Below, piece after piece: positions 1 through 64,000 of a stretch of 64,000 nucleotides of DNA. The stretch lies in the IMG/VR virus record IMGVR_UViG_3300030107_005396, one strand, 5' to 3'. Source of the stretch: an uncultured virus (IMG/VR IMGVR_UViG_3300030107_005396) (Duplodnaviria; Heunggongvirae; Uroviricota; Caudoviricetes). Every line of letters begins with the position of its first letter. Within the stretch, counting starts at the first letter, position 1. A program made the translations under genes and the position numbers. The notes under the pieces are model-generated. The model ran no database searches. It worked only from the letters and a program-made list of their open reading frames with translations, and was not told the origin of the DNA.

Positions 1-4
1 TAGA

Positions 5-34
5 ATTATAGCATAGCGCACTTGCTCCTGTCAA
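5..34 (-). promoter_or_regulatory. sigma70-type (early) promoter TTGACA-N18-TATAAT, pointing out of the window
   Basis: Minus strand reads cTTGACAggagcaagtgcgctatgcTATAAT; both hexamers are perfect; the lysozyme stop codon lies inside the -10 box. Confidence 0.8.
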
Positions 35-416
35 GTGCTATTTGGACTTTTTTCCAATATTTTTTGGTGGCGTTCTTCTTGTAGCCACGAGGACCTCCAT
101 TGTGGATACGAGCCACCTTCTCAGCATCAAACTTCTTAGGGTTAGTCCACGCCTCTCTAGCGTAGCGTTTCATATAAGCGTCGAACACCTTGATAGCATA
201 GTCTCGGTTGAAACAGTCCTTATACGAGCCACCTATACGGCTACGCTCCACAGCGTCAGTATGGTATATCTCCCATATCTGTAGACAGCCGATAGCTTTG
301 CCATTGTCTCCAATAGCATTGTCATTACCATTAGACTCAACAATGATAAGAGCATCTACTAGCTCCTGTTGTTGAGCAGTCAGTTGCATGAGCATGGTTA
401 GTGCGAATTGTATCAT
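6..416 (-). CDS. i-type (invertebrate/destabilase-like) lysozyme-family muramidase
   Basis: Motifs IIVES (catalytic Glu), GCLQIWEIYHTDA, YKDC, YMKRYA, ARIHNGGPRG and YWKKV. Start placed at the ATG 6 nt after the -10 box (the ORF track starts at 422). Confidence 0.75.
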   Translation of the reverse strand: MIQFALTMLMQLTAQQQELVDALIIVESNGNDNAIGDNGKAIGCLQIWEIYHTDAVERSRIGGSYKDCFNRDYAIKVFDAYMKRYAREAWTNPKKFDAEKVARIHNGGPRGYKKNATKKYWKKVQIALDRSKCAML

Positions 417-422
417 GGACAT

Positions 423-451
423 ATTATAGCATGGCGCAACCCTCCTGTCAA
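423..451 (-). promoter_or_regulatory. sigma70-type promoter TTGACA-N17-TATAAT for the lysozyme gene (leaderless)
   Basis: Minus strand cTTGACAggagggttgcgccatgcTATAATatgtccATG; perfect consensus with 17-bp spacer. Confidence 0.85.
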
Positions 452-571
452 GTCTTTTTTTGAAAAACCCAGCGGAAAATTTCGCGTCGGACGGGACTCA
501 AAAACCCCCCAAGCCCCCCCACTTCCTCCTTGGAGGTACATCTCTATAAGACGAAAAAATAAAAAAAAGAA

Positions 572-604
572 AGGGACTCCTAACAAAATCCCAGGGACTC
601 CTAA
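572..604 (+). repeat. 12-bp direct repeat AGGGACTCCTAA x2 (21-bp period)
   Basis: Copies at 572-583 and 593-604; partial GGGACTC at 493-499. Confidence 0.85.
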
Positions 605-607
605 ATA
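601..607 (+). promoter_or_regulatory. T4-like late promoter CTAAATA
   Basis: TAAATA core 5 nt before ATG 613; the same motif recurs before many + strand genes (1504, 15180, 27427, 57152, 60580). Confidence 0.6.
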
Positions 608-612
608 AAAAT

Positions 613-831
613 ATGGAAACAATCATAAATATTTTAGTAGATTACGGGGTGTTGGGAATCTGGGTCCTAATAAGTATCCTACGAGAAAAGAACCTGGTGC
701 AACGGATGGATGACCAAGAACAACGTCATAGAGCTGAAAGAATCACATGGGACCGTGAGAGGACGCGCTGGCATCGTATACTCGGGCGAAAATTAAGTGA
801 TAATACATTTATGGAAGTCCGGGAAGACTAA
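613..831 (+). CDS. small membrane protein, holin-like (single N-terminal TM plus charged coiled coil)
   Basis: Hydrophobic ILVDYGVLGIWVLISIL followed by a charged tail; BhlA-like layout; near the lysozyme. Confidence 0.45.
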   Translation: METIINILVDYGVLGIWVLISILREKNLVQRMDDQEQRHRAERITWDRERTRWHRILGRKLSDNTFMEVRED

Positions 832-852
832 ATAAAAGCGAGGAATAAACTT

Positions 853-1374
853 ATGGAACCACTAACACCGGAAGAAGCACTAGAAATTATAAACAAAGAA
901 GCCGACAAAATTGTTGAAGAAAAACACAAAAATGGAAACGGCGGTGAAAATGGTAATGGAAACGGAAACAGCAAAGCAGAAAAAGAAGCACAGCTACTAG
1001 GCTCGACTAAGGAAGCGATTGCACTGCGTCGTGCGGAAATAGAAGGAGAAATAAAATTAAATAAGGCTAAATGGAAAGCGGAAATCGATACCATTAAAGC
1101 AAAAGAAAGCGCAAAAGAAAAAGCTGGTAAGCACCTCGCGGTATTCGGCGCATTTTATCTCTGTTTGATGGTTTTAGCATTCTTGCTAAGTGTACAGTTT
1201 ATTACGTCTGATAACCTCGCAATTGTAGCTACTTTGATTACGCTGGTAGTTACTTCCATCTCAGGAATCCTAAAAGGAATTTCTGATACGCCCGAGCCAA
1301 AAGACCCTGTCGAGCTTATGCACGACATCGTACAAAAACAGCTAACCATATCTGACCATCAAGAGAAGAAGTGA
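853..1374 (+). CDS. membrane protein with N-terminal coiled coil and two TM helices
   Basis: RBS GAGGA; TMs LAVFGAFYLCLMVLAFLLSV and LAIVATLITLVVTSISGIL. Confidence 0.6.
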   Translation: MEPLTPEEALEIINKEADKIVEEKHKNGNGGENGNGNGNSKAEKEAQLLGSTKEAIALRRAEIEGEIKLNKAKWKAEIDTIKAKESAKEKAGKHLAVFGAFYLCLMVLAFLLSVQFITSDNLAIVATLITLVVTSISGILKGISDTPEPKDPVELMHDIVQKQLTISDHQEKK

Positions 1375-1502
1375 AACGTCCCTGTCGTTGGTGGGATAAG
1401 CATCCGCTCCTAGCGGCGTTTATAATTATCCTACTACTGATGACACAATGTGATTGGGAACCAATTCCAATGAATCCAGCTATCAATCCTGTGGTCTGGT
1501 AA
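1371..1502 (+). CDS. 43-aa small membrane or lipoprotein (not in ORF track)
   Basis: GTGA start/stop overlap; MKRPCRWWDKHPLLAAFIIILLLMTQCDWEPIPMNPAINPVVW; fills the gap exactly to the next promoter. Confidence 0.5.
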   Translation: MKRPCRWWDKHPLLAAFIIILLLMTQCDWEPIPMNPAINPVVW

Positions 1503-1515
1503 CCTAAATAATAAC

Positions 1516-2019
1516 ATGGGAAGGAGAAACACTAAAAACAGCAAAGACATGGTTCCGTATGAATGGGAAATCCTGATAGATTATGCTGGTCCTGACGGAA
1601 AACCTACCCAAGTGAGACCTGAAGACCAGGGAAAGGTACGTCTTCCTAAAAAGGCTAAAGAATTTATGGAGGACGTAGCTGCTTTTGATAAAAAAGAATA
1701 TTTGATGGATTTTGACCCTAATGCTCCTTTAGCAAATGAACATTGGATGGGAAATTTATACAATATAGGTTTGGTAGTTTTACGTGAGCCCTCAGTCTCA
1801 GAATCTTTCGATAAACTCATAAGGTCTCTCAAAACCGCTCCATTACCTATAGGAGCTATAGGTTGGAGAATTCAAATAACGTGGGAATGTCAACCCGCAC
1901 CTTCGGAAACTCCACCCGGCTTTGGTTGGTTTTTTCAAGCGAGCAAAACTACAGCTGTAGGCTATGCAAAAGAATTTAAATCGGCGTTTATTTTACGTCA
2001 ATTAGAGCCCAATGAGTAA
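1516..2019 (+). CDS. hypothetical protein
   Basis: 167-aa ORF with CTAAATA 5 nt upstream; overlaps the next gene by 8 nt. Confidence 0.7.
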   Translation: MGRRNTKNSKDMVPYEWEILIDYAGPDGKPTQVRPEDQGKVRLPKKAKEFMEDVAAFDKKEYLMDFDPNAPLANEHWMGNLYNIGLVVLREPSVSESFDKLIRSLKTAPLPIGAIGWRIQITWECQPAPSETPPGFGWFFQASKTTAVGYAKEFKSAFILRQLEPNE

Positions 2020-2926
2020 CAACCCTTTTCTTCCTCCACCCAGTTTCGACCTCAGACAACAAACCAATAGTAATAATTGTCCTGGTACAAAATATGACGT
2101 AACTAGTGTCGACTTCCTTTCCCCTCCTGGTTGCCATAAACCTACGCCGGAAAGTCCTCTTAATATCCCGTGGCCGTGGGAAAAGACACAAGGCAGACGA
2201 TTTGGCAGGAACTTCAACTTGGACACACTTAAGCACGACGCTAACGAGCTGGGTAAAGATGTAACCGGAATAGGTGAGGTTTTCCTCAAGGACCTAGGTG
2301 TCGCCGCACAGGCTGGTAGCGAATCATTTAAAAAGGGAGGAGCTATGGTGATGGACGGAAATGTTATTGACGGGATGATAGAGATAGGTAAAGCAGCTGG
2401 CAAAGCCAACCGGCGTATAGATAAAGCTTGGCGGAATCTGGATACTGGTACACGCCAACTAGCAGATAACTGGGTTAATAACCCTATGAACAGAGGATTG
2501 AAAGACATGGATGAGACGCATGGTACCACTTCTAACTTTGATTTGAATACTTTTATTGGTCGGGGTGGGGATTACTATCTTGATGTTAGGTTTGGAATAG
2601 ATTATCAACTATGGCGTGAGACGCTTCACCTTCTCGGAAATGAAACTAACGATTGGGGAATATTGTGTGCTGTTACGGAAGGGAACCTATTCGCGGACGC
2701 TCGGTTTAGACTGAGTAGCAGTAAAGCGCTAGACCAAGGACTTGACGTGGATTTGGGAGGAAGTACATTCGCCGGTTTGGAATGGGAGATTAAAGGTGAT
2801 TTTTTAGGGGACTGGGGCGATTACGTACCTGACGGTCTTGTTTTAAAAGGAGGTCTTGAGCAGGAGTGGCGTATAGCTGACGGAGCCAGTTCTAATTGGG
2901 TTATAGGTTTCACTGTACACCTTTAG
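2012..2926 (+). CDS. hypothetical protein with beta-strand-rich C-terminal half
   Basis: 304-aa ORF collinear with neighbours; alternating hydrophobic pattern in the C-terminal half. Confidence 0.65.
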   Translation: MSNNPFLPPPSFDLRQQTNSNNCPGTKYDVTSVDFLSPPGCHKPTPESPLNIPWPWEKTQGRRFGRNFNLDTLKHDANELGKDVTGIGEVFLKDLGVAAQAGSESFKKGGAMVMDGNVIDGMIEIGKAAGKANRRIDKAWRNLDTGTRQLADNWVNNPMNRGLKDMDETHGTTSNFDLNTFIGRGGDYYLDVRFGIDYQLWRETLHLLGNETNDWGILCAVTEGNLFADARFRLSSSKALDQGLDVDLGGSTFAGLEWEIKGDFLGDWGDYVPDGLVLKGGLEQEWRIADGASSNWVIGFTVHL

Positions 2927-2940
2927 GAGGCAAATAACTA

Positions 2941-3489
2941 ATGAGTAAAGAATTTAAAACAAACGAAAAAGGAAATGTTCCTCTACCATCCGAAAGTGGT
3001 AGTATGCGAATGTTCGATATGGACAATCCAGACATCAATTTATTTAATTTGGTGGATGATGAGTTAATTCGTTTGTCAGGCTCACAGCTCTACATCTATA
3101 AATATGAGGTAGATGAAAACTTTGACGATGTATTCGGGGAGAATCGCGTCAAGGCTATCCGCCAAGAACCTGTTTTGGTGGAGGGTCACTATGACCCAAG
3201 AATGTTCGAAGAAAATCTGACTGAGTTTGGTATAGAGATGACCAACGACCAGTTGTTCACTTTTAATAAGTCATATATTGAAGCCAAACTCGGTCGCCCT
3301 TTGATTCCAGGGGATGTTATTCAACCTCGTTTCCAAAACGCTTACTATGATGTTTACGAGGTTCAACAAGATTCTTTTGAGGTGTACGGCGTCTACCACT
3401 TAGTTGCTGCTGCTAGAATCCTACGCGACAAGCCGGAGATTCTCAAAGATTCCGGAGGACAAACACAGGCTGATATTGCGGGAGACTAA
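2941..3489 (+). CDS. gp14: neck / head-closure protein, T4 gp14-like
   Basis: DELIRLSGSQLYIY, DDVFGE, LTEFGIEMTND..FTF, RPLIPGDVI pattern; RBS GGAGG. Confidence 0.75.
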   Translation: MSKEFKTNEKGNVPLPSESGSMRMFDMDNPDINLFNLVDDELIRLSGSQLYIYKYEVDENFDDVFGENRVKAIRQEPVLVEGHYDPRMFEENLTEFGIEMTNDQLFTFNKSYIEAKLGRPLIPGDVIQPRFQNAYYDVYEVQQDSFEVYGVYHLVAAARILRDKPEILKDSGGQTQADIAGD

Positions 3490-3508
3490 CTAGCCTCTAA
3501 TGACCGTT

Positions 3509-4057
3509 TCACATACCGCCTTTTTTCTTGTGCGGGTGTAACTTACCGTGAATACGCTTCTTACGCTTGGCAAGCTTCTCTTTATCCTCGTCTACGGAAG
3601 GCATGTTCTCTCCTCCCATCGAGCCTTGACCGTAAACCTCCTCATCCATTTGTTTAGGGTCTAAATAACCACCTTCTGGTTCAACACACATTTTTGCAAG
3701 GTCATAAATGTTCATATCATGAAGCTGACCTTTATTTTGTTTTTTTCTTTTAACCATTCCACCGGTATTTCCAGCTAACCACGCCTTATCTTTTTTAGAC
3801 ACAGTCCACGCATTGTTGAATGTTCTTCCGAACTCGGAGGCAGGAGCTCCTTGAATGACATGGACCTCCTCTAGAGGTTGTGGTCTAAGAGAAATAGTTC
3901 GGCCTGTAGGCGCTGGTTTCTGATAGGCTGAAGACTCATTTTTACGTGCCTTATCTAAAGCAATAGCAATAGCTTGTTTGTGGGGAAACTTTTCCCCCTT
4001 AAGCTTCTTGATATTAGAAGAAACTACTTTTTTCGAAGAACCTGGGGTTAATGGCAT
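3509..4057 (-). CDS. basic hypothetical protein, possible internal head protein
   Basis: N-terminal MPLTPGSSKKVVSSNIKKL..KQAIAIAL motif familiar from small phage proteins; TAATG coupling to upstream gene. Confidence 0.6.
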   Translation of the reverse strand: MPLTPGSSKKVVSSNIKKLKGEKFPHKQAIAIALDKARKNESSAYQKPAPTGRTISLRPQPLEEVHVIQGAPASEFGRTFNNAWTVSKKDKAWLAGNTGGMVKRKKQNKGQLHDMNIYDLAKMCVEPEGGYLDPKQMDEEVYGQGSMGGENMPSVDEDKEKLAKRKKRIHGKLHPHKKKGGM

Positions 4058-4665
4058 TAGTTTCTTAGAGTGTCTTGAAACTTTTTAATAGCTTCTGCTC
4101 TTTTCTTCATTTTATCACGCATTTTAGGAGTAGCGTATTTTGGGTCTGGGAAGTTGGCAGTAGGGCTGCTTGTATCTTGTTCCTTCATTGCGGCTTTCTC
4201 TTTCTTCGAGACAATCTGCGCATCACGCTTCTTAGCCATCTTTTTGAAAGTTTTGGCTAGAGCTTTAGCTTTACCGGTACAACCAGGTTTGGTTATAGGA
4301 GTGCATTTGCCTTTGGTACCACGACGTTTTATATCAGCTTCTGCTCCCTGAATCCAGTCATCATCTTTCTTGTCTTCGGCTGTTAGGTCAAAAGGACCTC
4401 CTACTTGAACGGATTTAGAAGTAGCGCGTCTAGGAGAGTTTGTATTCAGGTCTTTATCACGTTTGAACATTGGAAGGTCGAAATCATCCTCTTCTAATTT
4501 CTTACGCTTTGCCATTTTCTTAGCAGCCGCTGTACCACCTTTAATGCCTTTTGATGGATAACCTTTAACTGCATTCTCAAATAACGAGTCAGAGACCAAA
4601 GGATGAAATTTTGGTTCCGAGGGTTTAGCCATGCGGGATTCTGAGATGATACCTACTTTCTTCAT
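4057..4665 (-). CDS. Lys-rich hypothetical protein, possible internal head protein
   Basis: TATATA 5 nt upstream; IISE, LFE and LEE candidate protease sites; DDWIQGA..KALAKTFKKM block. Confidence 0.65.
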   Translation of the reverse strand: MKKVGIISESRMAKPSEPKFHPLVSDSLFENAVKGYPSKGIKGGTAAAKKMAKRKKLEEDDFDLPMFKRDKDLNTNSPRRATSKSVQVGGPFDLTAEDKKDDDWIQGAEADIKRRGTKGKCTPITKPGCTGKAKALAKTFKKMAKKRDAQIVSKKEKAAMKEQDTSSPTANFPDPKYATPKMRDKMKKRAEAIKKFQDTLRN

Positions 4666-4726
4666 AACTTTATATACTATGCTTATAAATGTAATATATA
4701 TAATAACAGAGGTTAAAAACTAAACA

Positions 4727-5374
4727 ATGCCACCAATTCCTATAGACCCGACTCCTGCAGGTCAATTACCTGCTCCCGCGCTCTTTTCGCAAAACGCTAG
4801 ATTTTTTGTCCCAAGCGGTACATGCTCAGGCACAGCTGCTACTTTTCATCAAGAAGGGACGATAATGTATCAAGCGAGTTCGGCAGCTTCACTGGTGCCA
4901 GGATGGCTTCCAACAGCCGGGAATCCTGCCAGCGGTCTTTTATGCAACATCAATATGAGAGTTTCAAAAAGTTTTGATTTCTTCTCGACAAGCGCCACAG
5001 CTACTAGCGGATGTGCAAATGCGGCAAACGCACGACAAGACCATATATTCAGTTTAAGTTCATATACCGACGATACCGGCACGGGCACGAATGGAAATCT
5101 TAATACGTCAGCGGCAGGCTTAATTAGAAACTGGGTTCAGCCCGGAGAAACGGAATTCACTGAGGTGCGCAATTATGCCTCTGCGTGGTTCCCGTTGGAT
5201 GATTATACATTTAATAAAATGATAGAAAATACCAGCGTCGCCAAATTTGTTATGCAGAGTATAGTCGGTCAGATTGCTACGGGAGGATTTCAATATCACC
5301 CCGTCTATGGGAGTACTGACCCACAAATCGCTCCTGCGTGGCCGAATTTTGATATAAACTTAGTTCTTATCTAA
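4727..5374 (+). CDS. hypothetical protein, probably virion-associated (Ser/Ala/Gly/Thr-rich)
   Basis: RBS GAGG; TATATA upstream; composition like the tail proteins. Confidence 0.65.
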   Translation: MPPIPIDPTPAGQLPAPALFSQNARFFVPSGTCSGTAATFHQEGTIMYQASSAASLVPGWLPTAGNPASGLLCNINMRVSKSFDFFSTSATATSGCANAANARQDHIFSLSSYTDDTGTGTNGNLNTSAAGLIRNWVQPGETEFTEVRNYASAWFPLDDYTFNKMIENTSVAKFVMQSIVGQIATGGFQYHPVYGSTDPQIAPAWPNFDINLVLI

Positions 5375-5390
5375 ACATTAATATTATACT

Positions 5391-5424
5391 AAAAAAACCC
5401 AGTAGGCTTACGCCCACTGGGTTT
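5391..5424 (-). terminator. rho-independent terminator after hsp20 (possibly bidirectional)
   Basis: Minus strand AAACCCAGTGGGC-GTAA-GCCTACTGGGTTT with GNRA loop and a 7-T run. Confidence 0.85.
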
Positions 5425-5472
5425 GGTCTTTTTTACAGCAGACCACGCTCATAAAGAACATAAATTAAATAT

Positions 5473-5889
5473 CTAACCGAATAGCATAACAGATTCAGCC
5501 TCCTTTGCCTTTGGAATACTTACAGTAAGTAACCCATTTAAATAAGACACTTTGGCTTTCTTAGTATCATATTGCTCATCAACATTGATAGAAAAATCTA
5601 CAGCTTTGTCGCTAATGCCTTTGTGTAGTACGTAGACATCCTCCGTTGATTCCTTGCTGGCACGAATGGTAAAAGAATTTTTACCTCCAATAACTTTAAT
5701 CTCTTTTTCCTCGTACCCCGCAAGAGCAAACTCAAAGTGAAGAGAGTTTTGGTCTTCCGCAAGATAGCAGTTGCTAACCGGGTATTTTGGCATTTTGCAA
5801 GTTTCTTTTGCTTGCGAGGGTTGTGGGGTTCCTAGCCCCCAATCTAGCTCTTGAAAGAGCCTATCAAAATGTGTAAAGTAGTGATTCAT
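5473..5889 (-). CDS. hsp20: small heat-shock protein (Hsp20 / alpha-crystallin family)
   Basis: KYPVSN, FALAGY, LHKGIS and A.VSYLNGLLTVSIPK motifs; RBS GGAGGT. Confidence 0.92.
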   Translation of the reverse strand: MNHYFTHFDRLFQELDWGLGTPQPSQAKETCKMPKYPVSNCYLAEDQNSLHFEFALAGYEEKEIKVIGGKNSFTIRASKESTEDVYVLHKGISDKAVDFSINVDEQYDTKKAKVSYLNGLLTVSIPKAKEAESVMLFG

Positions 5890-5897
5890 AATTTTAT

Positions 5898-5914
5898 ACC
5901 TCCTTTCGGCAGGT
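5898..5914 (-). promoter_or_regulatory. hairpin occluding the hsp20 RBS (ROSE-like RNA thermometer candidate)
   Basis: mRNA ACCU-G-CC-GAAA-GG-AGGU pairs the SD with a bulged G. Confidence 0.45.
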
Positions 5915-6261
5915 TAAAGAAGACTAATTATTTGTTTGGTTACGTCTTCTGTTTTATGGAGGGTTTTATCCACCCCATCGAATTCGACAATCAGGGGAAA
6001 TCCTGACTTGCCAAGTGTACCTTTATATAGTTCAGTTGCCTTCAACATTAGGTGAGTATATTCAGCGGTACCCTTTTTAAGCTTCTTTCTAATTATAGTT
6101 TGGTAATAGGGGATTTCTGAATATATTTTTTTGGAATTCACGACGTTCACAATTTGTCCTTCTTTGAAATTTACCAAATTGCCATGACGTACTTTATCTG
6201 CATCTATGCCTTTGACGCTAGATAACAGAAGGAGTGATATAAGAATAAGTTTATGAAGCAT
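5914..6261 (-). CDS. secreted protein, shortened Skp/OmpH-like
   Basis: Signal peptide MLHKLILISLLLLSSVKG; VNVVNSKKIY and GFPLIV..V..DVTKQIISLL resemble Skp terminal motifs. Confidence 0.45.
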   Translation of the reverse strand: MLHKLILISLLLLSSVKGIDADKVRHGNLVNFKEGQIVNVVNSKKIYSEIPYYQTIIRKKLKKGTAEYTHLMLKATELYKGTLGKSGFPLIVEFDGVDKTLHKTEDVTKQIISLL

Positions 6262-6765
6262 TTTAAAAAAGGCGCTAAGATGGGGTTATTGGGACATAAC
6301 TATTTCCCTCCCCAAAACAAGTCTCATACTTCGTACAATCGAGGAAAAAGCTTGCATCGCGTGATGTCCGCAATTATAGAAAATGAGCCGTCTGTTATAT
6401 ATTTATGTCCCACCAAAGGAGTAAACATAAACTTACTTCCTCTGTTGATAATAAATAACATAACTTTTAGAATCGTTATTCCTTCCAAGCATTTCTTCAG
6501 CAACTTGAACGGAGACGAGAAAAAGATATTAGATGCAGCGAGCGCAGTGGCTGACAAAGTGATTATTTTAAGTGACCAAGAATGTGAGGTTCTGAGGTGG
6601 GCAGAAGATTGGTATCACGCTACCCAGAGGGTTATTGGAAACTCTGACTGGGTTCTTATCGCGAGAAATGGAGACGAGGATACAGAAAGTTTCGATGACC
6701 TTGTATGTCGTTTCAAGAATAACACTAAACCGGTTTTGGCAGTTGAGCTTGGGATGGAAGAGTAA
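6253..6765 (+). CDS. YspA-like SLOG-family protein (divergent)
   Basis: GLLGH, KGVN, RIVIP, ADKVIILS, VIGNSDWVLIARNG and KPVLAV follow the YspA/DUF1273 motif order. Confidence 0.6.
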   Translation: MKHFKKGAKMGLLGHNYFPPQNKSHTSYNRGKSLHRVMSAIIENEPSVIYLCPTKGVNINLLPLLIINNITFRIVIPSKHFFSNLNGDEKKILDAASAVADKVIILSDQECEVLRWAEDWYHATQRVIGNSDWVLIARNGDEDTESFDDLVCRFKNNTKPVLAVELGMEE

Positions 6766-7444
6766 TATCTACGAATTTTTTCCCGTACTTCTCCACGAAT
6801 TTTTGACGGCTCTCATTCCATTCTTCACTCATGGCACCCTCACCAGGAGATTGATGTAAAATCATAATAGGAATAACTTTGTTTATTTTACCCTTTTCTT
6901 TGGCTTGGTAAGAATAATACATGTCGTAGTAATCCCAATCGCTGGAAAAATCAGACGGTTTTTTTAAGTTTATGGAGTTTAACGTGGCTCCTGTAGCAAC
7001 CATGAATAATCCATCGACAACTTCCGCTTCGCCGTAGCCTCCGTAGTATGTGGGATAACACTCTTTTAAAGAGTTCCCATGCCACACACACCCTCGTAGA
7101 AAAGCATCAGGATGAGGAAATTCTCTCCCTAGCCCATGCCACCAACACCCCGTCTTATTAAGGCGTTTAGGTCCTGCGACCCCCATGAACCCTGTTTTGT
7201 CGTCTATCCACGAATCAATCACTTCATTAAATGTTTCAGTATCTAACAAAACTTCGATATCATCATGACACATGATAATACGGTCTTTGGCGTGAAAATT
7301 ATTTTCTTTTACAGCATCACTATAAGCTTCGAAAATAGATTTCTTATTAACAAGATATTGAACTTCCCAACCAGCTTTTTCTAAAAATACTTTAATGGGA
7401 CGCTCTTTATCTTCACGAGTAGGTATTAAGGCAACTTTTCGCAT
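6725..7444 (-). CDS. GT-A fold glycosyltransferase (GT2-like)
   Basis: SIFEAYS, IMCHDDIEV (DxD-type motif), GFMGVAG, VVDGLFM, WDYYD, ILHQSPG. Confidence 0.85.
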   Translation of the reverse strand: MRKVALIPTREDKERPIKVFLEKAGWEVQYLVNKKSIFEAYSDAVKENNFHAKDRIIMCHDDIEVLLDTETFNEVIDSWIDDKTGFMGVAGPKRLNKTGCWWHGLGREFPHPDAFLRGCVWHGNSLKECYPTYYGGYGEAEVVDGLFMVATGATLNSINLKKPSDFSSDWDYYDMYYSYQAKEKGKINKVIPIMILHQSPGEGAMSEEWNESRQKFVEKYGKKFVDITLPSQAQLPKPV

Positions 7445-7467
7445 GTCTATATAATAGTGAGATTTTT

Positions 7468-8937
7468 ATGAAACCTGACGAATTAAAAGCAGAAATTGAA
7501 AAGTGTCGGAACGACGCAGCATACTTCATTAAGAATTATGTTTATATTACTCATCCCGTGCGCGGGCGCGTGAAGTTCGACCTCTATCGATTTCAAGAGC
7601 GTATTGTTAACGAATTTGGAAATCATAGGTTTAACCTAATGAGAAAGTTCAGACAGGCTGGCGCCACCACTATTTGTGCCGCGTATGCCTTGTGGTACAT
7701 TATTTTCAATAAAGATAAGAACGTCATGGTCGTGTCTATCGGTGATAGGGAATCGAGGGATTTCTTAGACCGAGCCGTTAGTATGTACGATGATTTACCT
7801 AAGTGGTTAAAACCAAAGGAGATAGAGAGAAACAAACACGTTATTAAACTTTCTACAGGAAGTAAGATTAAATCTCAACCAGCGGGAGCAGGACGTGGTG
7901 AATCAGTATCTTTATTGATTGTGGATGAAGCTGCGTTTATCGATAAGATGACAGAGTTCTGGATGGCAATATACCCCACGATTTCGACGGGTGGTTCAGC
8001 CTTTATCCTCTCCACAGTTAATGGAATGGCAAACTTATATTATGAGCTATATCATGACGCCGAACTAGGAAAAAATAATTTTAATGTTATTAATATCCAC
8101 TGGAGAGAACACCCAGAGTATACTGAGGATTGGTCGGTGGAAACCCGAAGTAACGTAGGAGAACGGGCATGGTTACAAGAATATGAGGGAGAGTTCCTAG
8201 GAACAGGTGAAACTTTCATCGACGGAGGCACTTTGCAAAAAGTTAAAACACAATCTAGCGAAAAATACTATTCCAAATATTACAATATGATGAGAGTGTG
8301 GGAAGAACCTCAACCATATCATACTTACCTGATTGCGGCAGACGCTTCTTTCGGACGCGATAGGGATTATTCAGCATTTCACATTATAAACCTGTATAAC
8401 GGGGAACAAGTGGCCGAGTTTTATAGCAATAGAATTGGTTTAAATGAGTTTGCCGACATTATGGCACAAGAAGGAATTAGGTATAACTTAGCTTTTATAT
8501 GTCCTGAGCGCAACGGACTAGGGTTAGCCTTAATTGAACAGTTATTTGAAGTTCATGAATATGAAAATATGTGGACTGACGATAGAGGAGAGATGGGATA
8601 TCTTGTAAATAACAAAAATAGAGATGGAATTTTAAATTGTTTGCAAGAAAATTTAAAAAGTTCGAAAATAAAACTTAATTCCGAAAGAACATTTAAGGAG
8701 TTAACGACTTTTATAATAAGTAAAACTGGTAAAATTCAAGCAGAAGATGGTTTTGCAGATGATTTAGTAATGAGTTTAGCTATAGGCAGCACGTTGATGG
8801 AGGATATTGTAGGAAAAAGTCCCGTCCCCATCGTAAAAGGAGACTTGGTAGAACCTACCGGGAGAGAAATTTCAACTCCGGGTATTTCCAAGGGTACATA
8901 TAACAGGGACTTCCAAGATTACACAAAATGGATTTAA
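7468..8937 (+). CDS. gp17: terminase large subunit, T4 gp17-like
   Basis: LYRFQ, KFRQAGATT (Walker A), LLIVDEAAFI (Walker B), LSTVNG, nuclease IAAD..G.DYS and DDLVMSLAI. Confidence 0.97.
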   Translation: MKPDELKAEIEKCRNDAAYFIKNYVYITHPVRGRVKFDLYRFQERIVNEFGNHRFNLMRKFRQAGATTICAAYALWYIIFNKDKNVMVVSIGDRESRDFLDRAVSMYDDLPKWLKPKEIERNKHVIKLSTGSKIKSQPAGAGRGESVSLLIVDEAAFIDKMTEFWMAIYPTISTGGSAFILSTVNGMANLYYELYHDAELGKNNFNVINIHWREHPEYTEDWSVETRSNVGERAWLQEYEGEFLGTGETFIDGGTLQKVKTQSSEKYYSKYYNMMRVWEEPQPYHTYLIAADASFGRDRDYSAFHIINLYNGEQVAEFYSNRIGLNEFADIMAQEGIRYNLAFICPERNGLGLALIEQLFEVHEYENMWTDDRGEMGYLVNNKNRDGILNCLQENLKSSKIKLNSERTFKELTTFIISKTGKIQAEDGFADDLVMSLAIGSTLMEDIVGKSPVPIVKGDLVEPTGREISTPGISKGTYNRDFQDYTKWI

Positions 8938-10574
8938 ACGAACAAAATAAAAATAACACCGACGAGAAGCTAAATGAAGAGCTGCTCGATGAAAATGCTG
9001 GGTTCACGTCGTTCCCGGGTTCCAATACTTATGGAGCGGGACCCGCACTATCCGGAAGATTTGCTGCTTTTTTTAAATCTTTTTTTACTACCAAAAAGAA
9101 ACGAGGTCGTCCTTCTACAGTAGACCCTTACAAAGGTGATGTTGTTAAAAACGCTCAAGGCGAAGGCGACGATAATATATCTGGCGCTAGTATGGGGATT
9201 GTTAAAGGTGGGGCTAGACTACCACAGATTGAGTATGAGCGCCGACGTAGATACCACGATTATGAAAAAATGGATGAGTACCCAGAAATTGGGTCAGCGT
9301 TAGACATTTATTCAGATGATGCTACTCAAACCCACCTTGACGGAGAGATGTTGGAGGTTAACACTGAACAACAACTCGTCAAAGACGCGGTAAATGATTT
9401 TGTAAGCGAAACCGATTTAGATAAATTTTTATGGGATATTATTCGTAATATGTGTAAGTACGGGGATTGTTTCGTAGAGAACATCGTAGACATGAATAAC
9501 CCTGATGCTGGTATTCAACGTCTCAAAATACTAAACCCGGTATACATTTATCGTCGGGAAGACCGTTACGGTTATCTCAAAGGATTTATTCAAGAGGTAC
9601 CGGCGTCTACCGCCGAAACCCAACAATACACAAGCATGGGAAGGTTTAATAAAGGTTCAACCATTAACCTAGACCGTAATCAGCTTGTACACTTCCGTCT
9701 CCATACTTCGGATTCTAATTACTATCCATACGGCAAATCAATATGTGCGCCGGGAGTAAGAGCTTGGAAATCATTGCGTATGATGGAAGATGCTATGCTT
9801 ATCTATCGTTTGCATAGAGCTCCAGAACGACGTATTTTCTACATTGATACGGGTAATTTACCTCAAACCAAAGTAGAAATGTTCATGGAAAGAATCAAAG
9901 CTAAGTTTAAGAAAGAAAAGTTCTTTAATAATGATTCCATGAATGCAGACGAGCGTTATAACCCCCTATCTGCCGAGGAAGACTTCTTCGTGCCTATCAA
10001 AAATGGACAGGGTACAAAAATCGAAACATTACCTGGTGCTCAAAACCTAGGTGAGATTGATGACGTGCGTTATTTCAGAGATAAAGTTTTAGCTTCTATG
10101 AAAATACCTAAAGATTTTATCGTAGAAAAAGATAAGTCTCCAGAGCGGAAAGCGAACCTATCTCAATTAGATGCTAAGTTTGCTAAAGCCGTAATGCGTG
10201 TTCAAAGAGACGTAGAGGTGGGTCTTACCACTCTTATTAAACGTCACTTAGAAATTAGAAAATTCCCTAAATCGGCTATTGCTGGACTAAAGATAAGTTT
10301 AGCACCACCATCCGACCTTTCTGAAAAGAGGAAGTTGGAATTAGCGGAACAAAAGGTGAGAGTGGTTCAAGGAGTTAAAGGTCTCATGCTATTCTCAGAC
10401 GAATATATTTATAAGAATTTTTACAATATGAATGACTTGGAAATACAACAAGTTAGAGTGCAAAAGGAAGCAGAGATGGCATCCCAACCTGATGTCCCAC
10501 CTGCTCCTGGCGCTCCGGGAGCTCCTCCTCCTGGACAACCGCCCGAGCAACAACAACCGGCAGAAGGCGTCTAA
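8928..10574 (+). CDS. gp20: portal vertex protein, T4 gp20-like
   Basis: LRMMEDAMLIYRLHRAPERRIFYIDTGNLP, EDFFVP, IETLPGAQNLGEIDDV.YF. Confidence 0.97.
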   Translation: MDLNEQNKNNTDEKLNEELLDENAGFTSFPGSNTYGAGPALSGRFAAFFKSFFTTKKKRGRPSTVDPYKGDVVKNAQGEGDDNISGASMGIVKGGARLPQIEYERRRRYHDYEKMDEYPEIGSALDIYSDDATQTHLDGEMLEVNTEQQLVKDAVNDFVSETDLDKFLWDIIRNMCKYGDCFVENIVDMNNPDAGIQRLKILNPVYIYRREDRYGYLKGFIQEVPASTAETQQYTSMGRFNKGSTINLDRNQLVHFRLHTSDSNYYPYGKSICAPGVRAWKSLRMMEDAMLIYRLHRAPERRIFYIDTGNLPQTKVEMFMERIKAKFKKEKFFNNDSMNADERYNPLSAEEDFFVPIKNGQGTKIETLPGAQNLGEIDDVRYFRDKVLASMKIPKDFIVEKDKSPERKANLSQLDAKFAKAVMRVQRDVEVGLTTLIKRHLEIRKFPKSAIAGLKISLAPPSDLSEKRKLELAEQKVRVVQGVKGLMLFSDEYIYKNFYNMNDLEIQQVRVQKEAEMASQPDVPPAPGAPGAPPPGQPPEQQQPAEGV

Positions 10575-10624
10575 ATAATTAAAAGAGGAAAAATAACCAC
10601 TCTATATAAATTATAGCTTGAATC

Positions 10625-12469
10625 ATGAACTTAAACACTTTATTTAATAATCGTAACAAGAATTTCGCTCGTCTCTCTGAGGCTGGCGATTATCTAGGAC
10701 GCCGCCTACGGGAAAACTTGGTAATTTATGAGATTGATGACAATCAAAATACCGTAACTTACGTAACTGAATCTAATAACTTTATTACGTGTAATTATAA
10801 CGATACGAAAGGTAAACTTACGTTCGATAATTTCGTAGTAGAAAATTTAGAGAAGATTACTTCAGACGAGGCAATAGATGCTCAAGTTAACACAAAGGTC
10901 AATACATTTATGGAAGCCTTGGCAACCGACCGTTATGACACAGCGGAAGCCTCTTTTGATTCCGTCCTCGAATCATTTACGATGAGAGCTAGAATCGAAG
11001 AAAGCCGTAAAAAACTTTCTAAAAGAATTAGCCTTTTCGGGGAAAACTACAACATCACAAGCACTAAAGCTTATAAGAAGTTTAGAGAATCAGCCCCTCT
11101 TTTAATTAACTTTCTAAAAGAAAATGCAGAGGTTCTTCAAAAAGACCGTAAGCTTATTGAAGGGTTACGTTTATCGAAAGTAGTAGGAGAAACTTATGAT
11201 TTACCTAAACTTACGTTAGAATCTATAAATGATGAATTTATTGTAATCCCTCGTAACAGCAAGAAAACCCTATATGAAATGGTGTGCGAAAAAGAATTGG
11301 TTCGCAAGGAGCTGTTAGAAGCTAAAGAATCTTTCGGAAATATGTGGGCTAAGAATAGCAGAATCTCTAACCTAGCCTCCCACATTTATGCCACAGACGA
11401 TACTATTAAAGCTTCGTTGCGTGAAGCTGTAGCAGAAGTGCCTTACATGGCTCTGTCTAACAAGGTAGATTTAGTAAGTGTAATGGATTCCGTGTTCCAA
11501 GTTACTAACCCGGGCAATATATCCCAAAAAGATATTAAAGAGTTCGTAGACAAAATCTATGAGTTTAAGAAGCCTCTTAAAACCATGGTTCTAGAAACTT
11601 TAAACAACGTTTACGGTGTAAACATCCAAAGCCTTCGCTTCATCCCTTCGTTTAAAGGTCTCGCAGAAGTTCAGTCTCAGGTCTTTACTATGATGTCCGA
11701 ACACTCGGAAGAAGGTATTTTAGCCGACGTTCTTAAAGAGTTTGCAGGTTCCATGAACCGGAAAGGTGGAGTTCAAGTGCTTGACGTAGCTAATCACTTA
11801 AGTGAGATAATGGAAGAAGCTAACTTTACGGTAGTTGATATTGATGAAAATTTCCATATGAAAAAACTATGTGATTATCTTGCTCATAATATCGATGAGA
11901 CTCAGTATTACGGTGATGATGACCCTATGTCTACCTCAGGTGGAAATGCAACAACCAATAAAAAGAAAAAATCTAAAAAAGATAAAGATTGGGGCGGTAA
12001 TAAAGGAGACATCAAAGCTAAAGACCGTAAAAAAGATGATGACAGTAAGTTAACGGCTGATGAAAAAGGTGAGGTTGATTACAACAAAAATGACCTTCCC
12101 GGCGACAAACTAACTAAAAAGCAAAGCGATAAAATGGACAAGGATAAGGATGGCGATATTGACGCTAAAGACCTAAAGAAACTCCGTAAAGAAGGTATGA
12201 ATGAAGACCTTGGAAGCGGTAGAGTAGGTCAGGCGGGAGATGAGCCTGAAGGTGCTGAGGAAGAAATGCCTGAAGAGGAACAAGATATGCAAGCTGCTGA
12301 AGACCAACAAGCGGAAGCTGACAGGGAAGCACAGACTGCTGACTTCGAAGAACTTGTAGGGAAAGTAGAATCAATAACCGATGATATTGAAGTAGACCTT
12401 CCAGAAGACGAAGAAGAATCTCTAGAAGCAGAAGAATCTGAAGAAAAGGAAGAAGAAACTAAAGAGTAA
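10625..12469 (+). CDS. probable prohead core / internal protein with EF-hand-like loop and acidic tail
   Basis: Directly after portal; many [LI]-x-E sites; DKDKDGDIDAKD; Glu-rich C-terminus. Confidence 0.55.
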   Translation: MNLNTLFNNRNKNFARLSEAGDYLGRRLRENLVIYEIDDNQNTVTYVTESNNFITCNYNDTKGKLTFDNFVVENLEKITSDEAIDAQVNTKVNTFMEALATDRYDTAEASFDSVLESFTMRARIEESRKKLSKRISLFGENYNITSTKAYKKFRESAPLLINFLKENAEVLQKDRKLIEGLRLSKVVGETYDLPKLTLESINDEFIVIPRNSKKTLYEMVCEKELVRKELLEAKESFGNMWAKNSRISNLASHIYATDDTIKASLREAVAEVPYMALSNKVDLVSVMDSVFQVTNPGNISQKDIKEFVDKIYEFKKPLKTMVLETLNNVYGVNIQSLRFIPSFKGLAEVQSQVFTMMSEHSEEGILADVLKEFAGSMNRKGGVQVLDVANHLSEIMEEANFTVVDIDENFHMKKLCDYLAHNIDETQYYGDDDPMSTSGGNATTNKKKKSKKDKDWGGNKGDIKAKDRKKDDDSKLTADEKGEVDYNKNDLPGDKLTKKQSDKMDKDKDGDIDAKDLKKLRKEGMNEDLGSGRVGQAGDEPEGAEEEMPEEEQDMQAAEDQQAEADREAQTADFEELVGKVESITDDIEVDLPEDEEESLEAEESEEKEEETKE

Positions 12470-12470
12470 T

Positions 12471-12698
12471 TTATTCTACCAAATAACCTTGCTTAGTCCA
12501 GTTAATAATATTACTGACGCAGCCAGAACGAAATACAAGGAGCTGAGATATTAAGTTATCCAGCTCCTTAACCGTTTCTTCGGTTATGGTTTTATCGTTT
12601 TTAATCTGGTTCAGTTTTTCCACCATCATGTTAATTCTATCTTGATGTTGGGGAGTGAATGCGTTTAGTTTTTTCTGTTCTTCTGATTTATTTTTCAT
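12471..12698 (-). CDS. hypothetical protein
   Basis: 75-aa ORF overlapping the uvsW stop; GGAG upstream. Confidence 0.65.
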   Translation of the reverse strand: MKNKSEEQKKLNAFTPQHQDRINMMVEKLNQIKNDKTITEETVKELDNLISQLLVFRSGCVSNIINWTKQGYLVE

Positions 12699-14043
12699 TG
12701 TTAATCTCCAATCCTAAAGATTCATAGGATTTTATTCGCTCCTTGGCGTGTTTTTCTAAGTAAGGAGCACGGTCAAAGAAGTCGTATATGAATACACGGT
12801 TCTTAGATTTATGTATACGTAAAGCTCGTCCTAAAGCTTGTAAAGTAGCAATCTCCGATTTCAACCCTCTAGCGTTAACGAGGTGTGTAATTTCAGGGAT
12901 ATCTATACCTGTTTGCATAATAGTAGTTCCGATAAGAACACTGGACTCAGTATTTTTAAAATACTCAATAGTTTTTTGTCGCACGTTCAAATCGTCTTTC
13001 CCTTCCAACTTAAAAGAGTTGGGGATATTGTCGTGAAGAATCTCAGCGTGTTTTAAGTCTTTTACAATAACCAAAGTTTTGGAAGGTTTTTGTTGTATTT
13101 TTTTTACGAGCTCTGTAATCATATCGTTACGTAACTCATTTTCTGTAATAAACTTTTCATAAACTTCTCGGTAAGAAAGTTCTGTATCTTCTACCGTCCC
13201 TGTATCTTTAACGGGAATGATTTGGATGAGGGGTTTTGTTAAGAATCCTTCATCGATAAGACCGAGAGCATCCACGTCTTTAATAACCTTCCCTAACCCC
13301 GATATTAGATTTAACCGGCTCATAGGGTCTTTAGGAACAGTAGCAGTCATTCCTATTCTGTACGCCGCGTTGGGAAATGATTTAATAACTTTAGTAGCGA
13401 CCTTTCCCTTGGAAAATTCATGGACCTCATCAAAAATAATGAACTCCGAGGAGTTGAGATGCGTATCTATAACTTTGTCAATCGATTGTACGGTGCATAA
13501 AGTTATAGGTTTTATAATAACACCGTCCCCAAAAGCCATTCCTACGTCTAAGCCCCATTTGGTCAGGTCATCATAGGTTTGTTTAAGAAGCTGCTTTTTA
13601 GTAAAAAATACCAGTCCGGTTTTATCTTTCAAAGCTTTGAGGATACCCCCTAACACCAGAGTCTTTCCCGCGCCCGTAGGGGCTTGTAAAATACAGCCCA
13701 TTTCTGAGAGAGCTTGGCGGACCAAAGATTCTTGGTAATCTCGTAAGGTTATTCCGGGCAAAGAGATATTATCTAAATGCGGACAGTCCCTTAAATCTTC
13801 TATTTCGCAGTCGATGCCTAAATAAGTGAGGTCTTCGTAAATATAAGACCATAACCCGGTTCCAAATCTACCTGTTTTGTCGGAGAAAAAATATTTTTCA
13901 CCGTTCCAACCTCTTGTTTTGTAGGCTGCAGAATAGTTATAACCAGGAACCTTAGCGCTATATTTTCTTTTTAGAGTTGACAATAACTTTTTATCGTCAG
14001 TTTTTAAAAAAGAATAATTATTATTTATAATAATTTTTGGCAT
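12688..14043 (-). CDS. uvsW: SF2 DNA helicase, UvsW-like
   Basis: LRDYQ, APTGAGKT, DEVH, GMTAT, TGIDIP, QALGRALR; N-terminal VPGY..GWNG. Confidence 0.93.
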   Translation of the reverse strand: MPKIIINNNYSFLKTDDKKLLSTLKRKYSAKVPGYNYSAAYKTRGWNGEKYFFSDKTGRFGTGLWSYIYEDLTYLGIDCEIEDLRDCPHLDNISLPGITLRDYQESLVRQALSEMGCILQAPTGAGKTLVLGGILKALKDKTGLVFFTKKQLLKQTYDDLTKWGLDVGMAFGDGVIIKPITLCTVQSIDKVIDTHLNSSEFIIFDEVHEFSKGKVATKVIKSFPNAAYRIGMTATVPKDPMSRLNLISGLGKVIKDVDALGLIDEGFLTKPLIQIIPVKDTGTVEDTELSYREVYEKFITENELRNDMITELVKKIQQKPSKTLVIVKDLKHAEILHDNIPNSFKLEGKDDLNVRQKTIEYFKNTESSVLIGTTIMQTGIDIPEITHLVNARGLKSEIATLQALGRALRIHKSKNRVFIYDFFDRAPYLEKHAKERIKSYESLGLEINNEK

Positions 14044-14087
14044 TTTACTATTATAGTAATAATAGTTTATTAACTTAAAATAAAATT

Positions 14088-15011
14088 ATGACAGAAAACG
14101 AAAAAGAGAAATCCTTAATCGATTTGGCAAGAGAGCAAATGGAAAACGCTGGTGTAGACCCTGAACAAGGTTACGTAGCTACGGAAAGACCAGTAACACC
14201 ACCAGCACCTACAGAGAAGCCTGTAGAAGCCCCTGTAACGCCCAAAAGCGACGAGCACGAGGAAATAAAGGAGGCTTTTGATGGCACCGTAGAAAGCACG
14301 GTAGACGCTCTCCTAGCGAACGTGGACACAGACACGGAGTGGAGACCTGTAAAACTTCCTTCTAGAGGGAAGGCTTACGTGGAATGTGAAGAGTCTATTT
14401 ATATTCGACCCTTTACTTACAAAGAAGAAAGAAAACTTCGGAGTATCCGTAAAGCTACGCAAGGAGCTAAAGTTATTAAATCTCTTTTTCAGTCATGTGT
14501 ACGAGGATTAGACTATGACTCGATGACTTTAGAAGATAAATCTTACGTTCTATTCAAACTTAGAGAAATATCTTATGGAGATGAGTATGGAATACAGGCA
14601 ATTTGCCCAGAGTGTGATTCTAAAAATAATCTTACAGTTAATATATCCACCGTTCCTGTAATCTATGCCGAGGACGATTATGAGGAGCCTTTGAAAGTTA
14701 CTCTTCCAGACAGTAAACAAGAAGTTATGTTTATAACTCCTAGGTGTAAGGATGAGCATTATTTTGAGTCAATGGATAAGCTTACAGACAATTTATGGCG
14801 TTTCATGCTTTCCGTAGGAAAATACTCAGACGAACAAATTAAGAAAGCATTTCTTGAAAGAACTACAGTACGGGATATCGCTTTTTTTAGAGAGCATGTC
14901 ACCAAAGAAAGATTTGGGATGAAGAAAAATGTTTCTTTTGAGTGCGCAGGATGTGGAGAGGTGCAGGATACAGTTCTACCTTTTACCGAAAGTTTTTTCT
15001 CAGTGAGCTAA
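14088..15011 (+). CDS. gp26: baseplate hub / tail assembly chaperone, T4 gp26-like
   Basis: KLPSRG, IRPFTYKEE, LFKLREISYG, CPEC, CAGC, C-terminal SFF. Confidence 0.85.
   Translation: MTENEKEKSLIDLAREQMENAGVDPEQGYVATERPVTPPAPTEKPVEAPVTPKSDEHEEIKEAFDGTVESTVDALLANVDTDTEWRPVKLPSRGKAYVECEESIYIRPFTYKEERKLRSIRKATQGAKVIKSLFQSCVRGLDYDSMTLEDKSYVLFKLREISYGDEYGIQAICPECDSKNNLTVNISTVPVIYAEDDYEEPLKVTLPDSKQEVMFITPRCKDEHYFESMDKLTDNLWRFMLSVGKYSDEQIKKAFLERTTVRDIAFFREHVTKERFGMKKNVSFECAGCGEVQDTVLPFTESFFSVS
14993..14999 (+). other. -1 ribosomal frameshift slippery site T TTT TTC
   Basis: In-frame X XXY YYZ heptamer; the -1 frame is open to 15187. Confidence 0.7.
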
Positions 15012-15187
15012 ACTCATTAGGCGACAGTTTAGCTAAAACAGCCTACAATTTAGTAAAACATGGAAGATTTTCTTTCCACGACGTGCTTATTATGACGGGG
15101 GAAGAAAGGAGTGAGTTCATGCAACTGCTCATTGATGAAAATCAGAAAGAGAAAGAACAATTAGACGCCGCGAAGACCTCTAAATAA
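14999..15187 (+). CDS. gp51-like segment, probably the frameshifted C-terminal extension of the gp26-like protein
   Basis: YNLVKHGRFSFHDVLIMTGEERSEFMQLL resembles the small hub-assembly ORF that follows gp26 in T4-like phages; no credible start codon before the conserved part. Confidence 0.7.
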   Translation, partial: LSELNSLGDSLAKTAYNLVKHGRFSFHDVLIMTGEERSEFMQLLIDENQKEKEQLDAAKTSK

Positions 15188-15194
15188 CTAGGAG

Positions 15195-16220
15195 ATGACA
15201 ACTTTCAACGGATATACTGTAATTAATAGGAAGAACCGACCTTCACCTATTAGCCCTGCTAAATTTGATTTCTACTTTGTTAAAAGTGGGCAATACACGG
15301 ACCCTTTTCAGGTGTGTTCCGTTCATATTTTTCCCAATACTCAGTTTGATAACCCTGACCAGTATTTGGATTTAAGTGCCGGGTCGTCTGATTATGGTCT
15401 GGTCAGCTCAACAACTAACAATATGGTTTTCCATAACCAGGGAGTTAATACTGAAATAAATCCCCCACAAGTGTCGGGTTTTGATGCTAGCATGGATAAT
15501 ATGGAAGCTGAGAGTTTTTATAATGCTAATATCCCTATGACGGCTAGTGGTATATTCCGTACAGCGCCCGGTCAATTTCATGTCATCCTACAGACCGGGA
15601 CGAAATACTGGTCTACTTCCGCAACGAGCTTTGGGGACGGACCTCCTTACACAAACAATGCATCAGGCACAGGTGGGTACTTAGATATTTGGACAGTTGT
15701 AGACGCGGAAGGTTCTAAAGCTCAGATATACGTTAACACCTTTAACCTCCAAACTGCAAATGTTTTTGCGGTCACCGAACCGTTAGCGGTTACTACCAAT
15801 AACAAACTTATTCAAAGGTATATCGATGTTGGAAGTAAGAAAAATTTACAAATAAAAACTGAATTAGTGGTAGACAGTGAACCTATTAAAGCAGACTTAC
15901 GCAACCTTATGGAAACGGGAGCATTAGTACAAAATGGAGAAATAGCTATTACCAAACTAAACGAAACGCCCGGAATGGCTTCACGCGTATGGATAACAGG
16001 AACTGAAACACCGGGTCAACCGGACAGCCCTTTTATCAGCACAGGGGTTAATATTGGTCCTGACGGAACTATCTCCTATAATTTCGATACCACCAACATA
16101 ACTCCGTTCTATACTGATGAGAATTTGGGAGGTACCACAGGGGTTTACGAAGTCCAAGTAAAATATAACCTCTTAGATGAGACTATATTAAGTCCTAAAT
16201 TTAAGTTAATAATTCGCTAA
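15195..16220 (+). CDS. putative virion structural protein (beta-sandwich-like)
   Basis: CTAAATA promoter and GGAG; G.YLDIWTV and GVYEVQVKY strands; S/T/G-rich. Confidence 0.6.
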   Translation: MTTFNGYTVINRKNRPSPISPAKFDFYFVKSGQYTDPFQVCSVHIFPNTQFDNPDQYLDLSAGSSDYGLVSSTTNNMVFHNQGVNTEINPPQVSGFDASMDNMEAESFYNANIPMTASGIFRTAPGQFHVILQTGTKYWSTSATSFGDGPPYTNNASGTGGYLDIWTVVDAEGSKAQIYVNTFNLQTANVFAVTEPLAVTTNNKLIQRYIDVGSKKNLQIKTELVVDSEPIKADLRNLMETGALVQNGEIAITKLNETPGMASRVWITGTETPGQPDSPFISTGVNIGPDGTISYNFDTTNITPFYTDENLGGTTGVYEVQVKYNLLDETILSPKFKLIIR

Positions 16221-17193
16221 CATTCAGTTCCCAATCTGCCTTTCTAATATTCTCCTGAACGTAGGAGGAAAACTTTTCGGCTGTCGAGGCTACCCAAAAA
16301 TCATTCCAGTCTTTAAACTCTTTTGGAGGGCATAGACTATACAAATCTTTGTTTCTTTGAGTTAATAATCTCTTTTTAGCCTCCTTAAACCCGTCCCGAC
16401 CACTTTCGTCATTATCATAAGCAATTATCACTTTTTTATCTTTCAATTGACGGGCTTGAACGGTGGACATTTTACATCCTTGAGTGCACGTAGAGTTGAA
16501 TCCAGCTGCACGTAATGACATGGCATCCAACGGACCTTCAGTTACAATTACTGAGTTTAAAGATTTATCAAAAGGGTACAGTATCTCAGATGTTTTTATA
16601 CCGTAAAGGTTTTTACTAGGATTTAGGTATTTGGGGTCCCGATTAATGAGGGTACGAGCCTGAAAATAAAACGGGGCTTTATTTTCTAAATAAGGAATAA
16701 TGACGCGTTGGAAATATCTCCCCTGCTTTCCCACATAAAATTTAAAAGCTCCTAGTTTCCGAGAGAGAGCAAATTTAGATGCAAGACGTTTGAGAAAATT
16801 AGGGGAATTAACGTCCTTCTTCGGGTTCACTTCCAGAAATTCTTTTAAATCACCACTTATAGTACGTTCCACCTCAATAGCTTTATTTTCTACGTTATCT
16901 ACATTAAGGGTAGATACATCGAACAGACTTGCCCCCGCTTCGAAGGACATCTTACGTAGATAAGTTCGAGCCGAGGAATAAGGAACATTTTCAATATGGG
17001 AGATTAGATGAATAAAATTCCCTTTTTCCCCTGACTTGAAATCTGTCCATAACCCAGTATCCATATTTACATAAAGCTTATGCTTAAAATCAGACGTAAA
17101 AATAGAATTTATCCGACATTCGCGCCCTGTTTCCAAATAATTAGGAAATTTTTGGCACAAATAGTCTTTAATAATAACTGGAGGTACATTCAT
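16201..17193 (-). CDS. gp61: DNA primase (DnaG / gp61-like TOPRIM)
   Basis: RVIIPY, FQAR, PKYLN, VTEGPLDAMS, AYDNDESG, KDWND. Start uncertain (17193, 17199 or 17202). Confidence 0.9.
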   Translation of the reverse strand: MNVPPVIIKDYLCQKFPNYLETGRECRINSIFTSDFKHKLYVNMDTGLWTDFKSGEKGNFIHLISHIENVPYSSARTYLRKMSFEAGASLFDVSTLNVDNVENKAIEVERTISGDLKEFLEVNPKKDVNSPNFLKRLASKFALSRKLGAFKFYVGKQGRYFQRVIIPYLENKAPFYFQARTLINRDPKYLNPSKNLYGIKTSEILYPFDKSLNSVIVTEGPLDAMSLRAAGFNSTCTQGCKMSTVQARQLKDKKVIIAYDNDESGRDGFKEAKKRLLTQRNKDLYSLCPPKEFKDWNDFWVASTAEKFSSYVQENIRKADWELNVSELLT

Positions 17194-17983
17194 GTTCATC
17201 AATAAGGTTTCACCCAGTAAGATTAAAGTCTACGACGAGTGTAAATTGAAGTATAAATTTAAATATATTGATTATTTACCCGAAAAAGAGACAAATACGG
17301 ACGCGCTTCAGTTCGGTTCCTTTATTCACAAGGTGCTGGAAGAGGGGGTGACGGCTACTACTGAGGAAGAGTTGTTTGAGATTGCAAAAATCGTAAAGAA
17401 CCAGTATAAGTTTGACGAAGATGCGAGAGAAAGACAGACGGAAAAGTGTATAAAAAATTTCGTTCATTTTAACAATTCTCTTTCTTCATGCGAACAGGTC
17501 TCAACAGAACAAATGTTTGCAGTAGAACTTAAACAGGGATACGCTGTAAATGGAATTATTGACCGTGTGGTAAAAAGCCAAGACGGAAACTACTTAGTAA
17601 TTGACTACAAAACGAGCAAACGTGCCTCCACAAAAAGACAGTTATTCCATGACCCTCAAATGCTGTTGTATGCATACGCAATATCTGTTCTATACAAAGT
17701 CCCAATTGCGTCAGTAACATTAGCTCATTATTACCCACACTTGGATAAGCTAGTAAACATTAAGTTTTCTGAGCCTCATGTTTTAATGTACATGAAGAAG
17801 CTGACACAGAAAATTTGGGAGATTAGGAAGAAAAAAAAGGATGACTTCTTTCCACAAGTAAACCAGTTTTGTGACTGGTGTGGATATAGAGATATGTGTC
17901 CTAAACAAAACCCTACTACTCACTTAGCTGAGTATGCTGAAGCAGTAAAGAATAAGAAACCTAGGAAAAAGAAGAAGGACTAA
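17192..17983 (+). CDS. PD-(D/E)XK exonuclease, Cas4/RecB-like with Fe-S cysteines
   Basis: SPSKI...C, GIIDRV, IDYKT, QMLLYA, CDWC.Y...CP; RBS GGAGG. Confidence 0.9.
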   Translation: MFINKVSPSKIKVYDECKLKYKFKYIDYLPEKETNTDALQFGSFIHKVLEEGVTATTEEELFEIAKIVKNQYKFDEDARERQTEKCIKNFVHFNNSLSSCEQVSTEQMFAVELKQGYAVNGIIDRVVKSQDGNYLVIDYKTSKRASTKRQLFHDPQMLLYAYAISVLYKVPIASVTLAHYYPHLDKLVNIKFSEPHVLMYMKKLTQKIWEIRKKKKDDFFPQVNQFCDWCGYRDMCPKQNPTTHLAEYAEAVKNKKPRKKKKD

Positions 17984-18297
17984 AAAGCGCCCGAAGTAGT
18001 GTACTTCATAGATAAATATTTTTTATCTTCGTATATTAAAGGATAATAGTCCTCTATAGAAATGGTTCTGAAGAATTCTTGAACTTCAGTCATATTATAT
18101 TTATGTTTTTTTACATACGCAGATATTAGCGTAGACATTTTTAAAGGTCTTTGTGTATTCAAAGAATTAAGGACTTTTTCTTGAAATATGCCTATAAAGT
18201 GAGTACTAAATCTATATCTCCACTGTTCTTTAAACTTTAACGATAAAGCATGATTTATATGTTCAAGAAACTCGTTTAACTCTATTGAATCTTTCAT
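17980..18297 (-). CDS. hypothetical protein
   Basis: 105-aa ORF filling the gap; AT-rich promoter-like upstream sequence. Confidence 0.65.
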   Translation of the reverse strand: MKDSIELNEFLEHINHALSLKFKEQWRYRFSTHFIGIFQEKVLNSLNTQRPLKMSTLISAYVKKHKYNMTEVQEFFRTISIEDYYPLIYEDKKYLSMKYTTSGAF

Positions 18298-18350
18298 AAT
18301 TTATATTTTATATATAATATAGTCGGAGCTTATTCGATTTTGACAGAAAA

Positions 18351-18719
18351 ATGGCAAAAAAATATAAATCTACGTTTTTAGGGACCAGTGCAAAGCTAGA
18401 CACCCAAAAAGAAGGGTGTTTGTTTATGTTTAATTATACGGCGTCTTCCGCTCATGACCCTAAACCGTTAATTATTATGATATCTCCTCCTTGGATAGCA
18501 AAAAATGGAGGTCATTACTTCACAGGGGTAAACCTTAAGACCATCTCTCAGGAATCTAGACAGGCAATAATTAAGGATTTTGGACATCTCCCTGTAGGTT
18601 CTGTCAGTTATAAGGACATTCAGGATATTGCTAAGCAAGACCCTAGTTGTTGTGTAAGGACGTATAATATCAAAAACGTTCAAGCCCTACATAAAGTAGG
18701 GGTTAGTCCCGTAATTTAA
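18351..18719 (+). CDS. DNA end protector-like protein (T4 gp2-like)
   Basis: G.LFMFNY, D.KPLI, FTGVNL and C.RTY follow the gp2 motif order. Confidence 0.55.
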   Translation: MAKKYKSTFLGTSAKLDTQKEGCLFMFNYTASSAHDPKPLIIMISPPWIAKNGGHYFTGVNLKTISQESRQAIIKDFGHLPVGSVSYKDIQDIAKQDPSCCVRTYNIKNVQALHKVGVSPVI

Positions 18720-18724
18720 TAATC

Positions 18725-20677
18725 ATGGCTGAAACTAATGAAGAGCGTTTAGAGCGTCTTACCGACGCGTTGGAAGAACTGACTTCTACCTTGACAGAAA
18801 ACAATAAAAAGTTGGATGATGCGGTAAAGAAGCAGGGTGAGTCTCGTAAAAACTTAAATAAAACTAATCAACAGTTACTTCACCAACAAAACCTCTTCGC
18901 TAAAACCATGCAAAACACTAGCTTGGATTTAGTTAAAATGACTACCAGCTTGTTTACTTTGCATAGTGCTTTGGCGGATGTAAAAGGAGCTAATGACAGG
19001 CTAGTGAAAGGGTTAGCCCAGGTTGGACTGCTTAATGACCGGAATTATAAAGCTACCCTGAGTGTATTTAATAATATGGGAGTGGGAATAGCCCAAGCCA
19101 CGCAAGCCATAAGTGAGGTAATAGGGGAAGGTATGAGCCGCTTCTCAACGGAAGTGATGAAATTTACCGGCCAAATGAAATTGATGGGTGTGAGTAATAA
19201 AGGTCTTCTTCGAAATATGCGATTCAATACTCAAGCCTTAGGGTTTAGCGAAGAATCTTCATTAAGTCTGGCACGAGCGATGGTTACTACTGGAATTCAG
19301 TTTGGTAATTCTATAGAAGATTTAGTAGGGGCTGTTAATTCTATGAAAGACGCTTTGATGAATACCTCGGCTGAATTAGGACCTAATATGAGCCGTAGTA
19401 TCCAAGAAGCCGCTATTATTTTATCACGAGGAAATACGGAACTTCAAGGACAGGTAAGTAGATTCTTAACGAGTATAGCTACAGGAACCGAAGGGTTTAT
19501 GAAATCGGCGTTCTTAGGCATAACCCTGACCCCGGAAATGACGGGTGCTCAAGTTGCCGACTCCGCATTAATGGCTTTGAGTCGAGGAATGGCTATGTCT
19601 CCCGCTGCTGGTCCGGGCGCACAGTTCATGTCTAAAGTGCTTGAAGACGGTAACATCTTCGCTCGTCAGGACGTAGTGTTAGCGCGGCAGCTGTTAAGTG
19701 CACAACAAAAAGGAAATACCTTAACTATTGAAGAAATGGCTGAGCGAGCGCGACAGATGAGTTTCGAGCAGGCGTGGCAAGGAGCAATGTTCTCTATATC
19801 TAAAGTAGGTATGAATCTTCTTATGGGGATTGCCAAAGTAGTGGATAAGTTTAGGGGGGTAATTCCAGTCTTTATATTTCTGGCTAGTGGTATCCGATTA
19901 ACTGTATCTCTTTTGGGTAGCATGTTTACGTTATGGAAAACGGGACTCTGGCCTCTCTTTCAAACGATAGGAGCAGGGTTTAAAGCGCTTCTACAAACGA
20001 AATTTTTTGACGTGGGTGCAAATGGGCTCCTCACACCTATAAGCGGCTTAACTCGGAGTATTTCTGCTCTATCAAGAGCGATTCCATTGTTGGGAACAGC
20101 CTTTGCTGTTCAACAGAAAATGGCAGACCCAGAAGCTGGTACGTGGGAAACAGTAGGAGCAGGTGCTGGTTCCCTGATTGGCGCAGCCGCGACGTTGAAG
20201 ATGCTGGCCGGCACTCTACCCCCTGTGACTCCGCAAACCGCACTACTGAAAATGGCTCTTCTGGCAGCAGGCGCGTGGATAGGTAGCACTGCAGGAGGCG
20301 GTATAGGTGCGTCCTTTGACGACCCTACTAAAGGTCTAACGGGAGATGTACTGGCTGGAGCAGACTGGCTCGCGCATTTCGACCGTATAGAGGATTTTAA
20401 TAAGCAGCTCCTGTTTGAAGAAGAGGAGTTAAACAAGAAGGCTGAGTCCATGAAAGACTTATTAGAGGAGCAGAATGCCACGTTAGAGAAGACTCTTGCA
20501 CCTCAATTCCTCAGCGCAGCCGAAAGAAATATGATAGACCAATTACACCGAGTTGTTTTGGGCATTGATAGGTTGGGAGGATTAACTGAAGAAGCTAACG
20601 ACCAGAGAATCGATGCTGCAAACCTTAACCCCTTCGCTCCTGCCTCAGGACCAATTAACATAAATACGAGTAAATAA
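18725..20677 (+). CDS. tape measure protein
   Basis: 650 aa, helical and Ala/Gly/Leu/Met-rich with central hydrophobic stretches; sits directly before the tube-cap, LysM, hub and spike genes. Confidence 0.75.
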   Translation: MAETNEERLERLTDALEELTSTLTENNKKLDDAVKKQGESRKNLNKTNQQLLHQQNLFAKTMQNTSLDLVKMTTSLFTLHSALADVKGANDRLVKGLAQVGLLNDRNYKATLSVFNNMGVGIAQATQAISEVIGEGMSRFSTEVMKFTGQMKLMGVSNKGLLRNMRFNTQALGFSEESSLSLARAMVTTGIQFGNSIEDLVGAVNSMKDALMNTSAELGPNMSRSIQEAAIILSRGNTELQGQVSRFLTSIATGTEGFMKSAFLGITLTPEMTGAQVADSALMALSRGMAMSPAAGPGAQFMSKVLEDGNIFARQDVVLARQLLSAQQKGNTLTIEEMAERARQMSFEQAWQGAMFSISKVGMNLLMGIAKVVDKFRGVIPVFIFLASGIRLTVSLLGSMFTLWKTGLWPLFQTIGAGFKALLQTKFFDVGANGLLTPISGLTRSISALSRAIPLLGTAFAVQQKMADPEAGTWETVGAGAGSLIGAAATLKMLAGTLPPVTPQTALLKMALLAAGAWIGSTAGGGIGASFDDPTKGLTGDVLAGADWLAHFDRIEDFNKQLLFEEEELNKKAESMKDLLEEQNATLEKTLAPQFLSAAERNMIDQLHRVVLGIDRLGGLTEEANDQRIDAANLNPFAPASGPININTSK

Positions 20678-20679
20678 AT

Positions 20680-21849
20680 ATGGCACAATCTTTTAATTCC
20701 GGACCGCACCCACCTCCTGGAGGGTTCACGTTTGCAGGTAATCCTACGTCCGTATTCACCAATCCGTCGACAGAAGAGTTTGTTACTGGACAAACGGGAG
20801 AGAGTCGTCCTCCTCAAGCGGGAGTAGACCAGGGGTATCTTAACAAACAGTTAAGCGAATCCTTAAGGTTTCAAGTTAACCAAGCTCTTGAAAGTAGAGC
20901 TGGATTACGTTTTAATTATTCCCCGATAAGTAATGCAACTGCTCCTATTATTCGATGGTTGCCATTTCCTGAAAACCCTAATATCGTGGAGTCCCGGAAA
21001 GCTAATTATGCAAGCACGAATATCATGCTAAGAAATGAGCCGGTAAGACTGTTCACGGGTGCGGATGCCCGCAAGTTCAAGGTTGATGTTAGTTTTAGTT
21101 TGATTCATATTCTAGCGATGATGCCGTCTTGGCTTATCCTTAGATTATTTGAACAAGGACATGAATTTCATGTTTCACAGGAGATTGCTCAGATTTCTAA
21201 ACATTTAACTAAAGTTATGGGGGATGATTTAGGGGTAGTACAGACAGATTCAGCTAATGGGTTAAGTACTACTGAGGCTGCTGCTAAAATGCAGGAAAGA
21301 GCTGCGGACGGTTCTGAAGGACCTTTTGGTCCGATGCCTTCAAGCGACACTTCCCAATTTAACTCTTTAGTAACTTTTATGTTGATGGCGTCTAATAATC
21401 AAGCTAAAAGTATGATTCCTCTTTCGTTATTTCAGTATGCTTTAAACCATATTCGAAATTCAGTAATTGGTACGGCTTCTCAGCCAATAAAAGGTCCTCC
21501 AATTGTAGAATTGAAATGGGGAGTCATGTATGATTTTACTCCGTGCATTATAACGGACTATCGTTTCCAAGTAATAGAAGAGGCCGGGTACGATACGAGA
21601 ACCTTATTCCCTCAACGTCTAAAAATGTCTTTAAATTTAGAAGAATTCCGAAACATTCATGGAAACATGTGGGAAACACCTCTCGCAAAAGCAGGGTTAC
21701 CTGGATGGGATAGTATTTTAGATTTAACTTCACCAGCTGTTACCCATGATGCGGTAGCTCTCCCCGACGATGCTTCTTCTGACGATTGGAACCAACGCGT
21801 ATCTACAGGGTACGATAAGTTTTATAACCCACAAACCCCACCTGAATAA
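20680..21849 (+). CDS. tail tube initiator / baseplate tube cap (gp48/gp54-like)
   Basis: ESRKANY..IMLRNEP, PPIVELKWG, CIITDY, LKMSLNLEE. Confidence 0.7.
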   Translation: MAQSFNSGPHPPPGGFTFAGNPTSVFTNPSTEEFVTGQTGESRPPQAGVDQGYLNKQLSESLRFQVNQALESRAGLRFNYSPISNATAPIIRWLPFPENPNIVESRKANYASTNIMLRNEPVRLFTGADARKFKVDVSFSLIHILAMMPSWLILRLFEQGHEFHVSQEIAQISKHLTKVMGDDLGVVQTDSANGLSTTEAAAKMQERAADGSEGPFGPMPSSDTSQFNSLVTFMLMASNNQAKSMIPLSLFQYALNHIRNSVIGTASQPIKGPPIVELKWGVMYDFTPCIITDYRFQVIEEAGYDTRTLFPQRLKMSLNLEEFRNIHGNMWETPLAKAGLPGWDSILDLTSPAVTHDAVALPDDASSDDWNQRVSTGYDKFYNPQTPPE

Positions 21850-21851
21850 TT

Positions 21852-22151
21852 ATGACCTTATACAACGATAGAGCCGATATTTTTGATGGAAACGTTGTTT
21901 CTCATCGGGGACAGACTATAACAGATATTGGAAGTTCTTCCCAATACATTAATTATATAAATAATGTATTTGAATCCAAGAATTCTAAAATAGCACTAGT
22001 TCCTAATAATATGGAAGGGAGACCGGATTTAATATCGTTAGCAGCTTACGGCACCGACCTGTTATGGTGGCTTATTGTGGAGGCTAATAATGTTTATGAT
22101 TATGAATTCGATTTAAAAGCAGGGACTCAAATTTTAATACCTCAGATTTAA
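21852..22151 (+). CDS. gp53: baseplate wedge LysM-like protein (gp53 / tail X)
   Basis: GRPDLIS..AYGT..LWWLI.EANN...LKAG..ILIP. Confidence 0.85.
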   Translation: MTLYNDRADIFDGNVVSHRGQTITDIGSSSQYINYINNVFESKNSKIALVPNNMEGRPDLISLAAYGTDLLWWLIVEANNVYDYEFDLKAGTQILIPQI

Positions 22152-25100
22152 ATGTCTAATATTCACAACACTAATAAACTACTCGTTCCCACATCTGAAA
22201 TCCCTACTGCGGCTTTCAATGCGAACGAAGTGGCTAACGTGTATATGTCTTTTAATAGAAACGACTTAAAAACTGAGTCTATTAAAAATGCCACTCCTGA
22301 AGAACAGGTAAAGCCGGGTTTTTACGGCATGGCGGACCCTCTTAATTTGAGAAGTACATTAGAAAGGTTTGAATGTGATTTTAATTATGGACCAAACGAT
22401 TCTCATTATAGGTTAAGAATGATAAACCCCACTACTGACCTTGAAAGAGCATTAGTAGGATTTTACGACTCCATTTATCCTGATGTGTCGGGTGCTGGAA
22501 TCGTAGAACGGTGGGATAACGCAGCCGTCCGTAACAAGACCCTCAATGATGTGACTGGAGAGGCAGACCAATATTATGCGTCATTAGGCGCACAAAGTGC
22601 TGCAACGCTACCTACCATGTTTTTAAGATGGGGGTATGGTAAATTGCCTGATAACGGATTGTCCAGAATTCATAAGGTTAGGCTTGTGGATATTAAATAC
22701 ACTATAGAGCCTAACAAAGACAAAGTTCTAGAAGTACAATTTGTTGATAATTTTACATTCACTAAATCTTCTAATGTTTATAACAATAGAGAACGGGTAG
22801 CCGGTACAAGTGTTCTTAAGCCTGACGGCACTCTTAAAAGACCTGCTGACATAATTCAAGAGGTGATTGCGAAATATTCCTTAGCATACCCTGGTATTAT
22901 ACCTTTATGTAATTTATATTCAAATAGCTCCGATGAGGGGGTTCCTAGTGTGGGGGAGCAGATAGATACAGCTGTTCAAGGGATTGCATTGGATTTGGCG
23001 ACTGCAGATAAAGAGGCGGCTAGAAAGGAAGAAACCCGAGTTATTAACCATGTACGTTCGGTATTCCAAGAGAAATCGGGAAAGTATAAAGATTTAGAGA
23101 AGGAAAGAAAGGCAATATTTAATTTACGTACTCTCCCCGGTGAAAAACGCGCCTTCGGGAGCGAGACGACCGATGTAGGCCGTCAACAGATAGCAGACGT
23201 TGAACAAAACCAGCGAGATGCCTTTGCGGAGTACTACAAGGCAATATTCGATAACCCTGAAAGAAGAGCAGAGCTAGAAAAATTACTGAATATGCCTATA
23301 GACACTATGGCTAATTGGAAGACGAGGAAAAAAGGTGTAGTAACGCAACATTTTCTATTGATGGGGTATGAACAGTTTTTCAAAGAAATTGGATTTAATT
23401 GGGACTGGGGAACTGAAGATGTTGAACAATCTTTTGTCGCTGCTGACGGAGGCGCTATTTCAGGAAACCAAATCGGAGGCACACCTATACAAGATGAAAA
23501 AGAAGGTACGAGTGAAGATGCACGTGTAAGTCTAACGGACAACGAAAAGTATGGTAAGGTTACAACCAATTTACTTCAGGAGATAAAAACTAATAAACCA
23601 AATTTCCGTGACGCTAATGGAAATCCCAACACTAGTCCGAGTCAAGTAGAGACTGCGTTGTCTTTTTGGCCTCCAATATTAGAAGCGGCTCCAGTTTCTG
23701 ACCCCCCACAAGCGCTATTCCAAGCAAATATAACTAATATTGAATTGTCGGGCACTTATAAGGCATTAGAATCCTATGTGGCTGGCTCGGGTGTTACCCC
23801 GACCACTTACGACTTGTCCAACGTCATAGTAGTAACCTTTGACCGTGATATACAGGCTAACTGTTGGCAGTTTAGAGGGTTAAAAGAGGGGGCAGTGTCA
23901 CAGTACGCCGATATATCCCCCCCTAGAGATAGGTCTAAACCCGATAAAATAACTTTGTTCGCGATTGACGGGACCTTCGAACTCAACAATACTTACGGAG
24001 GGGACGGATATTATTTACTTTCTCTTAACCCCTTAGACGTTTCTGGGAATCAACCTTCTAACCAAGCATTACTGGTGCCATATTCTCCTGATGCACAGTG
24101 GTACGGTTTACAGACAGCGGGTTTAACAGAAAACTTGGACGCGGAGGACGTTATAAATAATTTAAGTGGAAGATACAGTGAATACGTAGGAGGAGGTGCT
24201 GTTTACGATGTAACAGCCAGAAGAATAGACCCTAATATTGGGGATGTTTCGAGAACTCTTCGACCGATGACATTGCCGGAAAAAGAGGATGCCGAGCGAC
24301 AAGGGTGGGCTCCTATATGGCTTAACCCAGGGGTGGTAAATCCTGCTATGGTTCGTCATTTCGGTGAAAATTGGGTTCCAGAGGTGTACGACTTTACGTA
24401 CAATGAACTGCAAGAGCAGTTTGGAATGGAGGAGTATATCAAGTACGCCCAAGGAGAAATTGACAACCTTCCAATGGTACCGGTATTAATCCCAGGTCCG
24501 AGAACCGAGCCCGTCTGGGAAAAACCGACAACAATCACCGGTTCTTTCAATGGAGATGGTATTTATTACGGCTCAACAACTAACCCACGTGAAAACAGAA
24601 ATACTTTGGTTGATGACGTTAGCCAACAACTTTTCACTAATCCAAGAGATTCTTGGTATTACCCCGTATACGATGCTTATACTAATACGTTAGTTAAGTG
24701 GACAGACCGTGAGATAGTATGGAACGATATAACTAATGAATATACGGCGTGGATGGACGTTGCCGCTGAACCTTACGAAGATTTTCATCCCGGGAGACTA
24801 TATACCAGCCCTCTTAACCCCCGTGAACCACTTATACACTTAGAGCCTACCCTACAAACTTGGAAGTATCTTGCGGATGTACCTATCTCAGTAAATGACT
24901 ACATTGAACAAATTACTCCTCCACGTGAACTTTTAGCCAGCGGTCAGGGAGAACCTGGTTCCCCTCCTAAGGCATCAAAACTCTTACCTCCTCAAAAAAC
25001 GAATGGGTGGGTATCTTTAAGCACTGAAGGGGATAGACCCAATATTACAGAATCTATCGTTAAAGCACTTAACGCTATTAATATCATGCTTGTGGGTATG

Positions 25101-26312
25101 CCTGATAAATTAGCAATGATACCGGTAGAAACGTCTCAGTTTAGTAACGCTGATTTAGATGAACTTTTTGCTCCAGGGGGAACGTTAGCATACATTAGTG
25201 AAGAATTAAAACAAAGGATTAGAAATGAATCTATTACTCTTTTAGTTATAGGACCTGTAAGCAGTGCTAAAAAGTTCGCGGATATCGCTGTGAGACGAGT
25301 ACGCTCATTCCCTCATGTGAATGGGGTAAACTCTAAACTTCCTCCTACAGTAATTAATTTAGATTATGGTACTCAACCCTCTATTGTTACTGATTTTAAA
25401 TTTGAAGGGAACGCACGGTTTCTTTTAGGAATACCTCAAGCTACTTATCTAGCACGATATTACTCGGACACTTTTGAGTTATTTGATGAGCCTTACAACC
25501 AAGGACAAATGATTAGTTCCTTTATAGGAGGAGCTCTGCAAGCTGACATAGAAAGACTTCGTTTAAAAGGAGATGCCGAAAACGAACTTCTTAACCAAAG
25601 AGTTGAACAGAAGTCTGAATATTCTCGTGATAGAAGAAATATAGAAACTAAGCTTGAGATTAATTCTGATTTACTTGCATTACTCCCTGAGCTTGTACCC
25701 TCATTCTCTGATAGTGATTTAGCTCTTTTAGTAGGGGAGGAAAATGTAAAAGCGTTAAAACTTCTTTCAAGTTTAAGCCAGAACCCAGTGATGTTCTCCT
25801 TACTTTTCCCTGATGCTACCCTCACGGACAACACTAACATTTTGGAAGGAGACATACTTCTAGGTGACCCAAATAGTAAACAAGCCTTATCTAAAAAAGA
25901 AAAAACGACTATAATTAGAAGACGGGTTGATTTTTCTACTTCTAAAAACCGGTTAAGTAATACTGCTTTTTCTAAAGCAAGAGCATTAATGGATACAAAC
26001 TATTTCTTTACTGAAGCAATGTTGCAACATGCGTGGCGCGTTGAAATTGAGACCTTAGGTATTCCCGAGATAGATAACCCTCTCGTTGAGTTTTTATCAA
26101 GAAAAATATTGTTGAACGTGTTTGATGCTCGTGTATCATCTCTAATACCACACTGGACTAGTGGGGTGTATAGAATAACGGGCTTTAGCCATACCATCAG
26201 CCCTTCGGAAGGTTTTAAAACGGGTATGAACCTTATAAAACAACCTACAAGTCATACTACTTTTGACACGGCTTCTCGAAGCACTAAAGTTGAAGTGGAG
26301 GAGGAGCAGTAA
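22152..26312 (+). CDS. large baseplate hub protein (gp27 / late-control-D-like, with insertions)
   Basis: LRWGYG near the N-terminus; LDYG..SIVTDF, IETLGIP and SGVYRITGFSHTISP..F.T near the C-terminus; lies between LysM and spike genes. Confidence 0.7.
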   Translation: MSNIHNTNKLLVPTSEIPTAAFNANEVANVYMSFNRNDLKTESIKNATPEEQVKPGFYGMADPLNLRSTLERFECDFNYGPNDSHYRLRMINPTTDLERALVGFYDSIYPDVSGAGIVERWDNAAVRNKTLNDVTGEADQYYASLGAQSAATLPTMFLRWGYGKLPDNGLSRIHKVRLVDIKYTIEPNKDKVLEVQFVDNFTFTKSSNVYNNRERVAGTSVLKPDGTLKRPADIIQEVIAKYSLAYPGIIPLCNLYSNSSDEGVPSVGEQIDTAVQGIALDLATADKEAARKEETRVINHVRSVFQEKSGKYKDLEKERKAIFNLRTLPGEKRAFGSETTDVGRQQIADVEQNQRDAFAEYYKAIFDNPERRAELEKLLNMPIDTMANWKTRKKGVVTQHFLLMGYEQFFKEIGFNWDWGTEDVEQSFVAADGGAISGNQIGGTPIQDEKEGTSEDARVSLTDNEKYGKVTTNLLQEIKTNKPNFRDANGNPNTSPSQVETALSFWPPILEAAPVSDPPQALFQANITNIELSGTYKALESYVAGSGVTPTTYDLSNVIVVTFDRDIQANCWQFRGLKEGAVSQYADISPPRDRSKPDKITLFAIDGTFELNNTYGGDGYYLLSLNPLDVSGNQPSNQALLVPYSPDAQWYGLQTAGLTENLDAEDVINNLSGRYSEYVGGGAVYDVTARRIDPNIGDVSRTLRPMTLPEKEDAERQGWAPIWLNPGVVNPAMVRHFGENWVPEVYDFTYNELQEQFGMEEYIKYAQGEIDNLPMVPVLIPGPRTEPVWEKPTTITGSFNGDGIYYGSTTNPRENRNTLVDDVSQQLFTNPRDSWYYPVYDAYTNTLVKWTDREIVWNDITNEYTAWMDVAAEPYEDFHPGRLYTSPLNPREPLIHLEPTLQTWKYLADVPISVNDYIEQITPPRELLASGQGEPGSPPKASKLLPPQKTNGWVSLSTEGDRPNITESIVKALNAINIMLVGMPDKLAMIPVETSQFSNADLDELFAPGGTLAYISEELKQRIRNESITLLVIGPVSSAKKFADIAVRRVRSFPHVNGVNSKLPPTVINLDYGTQPSIVTDFKFEGNARFLLGIPQATYLARYYSDTFELFDEPYNQGQMISSFIGGALQADIERLRLKGDAENELLNQRVEQKSEYSRDRRNIETKLEINSDLLALLPELVPSFSDSDLALLVGEENVKALKLLSSLSQNPVMFSLLFPDATLTDNTNILEGDILLGDPNSKQALSKKEKTTIIRRRVDFSTSKNRLSNTAFSKARALMDTNYFFTEAMLQHAWRVEIETLGIPEIDNPLVEFLSRKILLNVFDARVSSLIPHWTSGVYRITGFSHTISPSEGFKTGMNLIKQPTSHTTFDTASRSTKVEVEEEQ

Positions 26313-27430
26313 TGGCATTTTCCCCTGAAGTAAAATCAGATGTAAAAACCATTGGTCCTGAGTACACCCCTATTCAGGAGGAGATATCAGCCCAGACTGC
26401 TAGCAAAGTACCTTTTCTATGTTTCGGGACTGTACGTAAATGTTTAGATAGCCAACATGCGGGAAGGTTAGAGGTTGATTGCCCGGCTTTTCCTGAAGGT
26501 CCTCAGCCGTGTGATTACGTCTCCCCTGTGGGTGGCGGCGATTATGGATTTTTTGCATTACCGGGAATAGGGGCGACTGTCTTGGTTGGGCAAGCCCCTT
26601 TCGCAGACCCCCCTACCAAATATTTTTGGATGGGATGTCTGTACACAGCTGGCACTGATTTTCAAGGAGATGTAAAAACCCAACCTTATTTTAAAAGTAA
26701 GGACCACGACCCGACAGGACGACAAATGACCAGAAGCGAGGTGAAGGATGATGGGCGAATGGATTCCGAGTTACATTCGGGGTATGGGTGTCCGAATGCG
26801 GTAACGACTTACGGCACCAATGATTTACCTGACTCATTTATTCTCAAACATCCGGCAGGTCACTCAATATCTTTAACAGATAAGAAAAGTGATGTGACAA
26901 TAAACGAGATTAAGCTTAAAACTGCCGAAAACAAAAGAGTTATAATGAGTGATGCCCCTGCGGAGTCCGAGGGGGAATGTATTTGGCTTATTGATGAGAA
27001 TAAAAACCAAATAAGAATTACTAGTATAGGCGAAGAAGGCTCCTCTTACCCTGACGATTCCGTCGTCACTAAGGCGGGTAAAAATATAGAACAAATATCA
27101 CAAGAAGGAAGTATTGAAAATCGCGTAATGAAGGGTGATGGTGATATTGAAATAGAAAACCAGGGCACCGGAGACATCGTCATAAGCGCTTTTAATGGTA
27201 AAATAAACTTAGAAGCTGCCACTAATATTACTTTAGAATGTGGAGCTTCGTTAATAGAACTCACTCCCCAGGGAATGACCATAAAAACTCCTAACATTAA
27301 CCTTTTAGGCACGACGGGTGATGTTAAAGCGAATGGAATATCTCTAGTTGGTCATAAACATATAGATGACATAGGTGGACCTATTCCAGACGGTCTTCTC
27401 CCAAGTATTACGAGTCCTCCAGTGCCCTAA
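26312..27430 (+). CDS. baseplate central spike (gp5 / gpV / VgrG-like)
   Basis: OB-fold GRLEV..P, GFFALPGIGATVLV, WMG; beta-helix repeats; apex GISLVGHKH. Confidence 0.85.
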   Translation: MAFSPEVKSDVKTIGPEYTPIQEEISAQTASKVPFLCFGTVRKCLDSQHAGRLEVDCPAFPEGPQPCDYVSPVGGGDYGFFALPGIGATVLVGQAPFADPPTKYFWMGCLYTAGTDFQGDVKTQPYFKSKDHDPTGRQMTRSEVKDDGRMDSELHSGYGCPNAVTTYGTNDLPDSFILKHPAGHSISLTDKKSDVTINEIKLKTAENKRVIMSDAPAESEGECIWLIDENKNQIRITSIGEEGSSYPDDSVVTKAGKNIEQISQEGSIENRVMKGDGDIEIENQGTGDIVISAFNGKINLEAATNITLECGASLIELTPQGMTIKTPNINLLGTTGDVKANGISLVGHKHIDDIGGPIPDGLLPSITSPPVP

Positions 27431-27442
27431 ATACAATATATC

Positions 27443-30400
27443 ATGGCGTTATTTACAGAAAAATCTCTCAAGCTTATGCCGTCAACTGCGTTGACCGGTC
27501 TTAGTAATGCGTTATTAGTAGATAAAGAGAAAAAACTCACGGACTTGCAAACTTTAAATGCTAAATTAGCTAAATTGCAAGGAGTATCCGTCATGACTAC
27601 CCCAACAGGGGGGAGGGTAACTGTAACCAACCCGGCTAAAGAGAATGCAGTTGCGGATAAAGCGGGTATGGCAGGAGGTTCGGTTGCATGGTCTAATGGA
27701 GCTTCAGTAATGAACTCCTCTTTAACCAATCCTACTGAAGCCCCCGTCTTTGTTCCAGGGACTGTTGAAGAAGGAACCACCTCACAAGATGTTAAGGAAA
27801 TGACCACAGAAATAAATTCTTATTTCGAAGGGGGTCCACTCCCAAAAAGCGCTACTTCCCCTATCGCCCAATCTAAAATTAGTACTCTCACATTAAAAAG
27901 AGGAGATTTACAAAATAAAATTGACGAGATAAGTCTTACACAACAATTAATTAGTGAAATCTTAGATAAACGAGCTAATGGAGAGCTTTTTGAGCCTAAA
28001 TTGAATTTAAGTGCTTTAGATATGGAAGCTTTGACCCCAACTCTCAGGAACCAAGTAGAGTCGGTAATAGAAGATACTAATGAATTTGTCACTAACCAAA
28101 TTGTCGCTCCCTTCGCGGCTAATCAGTTACTGTTAAACGCCTTGAATGCACAATTATCAGGGCTCGATGTCTTTTCTCCGGTGTTTGATTTGGATTATGG
28201 TCCGCCTATCTCGGCAGGCAATAAATTTGTGCTGTCCGAAGATGGTTTATATTATAATTCCCGAACTGAACCTGTTCCCGACCTCACCCCTATGCCCACC
28301 TCCGGTGATATGTGGACGCTAGAATATGCTTCTAATGTTGGCGGTCGAGGAGTGTCGTTCTCAGAAGAAGATGGAATTGATGGAGCAGGCACTATTTTTA
28401 ATCTGAATGATGATATAGGGAAAACAAATCCCAGGGTCCTTCAGTTTTATGAGTACGATGACGTACTTCAACAGTTTAAGGATGATAAACAAGCGCAAAT
28501 GTTAGAAGTTTCCGGACATATAACTGAAATTTTAGCCAATGGGTACGCTGCTTCCGATGCTGTAGTGCAGAGTTATACTTCTCAACTAGGAACGGTTGCT
28601 TCTTTGTACGATAAAAAAATAAAAAAGCGTCAACGTCAATTAGAAATAGCTGCGATTTATGGAAGAAGTACGTTTTTTGTTACAGGCAGACAGCACCCTT
28701 TAGGACAAGGTTTGTTTTTTAAGTTTATACCGGCGTCGGGTAAAGCATTTGAATATAAATTAGCATGGAAACAACTTCCGGACCATTTAAAAAGCGTTTA
28801 TTTTGCCACCTTAGAGGGAGGACAAACGGTCGCATGGGACCGCAACACTTCAGAGATTGTAGATGTTCCTAACAGAGAAGCTATCGTAGCACAAACCGGT
28901 ATGTGGGAGGAAATCCCTCGTATTCCAATTAACGATTTTTCGTATTTGAAAGAGGCGGACGTACCCTTACCACTCCAGAAAAAATTAACTTTATTTTCTG
29001 AAGACCTCGATACGATTATAGCTCCTTACCAAGCCAAGTACGTGGTCGCCCCTCAATCATTACCTGAAAATTTCACAGATAAATTGTCTGTGGATATGAT
29101 TGGGTATGGGGATTGGGTACACCGAGAAGGCGGGTACTCAGGTATATCTAGCACCTCTCTAAGTGCGCAAGGCCCTCTTTTTAAATCTTTAACTGATGAT
29201 ATTGTAGCCGACCAATTACTGACTTGTTACAACTTTTTAGACCCAGCTGCTGTAACCCAAGCTTCGTCAAATATTTACGCACTTAATAACGCGGCAGAAG
29301 GCTCAACTCGATTGGATGCTAAACTGGTAGGACATAATAGAAATTTTGTTTACCCTAAGGGAGTAGGTACAGCGTTTTTAGGAGGGACGATAGTAGATGG
29401 CCGAGCAACAATGGACCAAACTTGGGAAGAAGTGTATGGTTCTTATGTTCGTCTCCCCAATAATGCTAAAGATTACGCAGAATACAAGTTACCCTACAAC
29501 GGAAGCAAGGAGTTAGATAACCTATTCTATAATCAAGACGGGGTAACCTTTGATTTCTGGGCGTATGTCCCTAACGTTCACTCTGATATGACCGATAGAC
29601 ATCGATATAGGTTAGTTTTAGCTAATGAAAACAGCGGACCTGTCAATTCTAATTATATTACTGCGAATATTAATAGAGTAAGTAGAACCAATGTAGGTAG
29701 CACTGCGTTTTTAGGAGACACCGGAACCACCGACACCTCCCGTACGATAGGTATGATTATGGGCTGGCGTGACCGGGGTTCCCCGGAGGAAACTTCTAAC
29801 TTCGAATCCAGCGGCTTGGAATTTATAATTGCTCCTACCGTTGGACAGAATCAAAAATATACAGATAACCCTGATAAATCTTGGGGTCATAGTATTTGTA
29901 TAGCAGATTCTTATAGTGGAACCGTAGCACCTACATCAGGAGATGTTACACAATATGGAATGTATATTCCAAGCGCTCTAACAAATAATTCAGGGTCATC
30001 AATTGCGGACGTAGAGGATAAATTTGTTCATTTCAATATAGCTTTTGATTACCAAGCTAATGAAGTAAGGATTGCTTTGAATGGTGAACACCTAACAACA
30101 TCGTCTTTAAGAGAAACTTTAGGTGGAGACCCTTCGAACAGCGTTACCCCGACTGCTGTTAAATTTCCTCCGGCAAATACGGTGCCGGGAGACCCTAGAA
30201 CACAATCATTCTTAGGACGAGGAGTACGACAAGAAAGCGTCTCAGATTCTAATGTGAGGTTCCCGGTCTTCACCCCGTGGATTATAGGAGGAGGCTACTC
30301 CGACACTATACCTAAGGTAAAAGGAAGTAATTTTAGACCGATGGGCTTTTTAGGAAGTAACACTAATAATACGTATCAAGGGACGAGTTATAATAGTGAT

Positions 30401-30655
30401 TTAGTTAAAATGGATATAGGTAGTGGAGCGTCTATGGTAAAAGGTATAGCAGGTCAACACGTCCCTCCCCTTTCTAATTATGAAGGAGGTAGTACCGGGG
30501 CTAGTAATAAGAAATTTATGCGTAGTGGTTTGGATGGGTACATCGGTAGTTTTAAGATTTACCGAAAACCTCTATCTACTAAAGAGGCAAAGAAAAATTT
30601 TGATGCTCAAAAAGGGTTCTTTGAAAATGTCGTATTAGCCTCAGGAGAGAAATAA
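27443..30655 (+). CDS. virion structural protein with C-terminal ConA/LamG-like domain
   Basis: TFDFWAYVP, FVHFNIAFD, ALNG, LDGYIGSFKIY..PLS; CTAAATA upstream. Confidence 0.65.
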   Translation: MALFTEKSLKLMPSTALTGLSNALLVDKEKKLTDLQTLNAKLAKLQGVSVMTTPTGGRVTVTNPAKENAVADKAGMAGGSVAWSNGASVMNSSLTNPTEAPVFVPGTVEEGTTSQDVKEMTTEINSYFEGGPLPKSATSPIAQSKISTLTLKRGDLQNKIDEISLTQQLISEILDKRANGELFEPKLNLSALDMEALTPTLRNQVESVIEDTNEFVTNQIVAPFAANQLLLNALNAQLSGLDVFSPVFDLDYGPPISAGNKFVLSEDGLYYNSRTEPVPDLTPMPTSGDMWTLEYASNVGGRGVSFSEEDGIDGAGTIFNLNDDIGKTNPRVLQFYEYDDVLQQFKDDKQAQMLEVSGHITEILANGYAASDAVVQSYTSQLGTVASLYDKKIKKRQRQLEIAAIYGRSTFFVTGRQHPLGQGLFFKFIPASGKAFEYKLAWKQLPDHLKSVYFATLEGGQTVAWDRNTSEIVDVPNREAIVAQTGMWEEIPRIPINDFSYLKEADVPLPLQKKLTLFSEDLDTIIAPYQAKYVVAPQSLPENFTDKLSVDMIGYGDWVHREGGYSGISSTSLSAQGPLFKSLTDDIVADQLLTCYNFLDPAAVTQASSNIYALNNAAEGSTRLDAKLVGHNRNFVYPKGVGTAFLGGTIVDGRATMDQTWEEVYGSYVRLPNNAKDYAEYKLPYNGSKELDNLFYNQDGVTFDFWAYVPNVHSDMTDRHRYRLVLANENSGPVNSNYITANINRVSRTNVGSTAFLGDTGTTDTSRTIGMIMGWRDRGSPEETSNFESSGLEFIIAPTVGQNQKYTDNPDKSWGHSICIADSYSGTVAPTSGDVTQYGMYIPSALTNNSGSSIADVEDKFVHFNIAFDYQANEVRIALNGEHLTTSSLRETLGGDPSNSVTPTAVKFPPANTVPGDPRTQSFLGRGVRQESVSDSNVRFPVFTPWIIGGGYSDTIPKVKGSNFRPMGFLGSNTNNTYQGTSYNSDLVKMDIGSGASMVKGIAGQHVPPLSNYEGGSTGASNKKFMRSGLDGYIGSFKIYRKPLSTKEAKKNFDAQKGFFENVVLASGEK

Positions 30656-31065
30656 TGCCCAACTTTGATTTAGAATATTTAAAAACACCTGCTAAAAAAA
30701 GCATATTAGGTCTATCATTTCCGATGAGAAATGATGGTGTCGGAGGGTTTTTAACCTCTAATGAAAATTTAGGAAGTCTCCGCGATTGTGTTATCCAACT
30801 CATAATGACGCCCCGTGGAGCACGAGTATTCCGACCAGATTATGGTACGGATTTAAGAGGTTCCGTGTTTGAATTAATGGATACCAGTTTATTAAACACT
30901 CTTAAAAATCAAATTTCAACTACTATTGCCAAATATGAACCAAGGGTAATCGTAAATAGTTTAGTAGTAGATGCAGACGTTGAACGTCATAAAATTGTAG
31001 TGCAGTTAAGTCTTTCTTCAAAAGATGATTTACTGAATAGCCAAATGGTGGAGGTATTTGTATGA
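30655..31065 (+). CDS. gp25: baseplate wedge / sheath initiator (gp25 / gpW)
   Basis: LIMTPRGARVFRPDYGT, IAKYEPRV. Confidence 0.93.
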   Translation: MPNFDLEYLKTPAKKSILGLSFPMRNDGVGGFLTSNENLGSLRDCVIQLIMTPRGARVFRPDYGTDLRGSVFELMDTSLLNTLKNQISTTIAKYEPRVIVNSLVVDADVERHKIVVQLSLSSKDDLLNSQMVEVFV

Positions 31066-32681
31066 GCCAAGAAGATTATACCCGCTTTTTTCAAGGTCTT
31101 TATAATACATCAGGGTTTGATGGTACTATAGAGTCCGATTTTCTTAAATTGGGTAACGTTCCTGATGATAGAAAAGAAAATTTAATTGATTATAACTTAA
31201 AAGGTTTTGATGATTACCGTGTAGCATTACAAAATTATTTAAAAGCAGTTTACCCGTTAGATTATAATAACTTCGCAGCATCCGATTTAGGTCAAATGCT
31301 TCTCGAAATGTTTGCTTACATGGCTTCGGTTCTTACTTTGCGGGCGGATATGACCGCGAACGAAATGTATTTGGACACAGTTAAAACGGAAAGCAACCTT
31401 AAAAGATTGCTTCAGTTGATTGGAGTAAGTATGAAAGGTCCTACTTCTTCAAAAGCAACTGGAAAACTCACTTTAGCCGCCGGAACAACAGTTCCTGGAG
31501 GTGGTGTAACGATTAAAAATGAAAATCGCTCGTTAGATATAGTTAATCAGAGAAATTCTACACCTCTAACTTACACAATTTTCAACCAACAAAGTAACGG
31601 AAGATTAGATTTGTGGAGTACTGACGTTAATATCCCTCAATCTGATTTTAGTGATAATACCACCCAGAATTTATTTCTATTGGAAGGGTCATTACAATCA
31701 CAGGCGGGTTCTTTTACTGCAGGAGTTTCTAGACAAACTATTACTATTAAAAACGGTCCCGTTATTGAAGGAAGTATCGGCGTCTCATCAACTGAAAGCG
31801 GTGGTACTGAATATAATGAAATATCAAATCTCTTCGTAGCATCTGGAGGCGCCGACCCAGTATTTGAAAAAACCTACACTGATGGGTTTGGAGCAGTCCT
31901 CACCTTTGGGGATGGTGTTCGTGGCAGGCTACCGTCTCCCGGAGCCAATTTTGTAGTAACTTATCGTAGGGGCGGTGGAGTTAATGGTAATATTGTGCGC
32001 AATAATATAAACCAAGACATAAATTGTGTTATAGGTTCGACGACAGTACAAGCAAATCTAACAAATATTACTCAAGGAACGGGAGGAACCCCCGCTGAAA
32101 GTGTAGAACATGCCAAACGATATGCTCCTTACTTCTTCCGTACCCAGTACCGGGCTGTTACCGGAGAAGATTACAACACTTTAGCCAACACGTTCGTTGG
32201 AAATGCAGGACAGACTGCCAAAGCTATGGCTGTTTTAAGAAAGAATGGAGCTGCGGCTAACGTTATAGATTTGTATGTCCTCGCTAAAGCAACTGAAAAT
32301 CAATTAGAACGAGCTTCAGTAGCTTTCAAAAAAGAATTATTGGACTATTTCCAAAATTACAAAATGTTAACGGATGAAATCGTTGTCTCAGACGGCGTGG
32401 TCCGTACTCTCGATATTGTAGCTACTCTTTACATAGACAAATCAAAAAGAGCTTTTGCTGATTCCATAAAACAAAAAGCAGCTAATAAATTAGTGGAGTA
32501 TTTTAGCGTAGACAATGTTGATTTTGGAGAAAAGATTTCTTTGGCTGATGTAACAAATACTATGTTAACTGTTCCTGAGATTCGGTTCTTTAATATTGAT
32601 AATTTAGAAAAAGATATTTATGTTAATTTTAATGAAATCGTTCAATTAAATAATTTTGAGTTTACAGTAGAGCTAGTATAA
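31062..32681 (+). CDS. gp6: baseplate wedge subunit (gp6 / gpJ)
   Basis: SDLGQMLLEMFAY, NEMYLDT, FGDGVRG, YRRGGG..GN, QYRAVTGEDY. Confidence 0.92.
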   Translation: MSQEDYTRFFQGLYNTSGFDGTIESDFLKLGNVPDDRKENLIDYNLKGFDDYRVALQNYLKAVYPLDYNNFAASDLGQMLLEMFAYMASVLTLRADMTANEMYLDTVKTESNLKRLLQLIGVSMKGPTSSKATGKLTLAAGTTVPGGGVTIKNENRSLDIVNQRNSTPLTYTIFNQQSNGRLDLWSTDVNIPQSDFSDNTTQNLFLLEGSLQSQAGSFTAGVSRQTITIKNGPVIEGSIGVSSTESGGTEYNEISNLFVASGGADPVFEKTYTDGFGAVLTFGDGVRGRLPSPGANFVVTYRRGGGVNGNIVRNNINQDINCVIGSTTVQANLTNITQGTGGTPAESVEHAKRYAPYFFRTQYRAVTGEDYNTLANTFVGNAGQTAKAMAVLRKNGAAANVIDLYVLAKATENQLERASVAFKKELLDYFQNYKMLTDEIVVSDGVVRTLDIVATLYIDKSKRAFADSIKQKAANKLVEYFSVDNVDFGEKISLADVTNTMLTVPEIRFFNIDNLEKDIYVNFNEIVQLNNFEFTVELV

Positions 32682-35600
32682 TGACTTCGGACAAGGGACC
32701 CAACCAACAACACTTTAAAGCTAATTACATAGAAGTACTTAAGCGGGTGGTACCTGAATTTTATGAGGAGACTGAATATAGATTATTTGGAGAAGAAGAA
32801 GATTTGCAATACAATGTGCTTGCAAAAATACTTTACACAGCTAAAAGCATCTCAGGTTTAATTGGAGCTCCAGAAACAATTGGAGGAGACCCTCCTTCTG
32901 AATTAGGATTATTTGCTTCTTCATTTAGTTCTAATTTAAATTACGTCCCTTACTTTGTACCTTTTAACGACCTAACCGATGTCACCCCAGCTAAATTTGA
33001 GAGAAATATATTAGCTCCGCTTGGAAAAAAGTTTGCGGATTTTACTAACGTAACCGAGTTTAGCTCTTTTATGTTAACGAGTGGACTACCTTTAACACAT
33101 TTTAATTTAGTAGACCCGTCTTTTGCGGGAGGTTACTCCGCTTTAGTCGATAACAGTGTATCAACCATACCCCTTGCTCAGAAACGTTTGATGGATGAGC
33201 TTGGTATGGTGTATTTTTTAAATACGAGTGGGCGAGTGGATGACGCAGCCTCAGTCCCTCCTAGTTCCGTACTTCTAAGTTCTTTAAGTGAAGATTTGTT
33301 TTACGGCAAACCTATACAGACATCGGATTCCGTCAAAATGATTTTTAAGTGGCTGATGACCAACTGTATTGGAGGAGGAAGTGCTTGGACGGGAGTTGCG
33401 GCTAATCACCTACCCGCGCCCTTTAATTCTCCATCATCGACTCACAGCGACAATTTTTGGGCGTCTGGCAACCAGTTAGTAAGCTCATTAAACACTATGG
33501 TAGATGTTTGGGTAAACGAGAATGACCCGAATTCCCTTTACTTCCGAGACATTGTTAATGCATCCCTTTTAGGTTTAAATGTTAAGAGGATGGAGAATGC
33601 AGGTCCTATGGGTAAAATGCTCAAAGCATTAGCCTACGCGTTTTATGATGTCCAAGATACCGTTAGGGACGTGCAGTTTCTTCTGGATATAGAAGAGTGT
33701 CCGGAGGAATTTTTAGAATATTTAGGAAGGTACTTAGGGTGGACTTTCTTCACGGAGGACCCAGACCAGTGGAGACAGCAGTTAAAAGAAGCTATTTATC
33801 TCTATAAAGCTAAAGGTACGAGACAGGCACTCGTTAATGCCGTAAACATGGTTATACCGTCTTCTGTGTATAACCCAGTAGACGCAACTTCCGGTCTTCA
33901 AGAATTGTGGGAAACTTATTTTCCTAATATAATTTATTACACTATTAAAACGGAGACCGATTTAGCTACTAACCTAGAATCTTATAGGACTTTAGCCCAA
34001 ACTTGGAACACCAGTCTCCAATCTTCAGGAATTAATATAACGTTAAATAATTATGACCCCAACAATCCCGATAATAATGCTCGATTCTTGGTTGATTATA
34101 TCTTAGAGTATCTAAATTACAAAAATAACTTTTTAGATATCGGTTCCGCATCTTCCTATAAGGACACTTCTTTTTGGCAGTCTCAAGTAAGCGCCAATAA
34201 TGTTCCGTATTATTATTCACGTGGAGGGAAATTAAGAATACCTCCATGGGAGGAAAATAGATTTTATGATAACGCTCAACTAAACGAGCCTATTATTAGG
34301 GACTTCTCTTCTCTCTTAGGACGCAATACAGCCAACGTCGGATTAGGGTTACCTACATCTTCCTGTCATGAGATAGGAGAGTTTTTATCTAGTTCGATAG
34401 GTATGACCGAGATAGAACCGTTCTCGGAACCAAGATTTGGAGCTAATAACACATTTAAATTTATGACCTCTGAATTAAAACTTCCTTTTAATTATCATCA
34501 GGTTATAGAAGATGGCAATTTAGAGGGGATGTCTGTTTTTGATTATTGGAACAGTAAATCCTCTGAGGTTAACACTAAAATACATTTGTCGTCCATAGAC
34601 TTTTCGGCAAATAATTATATCAATATAGACCGTAGTAAGATAGGACGTAAAGGTATACCTTCTATCATTTCCATTTTTAGACAGTTTGCTCCATTCCACG
34701 TTCTTAACAGAATTTATGCGGGTTCCGGATTATATGATTGGTATTATGGAAGCAGAAATGGTCCTGAAGGAGACGCTAATTATAATAAACCTTGGTCAGG
34801 AATAAACGACATAGAAATTATAAACACTATTCAAAGTGATTCCGACCAATTTAATAGTACGTATAGGTTTGACGCTTTTGGTCTTACTAACGGTTCCAAT
34901 GTTTTTTCTGGGTTAATTTCACCGAGTATTTATAATCCTAAGCAAGGTAGGTTCATTCCATCCGCGACTAGAGATGATGACGGGGCTTACAGTGGGGGTG
35001 GTGTTTATCGCGTCCAACAACTGTCATCCAATCAATTACATGAGGCTAGACCTCAAGTAGCATTGGTTTCTGGCAATGACCCGTACTTTTCACGTATAGC
35101 TGTAACCACTGAAACTTCAGCCGCTGGCGGTAATATAGGGGATATTGTTTTAACCATAGCTGATATGAATCCTATGGATACTCATGAGTATGCTGCTCAT
35201 CCCGTAGGGGGACAGTTAACTTTAACCAAAGGAACTTCCAACAGTCCGTTAACGAATGTTGAACTTCCTACCCGTATTAAATTAGACCCTGCTTTGACAG
35301 TAGGTGATGTCGCTGCTAGAGCTAGAGGACAACACCATGCAATCGTAGCTTCCAATTTTTACGGAGATATTGTAATTGCAAGCCAAGCCGTAAGTGGTCC
35401 TCATACAGGACTTACTCCGTCTTCTAACTTAATTCAAGTCGCTGTAGGGGTATGGAACGAAACAGATAAAAACTATGATTTTTCTGGAAATGTTATGGTT
35501 CAATCTCCACATTCCCTCGACCCGACGGTGGGAGGGTTATGGAACTGTACTTATCCAGTGGTTGCTGCCAATGGAGACAACGGTTTCACCGTTGCTTGGA

Positions 35601-38600
35601 TGAATGAAAACATTAGGAATGCTTCAGGCGCGTGTGTATCGGTTTGTCGAGTAGACACTAGAGACAATACGGGAGCGAGACGTTGGCCGCCAATGATAAA
35701 CTCTCATAAGTTCTATAATGGAACTGCGGCTACGATAGCCGGTTATCAAATTGACCATAACTTAAGTGCTCACTGGTGCCCTAGAGTAGATGCTTTAGGT
35801 TTCCCGGCAAGTGGATGGGGTTTTGGGGCAAAAAACAAATGTGTATCCGCATCTTTAATAACGTATGCTGAGTCAACTGGCGCCTCTTCTACATCTACCA
35901 ACACTTTCCCCGATGGTAGTACAGGAGCTAAACAAGCTTTCAAAGTGTTCGGAGCCCAAATAAATTGGACAGGAACGAATGCCGCTGGCACCCTTCACAA
36001 TAAAAAGCCTCAGATTACTGCCGCGGGTAACCCCTTTAAGACGACTTTTTGGGATGGTTTTGCAAATATGTCGTACCCGGGAAGTGTGATTAACCCTAAC
36101 ACAACATTAGATAAATGGGGTAATGTAGTCCTGTCGTATGACAGTTATGCTTCTAAAGACCGCGCTGGTTATGTATCCAATAACCAAGGAATAGTTTTAG
36201 TGTCCAGATGGGCTCGTCCGGACCGAGCAGACAAGTATACCGCAATTGAAGAAGTAAGTGCAGGAGCCTCTTGGAGCCATCCCTTTATTAAAGACAGCAG
36301 TTTTATAGACGGACTACCAAAGAGACGTAGTTGGACAGCAGGTTCCCCTTCGTCCACAGATTTAGATTTAGTGGCTTATCAATCTAGTTATCCAGCAGAT
36401 TCTGCAGATACAAGTTCATGGGGTGTTAGTAAAAGACTTAATTATCAAGTATCAACAGGAGCCACAGCTTGGCCATCTCCAAGTTTTAGGGATGGTCCTT
36501 TAGGTCCTCCTGCTGGTCCGACCCCTCTATTTGATAATCCTGTGGTATACGCAAGAAATGATTTTAGAGTTATTGCTGGCGCTTACCCAGCCGCCAGCGA
36601 TTCTACCCAGACATACTTGTTAACCACTAATTGGAACGCTCCGTTTTCTATTAAAGGTCGGGTTAACGCTCCTCGCACAGCGGGCCGTAGACGTGACCTT
36701 AAATATAAGTTTACTGGCTGGGCTAATACCCGTCGCGGTTTAGACCAACCTATGAACACTGATTATTTTGGAGCGGCAAGCGGGTCGTTAGCTACGGAAA
36801 ACAGACAACTGTGGGTATCAGGGTTTATCCCGAAAGGATTTAATTTTTCCTCACAACAATATGTAAGTACGAGTGGGTCTTTGTCCGCTGTATATTCTCA
36901 GTATAACACTTCAACAACTCCATTTTTTGAATTTGCCGCATCTTCTTGGTTCCCTGCCAGAGCTGTAGCCGACTTTGAAACGAACGCATCCAGTTGGAAT
37001 CAAATGAGGGATGTGTTTGGGTCTCAAATTTTGAGAGCTTTGACGAATATTTTTGTAAGACGTGGTAAAGTAGATGACAGATGGTTACAGTTCTCCGATA
37101 AAGGGTTTAATAATTTTAAATTTGGTCGAGGAATAATTCAACTTTATCAAGAATATAATAGAGTCTTCCGTAGGAACCTACGAAACTGGGTTCAAGGTGG
37201 GGTCTTACGAAAAGAAAATAAATATGCTGGAGGATTCAACATTTTATCCCATGTATTTGGTCCGATATTATTTAACAATGATTTCAGCGTAAAAGGTGAG
37301 TTGTTATACCAATTATCAGGAACAGCTATCAAATCTTTTGCTAGAGGTTCTGTTTCCTCTACGAACGCGGATTGGAGTTCGGTTGTAGCGACCGTAGCTA
37401 CTAACGACACTGATTTCTTCGTCAATGTTAACGGGGAGAGGAGCCGTCTATCCGACGGTATATTGCAGGCGGGAGCTTACGGGAGCTATGAACCGTTTAT
37501 AGATATGGTAGAAACAGATTCGGGGAGGAACTATTTTGCTAATAACATGTTGTTGTCGGGGATAGAAGTAGTGTCTCCACCAAGCAAAGCGTTGGCTGTG
37601 TGGAATAATGAAGACACTCTTTTCAATATAGATAAAACACGTTATGACGGGATTACATTATACAATAGAGAATCCATAGCATCCCCACAGGATTCAATGA
37701 GGGTACGTTTCCCTCTCAATGGTAATGCCAACTATTCTTATAACGGAACTTTCTTATTCCCTCCTCTTGATGAATTTTTACAAAATGCAGGCTTGTCCTC
37801 TATTGCTGGGTGGGGTTTAGGAGACCAGAACAGAACTCCGGATTTATTCTCCGCTGAAGAGCCTCATGCCGGAAGAAGTTCTTTAATCGCAACCTTCAGC
37901 GCGTATAACGGAAGCTCCATGAATTCGGTAACATTAGCCGCATCAGGACAAGGTCCAACATACGCCTTCGTGACTTCGGGTGTTTTAGGAAACAAAAACA
38001 ACCCCGCTCTTTTCACAGTGGTAACGCAACCATCCAAGAACACTCCTTCAAACCTACGACCCCTAGACCCCAATACCACTTACACTCTTAGTTTGGACGC
38101 ATCTTCCCAAGCAAATGGAGGAACTCCGTCCATTATGTACGCTGTACATAACATAAGCAAAAACCAACAATGGAACGCATTTAGTGAAACGTGGGAATCT
38201 ATGCTTACTCCATTATCGGCTAACATGGTGAGCGCGATGGTAAGTGGAATATCAGAAGAAGGAAAACTTTTCCCGACTTACACCGCGTCGTTTACCACAT
38301 CAAGCACATTTGAGAAAGGTGATAAGTATCAATTATGGATTACTCCCACAAACTCTGACGACGCCAAAACTCACACGGCTGTTATACGAAATATAAAAAC
38401 TGAAGTTGCGGATAACCCAGCGTACTTGAAAAAATGGAATGGTGTAGTAGGGAACAAATTATTCCCTAACCAAGAATATGAAGTGAATGTGCGAGCGCGA
38501 GTAGCCCAGATTTCTGAGCGCCCTTCTACCAGTCGTCTCGATGAAAATTTATACATGCGTGTGGTAGTAGGACCTAAGCCTTTTGTAGGTAATGGATGGG

Positions 38601-39154
38601 AACAATCCTTTGTACGTACCTGGGCTTATGATTGGCCGAGTAAAACTTGGGCTGAAGCTAACAACAATGTAGGGTCATCCCAATGGTTACGTATTCCAGT
38701 ATCTTCGACATCTCCTGAAGGAGACGTGTTTACAACTCAATTTGAAACTAAGAACTCGCGAACTCCTATTAAATATTATTCGAGGTCCGATGATACTGAG
38801 TTAGGCAGATACTTTGTGTCTGGAGGGTTGATACATGATTCTAATTCAGAATATTTTATTGAAATAACACAAGATTCTCAAGGGAACGAACTTTTACATG
38901 CAACAACTTTATTAGATGTAAATTTAATAAATAAAAACTATAATATGTATGCGGAGGATTATTCTCGTAGGGATTTTGTCGATGTGTTTGATTACTTTGA
39001 CGATTTAAATGTATCAAAATCATCTCGCGATGCTAGAGATTCATCAGGAACCTATCTAGTATCAGGAGGCTCCCGAAGTGAGTTTCTTTCGTGGTACGGA
39101 GGCAGTCACTCAGCCACAAACGGTGAATACGGATTTGTAGAAAATGAGAGGTAA
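32681..39154 (+). CDS. giant baseplate wedge protein (gp7 / P2 gpI-like domain), 2157 aa
   Basis: LLDIEECPEEFLEYLGRYLGW..LKEAIYLYKAKGTRQAL motif; follows gp6. Confidence 0.75.
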   Translation: MTSDKGPNQQHFKANYIEVLKRVVPEFYEETEYRLFGEEEDLQYNVLAKILYTAKSISGLIGAPETIGGDPPSELGLFASSFSSNLNYVPYFVPFNDLTDVTPAKFERNILAPLGKKFADFTNVTEFSSFMLTSGLPLTHFNLVDPSFAGGYSALVDNSVSTIPLAQKRLMDELGMVYFLNTSGRVDDAASVPPSSVLLSSLSEDLFYGKPIQTSDSVKMIFKWLMTNCIGGGSAWTGVAANHLPAPFNSPSSTHSDNFWASGNQLVSSLNTMVDVWVNENDPNSLYFRDIVNASLLGLNVKRMENAGPMGKMLKALAYAFYDVQDTVRDVQFLLDIEECPEEFLEYLGRYLGWTFFTEDPDQWRQQLKEAIYLYKAKGTRQALVNAVNMVIPSSVYNPVDATSGLQELWETYFPNIIYYTIKTETDLATNLESYRTLAQTWNTSLQSSGINITLNNYDPNNPDNNARFLVDYILEYLNYKNNFLDIGSASSYKDTSFWQSQVSANNVPYYYSRGGKLRIPPWEENRFYDNAQLNEPIIRDFSSLLGRNTANVGLGLPTSSCHEIGEFLSSSIGMTEIEPFSEPRFGANNTFKFMTSELKLPFNYHQVIEDGNLEGMSVFDYWNSKSSEVNTKIHLSSIDFSANNYINIDRSKIGRKGIPSIISIFRQFAPFHVLNRIYAGSGLYDWYYGSRNGPEGDANYNKPWSGINDIEIINTIQSDSDQFNSTYRFDAFGLTNGSNVFSGLISPSIYNPKQGRFIPSATRDDDGAYSGGGVYRVQQLSSNQLHEARPQVALVSGNDPYFSRIAVTTETSAAGGNIGDIVLTIADMNPMDTHEYAAHPVGGQLTLTKGTSNSPLTNVELPTRIKLDPALTVGDVAARARGQHHAIVASNFYGDIVIASQAVSGPHTGLTPSSNLIQVAVGVWNETDKNYDFSGNVMVQSPHSLDPTVGGLWNCTYPVVAANGDNGFTVAWMNENIRNASGACVSVCRVDTRDNTGARRWPPMINSHKFYNGTAATIAGYQIDHNLSAHWCPRVDALGFPASGWGFGAKNKCVSASLITYAESTGASSTSTNTFPDGSTGAKQAFKVFGAQINWTGTNAAGTLHNKKPQITAAGNPFKTTFWDGFANMSYPGSVINPNTTLDKWGNVVLSYDSYASKDRAGYVSNNQGIVLVSRWARPDRADKYTAIEEVSAGASWSHPFIKDSSFIDGLPKRRSWTAGSPSSTDLDLVAYQSSYPADSADTSSWGVSKRLNYQVSTGATAWPSPSFRDGPLGPPAGPTPLFDNPVVYARNDFRVIAGAYPAASDSTQTYLLTTNWNAPFSIKGRVNAPRTAGRRRDLKYKFTGWANTRRGLDQPMNTDYFGAASGSLATENRQLWVSGFIPKGFNFSSQQYVSTSGSLSAVYSQYNTSTTPFFEFAASSWFPARAVADFETNASSWNQMRDVFGSQILRALTNIFVRRGKVDDRWLQFSDKGFNNFKFGRGIIQLYQEYNRVFRRNLRNWVQGGVLRKENKYAGGFNILSHVFGPILFNNDFSVKGELLYQLSGTAIKSFARGSVSSTNADWSSVVATVATNDTDFFVNVNGERSRLSDGILQAGAYGSYEPFIDMVETDSGRNYFANNMLLSGIEVVSPPSKALAVWNNEDTLFNIDKTRYDGITLYNRESIASPQDSMRVRFPLNGNANYSYNGTFLFPPLDEFLQNAGLSSIAGWGLGDQNRTPDLFSAEEPHAGRSSLIATFSAYNGSSMNSVTLAASGQGPTYAFVTSGVLGNKNNPALFTVVTQPSKNTPSNLRPLDPNTTYTLSLDASSQANGGTPSIMYAVHNISKNQQWNAFSETWESMLTPLSANMVSAMVSGISEEGKLFPTYTASFTTSSTFEKGDKYQLWITPTNSDDAKTHTAVIRNIKTEVADNPAYLKKWNGVVGNKLFPNQEYEVNVRARVAQISERPSTSRLDENLYMRVVVGPKPFVGNGWEQSFVRTWAYDWPSKTWAEANNNVGSSQWLRIPVSSTSPEGDVFTTQFETKNSRTPIKYYSRSDDTELGRYFVSGGLIHDSNSEYFIEITQDSQGNELLHATTLLDVNLINKNYNMYAEDYSRRDFVDVFDYFDDLNVSKSSRDARDSSGTYLVSGGSRSEFLSWYGGSHSATNGEYGFVENER

Positions 39155-42100
39155 TATAGAAATCTATCAAAGCTTAGGAGACCAAGATAAATTGGTCTTC
39201 AGTGAGAGTAATATGGCTGTAGATGGAATGAGGGAAGCCATTGCGAACGTGATGACTTTCATGCCAAACCCAAGCTCTTTGTACGAACCATTTGGAGCAT
39301 CAGGAGCCCGGTCTGTTTCTAGTTATCAAGTACAAGCTATGACGTTAGGTTGTGCAAAAGATTACTATAACCAACGAGACACACGGTTTTGGTATAGTGC
39401 GATGGAAACTTCGGCTACGACTTACTGTCTTCAAAAGCCAAAAACTAACGATGATTTTGAGATGATTGATTCGTGGTCTAGTATTGGACCTAATCAATGG
39501 CAATATTTAAGTAGACAAAACGCTAATATTTTAACTTCCGACTGGGAGACGTTATACAAGTTTCCGGACACAGATTTTAATAGTGTTAGTACACGACAAG
39601 ATGATGTAGAAGGTAAACTCACTTCGGTCACTAGGTATGAGGTAAAAAGAGGACAGCAGCGAGTCACCCTTCGACAACGTGCACCTATTAGATTAGGAGC
39701 AAATTATTTTTTATATTCTAAAGGAAGAGCTTTAAATGCAACTTTTGATTTCCGAATTTGCCGCGGGCGTCAGGGAGAAATATTTGAATATTATGATTTT
39801 AATCAAAATATTTTTGTTAGTAAGACTACGCCCAATACTCAAACCACTCACACTGTTCAATTAGGCACAGCCTATGAAGTAGACGAGTATAGGTTTAAAG
39901 TTCATGGTCATACCACAGACAATCCTTTACAGCCTAATACCCAATATTATGTTGAATATATCTTCCCATCCAAAAACTACGTGGATGAAAATTTTTCTCC
40001 ATGGCAACAGCCTTACCAAGACCCTTATGTGGATATCGTTGATTTGGCTTTATGCGACGGCTCACGACAAATTTTATCAAATCCCAATTTTTTAGAACAT
40101 CAAAGTGTGTTAGTAAATTCGGATTTTACGTCACTTAGAAATTTGAGAGAAGATGAAGTTGTTAATCCAGACTCCGCCAACGAAGCAGGTTTTAGGAATG
40201 CAAATTATTGGTCTTTTATTAACCCTGTTATAGATGCTAGCGACCCGGGACAAAATGATGTATCAAAACAGTTTGCTTCCGTAAGACCAGGCGCTTCATT
40301 TAATCTAGCAAACACTGTATTCTCAGACATGACTAACGGTGTTGTTTTATACACATCCTCATTGGATAATAGTACAAGCTCGTGCGCGGGCGTAAGCCAA
40401 ACTTTTACCCTCAATGATAAATTTAGAAATGTATATGCGTTCCAGAACCCGCTAGACACGTCACCCTTTAACTTAAACCAACCCCCTGGTATAGGACAAT
40501 CTGATAATAACGCTACTTTAATGCTTTCGTTTAAAACCATGGTATCGGGAGCCACAGCTACCCCCGGTAATTTAGGGTCTCTTGATATAGGACTTGTACG
40601 GGACGCAGATGGATTTTCATACGCATTTAGTGCCGATGCCACAACAAACAAACAAGGAAATTTTTCTCCTACAGGAGGAAATAAAAGAATTTCTTATGAT
40701 GCTACTGGGACTTGGTTGGAGGTAAGCGTACCTATTATGTTGGATGCGGATGCCGCTCGCCAATCGTATTCTTTGAACATCAAAGGAACAGGTAGAACAT
40801 CACCCGGAACGGGAGGGTTTGCGTATTACGCTATAAAAGATTTATGCTTAGGACCGATTGAAGGGTGGAGAACTTATAATTATGAGTATAGTAGTTTAGG
40901 TCAATGGAGTTTAAGCTCTAATGGAAATGGGAACGTAGCATCCGGTAATACTTACTCAGCCTTATGTTTCAGTGGACCACGCATTCAATCCTTAGGTACT
41001 TATCAACAAAATGAATACAGCAATGCTTTAAGTTCTAATACTGTTAGAGTTAACCAACTTACCCATAATTTTGTAGGGTTAGAACCTACCAAAACATATA
41101 GACTAGCGGTAAAGGGAACTTATAAAACTAATATACCACATTTTGATTTTACATTAAAAACAAAAGGTCGCGCTAGGGATGCCCGAGGAAATATGAATAT
41201 CCTAAGCAACTACGCAAGCGACCCAGGCTTGGTGAATTATGCACCTTTCAGCGGGGTCAGTGTTCCAGTAGGAAACTTGAACCCTTACTCCAATAACGGT
41301 AAAGCCTTCCGACGTACTTTTGCTAGTTTTGTTAACCCTGTACAAAATCAACGCACGTCTCCTACCGATTGGGGAATACTTTTAAACGCTTCCGGGCAAG
41401 ATGGACATTCTGTTGCGGAAGAACATTGTAGAGGAAATGCAGGCGATTACTTCCTTTCCATGGATGTGATTAATAGAAATCAACATGGCTCTTATTTTGT
41501 ACTGAGCAGTATGAGAGCTTTTGGGGAAAACACCTGTTTCTTTAATTGGGAAAGTGGGGAGTGGGATTTGTTTGCTACTCCTGCAGACAGACCTTATTGG
41601 GGTGGAAGCACCTCAGGTTTATACTTCCTTGAATTGCCTACAGGAAAAACCACCTCTTTCCAATCTTTTAAATACCCTAATAAGATTCCTTTTGGAACCC
41701 CTTTAGAATCTAGGTATTTCGATAACACTGCGAATAACAGCGGCGGTAGAGGAGATTTCAATGTGACCCCTGTATTCTTTGGCCCGTCGGTATCTTCTAC
41801 CGACGAACAAACGTTAGTGAAAAATATTGAACTTCGTGGACCTGGCGTAAATCCTAATGTCGATATTTGGAAAGAACTATATTATCAGTGGAATAACAGT
41901 GGAGATTGGGCATGGCAAAGAATAAACAGACCAGCCATTAAAATTGCTAGTCTTAACTCAGATGCAATAGACACCAACTACCATAATTTCATTGCTTCAC
42001 CTAGCAGCGTCATTACCAATATGTGCTTTTCTGGGTTGGACAGAGACACTGTCTACCAGCTAAACATAAAAGATGTATCTGGAGGTGAGTACGCAATCCA

Positions 42101-43715
42101 TGATATAGCTTTAATTGACACCGCTTACGTCGCTAATACTGGAGCCGACCCTTCCGTACGAGACCCTAATATTTTTACTAGCGAAGCTTACGCTCCTCAA
42201 AGGTACTATGAATACCCTAAAGGAACTGTAATTAAATCTTTTTCAGCTCTATCCCCGAACGGCATTCAAGACCCGTCGTCTGGGATTTTCCCTTACCATT
42301 ACCCACAACCGCCTGTATTCGCTATCAATGAATCCCCGTACATACAAGTTAAGGGTTTGAGGAATGCAGAAGCTACTATGCAAAATATATCACCTTGGTA
42401 TATTAGGAGTTTTACATTAGATGATTATGATTTAGAGGGAGGAGATGAGTTTGCTTTCGGATGGGAGGCTGCTGCTATTCAATTAGCCTCTACTATGACT
42501 GCTTATGTTGCGGTAGAAGCTCGTAACGAAGGGGTTGCGTATAATTACAATTGGAATACCAGCGAGTGGGAGCAAGGTTCAACTCGAAGGGAAAAATCAT
42601 TTAATATTAAAGAGATAGGAATATTAGATGGGGGAGGAGATGCCTTAGATATAGAAACATATGCAGACATAAAGCAATGGACGAATATTGTTACGCCAGG
42701 AATGAAAGCTCCAACCTTTGGACCTAATACAAAAATTATTGCAAGTATGCGCTTTGATGCCGCACACACAACTAGCAATTCTACTCCGGCGGCTAAAAAC
42801 TTTAAGGTATACAGAACTGTCACAGCACGACGACAAGATAATTATGTAACCGCTGGTGACAGACCTCCCGCGGAGTATAGAGTTTCGGGGGATACTTTCC
42901 TCTTTCCTGAATTTCCAAACCCTCAGGACATTTCTTTACAAAGTAAGGGAGCGTCAGGCTCATCATCTGAGTTAGGTCATTTTTTGAACCGTATTAACTT
43001 TTTTGATTTTTCTGCGGGTTACCAAAGCACTTATAGTTCTATCCAACCGTTTAACAACCCTGCGAATCCATCGATTACAGGGGAAAAGACTATGGAAGAA
43101 GCTGTTATGATGGGGTCTTACCTACCTTCAGGACAACCCGGCAATGCCGGTAGCCGCCGAGGTCTATGGATGGAGCCCGGAACTTTTGGTTTATCCGGGG
43201 GTTTACCACAAAAGTTGTTGAGCGGTGTATTAAACACGATGGCAGTCGTTAATAGTGACGGTTATATTTATCGTCACCCTAATACCCCCACGAATGCCAA
43301 TGACGCAAGCGCTGGTTTCGTCGTTTCCTCCTTCTATTTAAGTAGCACGGATTTTGATGGTTGGACCTTTAAACCTAAGACGGTAAGATATGTCTTAAAA
43401 GTGCATAAGGATGATTGGATATTTTTGGATTATTACATGGGAGGACTAGGAGCCTTGGGACTCCACGCTATTGACTATAAGAAGAGCTATGATAAACTGG
43501 GAATGGATTGGCAGGTTAGCTCTTTAACAGCGGCTGGAAGTGAGTATTCGCAAGGTAAACAATTGAACCTATATAATGTAGTTGACCCTTCTCGTAATCC
43601 TGTATTTACATTAACGAATAAAAAAGTAGTGTTTCCTCCAGGATTACATATTGATTACGATAACACGGAATGGCTAACTATAATATGGGATATTAACTTT
43701 ATTAATGGAACTTAG
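39144..43715 (+). CDS. large baseplate / fibre-attachment protein, 1523 aa
   Basis: N- and C-termini resemble the following 203-aa protein; beta-rich insert. Confidence 0.65.
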   Translation: MRGNIEIYQSLGDQDKLVFSESNMAVDGMREAIANVMTFMPNPSSLYEPFGASGARSVSSYQVQAMTLGCAKDYYNQRDTRFWYSAMETSATTYCLQKPKTNDDFEMIDSWSSIGPNQWQYLSRQNANILTSDWETLYKFPDTDFNSVSTRQDDVEGKLTSVTRYEVKRGQQRVTLRQRAPIRLGANYFLYSKGRALNATFDFRICRGRQGEIFEYYDFNQNIFVSKTTPNTQTTHTVQLGTAYEVDEYRFKVHGHTTDNPLQPNTQYYVEYIFPSKNYVDENFSPWQQPYQDPYVDIVDLALCDGSRQILSNPNFLEHQSVLVNSDFTSLRNLREDEVVNPDSANEAGFRNANYWSFINPVIDASDPGQNDVSKQFASVRPGASFNLANTVFSDMTNGVVLYTSSLDNSTSSCAGVSQTFTLNDKFRNVYAFQNPLDTSPFNLNQPPGIGQSDNNATLMLSFKTMVSGATATPGNLGSLDIGLVRDADGFSYAFSADATTNKQGNFSPTGGNKRISYDATGTWLEVSVPIMLDADAARQSYSLNIKGTGRTSPGTGGFAYYAIKDLCLGPIEGWRTYNYEYSSLGQWSLSSNGNGNVASGNTYSALCFSGPRIQSLGTYQQNEYSNALSSNTVRVNQLTHNFVGLEPTKTYRLAVKGTYKTNIPHFDFTLKTKGRARDARGNMNILSNYASDPGLVNYAPFSGVSVPVGNLNPYSNNGKAFRRTFASFVNPVQNQRTSPTDWGILLNASGQDGHSVAEEHCRGNAGDYFLSMDVINRNQHGSYFVLSSMRAFGENTCFFNWESGEWDLFATPADRPYWGGSTSGLYFLELPTGKTTSFQSFKYPNKIPFGTPLESRYFDNTANNSGGRGDFNVTPVFFGPSVSSTDEQTLVKNIELRGPGVNPNVDIWKELYYQWNNSGDWAWQRINRPAIKIASLNSDAIDTNYHNFIASPSSVITNMCFSGLDRDTVYQLNIKDVSGGEYAIHDIALIDTAYVANTGADPSVRDPNIFTSEAYAPQRYYEYPKGTVIKSFSALSPNGIQDPSSGIFPYHYPQPPVFAINESPYIQVKGLRNAEATMQNISPWYIRSFTLDDYDLEGGDEFAFGWEAAAIQLASTMTAYVAVEARNEGVAYNYNWNTSEWEQGSTRREKSFNIKEIGILDGGGDALDIETYADIKQWTNIVTPGMKAPTFGPNTKIIASMRFDAAHTTSNSTPAAKNFKVYRTVTARRQDNYVTAGDRPPAEYRVSGDTFLFPEFPNPQDISLQSKGASGSSSELGHFLNRINFFDFSAGYQSTYSSIQPFNNPANPSITGEKTMEEAVMMGSYLPSGQPGNAGSRRGLWMEPGTFGLSGGLPQKLLSGVLNTMAVVNSDGYIYRHPNTPTNANDASAGFVVSSFYLSSTDFDGWTFKPKTVRYVLKVHKDDWIFLDYYMGGLGALGLHAIDYKKSYDKLGMDWQVSSLTAAGSEYSQGKQLNLYNVVDPSRNPVFTLTNKKVVFPPGLHIDYDNTEWLTIIWDINFINGT

Positions 43716-43717
43716 AT

Positions 43718-44329
43718 ATGAAATTTGCTGACTACACAGACCCGACAGGACATTTAGAGATTTGGAAATACTTTCCAGATGGGACCAAAGAATTGCACTG
43801 GCAAGACCAGAACGTTATTTGTAGTGGCATGGGCGCGACCCTAGCCGAAATGTTTGATGCTCCTCCGACCGCTGACGTAGATGATTTTCAAATTATTTAT
43901 TTTAAAGTTGGTGTGTCCGGTTATGACGGTTTGCAAGTTTCGGGAACAGCGGACGTATCCTCCGCACTCACTCAGTCACAGTATGGAGACGGTGGGTTAG
44001 ATGTATCAGTTCATAATTTAATTGAGAACGGTTCGGTCAATACAAGTACCGGAGGAAAAACCACTTTTGGAGTTATTCCTTATTCCTATATTAAACGGGT
44101 TACGGATACCAAATGTATGTGGCAAATAGTGTTAGACGAACAAACCGCAAACGTAGCAGATGACGGAGGTCCGGGAGGCGCGGAAGCGCTCAACGAAGTT
44201 GGCTTGTATAGTAAAAATCCTTATAGACAATCTACTAAGGGCTCGATGCTTTGTGCATATAGATATTTTAAACCAGTATATAAATCAGATGCGTTTATTT
44301 TGGTTTTCCGATGGACGATTGAATTCTAA
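43718..44329 (+). CDS. baseplate / tail-collar protein
   Basis: GHLEI, NVICSG, LNEVGLY, AYRYF.PV.K, FRWTIEF are typical of tail-collar / fibre-anchor domains. Confidence 0.7.
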   Translation: MKFADYTDPTGHLEIWKYFPDGTKELHWQDQNVICSGMGATLAEMFDAPPTADVDDFQIIYFKVGVSGYDGLQVSGTADVSSALTQSQYGDGGLDVSVHNLIENGSVNTSTGGKTTFGVIPYSYIKRVTDTKCMWQIVLDEQTANVADDGGPGGAEALNEVGLYSKNPYRQSTKGSMLCAYRYFKPVYKSDAFILVFRWTIEF

Positions 44330-47300
44330 TGGTAAGTTTCAAAAATGTTAGTAGTGTAGGAGGCAACGGTATAGTTCCTCTTGCGTTTGAGGATTATGTA
44401 CCTAAGTACGACGCCAGTTCTTTTTATAACTGGGAACAGGATAATATTCCTTTATGGTCGTTAGAAGAAAGAGACAACACTCTTTATAACTTGATGGGTT
44501 CCCCTGGTGGAAACCCTGAGGGGGTAACGTTTACATTATCTTCGACAGGAAATTTTGACGAGTCCAAGGCGGTATTCGATAATATAGAAGATATTATTGA
44601 ACGTATACCCAAAAGACTTAAGTTCCCGGTACTTATTGAATTATGTGCTTACGGTAATTTAGGTAAATTAGAATTAGCTAATATCACCTGTGAAGGTAAC
44701 GGAAAGTTAGAGATTAGAAACAAAGCATATTTTGAAGGCGTTAATGCATCAGCCAACGTAGTATCCAATGTTGATACTGATGCGGTGGGGACTATCTCCA
44801 CAGTGAGTGGCGTATATTCTAGAGACGCTTCTTCACAAATGCTTGGAGCTTCCTCCACTCGATTAGGAGTTGTATTTGGTAATAACGATAGTCTATGGAA
44901 AGACGGTAGCCGTATTTTCTGTATGCAAGGACCAGACTCCACTCGTGAGGCTAATAACCTCACCGTTCATATTGGGCAAGGAGGAGCAATCGCAGGCGCA
45001 CAAGCCGTCGGCGCTGGTTCTTTAGATACTAATGGACAATACGCTTTGAGTGCCTGGGGATATGCACAAGATTACACGACTCGTGCCGGAGACGCAATTC
45101 CTTTTTGGGGCTCTGGGGAACCTGTAGTAGGAGTAAGATACAATAACTCAGGCAGGAAGGACCATTGGATGATGAAAAATGGTACTTTTACCGACGGTAA
45201 ACGAGAAAATAAATTAACGATGGGGCAAAGCACTATGTTTGGTGCGGGAAATTATTTTTCATCTGTTAAAGTAAAAGATTGCCAAGGAACTATTATCCTG
45301 CGAAATCTTGTGGTAGATGGTTCTAATAATACAGTCGATGCTGTAGGAGATGGAGGAGTTAACCTCAACGATTACGGATTTGAAATTGATGGTAGCGAAG
45401 TGTACTTAGATAACACTGCGTCTATTAAAAATAAAAAGGCTGGTTATTTTGCGAAGAACGCTCGGTTAAAAATTACTGGGCATTGCCTGGCGTGGAGAAA
45501 TTACTTTAAAGATGGAAATTCGACTGAACAAAAATATAGAAGTAATGCAAACCGTAAATCAGACGGAGCTGGAATGTATTGTATTAATACGGACATCGAA
45601 TTCGATTCAACGGCTTATGAGAACAGTAGAAAATATCTCAACTGGTTTGGGAAAAGCGAGTATGGAATACAACTCAAAAACTCTACTGTTAGAGGAGGTA
45701 TTTACTCTACAATAACATCCGCTCTACCGTCAGCCGGTTCCTTACTTTCAGGAATAGATGCTACTGACGGTGCTAGTATTTCTCTTTTGGATTGCTCAGG
45801 TTCAGGAGGAGATACAATGACTACGATAATTAATACTCCTGATTGTAACACGGCTGGAATTTATTTAGAAGGAAGCGATTTTGAGTTTTATGGAAGAATT
45901 AATTCCTACTTAAACCAAGGTGACGGTATTAGAGCGGTTCGCTCTCAATTAAATTTATCGCAATTCACTGTTAATCATAATGGTGGTGTAGGAATAAATC
46001 TTGAGTCATCTAATTTAATATATGGATTTGGGATTGATGATTTAGCCACGGATGTAGGTGCTGCTAATTATTCCAAACCAGACCAGTATTATTTCGGACC
46101 TAATACTTGGAGAAGAGACGTGCTTCTACCTAACCAAAATACGTTTGGAAATAGTACGGGTTCTAATACACTTCGTCCCCGAAACCGTGCTCAATTCCAC
46201 TGCTCGGAGAACAATCAAAATATTGTAATTAATAAATCTTCGTCAATCTCCCCTGTTGAATTAGACAACAAACCAAAATATCTTGGCCGATGGGGCGGTG
46301 CTGACTGGAGAAGCAATGACTCAGGAAGTGACGCCGGTATTGGACAATTAGGTGCTAAACTTAATCCAATGAATAATTTTGGAGCCACGCCGTACCGTCA
46401 ACAAAACTTACCTGGGATATTAGTGACCAATAATTCTGATGCGGAGTTGTTAGGGGTTAACTATGCTGTTTCTTCCTCTGACACCGGTAAAGGAAAAGTT
46501 GCTATCGCTTCTAATGGGTCTAACATTACTTTCCGGGGTACCGCTTCGGGTGTAACCAACCTCACTTATTATCCTGTAGCTACAGCGGGGGAACAATTTA
46601 GAAGCTGGTTAGCCGCTGGAGTAGTAGCTGACCGAAATTCTACTGTAGAGTTTACGGGACCTACCAAACTTTCTAGATTCGGAGTGCCTATTTTAGGAGA
46701 GGATAATTCTAATGTTAGTATCAACCCTCCTACGTTAGCCGGGACTGATAGAATTCTAGATGTATCGGGTTATGAGTTATTAGGCGATGTTACTACTTCG
46801 TCCAACCATACCTCCCTAGAAGTTCACTCCACACGCTCATGCGCGGTAGTAAACAGAAATTCGAGCTTACGTTTATATGCTCTCGGTGGTAGGGTTGTAG
46901 GTACCAGTGACGGTAACGAAGCATTCAACTCTGTTGACGTTTTAGCAACAGGCTATGCTGACGCTTTGTTAAAAGACGAGTTTAATCAATTCCAACACGC
47001 TACTTCTGGTGGACATGTTAAATTTTATCCTAACGGATTTACGAGCGGGATAGGTGCTTACTCCCCATTAACCAAGGGAGTTAGTTTAGCATCCTTTAAT
47101 GATGATGTTTTTGATATAACGAAAAATTATCTTCTTAATAATAATGCAGCTACCACCGCCTACAATCGTCACGAAGCAGGAACCACAGGTGGTATGTGCG
47201 TCAGAGCTACCGGAGGAAGTAATGTTGATGCTAACCTAGTTAATTTCCTTATGTGGGTATCCCCGAGTTCTGTATCGGGTGCCATTTATAATTACAATGG

Positions 47301-48696
47301 CTTAGCATGTGAAAACGCAGTGGATGTACAACCTCCTATCACTAATGGCACTGGAGGAGCTATATCTACTCCGACGTCACCTGTACCTATTCCTCCAGAT
47401 GCAGGCACCCCTCCAGGGGATATAGACAGTGCAGGAAACGCTGCGGGTGGTAGATACGGTACTTTACGTGACGGAGGAAGAGATGGAGTTATTGTTGATG
47501 ACTCTGAAACTAACGTTGTTGGCGCCTATCTTAACCGGGAAGGTCAAGGTCAGTCTTACGCTACAGTAGGTACGGGCAACAGTGATGATAATAATTTTAT
47601 TCAAACTGAGCCTAATCCCGGTAGCCCAAATACCATAGGTGACCAAATAGGGATTGATGCTGCGTCTAATGGTTTAGGTGCTATGGGCTACACGAATAGA
47701 ATTGGAATGTATATGAGAAAGCCTGACGATTCAGCTTATTCATATGATTTAAGCAAAGAGGTAAGCTGTATGGGGAGCCCAATCCACATGTGGAATGTTG
47801 CGGACACCTCACGTATACATGCGTCCAACTGTTTGATAAATGGGGGTGACCCTAGAACTATTTGCCAAGGTGATAGTGATAGTGGCGCTAATGCGCAAAA
47901 TTTCCACGGACCATCTGGAAAATGGTGGAACGGAGTATCTTTAGATTATTTTGGAGCGGGGGGTCGTCGAACCACTTATGGACAACTAGACCAAAACTTC
48001 CATAATAATGGTATTTTCCGTTTGGTGCTATCCACTAGAGGAGATTTAAAAGGAATGTACGATGTTAGTGCGTTAAGCGGAACGACCACCGGTGCGCAAG
48101 GATGGAATTCTACAGCGCTGTCTGGAGGTTCTTTCGCAGACCAAGCAAATGGTCAAGGATATACTCATTGGACTGCTAATACTAGAATGTTAGCTGGTGC
48201 GGATGACCTTCATAGAGCTATCACTGGAGGGGATTCCGACATGCCAGGAGGGATTTACTCCTTATCTTCATGTTTACGTGTCTTTGGGTGGGGACTACCT
48301 GCACGTATGCCAAATGAAGGTGTCGCGACGATGGCACCACGATTAGGTGCTTTTAGCTCTTTTAACGCCACTTCTTCTACTGCTTCTTATGATAATGCAT
48401 GGATAGCGGATATGCCCGCAACTCCGATGCCTATCCCTCCTCTTCATATGGATTGGCAGGGTTATATGAGAAATTGGTTCGATGATTCGGCATCCAATAC
48501 TTTCCAAAACGTTAAACACTTAGCGGAGGATAAAGTTAACGGAGTTTCGATATATCGGTCCAACCGTGGGGGATTTGCAGGAGGAGAGGGACGAGAACCC
48601 GGACACTCCACCTCCTATGAACCGGGGTCTACTATGGTCTCATTCGGAGCGGGAGTACGCTCAATGAACTTGTTCGACTTTGAGAGGTTAATGTAA
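44329..48696 (+). CDS. tail spike / fibre with right-handed beta-helix (pectate-lyase-like) repeats
   Basis: IEDIIERIPK..PVLIEL cap; repeated N..GI.L..S units; G/N/S-rich; 1455 aa. Confidence 0.65.
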   Translation: MVSFKNVSSVGGNGIVPLAFEDYVPKYDASSFYNWEQDNIPLWSLEERDNTLYNLMGSPGGNPEGVTFTLSSTGNFDESKAVFDNIEDIIERIPKRLKFPVLIELCAYGNLGKLELANITCEGNGKLEIRNKAYFEGVNASANVVSNVDTDAVGTISTVSGVYSRDASSQMLGASSTRLGVVFGNNDSLWKDGSRIFCMQGPDSTREANNLTVHIGQGGAIAGAQAVGAGSLDTNGQYALSAWGYAQDYTTRAGDAIPFWGSGEPVVGVRYNNSGRKDHWMMKNGTFTDGKRENKLTMGQSTMFGAGNYFSSVKVKDCQGTIILRNLVVDGSNNTVDAVGDGGVNLNDYGFEIDGSEVYLDNTASIKNKKAGYFAKNARLKITGHCLAWRNYFKDGNSTEQKYRSNANRKSDGAGMYCINTDIEFDSTAYENSRKYLNWFGKSEYGIQLKNSTVRGGIYSTITSALPSAGSLLSGIDATDGASISLLDCSGSGGDTMTTIINTPDCNTAGIYLEGSDFEFYGRINSYLNQGDGIRAVRSQLNLSQFTVNHNGGVGINLESSNLIYGFGIDDLATDVGAANYSKPDQYYFGPNTWRRDVLLPNQNTFGNSTGSNTLRPRNRAQFHCSENNQNIVINKSSSISPVELDNKPKYLGRWGGADWRSNDSGSDAGIGQLGAKLNPMNNFGATPYRQQNLPGILVTNNSDAELLGVNYAVSSSDTGKGKVAIASNGSNITFRGTASGVTNLTYYPVATAGEQFRSWLAAGVVADRNSTVEFTGPTKLSRFGVPILGEDNSNVSINPPTLAGTDRILDVSGYELLGDVTTSSNHTSLEVHSTRSCAVVNRNSSLRLYALGGRVVGTSDGNEAFNSVDVLATGYADALLKDEFNQFQHATSGGHVKFYPNGFTSGIGAYSPLTKGVSLASFNDDVFDITKNYLLNNNAATTAYNRHEAGTTGGMCVRATGGSNVDANLVNFLMWVSPSSVSGAIYNYNGLACENAVDVQPPITNGTGGAISTPTSPVPIPPDAGTPPGDIDSAGNAAGGRYGTLRDGGRDGVIVDDSETNVVGAYLNREGQGQSYATVGTGNSDDNNFIQTEPNPGSPNTIGDQIGIDAASNGLGAMGYTNRIGMYMRKPDDSAYSYDLSKEVSCMGSPIHMWNVADTSRIHASNCLINGGDPRTICQGDSDSGANAQNFHGPSGKWWNGVSLDYFGAGGRRTTYGQLDQNFHNNGIFRLVLSTRGDLKGMYDVSALSGTTTGAQGWNSTALSGGSFADQANGQGYTHWTANTRMLAGADDLHRAITGGDSDMPGGIYSLSSCLRVFGWGLPARMPNEGVATMAPRLGAFSSFNATSSTASYDNAWIADMPATPMPIPPLHMDWQGYMRNWFDDSASNTFQNVKHLAEDKVNGVSIYRSNRGGFAGGEGREPGHSTSYEPGSTMVSFGAGVRSMNLFDFERLM

Positions 48697-50270
48697 TGGC
48701 TGAAAGAATTAACGAAGATATTAGATTTTATTTACCGGCTGACCCATATTACTATCAGGTAGATAACCTACCATTAGAGGATTTGGTCACAAATGATATT
48801 CGTCTCCAGGACCAGATTGACGAGTTACGGGCGAGTGATGTCGGGGAAACTATTTCTAGGAGCGGTTTCTCAGAACTACAACCTTTTATTGATGATGGAA
48901 TACCAGGGACTATTACCGTCCGTCCTGGAAGTTTTATAGGTAGAACCCAACGGACCGCGGACGGTACTTTTGTAGGAGGAGCCAACGTTCTTCAATTTGC
49001 TCAAGGTATTCCAGAAATGAATACCCCTCCCACTATTCCAGGAGAAGAATATAATACGGGCAATCCTCCTAATGTTGACCAACACGGAGCTAATCAAGTA
49101 GGAAGAACTTCTTTTTTCCAATTTAATGGAGGTAGTGTTCCTATTGATAGTTTTGATTTTAACGGTTTTGAAAATAGAAGTGAAAGCACAGAAACTAATG
49201 CTCCTCAAGCGCGTATTGATTTAGTAGGTATTACCACGGTTGAAGGTGCTTTTGATGACCCGTTTGTTCCCGGCAATGATACGGGAGCAGCTATAACAGG
49301 CGACGGTCACCCTAGATTGTGTGTTGTTAAAGGGGCGGGTTTAATATCAACCAACGGAAACAAAAGAACAGTCAAGATAGGAGAAAAATATATAACCTTA
49401 GCAAATCCTTCTACATCATTGAACTCGTACGGAAGAGATTTTGAAGGGAATATAGTTTCTGACCCTGAATTTGGAAGTGTTCCAAGTCCTGACGATGTAA
49501 TAAATGTATGCGTATCACGAAATGATATTCAAGAATCTTTACAAGATTGGGTAAACAACAATGTTAACTCTTCCTTTTTTCTTCCTTTAGCTTATGTGTT
49601 CGTACCACAAACCCACGTTGAAGGGAATAACATACCGTCTCAGTATTTAAAAGATATTAGACCTTTCTTCAGAACGACAGAACTGTCCGTATCTGAGAGA
49701 CAAGCTGTAGCAGCTTCTATTAATCCTAGTGTTCAAAACCCTTTAGTTACTACCAGCCATTTAACAGGCGTTACAGAGGATATTGTTGATAATTTAAATA
49801 CGCAAATACAATCTTTAACTAATCGTATAAATTCTATTCGCACGATGAGGAATTATTATTTAGAGACACCACAAAGAATTTTGCAGGACGACAATATGGG
49901 AAGTTTTAGCAACCCTAGCGTTATTAATATCTCCTCCCACCTCATACATAACGCTTCAGATATAGACACATATTTTTTCTATGTAGTGCCTACTGGCGAT
50001 AGTTTGGATGACCAAGGTGATTCTCAACATTGGGTGTTGATGAGAAGTGGTCCTCCATCTACTAACACTTCAACTGCTTATCAACAAATATTTAATTATC
50101 GTATCCGCAGCGAAGCTAGCTTTGGCAGCGGTGATTCTAGAGGACAAACAACCGCTAACTTTTTTCAAGTACCTTCGCAAGGAGCTAGTAATGTATCTTT
50201 TGCCACTAACGGTCGGAGTTTGTCGGTAAAGGTGTATCTCCTGGGCTATTCATTTTATGATACTCCTTAA
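48696..50270 (+). CDS. tail fibre-associated protein
   Basis: YYQVDNLPL anchor; RIDLV, LPLAYV and DIRPFF motifs; short coiled coil; C-terminal beta domain. Confidence 0.65.
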   Translation: MAERINEDIRFYLPADPYYYQVDNLPLEDLVTNDIRLQDQIDELRASDVGETISRSGFSELQPFIDDGIPGTITVRPGSFIGRTQRTADGTFVGGANVLQFAQGIPEMNTPPTIPGEEYNTGNPPNVDQHGANQVGRTSFFQFNGGSVPIDSFDFNGFENRSESTETNAPQARIDLVGITTVEGAFDDPFVPGNDTGAAITGDGHPRLCVVKGAGLISTNGNKRTVKIGEKYITLANPSTSLNSYGRDFEGNIVSDPEFGSVPSPDDVINVCVSRNDIQESLQDWVNNNVNSSFFLPLAYVFVPQTHVEGNNIPSQYLKDIRPFFRTTELSVSERQAVAASINPSVQNPLVTTSHLTGVTEDIVDNLNTQIQSLTNRINSIRTMRNYYLETPQRILQDDNMGSFSNPSVINISSHLIHNASDIDTYFFYVVPTGDSLDDQGDSQHWVLMRSGPPSTNTSTAYQQIFNYRIRSEASFGSGDSRGQTTANFFQVPSQGASNVSFATNGRSLSVKVYLLGYSFYDTP

Positions 50271-50319
50271 TTTTTGTTTTTTTAATTTATTTTTTTAATA
50301 AAACCTATATAATAAAGTC

Positions 50320-50544
50320 ATGTGGAAAGCCATTTTAGATAATATTAATGCACTCATCTTGCAAAACTGGAAAGGAATTTTTATGTTTGTGTTGGGTTGC
50401 CTCGCTGGAGTATTCTTACTTTCATGCTCAATGATTAACACCGCTATCGATAAAACTCAAGAAGTTGTTACTGATGGTGTTGAAGTAGTCACTGATGCCG
50501 TCGGTTTAACTGGCGACGAAGAAGAAGCTACAGAAAACGAATGA
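50320..50544 (+). CDS. small lipoprotein / membrane protein
   Basis: Hydrophobic segment ending in lipobox-like FLLS-C; TATATA upstream. Confidence 0.6.
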   Translation: MWKAILDNINALILQNWKGIFMFVLGCLAGVFLLSCSMINTAIDKTQEVVTDGVEVVTDAVGLTGDEEEATENE

Positions 50545-50996
50545 AATTCGTAGCAGGTTTACTGCTATTTGTGACAGCCGGTTGCTCCACTTTAGCCCCT
50601 ATAGGTGGTGGAGTAGCCGGTGCTGCACTTGGTGCTGCTGTTGCAGGACCCGGAGGAGCCGCAGCTGGCGCTGGTGTTGGGGTAGCCACAGCTCAAATGG
50701 CTTTTCCTAACGAGCAGGTTGATACTACCGTAGCCTTAGCCGCTGCGCAAGCAGGTATCCCAGCTCCCGGTACTACCGCTTCTACTCTTCATGAAGCGAC
50801 AAGCTTTATTCATGAGATAGGCTGGTGGTATCTTTTGATTTTCGTGCTGTTCCCGTTCATAACTAAACGAGGAAGAACTTGGATGAAGAAGTTTACTGAT
50901 ATACACAACACCGTTTCTCAGGCTGATATAGACGCCAGAGATGAAGAACAGGACGAACGCATCAGAAAGATTGAAGAAATGCTGGAGAAAAAATAA
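50541..50996 (+). CDS. lipoprotein with glycine zipper and C-terminal TM helix
   Basis: MKFVAGLLLFVTAG-C lipobox; GxxxG repeats; TM IGWWYLLIFVLFPFI; ATGA overlap. Confidence 0.7.
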   Translation: MKFVAGLLLFVTAGCSTLAPIGGGVAGAALGAAVAGPGGAAAGAGVGVATAQMAFPNEQVDTTVALAAAQAGIPAPGTTASTLHEATSFIHEIGWWYLLIFVLFPFITKRGRTWMKKFTDIHNTVSQADIDARDEEQDERIRKIEEMLEKK

Positions 50997-51013
50997 TACA
51001 TTTATTTTAAACC

Positions 51014-51033
51014 CCTCTAGATACATCTAGAGG
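51014..51033. repeat. 20-bp palindrome CCTCTAGAT-AC-ATCTAGAGG upstream of the head-assembly cluster
   Basis: Perfect 9-bp arms read directly from the sequence. Confidence 0.8.
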
Positions 51034-51050
51034 AAAACCTCACTATAATT

Positions 51051-51719
51051 ATGAAGTACATCATCAATGAAACCAACTCTTGCGGACAAGCGAGCTTGAC
51101 CGAAGCCCAGCGTAATTCCGTGCTACAATCTTTAGGTTATGAGGTTGAGGAAGAAACGCTAGAAGAAAATCAAATTTCTTTTGACGAACTATCGGCTAGA
51201 CGCGAAGAAGCAGACGCTCAAGATTCTGAGGATATGCCAACACTTTATGAGTGGGATGACTCAGTGTTTGCTCTTGATGATGAAGTATTTGAAATTGACG
51301 GTAACCTATTCTTAAAAGCTATTGAATTAGATGCTGATATTCGTATGGCTCTAGATGAGTCTCACGCCGACCTGTTTATTAACGAAGTTCGTTTTGACGA
51401 AGCTGAGTGGTCTTTAGGCGATATATATGACTACGGTGATGAAATCTTTATCGCTTTAAATGAAGGCGATAAGAAAGGTGACAAGTCTAAGGACAAGCCT
51501 GGTGACAAGCCTGACTACACTACTGATGCTCGCAAAGGCGACAAAGGTAAAGGCAAAGACAAGGATGATAAAGGTGATTTCGAAACTGGTATGCGCAAAG
51601 GTGACAAGTCTAATCAAAAAGACAAAGAAGGTGACAAGCCTGATTTCACTACTGACATGCGTAAAGGTGACAAGTCTAAAACTCACCCTGGACGCAAAGA
51701 TTTTGTAAAAAAAAAGTAG
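51051..51719 (+). CDS. probable prohead core / internal protein (acidic domain plus K/D/G repeats)
   Basis: IINE, LTE, LEE and LNE candidate protease sites; repeats GDKPD[YF]TTD[AM]RKGDK; first gene of the head cluster. Confidence 0.7.
   Translation: MKYIINETNSCGQASLTEAQRNSVLQSLGYEVEEETLEENQISFDELSARREEADAQDSEDMPTLYEWDDSVFALDDEVFEIDGNLFLKAIELDADIRMALDESHADLFINEVRFDEAEWSLGDIYDYGDEIFIALNEGDKKGDKSKDKPGDKPDYTTDARKGDKGKGKDKDDKGDFETGMRKGDKSNQKDKEGDKPDFTTDMRKGDKSKTHPGRKDFVKKK
51477..51680 (+). repeat. degenerate coding tandem repeats (KGDK / GDKPD-TTD-RKGDK)
   Basis: Recurrent GGTGACAAG(T/C)CT units in the DNA. Confidence 0.75.
51710..51716 (+). other. -1 frameshift / slippage site A AAA AAG within an A9 run
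   Basis: GTA AAA AAA AAG TAG; the -1 frame is open for 69 codons. Confidence 0.65.
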
Positions 51720-51925
51720 TTAAGGAAGAAGAGGACCCAAAAGCTAGGGTTCAACGTCAAATTGCTAACCTAGATACTTCTTCCCCTAAGGGACAGGAGA
51801 GAGCTAACTTCTTAAAAAGACGCCAACGTGCACAAGCGTTGGATAAGAAACGTCCAATAACCAAGCCACAAGCAGCTTCGGATGCTGCTGCTAAAGCTGC
51901 GGCTAAATCCCATGGAGACATGTAA
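51716..51925 (+). CDS. 69-aa frameshift extension of the 51051 protein (not in ORF track)
   Basis: VVKEEEDPKARVQRQIANLDTSSPKGQERANFLKRRQRAQALDKKRPITKPQAASDAAAKAAAKSHGDM*; its TAA overlaps the next ATG (TAATG). Confidence 0.65.
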   Translation, partial: VVKEEEDPKARVQRQIANLDTSSPKGQERANFLKRRQRAQALDKKRPITKPQAASDAAAKAAAKSHGDM

Positions 51926-52395
51926 TGAGTAAATCGTACGCAGAAATGGCAGACGACATTCTTAACGGGGCTCTTACTGACCCCGCTAAGAATCCCTATG
52001 ACCCGGCAACAGGACACCAAGCCTCTATGCCTGCGATGGACCCGAATGATAGATTAGTGGAGATGAACGATTCCCAAAGAAATCTTCTATTAGCTCACGC
52101 TGGCGTAGACGCTGAACCACTTAACGAAGCGGTTAGGGAAACCCCTCAACCTCAACCTCAAGTGGTTACTCCTCAGGAAGTCGATACTTTAAACGAAGCG
52201 TTACGAATTATCCAAAAAATTCAAGAGGCTACAACAGTAGGAAACCTTGGGGTTAACATGGCTGGTCCGAGTGGGGATGCTAAATCCGTAAAACTTCCGG
52301 GGGATACTAACACGTCCACCCCTAAAAAGCGAGTCAAAAAAAAGACTAACAAACAACCCCTAGGAAATGATTTTCTTTCCTATTTAAAAGCCTAA
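51925..52395 (+). CDS. probable prohead core protein
   Basis: Directly before the protease; LNE, LNE and IQE sites; shares EATTVGNLG with the capsid protein. Confidence 0.65.
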   Translation: MSKSYAEMADDILNGALTDPAKNPYDPATGHQASMPAMDPNDRLVEMNDSQRNLLLAHAGVDAEPLNEAVRETPQPQPQVVTPQEVDTLNEALRIIQKIQEATTVGNLGVNMAGPSGDAKSVKLPGDTNTSTPKKRVKKKTNKQPLGNDFLSYLKA

Positions 52396-52396
52396 C

Positions 52397-52996
52397 ATGT
52401 TATTAAGAGATTTCAACGATTTTCAACCGTTACAAATTCTAAGTGAAGCTAAAGGTACCAAGACTATGAAAGTCCGAGGAATCTTTAGTGAAGCTGAAAA
52501 GAAAAATGGTAACGGACGTATTTATGCCAAAACCCTTTTAGAAAGGGAAGTGCAAAAACTAGCCCCGCTTCTCGCTGAACGCAGATTATGCGGGGAACTG
52601 GACCATCCGAATGATGAGGTGGTACACCTTGCAAACGTATCTCATATCATTACCAATTTACAAATGGAGGGAAATAAGTTAATTGGAGAAGCAGAATTTT
52701 TGGATACACCATCTGGTCGAATATTGCAGGAACTTGCTAAAGCGGGAGTTCGTATTGGAATATCTTCTCGCGCTACTGGTTCTGTGGAGCATGACATGAA
52801 AGAAGATGCTTACATGGTGCAAGACAACTTACGTATGATTACCTGGGATATGGTAGCCGACCCCTCCTGCCAGAACGCATTTCCGCAGTTAGTCGAGCAT
52901 AAACAGCTTATGGAAAACCGTTCACAACTAGATTCCGCAGATGCACTCGTATCTGAAAGATTATATATTGAGGGATTAAGGAGACTTTTAGGCTAA
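52397..52996 (+). CDS. gp21: prohead core protease, T4 gp21-like
   Basis: NGNGRIY, GELDHP, VSHII, LDTPSGRIL, GISSRATGSV, DMVADPS. Confidence 0.96.
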   Translation: MLLRDFNDFQPLQILSEAKGTKTMKVRGIFSEAEKKNGNGRIYAKTLLEREVQKLAPLLAERRLCGELDHPNDEVVHLANVSHIITNLQMEGNKLIGEAEFLDTPSGRILQELAKAGVRIGISSRATGSVEHDMKEDAYMVQDNLRMITWDMVADPSCQNAFPQLVEHKQLMENRSQLDSADALVSERLYIEGLRRLLG

Positions 52997-53050
52997 AAAT
53001 AATGTATTTTTTCCCTAAGCCCAGTAGATATAAACAGTAGGAGTTTTTCC

Positions 53051-53635
53051 ATGAAAGATAAATTACAACAAATTGCCCAACTTCTTCCTGATGGATTTTC
53101 ACAGACCGGACTGGAGGAGGTTCGTGCTATTGTGGAAAGTGCCGTCGAGGAACGCGTGGCTGCAGAAGTAAAACTTCTGGAGACAAAAGTAAGTGGTTTT
53201 CTTCGCACCAAAATTGACAACCTTAAAGAGGTTGCTCGCGAAGAACTAGAAAGCAACGATGAAATATTACGCGGTTACCGCATGTACGAATCTATTCGTG
53301 CAATGGTAGCTAGCGAAGCAGAGGCTCAAGATGTAGACTCAACCGTCGCTAAACACGAAGCCACTATAGATGAATTACAAGAGAGCGTCAAAACTTTGAA
53401 TGAAAAGTTAGGAACCTCTCTTCAGCAAAACTCAATGCTTGTTGATAAAGTAGAGAGTTTGAACGAAGCAAACGAACAGTTGACTGAGAGCGCGAAATTA
53501 CCTTTCAAATCCTCGGAATCTGCCGTCGTAATTACTAACGAAACCGATTCGAGAGGTACTTCCCCGGAAGCCTCTAACAATATCTTCCTCACAGAAGATG
53601 TAATTAACCTTGCTCAGCAAGAAAAAATTAAATAA
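53051..53635 (+). CDS. gp22: prohead scaffolding protein, gp22-like
   Basis: Acidic coiled coil between protease and capsid genes; IVESAVEERV. Confidence 0.75.
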   Translation: MKDKLQQIAQLLPDGFSQTGLEEVRAIVESAVEERVAAEVKLLETKVSGFLRTKIDNLKEVAREELESNDEILRGYRMYESIRAMVASEAEAQDVDSTVAKHEATIDELQESVKTLNEKLGTSLQQNSMLVDKVESLNEANEQLTESAKLPFKSSESAVVITNETDSRGTSPEASNNIFLTEDVINLAQQEKIK

Positions 53636-53637
53636 TT

Positions 53638-55287
53638 ATGTTAAATCCTGAACAAACACGTTCTTTATGTGAGAAGTGGGAGCCTATCCTGGAAGGAATC
53701 ACCGATGACTCTACTCGTCAGATGACTGCCGTTCTTCTGGAGAACCAAGCAAAGAGTATTCTTACTGAGAACGCTCGTGAGCAAGGTACTCTTGAGGAAG
53801 CAACGACTGTCGGTAACCTCGGCACTTTCCAAAAATTCGCTTTCCCTCTCGTTCGCCGGGTATTCCCGGAACTGATTGCCAACAAGATTTGTGGCGTCCA
53901 GCCTATGCAAGGTCCTGTTTCCCAGATTTTCTATCTAGGTTACAACCGTGCTGGCAACAGCGGCTATTATGGCGGACCGCCGAACAACGAAGTTGTTTAC
54001 AGCCGTTACCGCATGGTATACGGAGGTCGCTTCGGTGAAACTCAAAGCAACATTGGTACTTTGGATAACAACCTAGGTTGGGCTGCTGGTAATGACGGTG
54101 GTGTATCTGGTAACTTCGCTTACTCTGGTCTTTCCGGTGGTAATATTACTACTTGGACCTCTGGTACTGCTGGTGGTAAGATTGCTGCTTTCCCAAATGA
54201 AAACTGGGTTGGTGCACAGTACTTCGTGTCTGCTGGCGAGCGTTTAACTGGCTCAGGTATTCCTGAAGTTAACTTCACTATTGAGCAACAAGCTGTAACT
54301 GCACGTACTCGTAAGTTCCGCGCCCTATGGACGTTGGAAGCTTCACAAGACCTTCGTGCTTATCACAACTTGGACCTTGAGCGTGAATTGACTGAGCTTC
54401 TTTCTAAGGAAGTTGCTTTGGAAATCGACCGTGAATTGGTAGAATCTTTACGTAACATCGCTTACGCGTGGGGCAATGGCTCTGCGATTGGTGGTGGCTT
54501 GTGGGATTATCAAAACCAAGGAAACTCCAACAGCTTCCCGAGTGACGGCGCCCCTGACGGCGGCCAAGGCACTGGGGCTACCATTAGTGCTCCTGGCTCG
54601 TTTACTTACGGCCAACCTGCGGGTAATGACCCAGTAGGTCAAGGACACGTATCTGGTGTTGTTGCAGGGTCTAACCCTGGTGAAACCACAGTGACAATGC
54701 CGACTGCAGAACAAGGTTCAAACGTGTTCTATGTAGACTTCGGTACTACTGCACTTGGATTAGCTCCTCGTCACGTTGGTGAAGTGTACAGTAACTTAGT
54801 TGCTGTCATTAACTTTGCTTCGCAAGACATCTACCGCACGACTCTACGGGGTGCCGCAAACTGGATTGTTTGTTCACCTTTCGTCGCTGCAATGCTACAA
54901 TCAGCTGCTAAACTAGAAGGCGGTATTGGTATGGACCAAGCTGGCCAGCTAGGTGCTACGATTGAGTATAAAGGTAAATGGATGGGACAGTATGACGTAT
55001 ATGTTGACCCGCTTTATCCTGAAGATGAAATCATGCTTGGTTACAAGGGTGGTTCTCCGATGGATGCAGGTTTTGTGTACGCTCCGTACATTCCGCTCCA
55101 AATGCTACCAACTATCACGGACCCAGAAACGTTCCAGCCAAGAAAAGGTTTAATCACTCGCTATGCGACTGCTCAGATTAACCCTGCTTCTAGGTTCTAT
55201 CGTATCATCCGTATCGTTGGCGCTGATAGCCGTTACCTAATCACTCCGTTCGCGAAGGCGGGACGTAGTGGGGATGCTCTTTACTAA
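53638..55287 (+). CDS. gp23: major capsid protein, T4 gp23-like
   Basis: KWEPILE, LLENQ, PLVRRVFP.LIA..ICGVQPM.GP, TARTRK, ELTELLS.E...EIDRE, YAPYIPL, FQPRKG..TRY. Confidence 0.98.
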   Translation: MLNPEQTRSLCEKWEPILEGITDDSTRQMTAVLLENQAKSILTENAREQGTLEEATTVGNLGTFQKFAFPLVRRVFPELIANKICGVQPMQGPVSQIFYLGYNRAGNSGYYGGPPNNEVVYSRYRMVYGGRFGETQSNIGTLDNNLGWAAGNDGGVSGNFAYSGLSGGNITTWTSGTAGGKIAAFPNENWVGAQYFVSAGERLTGSGIPEVNFTIEQQAVTARTRKFRALWTLEASQDLRAYHNLDLERELTELLSKEVALEIDRELVESLRNIAYAWGNGSAIGGGLWDYQNQGNSNSFPSDGAPDGGQGTGATISAPGSFTYGQPAGNDPVGQGHVSGVVAGSNPGETTVTMPTAEQGSNVFYVDFGTTALGLAPRHVGEVYSNLVAVINFASQDIYRTTLRGAANWIVCSPFVAAMLQSAAKLEGGIGMDQAGQLGATIEYKGKWMGQYDVYVDPLYPEDEIMLGYKGGSPMDAGFVYAPYIPLQMLPTITDPETFQPRKGLITRYATAQINPASRFYRIIRIVGADSRYLITPFAKAGRSGDALY

Positions 55288-55315
55288 TAAACTGTAAAGT
55301 TTAGCAGACTATAAA

Positions 55316-55346
55316 AAGAAGCCCAGCTGTTTTGGCTGGGCTTCTT
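55316..55346 (+). terminator. stem-loop terminator after the capsid gene
   Basis: AAGAAGCCCAGC-TGTTTTG-GCTGGGCTTCTT, perfect 12-bp stem. Confidence 0.85.
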
Positions 55347-55360
55347 CCATATATAAGTGT

Positions 55361-56242
55361 ATGGCGCAGAATCCCGTTAAACCCAATTTCGCATGGGGAC
55401 CATTTGTAGTGGACCGCTATGGCTCGGGGAGTAATACTTCCTCGTTCACCGCTCCGTCTGGAGATATCCCTTACGATTCTTTAAACCGACGTTACTTCTC
55501 TGAAAACGTTGAGTTTAATCGGTTTTATACTTTAATTAAGGATTTTGTAAAGTCTAGATTAGGTCATCCTGTAGTAAGGGTAGAGCTAGACGATTTTCAA
55601 ATTTTAACCGCAATTGATGAGGCTATTAGTAAGTTAGATTATCATTGTCCCGATTGGTGTACCCAGCTCGCAGCCTTCGCCACTCAAGCAAATGTTAATA
55701 TGTATGAATTACCTTCGTTTATGGTAAACAACTTTCGGTACTCCGCTTATAAGAAATCATTGTTGAGCGTTCCTTTGGCAGGACAAAGCCTAGAAATGGA
55801 TTTCTTTATTAAATATTTTCAAGACAACTTCTTATTTCAAGACTTTGCGGTCAGCGACTTCTTGTTATTGAAAATGCATCTCAAATCCATCCGCAAAATT
55901 TTGGGAAGGGAGGGGTCTTTTCAAATTGTAAATAACAAGTACTTGATGGTATACCCTACGCCCGCAACTGATGATGGAGAAGATGTGGTTATTGAATACA
56001 AATGTTTAAACTCTGACACACTCCATCATTATTTTATTAATTGGATTCAAAGATATGCCTTAGCTATATCCAAAGGTATTCTAGGGGAGATTAGGGGTAA
56101 GTATGCCACACTTCCATCCCCTCAAGGTGGAGCACAGCTAAACGGACCTGCTCTTATCGCTGAATCTCAAAGAGAATTGGAACTGCTGGAAAACCAATTG
56201 CTTCAAGAAATTGAAGAACCTGCTGTCTTTACTACGTACTAA
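55361..56242 (+). CDS. gp13: neck / head-tail adaptor, T4 gp13-like
   Basis: RLGHPVVRVELDDFQI..AIDEA, WIQRYALA..K.ILG..RGKY, GAQLNG. Confidence 0.9.
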   Translation: MAQNPVKPNFAWGPFVVDRYGSGSNTSSFTAPSGDIPYDSLNRRYFSENVEFNRFYTLIKDFVKSRLGHPVVRVELDDFQILTAIDEAISKLDYHCPDWCTQLAAFATQANVNMYELPSFMVNNFRYSAYKKSLLSVPLAGQSLEMDFFIKYFQDNFLFQDFAVSDFLLLKMHLKSIRKILGREGSFQIVNNKYLMVYPTPATDDGEDVVIEYKCLNSDTLHHYFINWIQRYALAISKGILGEIRGKYATLPSPQGGAQLNGPALIAESQRELELLENQLLQEIEEPAVFTTY

Positions 56243-57111
56243 TGACTCTACTTTCAGGTCCTCCGTATGGATATCATTATCCACCCGAAATCGATGGTGC
56301 TACTGCTGTCGAATATCAAGGGTTTAGAGTACCTAATATTTTTGATATCAAAAGACAGATTTTTGAAAGAGAAAACGCAAATTTTAGAACGTTACAGTTT
56401 TTTAGGGATACTTCCAAAGAGCTTCTTAGTTTATTAAGCACCGCTCAGATTCTCGGAGAGGATTTAAAAATAGCTCAAGTTCCTATATTTTATGCGAATT
56501 ATGAACGGGCAATAGCCAAATTATTTAAAAGTAGAAACCTAACCCTTCCTGTAATGTCGTTGGCTATTGCTGATACTGAAGAAGATGCGGATAGACGGCG
56601 TCCTAATTATGATATTGAGTTTTGGACCATCAAAGATGAAAAAACAAAGCGTTATACTCGGGTAGCCTCATTAGCTCCTAAGGCGGTGAATGTTTCGTAT
56701 CAATTATATTTATGGGCACGTTATACGGAGGATATGAATCAATTGGTAGAATATGTAATGGCTCAATTTAGACCGCACCTGAGAATAGAAACGAATTTTA
56801 ATACCAATGGACATGGATTCATTACCGCTGTATCTGATAATTCCACAGTAACGGCTCCTGACAGGGAAGATAGAGTTTTGAGGAAAACCGTTACTATTAA
56901 TGTAGAAAGCTATATGCCGACGAGACAGTATATGATTCAATCAAATGGAGCAATTACTGAAATGAATTATGAAACTACCGTTGACCCTGGGCTACCTTTT
57001 GATACAAGTGGAGGTCAAGGGGGTCCTCCGGCTGCATCTGCCACAGAAAACCTGGTGATTAAGCCTGGCTCAGGAACTTGGTATAATCCCAAAGACCCCG
57101 ATAACGCATAA
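56242..57111 (+). CDS. gp15: tail terminator / sheath stabilizer, gp15-like
   Basis: QVPIFYAN.ER, LPVMS, P.AVNVSYQL.LWARY.EDMNQLVE. Confidence 0.8.
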   Translation: MTLLSGPPYGYHYPPEIDGATAVEYQGFRVPNIFDIKRQIFERENANFRTLQFFRDTSKELLSLLSTAQILGEDLKIAQVPIFYANYERAIAKLFKSRNLTLPVMSLAIADTEEDADRRRPNYDIEFWTIKDEKTKRYTRVASLAPKAVNVSYQLYLWARYTEDMNQLVEYVMAQFRPHLRIETNFNTNGHGFITAVSDNSTVTAPDREDRVLRKTVTINVESYMPTRQYMIQSNGAITEMNYETTVDPGLPFDTSGGQGGPPAASATENLVIKPGSGTWYNPKDPDNA

Positions 57112-57175
57112 TTAAAAAGGTAAATAATTACACTTTCACGACGGTGATGTGCTAAATAATCATAGAGGAAGTGTA

Positions 57176-57352
57176 ATGAAAAATAAAACTATCATCAACG
57201 TTGCTGGGCAAGGATTAGAGATTATTCTCAAATCCGGCGGAGCATACAAACATATTCATCTTAATGCGGGGAGCTCGATTAGCGTCCCCGAAAAATCAAT
57301 CACAGATACTTGTCTGGAGCTTCAAAGGCGACAACTTCTTCAAATTCTATAA
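57176..57352 (+). CDS. small hypothetical protein (58 aa)
   Basis: CTAAATA (57152) and GAGG upstream of ATG 57176; the ORF track starts earlier at a GTG. Confidence 0.65.
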   Translation: MKNKTIINVAGQGLEIILKSGGAYKHIHLNAGSSISVPEKSITDTCLELQRRQLLQIL

Positions 57353-57360
57353 GGTAAAAA

Positions 57361-59844
57361 ATGGCTAATTTCGTTTCCCCCGGTGTATACACGATTGAAA
57401 AGGACGTATCAGACTACGCTCCATCTCTCAATCCTTCGATTGTTGGTTTGGTTGGATTTGCTTCACGCGGTCCAGTTGACAAGGCAACTTTAATTACTAC
57501 TCCCGCTGACCTACTGCGTACGTTCGGAACTCCGGATTTAGTTACAGGTGGTCAAGGTATTTTTGGTGCTTTGGAAATCCTTCAAAAAACCAATCAAGTG
57601 TACTATGTGAGAGCTGCTACTGCTGAGAGAAAAGAAGCGAACAACGTTCTTAGTCTCGCCACAGCACCCCACGCGGCAGTTAATATGGGAAGCATGTCTT
57701 CCAACATTGTTTATCGATTTGATTGCCAAGCTTTTGATAAAGCAGGCGTACAAGCTGGTGACAAAACCGAAGTTTATGTATACCGTGAACGTCCTTACGT
57801 TTCGGGGGTTGAAGGAGCGTCTCCTTACCCAACCACCCCTTCTGGCTCTTGGACCAATGCTGATTGGAACCAAGCCTTCGCTGCTGGATTTGGAAACGCT
57901 TTTGACCCTGCAACAGGTCAGTTAAGTTTTATTCCTAGCGGTTATGGAGCTGCTAGTGGATTGGTAGTAGCTAGAGAAACTGGAGCACAGTCTAACCGTG
58001 TAGGTTCTTACTTCACAGTTGACACGTTTATATCTTCAGGTTCATTAGACGACAATTTCTACGAAGATACTTACTTATCTGCGACCCCGATTGATGTTAC
58101 AGATTTGACCTTCACTTCTACTTCCAAAATCGACTACGAAATGAGAGCTGCATCTGCGGCCAATATAGTTGGTGCTGGCGATTGGGGAGATTTCTCTGGC
58201 AATACAACGTCTGCAATTTATAATATTTGGCAAGGTGTTGGAGGTCCTGAAGATAACTTCCTTACTGTAAACAACTTTAGTGGAGGCGGTGTTGGTATTA
58301 CTGACATCACCGTTCAAATGTCGGGAAGCCTCGCTTTAGGAATGAATGCTCCTAGTGGTGTTAGCTTTATCACTTCGGGACAGCAAGGAGGTTACCAGAT
58401 GGCATCCTTATATCCTGGACTAGGTTATAACTACTCAGCTATTAACTATGCTGGAGGTCTTCAATATCGCGGTCTTCAGTATGAAGTTGTTAACAAGAAC
58501 AACGGACGAAGTGATGTTGTCGTTAAATCTGATGGAGGAACCCAAGAATCTTATGAAATGGGTCTTTGGAAACCACTATCTACCACTTCCGCGACAAGCG
58601 TTTTCCCAGAAGACGTACTAAACAAAGGATTAGATAACGCCGTTTCCCAATACGTTAAAGGTAACTTCTATAACTTTGATATATCAACGTTCTTACCTAC
58701 CAGCCTCGCTGGTAATGATTTAGCGTTCTCCGCGACTGTTTCTGGAATTCCTTTATGGGTTTCCAATATCGCTGAAAACTTTGGTGATGAAAATACTTTT
58801 GTGGGAACCTATATGGGTGGTCTCTCAAGTACAGCTAACTATGTAATCGATACTTCTAAAACTTTCCGCTGTTTAACTTTCGAAGAGCAAACTGCTCTAG
58901 ATGCAAAAGGCGGTAAAAACGGTGACGCATCTGATTATGGTGGAGATATGAGTAACGCTAAAATTAGAGAAGCGTTGGTAGGTAGTACAGGTCTCAAGAC
59001 AGGTATGCAAGCCTTGGATTCTGAAGCAGTGGATGTAACAATCGCAGCAGTCCCAGGTGTTACGGACCAAAATGTACAAAACGAACTAATCTCTTTGGCT
59101 GAAACGACTCAAAACTTCTTAGCAGTTGTGTCGCCCCCAGTCGGATTCACTAACTCGCAAATGGCGATTGATTGGACGAACGGTAAAGCAACCGGGCGTA
59201 CAGCATCTATTAACAGTAGCTACGCTGCTGTATATTGGCCATGGCTAAAACAGTTTGATGCTTACACAGGCGCTGATAGATGGTATGACCCTTCTATTTA
59301 CGCTATCGGTCAAATGTGCTACACTGACGAAGTTGCTGACCCATGGTTCGCTCCAGCAGGACTTACCAGAGGTCGCTTAACTAAGCCGGTTGATGTCGAA
59401 GTTACTTTAGGACAAGGTGATAGAGACGCACTTTACGGACCAGGAAATATCGTTAACCCGATTACTAAATTCACTACTGACGGAATCGTAATCTACGGTC
59501 AGAAAACTGCTCAAAGAGCGGCTACAGCACTAGACCGAATTAACGTTCGTCGTATGATGATTTTCCTACGTAGGTTAGTTCTAACTTCAACTCGCAGGTT
59601 TGTTTTCGAACCTAATGACCCTGTAACTTGGGAAGCAGTACGAAATGTGCTGAGCCCAGCTCTAGCAGATATTCAACAACGTAGAGGTATTACATCTTTC
59701 AAAGTTGTTTGTGACGCTACTACTAACACCCCCCTTCGCGTTGACCGCAACGAATTATGGTGCAAGGTTATCATTAAGCCCACCAAGACCGCTGAAATGC
59801 TTATATTCGAATTGAATTTAACAAATCAATCAGCATCCGTCTAA
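57361..59844 (+). CDS. gp18: tail sheath protein, gp18-like
   Basis: FVSPGVY..E.D, YWPW, WFAPAG..RG, GQKT, LDRINVRR, FEPND..TW. Confidence 0.97.
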   Translation: MANFVSPGVYTIEKDVSDYAPSLNPSIVGLVGFASRGPVDKATLITTPADLLRTFGTPDLVTGGQGIFGALEILQKTNQVYYVRAATAERKEANNVLSLATAPHAAVNMGSMSSNIVYRFDCQAFDKAGVQAGDKTEVYVYRERPYVSGVEGASPYPTTPSGSWTNADWNQAFAAGFGNAFDPATGQLSFIPSGYGAASGLVVARETGAQSNRVGSYFTVDTFISSGSLDDNFYEDTYLSATPIDVTDLTFTSTSKIDYEMRAASAANIVGAGDWGDFSGNTTSAIYNIWQGVGGPEDNFLTVNNFSGGGVGITDITVQMSGSLALGMNAPSGVSFITSGQQGGYQMASLYPGLGYNYSAINYAGGLQYRGLQYEVVNKNNGRSDVVVKSDGGTQESYEMGLWKPLSTTSATSVFPEDVLNKGLDNAVSQYVKGNFYNFDISTFLPTSLAGNDLAFSATVSGIPLWVSNIAENFGDENTFVGTYMGGLSSTANYVIDTSKTFRCLTFEEQTALDAKGGKNGDASDYGGDMSNAKIREALVGSTGLKTGMQALDSEAVDVTIAAVPGVTDQNVQNELISLAETTQNFLAVVSPPVGFTNSQMAIDWTNGKATGRTASINSSYAAVYWPWLKQFDAYTGADRWYDPSIYAIGQMCYTDEVADPWFAPAGLTRGRLTKPVDVEVTLGQGDRDALYGPGNIVNPITKFTTDGIVIYGQKTAQRAATALDRINVRRMMIFLRRLVLTSTRRFVFEPNDPVTWEAVRNVLSPALADIQQRRGITSFKVVCDATTNTPLRVDRNELWCKVIIKPTKTAEMLIFELNLTNQSASV

Positions 59845-59873
59845 ACACTATATAATATAGAGGTAAAAATAAT

Positions 59874-60545
59874 ATGGCAGATGGCAAATTTTACGTAGAG
59901 AGAGCAGCAGAACTAATTGCTGACTCCCCTCGTTTATCACATGCTTTGGACTCTTTCCGTGCTTATGCGTGGCAGATTCAAATTCCTAAGATTGCTGGTG
60001 CATTAGGAAATGTGCCAAGTTTAGCTAATCAAGAAAGACTTACACTTGCAGCAAAACAAGTCACTCAACCAGGGTTTACTGTTGAAGATATAGAAGTTCA
60101 TCGTGTTAATGAGAAGTTCTATTACCCAGGTAAACCAACACCTGATGAAATTACAGTTACGTTTGATAACTTAATTAAGGGGGATGTTGCTGACGCTTTG
60201 TTTGCATGGATGAGAACTGTATACGACCCTGTATACGGAATTCATTACGCAGGTCTAGGAAATGGTACGACTGCTGTTGCCCAAAGCCCGGAAGGTCTCC
60301 CTGGTCTGACAGAATCTCCACTTTTCAAGAAGACGGTTACTATCTGGCAACTTGATGCTCACCGTAACCCTATCACTCACGTAAACCTTTATGGTTGTTA
60401 TCCGAAAGGATGGAAGCTTGGGGAATTTAATTATGCAACGAACGATTTCCACACTATTGAAATGACCCTGCGATATGACTTTGCAGTTCAGTTTACTGAA
60501 ACTTCTGATATTGATTCAGTGTTGTCACCAATAGCAATCCCGTAA
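59874..60545 (+). CDS. gp19: tail tube protein, gp19-like
   Basis: Follows sheath; YYPGKP...ITVTF, LYGCYP, IEMTLRYD. Confidence 0.9.
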   Translation: MADGKFYVERAAELIADSPRLSHALDSFRAYAWQIQIPKIAGALGNVPSLANQERLTLAAKQVTQPGFTVEDIEVHRVNEKFYYPGKPTPDEITVTFDNLIKGDVADALFAWMRTVYDPVYGIHYAGLGNGTTAVAQSPEGLPGLTESPLFKKTVTIWQLDAHRNPITHVNLYGCYPKGWKLGEFNYATNDFHTIEMTLRYDFAVQFTETSDIDSVLSPIAIP

Positions 60546-60566
60546 GTATAATTTAAAGATTTTTTA

Positions 60567-60604
60567 TAGGCTTCTCTGGTAAATAACTAGAGGAGCCTAC
60601 TTTA
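60567..60604 (+). terminator. hairpin after the tube gene with late promoter TAAATA across its loop
   Basis: TAGGCTTCTCTGGT-AAATA-ACTAGAGGAGCCTA, 14-bp stem with two G-U pairs, followed by a short CTTTA tail. Confidence 0.65.
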
Positions 60605-60611
60605 ATATATC

Positions 60612-63026
60612 ATGAATTTTTTTACCGAAGCATACGTTAAATCTGGAGGAACTTTGTTTGAAGGAAAGCCTGCAGTGGCTAAGCCTGCAGACCAGTATGT
60701 AGATATACTTAAACCTTATGCTCCTGGTGACCTACCTCCCGGAGTTCTTAAACCAGAAGCAGCGACTAATGCAACAGATGCTGCAGCTAATGCTAGGAAA
60801 AATCGAGATAACGCATACTCTTATAATGTAAAAATTAAAAACCCCCAAACTGAACAAGAGGAACAACGACCTATGGTTCGTTACGCGGGAACTAATCCAC
60901 AGTACTCTCAAGGAGAATCCTTTACCGCCGCTGAGTGGGCTGCGATTACCCAGCTGTACGGACAACAAAAAGACCAGTTAGCCGCTGAAACTCCAGATGG
61001 TGGGGATGAGAATAAAAAGAAACAACAACAGCAAGTAGAACCTTTATTAGATGAGCCAGCCATAGGACAGGAACAGTATTTAGCTCAAGCAGCCGAAGCA
61101 GCTTCTGAAGCCCAATTAAAGTTATTGGAAGAAGCTGGAGTTGCTATTACTCCCGATGTAAAAAAATGGTCGAAATCCTTTTGTCGTCAAGTTAGAGGTT
61201 TGGGAGAGAGGACTTTAATTTGGAAAGCCGCTCAAGAGGCTTTAGAACAGAATCCAACTCTGCAAGAAGTAGAAGATTCTGCTCGTGATGCGACCGAGGC
61301 TGTCACCACTATATTTAAGTTAGCTCACAAGACACAACAACCAGGGTTTAACATGCAGGACTTCCCTGAAAACGATAGAGATTTTTTACAGAAGTGTGTC
61401 CGGCTACGAGGGACCGGTCAATCCAGAGGGGTTTATATAAAAGGAGGAAGTGAATGTGGTGGAGATTTAGCTGCTATAGGAGGAGACCAGTTAACCAGTG
61501 GAGGAGAAATATACGGACTTAAATTAGGAACTCAAAACTCCCCCTTGTACGTCGCCGTCCAAGGTCTCAGCGGGATACAAGCGGATAACGACAAACCTTT
61601 AGTCCCGTTAGGAAGATTAGGGTCGGCAGCCGCCAACCAATTTAACGCTATAAATGGGGAGATGAATGAATGGTATCCTGCTTTAGCTCATGCCTTGTTT
61701 ATAGATAAAAATACTCGCGACTTTAAAAAGCTGTATAAGGCTATGGTTGAACAGATGGGCACTAAACACAATTTAAAATTGTTTTTAGAGGTGGCTAAAG
61801 CTAAATCTGCAGGAGATTTAGACCAATTAGAAATTGCTAGTATGGCGGAGGAAGGTTCTATAGAACTTATAGATGATATTACCGAGGAGTTCGGGGAAAC
61901 TCCGGATGAGAAAAAAGCGTTGCAATGGCTTATAACCCGTAATCTGATGAATTGGAAAAACGTTGTCGAGAATCTTCCTTCGTGTATGAAATATGAAAAA
62001 GTAGGAGATAAAGGCGCAGGAATCCTGGCTGGCGGAAGAATAGTTAACGCCGATATACAAGGAGATTGTGGAGGGTACGATGTTCAAAAGCTTTACTCAG
62101 ACCTCGCTCAAAACCGTAGATTAGATGTTAAAGGAGAGCGGGACGAAGAGATAGATGCTGATTTACGCGCTAGTGTTAAAGATGACAGGCATGGTAGGTC
62201 GATTGATTTAGGGAAAAGGAGTCTATGGAAGACGCGTGATTTAAATAATGCTGATGTTACAGAAGCTAGAAACCGTCAAATGGATTATATTGATGCGGTA
62301 GATAAAGGAGAAGTACTTCCACCGGAGTGGCGAGAGAAAGCTGATGCTTACCGTGAAAAAGAAACAAAGGCTATTGATGGGTGGTTAGCTGCCGTAAGCA
62401 ATTTAGAACGAGGAGCGTTGAAAGATATCGCCAACAGTAAAACTCGTTTAATGCCTTATGATAAATTTTTAACATCTAAAAAATTGTACGATAAGTTAGA
62501 GGCGTACAACAGCGCGACGGATGACAAAGAACGCAAACAACTTTATGCTGAGTTAGTTCCGGAGCTTACTAACGCCTACCGAGCCAAGCACAAGGGTGAT
62601 GAGGGGATGCGTTACAACATGGCGGTAGAAGCAGCTATCAGTGGGATGTCCACTGAACGTCAAGCATTTATTTTAACTGGTAGTAAGGGTACTTATATGA
62701 GTATGGAAAGTGATGTAGCCGGTAAAGCTATAGCCGGTATTTTAGGGATTGGCGGAGAACCCCCTATGAAGATGAAGTTCACTCAAAACCAAACTCAGTT
62801 TTTAGATGAAAATGGAAAAATAATATCCTCTGTAAGCTTACGTCGAAAAGGAACGACGCCTTCACAATTTTTTATCGTGGATAAGGAGTTTGCTAAGAAT
62901 AATATGAAGCGGGTAGAAAGCAACGAAGAGCCTGTAGGTAATTCTTCTCTAACCGCCGAAGACATCGTCGGGCAACTTCAAGAACTTTTCCAACGGATAA
63001 ATGAAATAGGTCTCATCAAGAACTAG
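60612..63026 (+). CDS. large hypothetical protein, possible internal / ejected head protein
   Basis: 804 aa; N-terminal FFTEAY..TLFE protease-type site; weak PD-(D/E)XK-like pattern. Confidence 0.6.
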   Translation: MNFFTEAYVKSGGTLFEGKPAVAKPADQYVDILKPYAPGDLPPGVLKPEAATNATDAAANARKNRDNAYSYNVKIKNPQTEQEEQRPMVRYAGTNPQYSQGESFTAAEWAAITQLYGQQKDQLAAETPDGGDENKKKQQQQVEPLLDEPAIGQEQYLAQAAEAASEAQLKLLEEAGVAITPDVKKWSKSFCRQVRGLGERTLIWKAAQEALEQNPTLQEVEDSARDATEAVTTIFKLAHKTQQPGFNMQDFPENDRDFLQKCVRLRGTGQSRGVYIKGGSECGGDLAAIGGDQLTSGGEIYGLKLGTQNSPLYVAVQGLSGIQADNDKPLVPLGRLGSAAANQFNAINGEMNEWYPALAHALFIDKNTRDFKKLYKAMVEQMGTKHNLKLFLEVAKAKSAGDLDQLEIASMAEEGSIELIDDITEEFGETPDEKKALQWLITRNLMNWKNVVENLPSCMKYEKVGDKGAGILAGGRIVNADIQGDCGGYDVQKLYSDLAQNRRLDVKGERDEEIDADLRASVKDDRHGRSIDLGKRSLWKTRDLNNADVTEARNRQMDYIDAVDKGEVLPPEWREKADAYREKETKAIDGWLAAVSNLERGALKDIANSKTRLMPYDKFLTSKKLYDKLEAYNSATDDKERKQLYAELVPELTNAYRAKHKGDEGMRYNMAVEAAISGMSTERQAFILTGSKGTYMSMESDVAGKAIAGILGIGGEPPMKMKFTQNQTQFLDENGKIISSVSLRRKGTTPSQFFIVDKEFAKNNMKRVESNEEPVGNSSLTAEDIVGQLQELFQRINEIGLIKN

Positions 63027-63458
63027 TTCAGGCTTTACGTTGTAAGCCTCAGGAACGATTACTAGAGCCATTCGTCTTGTTTTCTGATAGATTACCATCC
63101 AACTCTTCTTCGCGGCCTTAGCATCACTCTGTGCTTGTTTGATGAAAGAGAAGAAATCACTTTTCCTTTTGAACAAGTCGTCAAGCTGAACGTCATACCC
63201 GTTCTTACATTCAATAATGAAAGGAAACCCTGAAGGGGTTATTAAATCGCCCTGAATCTTCATGTGGTCAGGCAGCCCTTTGTGAGTAGTAGCGAACGCT
63301 CCTGACCCCGGGGTCCGACTAAATTCTTTGGTATTCAACCTTTCATTCAACATTTTAGCAATCTTTCTTTCGAAGTTGCTTCCTTTGCGTTTACTATTAA
63401 CGCGCTTCTTTTTGGAGAATTCTCCAAAACCTAAAAGAGATTCGTAATTTTCTGACAT
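62949..63458 (-). CDS. Holliday-junction-resolvase-like PD-(D/E)XK endonuclease
   Basis: KRKGSNFERKIA, RTPGSGA, GDLI, IIECKN, QA..DA. Confidence 0.85.
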   Translation of the reverse strand: MSENYESLLGFGEFSKKKRVNSKRKGSNFERKIAKMLNERLNTKEFSRTPGSGAFATTHKGLPDHMKIQGDLITPSGFPFIIECKNGYDVQLDDLFKRKSDFFSFIKQAQSDAKAAKKSWMVIYQKTRRMALVIVPEAYNVKPELVLDETYFIYPLEKFLKLPDDVFGG

Positions 63459-63476
63459 GGTGTACTATAATAATGC

Positions 63477-63851
63477 ATGACTTCCGAAAAGGAAAAAATC
63501 ACATTTGCCTTAGACGGCGAAAATTTTGGTAACTTTAAACTCCGCGAAGGAGAAAGACGTATGAAATTATATATCAAATTAAACAAAGAAGAAACCCAGC
63601 AATGGGAAACCCTCAAACAAGCGATGACCGGAGGAAAACTCTCCAATGATGTTTTCGCAAGAATTCTTTTCTTTAAAGGCATCCATGCCATTACCCAAGA
63701 ACTCAATGAACGCATAGAAAATCTAAGCAATGATGAGAGGGAAGAGATACTTCGTTCTATGAACGAAGAGGATGCAGAAAAAGCGATGGAACTGGCTGAA
63801 GAAGAATTTGGAGTTGATATCGATGAGGACACTGAAGAAACTGTCAAGTGA
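63477..63851 (+). CDS. hypothetical protein with acidic tail, possibly a DNA-binding regulator
   Basis: TATAAT 5 nt upstream; MKLYIKL strand followed by helices. Confidence 0.65.
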   Translation: MTSEKEKITFALDGENFGNFKLREGERRMKLYIKLNKEETQQWETLKQAMTGGKLSNDVFARILFFKGIHAITQELNERIENLSNDEREEILRSMNEEDAEKAMELAEEEFGVDIDEDTEETVK

Positions 63852-64000
63852 GAAAGAATTAAACGAGGTTTTAAAACATCGTAAAAAGAAAAACTTCTCT
63901 GTGCTCTATTATTCCAAATGGGATAAATGGTCACAAAGAATATTAAATCTAACAGATGAATGGACCTCGCAAGAAGGCAACGAAACAGTTTACTTGGTAA
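63823..64000 (+). CDS. thioredoxin-fold-like protein lacking CxxC (runs off the window end)
   Basis: MRTLKKLSSEKELNEVLKHRKKKNFSVLYYSKWDKWSQRIL; GGAG upstream; frame open to the window end. Confidence 0.5.
   Translation, partial: MRTLKKLSSEKELNEVLKHRKKKNFSVLYYSKWDKWSQRILNLTDEWTSQEGNETVYLV

Follow-up and report, generated by a model that had tools for sequence, protein, structure and literature searches.

Ribosomal frameshifting to -1 has its classical site in the heptamer A AAA AAG, at which a single tRNA-Lys reads both codons. In Escherichia coli dnaX a Shine-Dalgarno-like element lies upstream of this site and a strong hairpin downstream, and frameshifting gives the shorter of the two products. 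In phage T7, a frameshift at the end of the gene gives the C-terminal extension that separates 10B from 10A. Runs of about nine A or T residues span the RNA:DNA hybrid, and bacterial RNA polymerases slip there; transcriptional slippage of this kind occurs at an A9 run in dnaX of Thermus thermophilus. Slippage during DNA replication also occurs in homopolymers and leans toward deletions. Among phage structural genes, -1 frameshift tails are found at the gene ends of the major head protein of Lactobacillus phage A2, the tail proteins of SPP1 and in PSA, and an AAAAAAA site followed by TAG has been proposed for ORF10 of Enterococcus phage phiEf11 (PMC5221750, available portion). Poly-A transcriptional slippage in the interrupted tssM gene of Citrobacter rodentium gives two length variants (PMC4256274, available portion), and mxiE of Shigella is subject to transcriptional slippage on an A/T run (cited in the available portion of PMC2853527). 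The literature searched, in a search that was not exhaustive, yielded no description of recoding for T4-type prohead or scaffold genes, and the terms "prohead", "scaffold" and "T4-like" are absent from the first 300,000 characters of the review PMC5009743. Both tail-adding frameshifts and poly-A slippage are already known, and what the present analysis would add is their occurrence with a T4-like head-cluster gene.

The gene in question is found in a 64-kb stretch of DNA, referred to here as the window, that belongs to an uncultured, distant T4-like phage of a marine clade. It is a 0-frame ORF of 222 aa (51051..51719, + strand) that encodes an acidic N-terminal part with a predicted beta domain and a disordered GDK-repeat region, followed by KSKTHPGRKDFVKKK and TAG. 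The gene adjoins the head cluster, with its protease, scaffold-like and major capsid genes. Next to it lies a gene for a protein of 156 aa (51925..52395, +), which also served as the query anchor for fetching relatives. This intervening gene places the 222-aa gene two genes upstream of a prohead serine protease of the T4 gp21 type (Peptidase_S77; 52397..52996, +; Pfam E 4.9e-18, phrog_207 9.2e-48). A scaffold-like coiled-coil protein is encoded between the protease gene and the gene for the major capsid protein of the Gp23 family (53638..55287, +; Pfam E 4.4e-80, with a PHROG match). Searches with the gene by blastn at the DNA level and tblastn at the protein level gave no match in 50,697 phage records, and the capsid protein is only around 33% identical to cyanophage gp23, from which it follows that the phage has no cultured relative.

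Neither the 222-aa protein nor its tail matches any Pfam or PHROG family at E<=0.01, and Pfam, PHROG, tblastn and fold searches found no relation of the 222-aa protein to a T4 core protein by sequence or by fold. In the ESM Atlas the best feature score was 0.79, which is under the lead level. The original prediction had called this a T4-like prohead core gene. The position near a gp21-like protease agrees with that assignment, no Pfam or PHROG family match backs it, and a role as a prohead core protein is suggested by position and composition.

At its 3' end the ORF reads GTA (51705-07) AAA AAA AAG (51714-16) TAG (51717-19, +), the last triplet being the 0-frame stop. The candidate slippage site is an A9 run (51707..51715, +), the sole homopolymer of nine or more letters across the 64-kb window, and it overlaps a heptamer A AAA AAG in 0-frame phase (51710..51716, +) with the stop codon immediately after. 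The apparent 205-bp gap that follows the gene is an open -1 frame of 69 codons plus TAA (51716..51925, +, with the codons at 51716-51922). This frame reads KKKVVKEEEDPKARVQRQ...AAAKAAAKSHGDM and ends at TAA 51923-25, which has one base in common with the ATG of the next gene (51925-27). The extension, which is basic (pI 10.3), reads VVKEEEDPKARVQRQ...KSHGDM and contains the segment RVQRQIANLDTSSPK; the 222-aa ORF together with this 69-aa extension would make a long form of 291 aa. Upstream, the -1 frame is shut by a TAA (51677..51679, +) and is open from 51680, and this TAA and the TAG at 51717-19 limit the permitted shift to 37 nt. Over the 207-nt stretch the 0 frame contains four stops and the +1 frame eight, and the -1 frame is stop-free in 416 of 20,000 mononucleotide shuffles. 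Start-type codons in the extension are confined to a TTG 28 codons before its end and the final ATG. Read-through of the TAG, or a different genetic code, was ruled out, given the four 0-frame stops in the stretch and the alignment of homologs in the -1 frame; no tRNA genes were found within the window. A weak stem formed by GGACCC (51733-38) and GGGTTC (51747-52), with an 8-nt loop (51733..51752, +), begins 16 nt after the heptamer. Every one of these sequence details in the original prediction, from the gene end, A9 run and heptamer to the -1 frame closure, the TAA/ATG overlap and the stem, was verified.

Relatives of this junction were collected with the gene and its downstream neighbor as queries; 22 of the loci lie on viral contigs and 72 on contigs of metagenomes. 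Together with the window, these 94 related marine contig loci make up 95 sources that were classified by script. A junction is split where the gene and its extension lie in different frames, and 22 rows (20 by script, plus L027 and L068, which were placed by a separate classification) are split such that a -1 shift is needed; these represent 16 distinct junctions. None is split in the opposite direction, with zero rows and zero distinct junctions needing +1. The gene and extension are in frame with an A9 or A10 present in 14 rows (10 distinct junctions) and in frame without A9 or A10 in 21 rows (16 distinct junctions), making 26 distinct in-frame relatives in total. A further 31 rows are uninformative, 21 of them having an unrecognized neighbor or another gene context, eight being 5'-truncated and two (L021 and L058) divergent. 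The remaining seven rows, with three distinct junctions, have no extension at all, the gene ending ...DFEKK* ahead of the next gene. These three distinct tail-less relatives indicate that the tail can be dispensable, which is a counterpoint to a two-isoform reading of the family.

All 16 distinct split junctions have an A9 or A10 at the equivalent place, and all 16 are split in the -1 direction (sign test p=3e-5). A second counterpoint to the two-isoform reading is that the deletion bias of replication slippage could set this direction without recoding. At all split loci the -1 frame extends to within -1 to +3 nt of the ATG of the next gene, and the A-run always falls inside the permitted shift interval, which varies from 13 to 49 nt. 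Splits are tied to run length: of the 26 distinct junctions with A>=9, 16 are split, and of the 19 others none is (Fisher p=1.4e-5), and the runs at the junction are either 9-10 or <=6 letters long, never 7-8. The run, the stop and the open -1 frame, whose conservation in homologs had been proposed as a check, are kept with the same -1 geometry in 16 distinct related junctions. In-frame twins of the window's context also exist: L031-33 read AAT GT-A10-GTA GTT AAG GAG and L081 reads GT-A10-GTAGAT. The A10 version of the window junction reads DFVKKKVVKE, which is in frame in relatives of the L031/L081 type, and L002 is in frame across the junction with the same sequence, KKKVVKEEETPQDRVKRQ. The 69-aa tail used alone as a query gave 575 pattern hits, of which none was confirmed, in a search that missed even the close in-frame copy in L002. 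It had been proposed that homologs consisting of a single continuous ORF would count against recoding. Such homologs were found in the 26 distinct in-frame relatives, which indicates that the tail is coding; recoding is not refuted by them, since 16 others are split.

The extension behaves as a protein-coding sequence. Between the window and L002, where the C-terminus is in frame, there are 26 synonymous and 14 non-synonymous differences over around 69 codons (dS 0.97, dN 0.09). The same pattern is observed when both members of a pair are split, as in L047-L048 (dS 0.63, dN 0.07), L055-L060 (dS 0.20, dN 0.033, with 12 synonymous to 7 non-synonymous differences) and L067-L068 (dS 0.29, dN 0.09). 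Across these split-split pairs the dN/dS of the extension is 0.10-0.29, which is purifying selection. The window and L047 have in common the identical split context DFV-A9-GTAG, and their tails differ at 39 of 48 synonymous sites, which is saturated, with a dN of 0.26. The comparative data, namely the 16 split junctions, the purifying selection, the homology to in-frame C-termini and the replicated A9, thus support the reading that recoding at the A-run gives access to a hidden C-terminal extension; the downstream hairpin that was pointed out with it is not backed by conservation.

Other explanations of the junction have to be set against this evidence. If the true run were A10, the gene would be one 291-aa ORF broken by a sequencing or assembly error, and homopolymers are indeed error-prone, the reading frame is exactly restored by a tenth A, and GT-A10-GTAG is in frame in L031 and L081. 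The A9 was checked in the assembled contigs of public runs, which can hide minority A10 alleles. A contig of 1923 nt (X1 rec4), from what is possibly the source sample, has no differences and no gaps against window positions 51632-52400, and the same is true of a second contig (X2 rec9) over 51639-51825. A third contig, from another study (X3 rec17), matches exactly over 51645-51727; past 51727, a stretch of 184 different letters replaces 190 before the next gene resumes, a length difference in the tail that is divisible by three. Three runs, which come from two studies, thus have contigs that reproduce A9, and the contigs of four runs have no indels at A9. The A8/T8 runs of the window at 13098, 17831 and 52336 all lie within intact ORFs, and this, together with the exact contigs and the lack of any indel at the run, makes an assembly slip unlikely. 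Five of the split junctions are each present in two contig records with zero mismatches over 330-410 nt. A platform artefact is improbable because a single project (contig prefix Ga0209756) assembles both in-frame A9 (L071) and split A9 (L048 and L068). Random error, moreover, would not give the same direction in 16 of 16 cases, and an error of this type is regarded as very improbable. Still harder to credit is that the 205-bp stretch represents a separate small gene or an untranslated spacer. It does form an open frame of its own that stops where the next gene starts, but it has no usable start here, and among 15 split extensions examined four contain no ATG, GTG or TTG whatsoever and an ATG close to the 5' end is found in none, which excludes independent initiation of the tail. 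In 26 distinct relatives the stretch also continues the upstream gene in frame, and in the -1 frame it is under purifying selection.

The more serious rival is a hypermutable tract with a dispensable tail, in which A residues are gained and lost at the DNA level as a form of phase variation, the truncated 222-aa protein suffices and the tail ORF is kept intact through frequent reversion. Splits are found only where A>=9, and three distinct relatives manage without a tail. The tree of the neighboring gene, which contains 37 rows after removal of those with fewer than 120 residues or an unrecognized neighbor, has the two states interleaved, with at least eight changes between split and in-frame among the 37 tips, five of which are forced by well-supported branches. 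L034, which is split, and L031, which is in frame, are near-identical neighbors. With such frequent switching, some of the constraint that was measured could be older than the splits and derive from in-frame ancestors, which is the chief weakness in the case for a translated tail. Against hypermutability stand the uniform direction of the 16 distinct splits, the existence of one seven-row clade that is entirely split (with an SH-aLRT of only 80) and the synonymously saturated tails of the window and L047 within the same split context. Against dispensability, all of the tail ORFs run unbroken to the next gene, the split-split pairs have low dN/dS, and RNA polymerases slip on such runs, such that some long form is to be expected in any case. 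This rival is accordingly judged rather unlikely, and the reading that we consider the probable one is maintained recoding that yields a short and a long isoform of a head-cluster protein.

Two mechanisms could underlie such recoding, a -1 ribosomal slip and the insertion of a tenth A into the mRNA, and both would specify the identical 291-aa protein. Of the features that define a dnaX-type site, the in-phase heptamer and an open, conserved -1 ORF without its own start are present; of those that define transcriptional slippage, an A-run of sufficient length (about nine or more) is present, and one inserted base restores the frame. An in-phase A AAA AAA/G is found in every split relative, though trivially so for any A9 run. 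No dnaX-type stimulators, whether an upstream Shine-Dalgarno-like element or a hairpin or pseudoknot some 5-9 nt downstream, are evident at the window site. The GGACCC/GGGTTC hairpin of the original prediction is present where it was placed, 16 nt downstream, but it is weak (z -1.5) and is not conserved among relatives, where no consistent stimulator is found either. Folding of the downstream 60 nt gave no consistent RNA structure, with a mean z of -0.71 at split loci versus -0.46 at in-frame loci. A GGARGA-N4-TCYTCC hairpin that starts 7-8 nt after the run is limited to five loci of one extension type, in split and in-frame members alike.

What is common to all split loci is the run of at least nine A residues. 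The restriction of run lengths to 9-10 or <=6 fits a length threshold such as that set by the RNA:DNA hybrid of the polymerase. Because all split loci share this run and no consistent RNA structure is associated with it, transcriptional slippage is ranked first and ribosomal slippage second. RNA-polymerase slippage that adds one A would therefore be the likeliest mechanism, to which a -1 ribosomal shift at A AAA AAG may contribute. The converse slip can also be envisaged. In the in-frame relatives with A9-GTAG, loss of one A in the mRNA reads ...AAG TAG and would give the short form, and since A8 in these relatives has this reading, the gene family may always make both forms.

The structure of the tail was approached by AlphaFold modeling of L002, a natural in-frame homolog, with a mean pLDDT of 64.5. 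The model contains a confident beta domain (residues ~58-133), a GDK-repeat region of low confidence and helices in the tail, with residues 227-248 at a pLDDT of 83-89. A fold search with this model returned no matches in BFVD at E<=0.001, and nothing convincing among 48,161 PDB chains, where the best Z was 4.1. A scaffolding fragment of phage Pa193, which gave a 40-residue match to the tail helices at Z 3.6, was rejected as being level with the unrelated rows around it. The charge of the tail varies, with a pI of 10.3 in the extension type of the window and an acidic or mixed character in other types.

In most of the tail-bearing forms the K-run is followed by a [VLI]-x-E motif, seen as VKE, LKE, LTE, LDE and VEE. 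Proteases of the T4 gp21 family cleave after Glu (PMC5694885, available portion), and gp21 degrades or trims the T4 core proteins (PMC9958956, available portion). By analogy, cleavage by the prohead protease at [VLI]-x-E is plausible. It had been suggested that such a cut would free a basic peptide; the peptide downstream of the candidate site is basic only in the extension type that is found in the window.

Taken together, it is proposed that standard decoding would yield the 222-aa form, ending at the K-run, and that a minority of expression events would shift to the -1 frame on A9 and add the 69-aa helical tail to give the 291-aa form. RNA polymerase would add a tenth A to some transcripts, and a -1 ribosomal slip at A AAA AAG, just ahead of the TAG, may add to the output. 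Selection would maintain this arrangement across the clade of uncultured marine T4-like phages, with lineages flipping between an in-frame A-run, where the long form is the default, and a run that is one A short, where the short form is the default. The tail may then act as an assembly domain, plausibly one that is cut off later when the prohead protease cleaves at the [VLI]-x-E after the K-run.

A broader version of this idea, which we put forward tentatively and consider doubtful, regards the A9-A10 tract as a conserved isoform rheostat of the whole marine T4-like clade. Polymerase slippage would always give both forms, gain or loss of an A in the DNA would invert their ratio, and, with the tail removed by the prohead protease at the [VLI]-x-E directly behind the K-run, the slippage rate would set the number of copies that enter each head. 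The protein would be internal to the prohead, the tail would be an assembly or targeting domain, and the converse slip would supply in-frame A9-GTAG relatives with the short form.

The comparative case is well replicated at the level of genes, and it has some practical consequences. Gene callers annotate a protein of 222 aa and leave the 205 bp behind it empty, and they do likewise in no fewer than 16 distinct sequences of related phages from ocean metagenomes; since they stop at 222 aa, a conserved protein segment is overlooked. This represents a practical caution for the annotation of viral metagenomes. If the slippage is real, then the in-frame, split and tail-less states within one gene family constitute a natural series for a recoding site, and would allow one to ask how slippery tracts evolve and what sets the isoform ratios in T4-like head assembly.

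With respect to the described systems, the closest likeness is to the phage tails of A2, SPP1, T7 and phiEf11. As far as the portions of the sources available describe them, these share with the present locus a slippery run just before the stop, a minority product with a -1 tail and a gene for virion assembly, features that are predicted here from DNA. They differ in that the protein here is an uncharacterized head-cluster protein of a T4-like myovirus, and neither a major capsid nor a tail-tube protein, and in that the run consists of 9-10 A residues, the relatives toggle between in-frame and split states and no downstream structure is conserved. The heptamer is identical to that of E. coli dnaX and lies in the correct phase, but neither of the dnaX stimulators is evident, the stop follows directly after the heptamer and the shifted product is longer rather than shorter.

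In comparison with tssM, mxiE and Thermus dnaX, again as far as the available portions of the sources extend, the present locus has in common a homopolymer of at least nine and a frame that a single additional mRNA base restores, with a short and a long product as the predicted outcome. In contrast to those genes, it would be a late gene of a lytic phage, read by a phage-modified host polymerase. The T4 prohead core, comprising gp67, gp68 and the internal proteins, differs in that searches by sequence and by fold related the protein described here to no T4 protein. The two nevertheless resemble each other in an acidic and disordered character, in a location upstream of the protease, scaffold and capsid genes, and in candidate x-x-E sites that would suit the Glu-cutting proteases of the gp21 family (PMC9958956 and PMC5694885, available portions).

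Loci from related marine contigs, L006 and L043, were compared with the window over 51609-51716, the region that leads up to and includes the A9 run (51707-51715) of the split gene (51051-51719, + strand). The last 36 residues of the N-terminal part are identical in L006 and the window, and the L006 tail (LDEDEYDLEAELAKND...) is of an entirely different type from that of the window. On this comparison, the A-run seems to be a point at which tail modules are exchanged. A repeat module, GDK/KSKTH.G.DF, recurs in different architectures among the related loci: in L007 it forms the C-terminus of a protein of >580 aa, in L004 and L005 it is fused to an acidic tail containing Cys, in L077 and L080 it lies upstream, not downstream, of an LYEWD beta domain, and it is also found in L009. 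In L031, L032, L033, L068 and L081, an array of GN/NG dipeptides, encoded by GGCAAC-type repeats, is inserted 5' of the lysines encoded by the A-run; its length varies, and copy number differs even among contigs that are near-identical elsewhere.

The 156-aa product of the next gene (51925-52395, + strand) and the Gp23-family major capsid protein (53638-55287, + strand) have in common the motif E-ATTVGNLG. It is found at 52225-52251 in the former (IQ-EATTVGNLG-VNMAG) and at 53797-53823 in the latter (LE-EATTVGNLG-TFQKF; residues 54-62), where it immediately precedes the Pfam Gp23 match that begins at residue 63. The motif may represent a maturation site, common to both proteins, for the prohead protease. 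The 156-aa gene also harbors an A8 run (52336-52343; GTC AAA AAA AAG ACT), which is in frame within an intact ORF and sits in a K-rich stretch close to the C-terminus.

On the 5' side of the split gene, between the stop of the upstream gene and position 51051, lies a perfect 8-bp palindrome, CCTCTAGA-TACA-TCTAGAGG (51014-51033), with no T-run 3' of it; CTCTAGATACATCTAGAG is likewise found 5' of the homolog in L001. A hairpin, GGAAGA-N4-TCTTCC or GGAGGA-N4-TCCTCC, is located past the A-run in L047, L048, L034, L031 and L044 and is absent from the window. The two versions differ by one compensatory A-U to G-C change, and the hairpin occurs alike in split loci and in those where the tail is fused in frame. 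Its distance from the A-run, 7-8 nt, is the spacing typical of frameshift stimulators.
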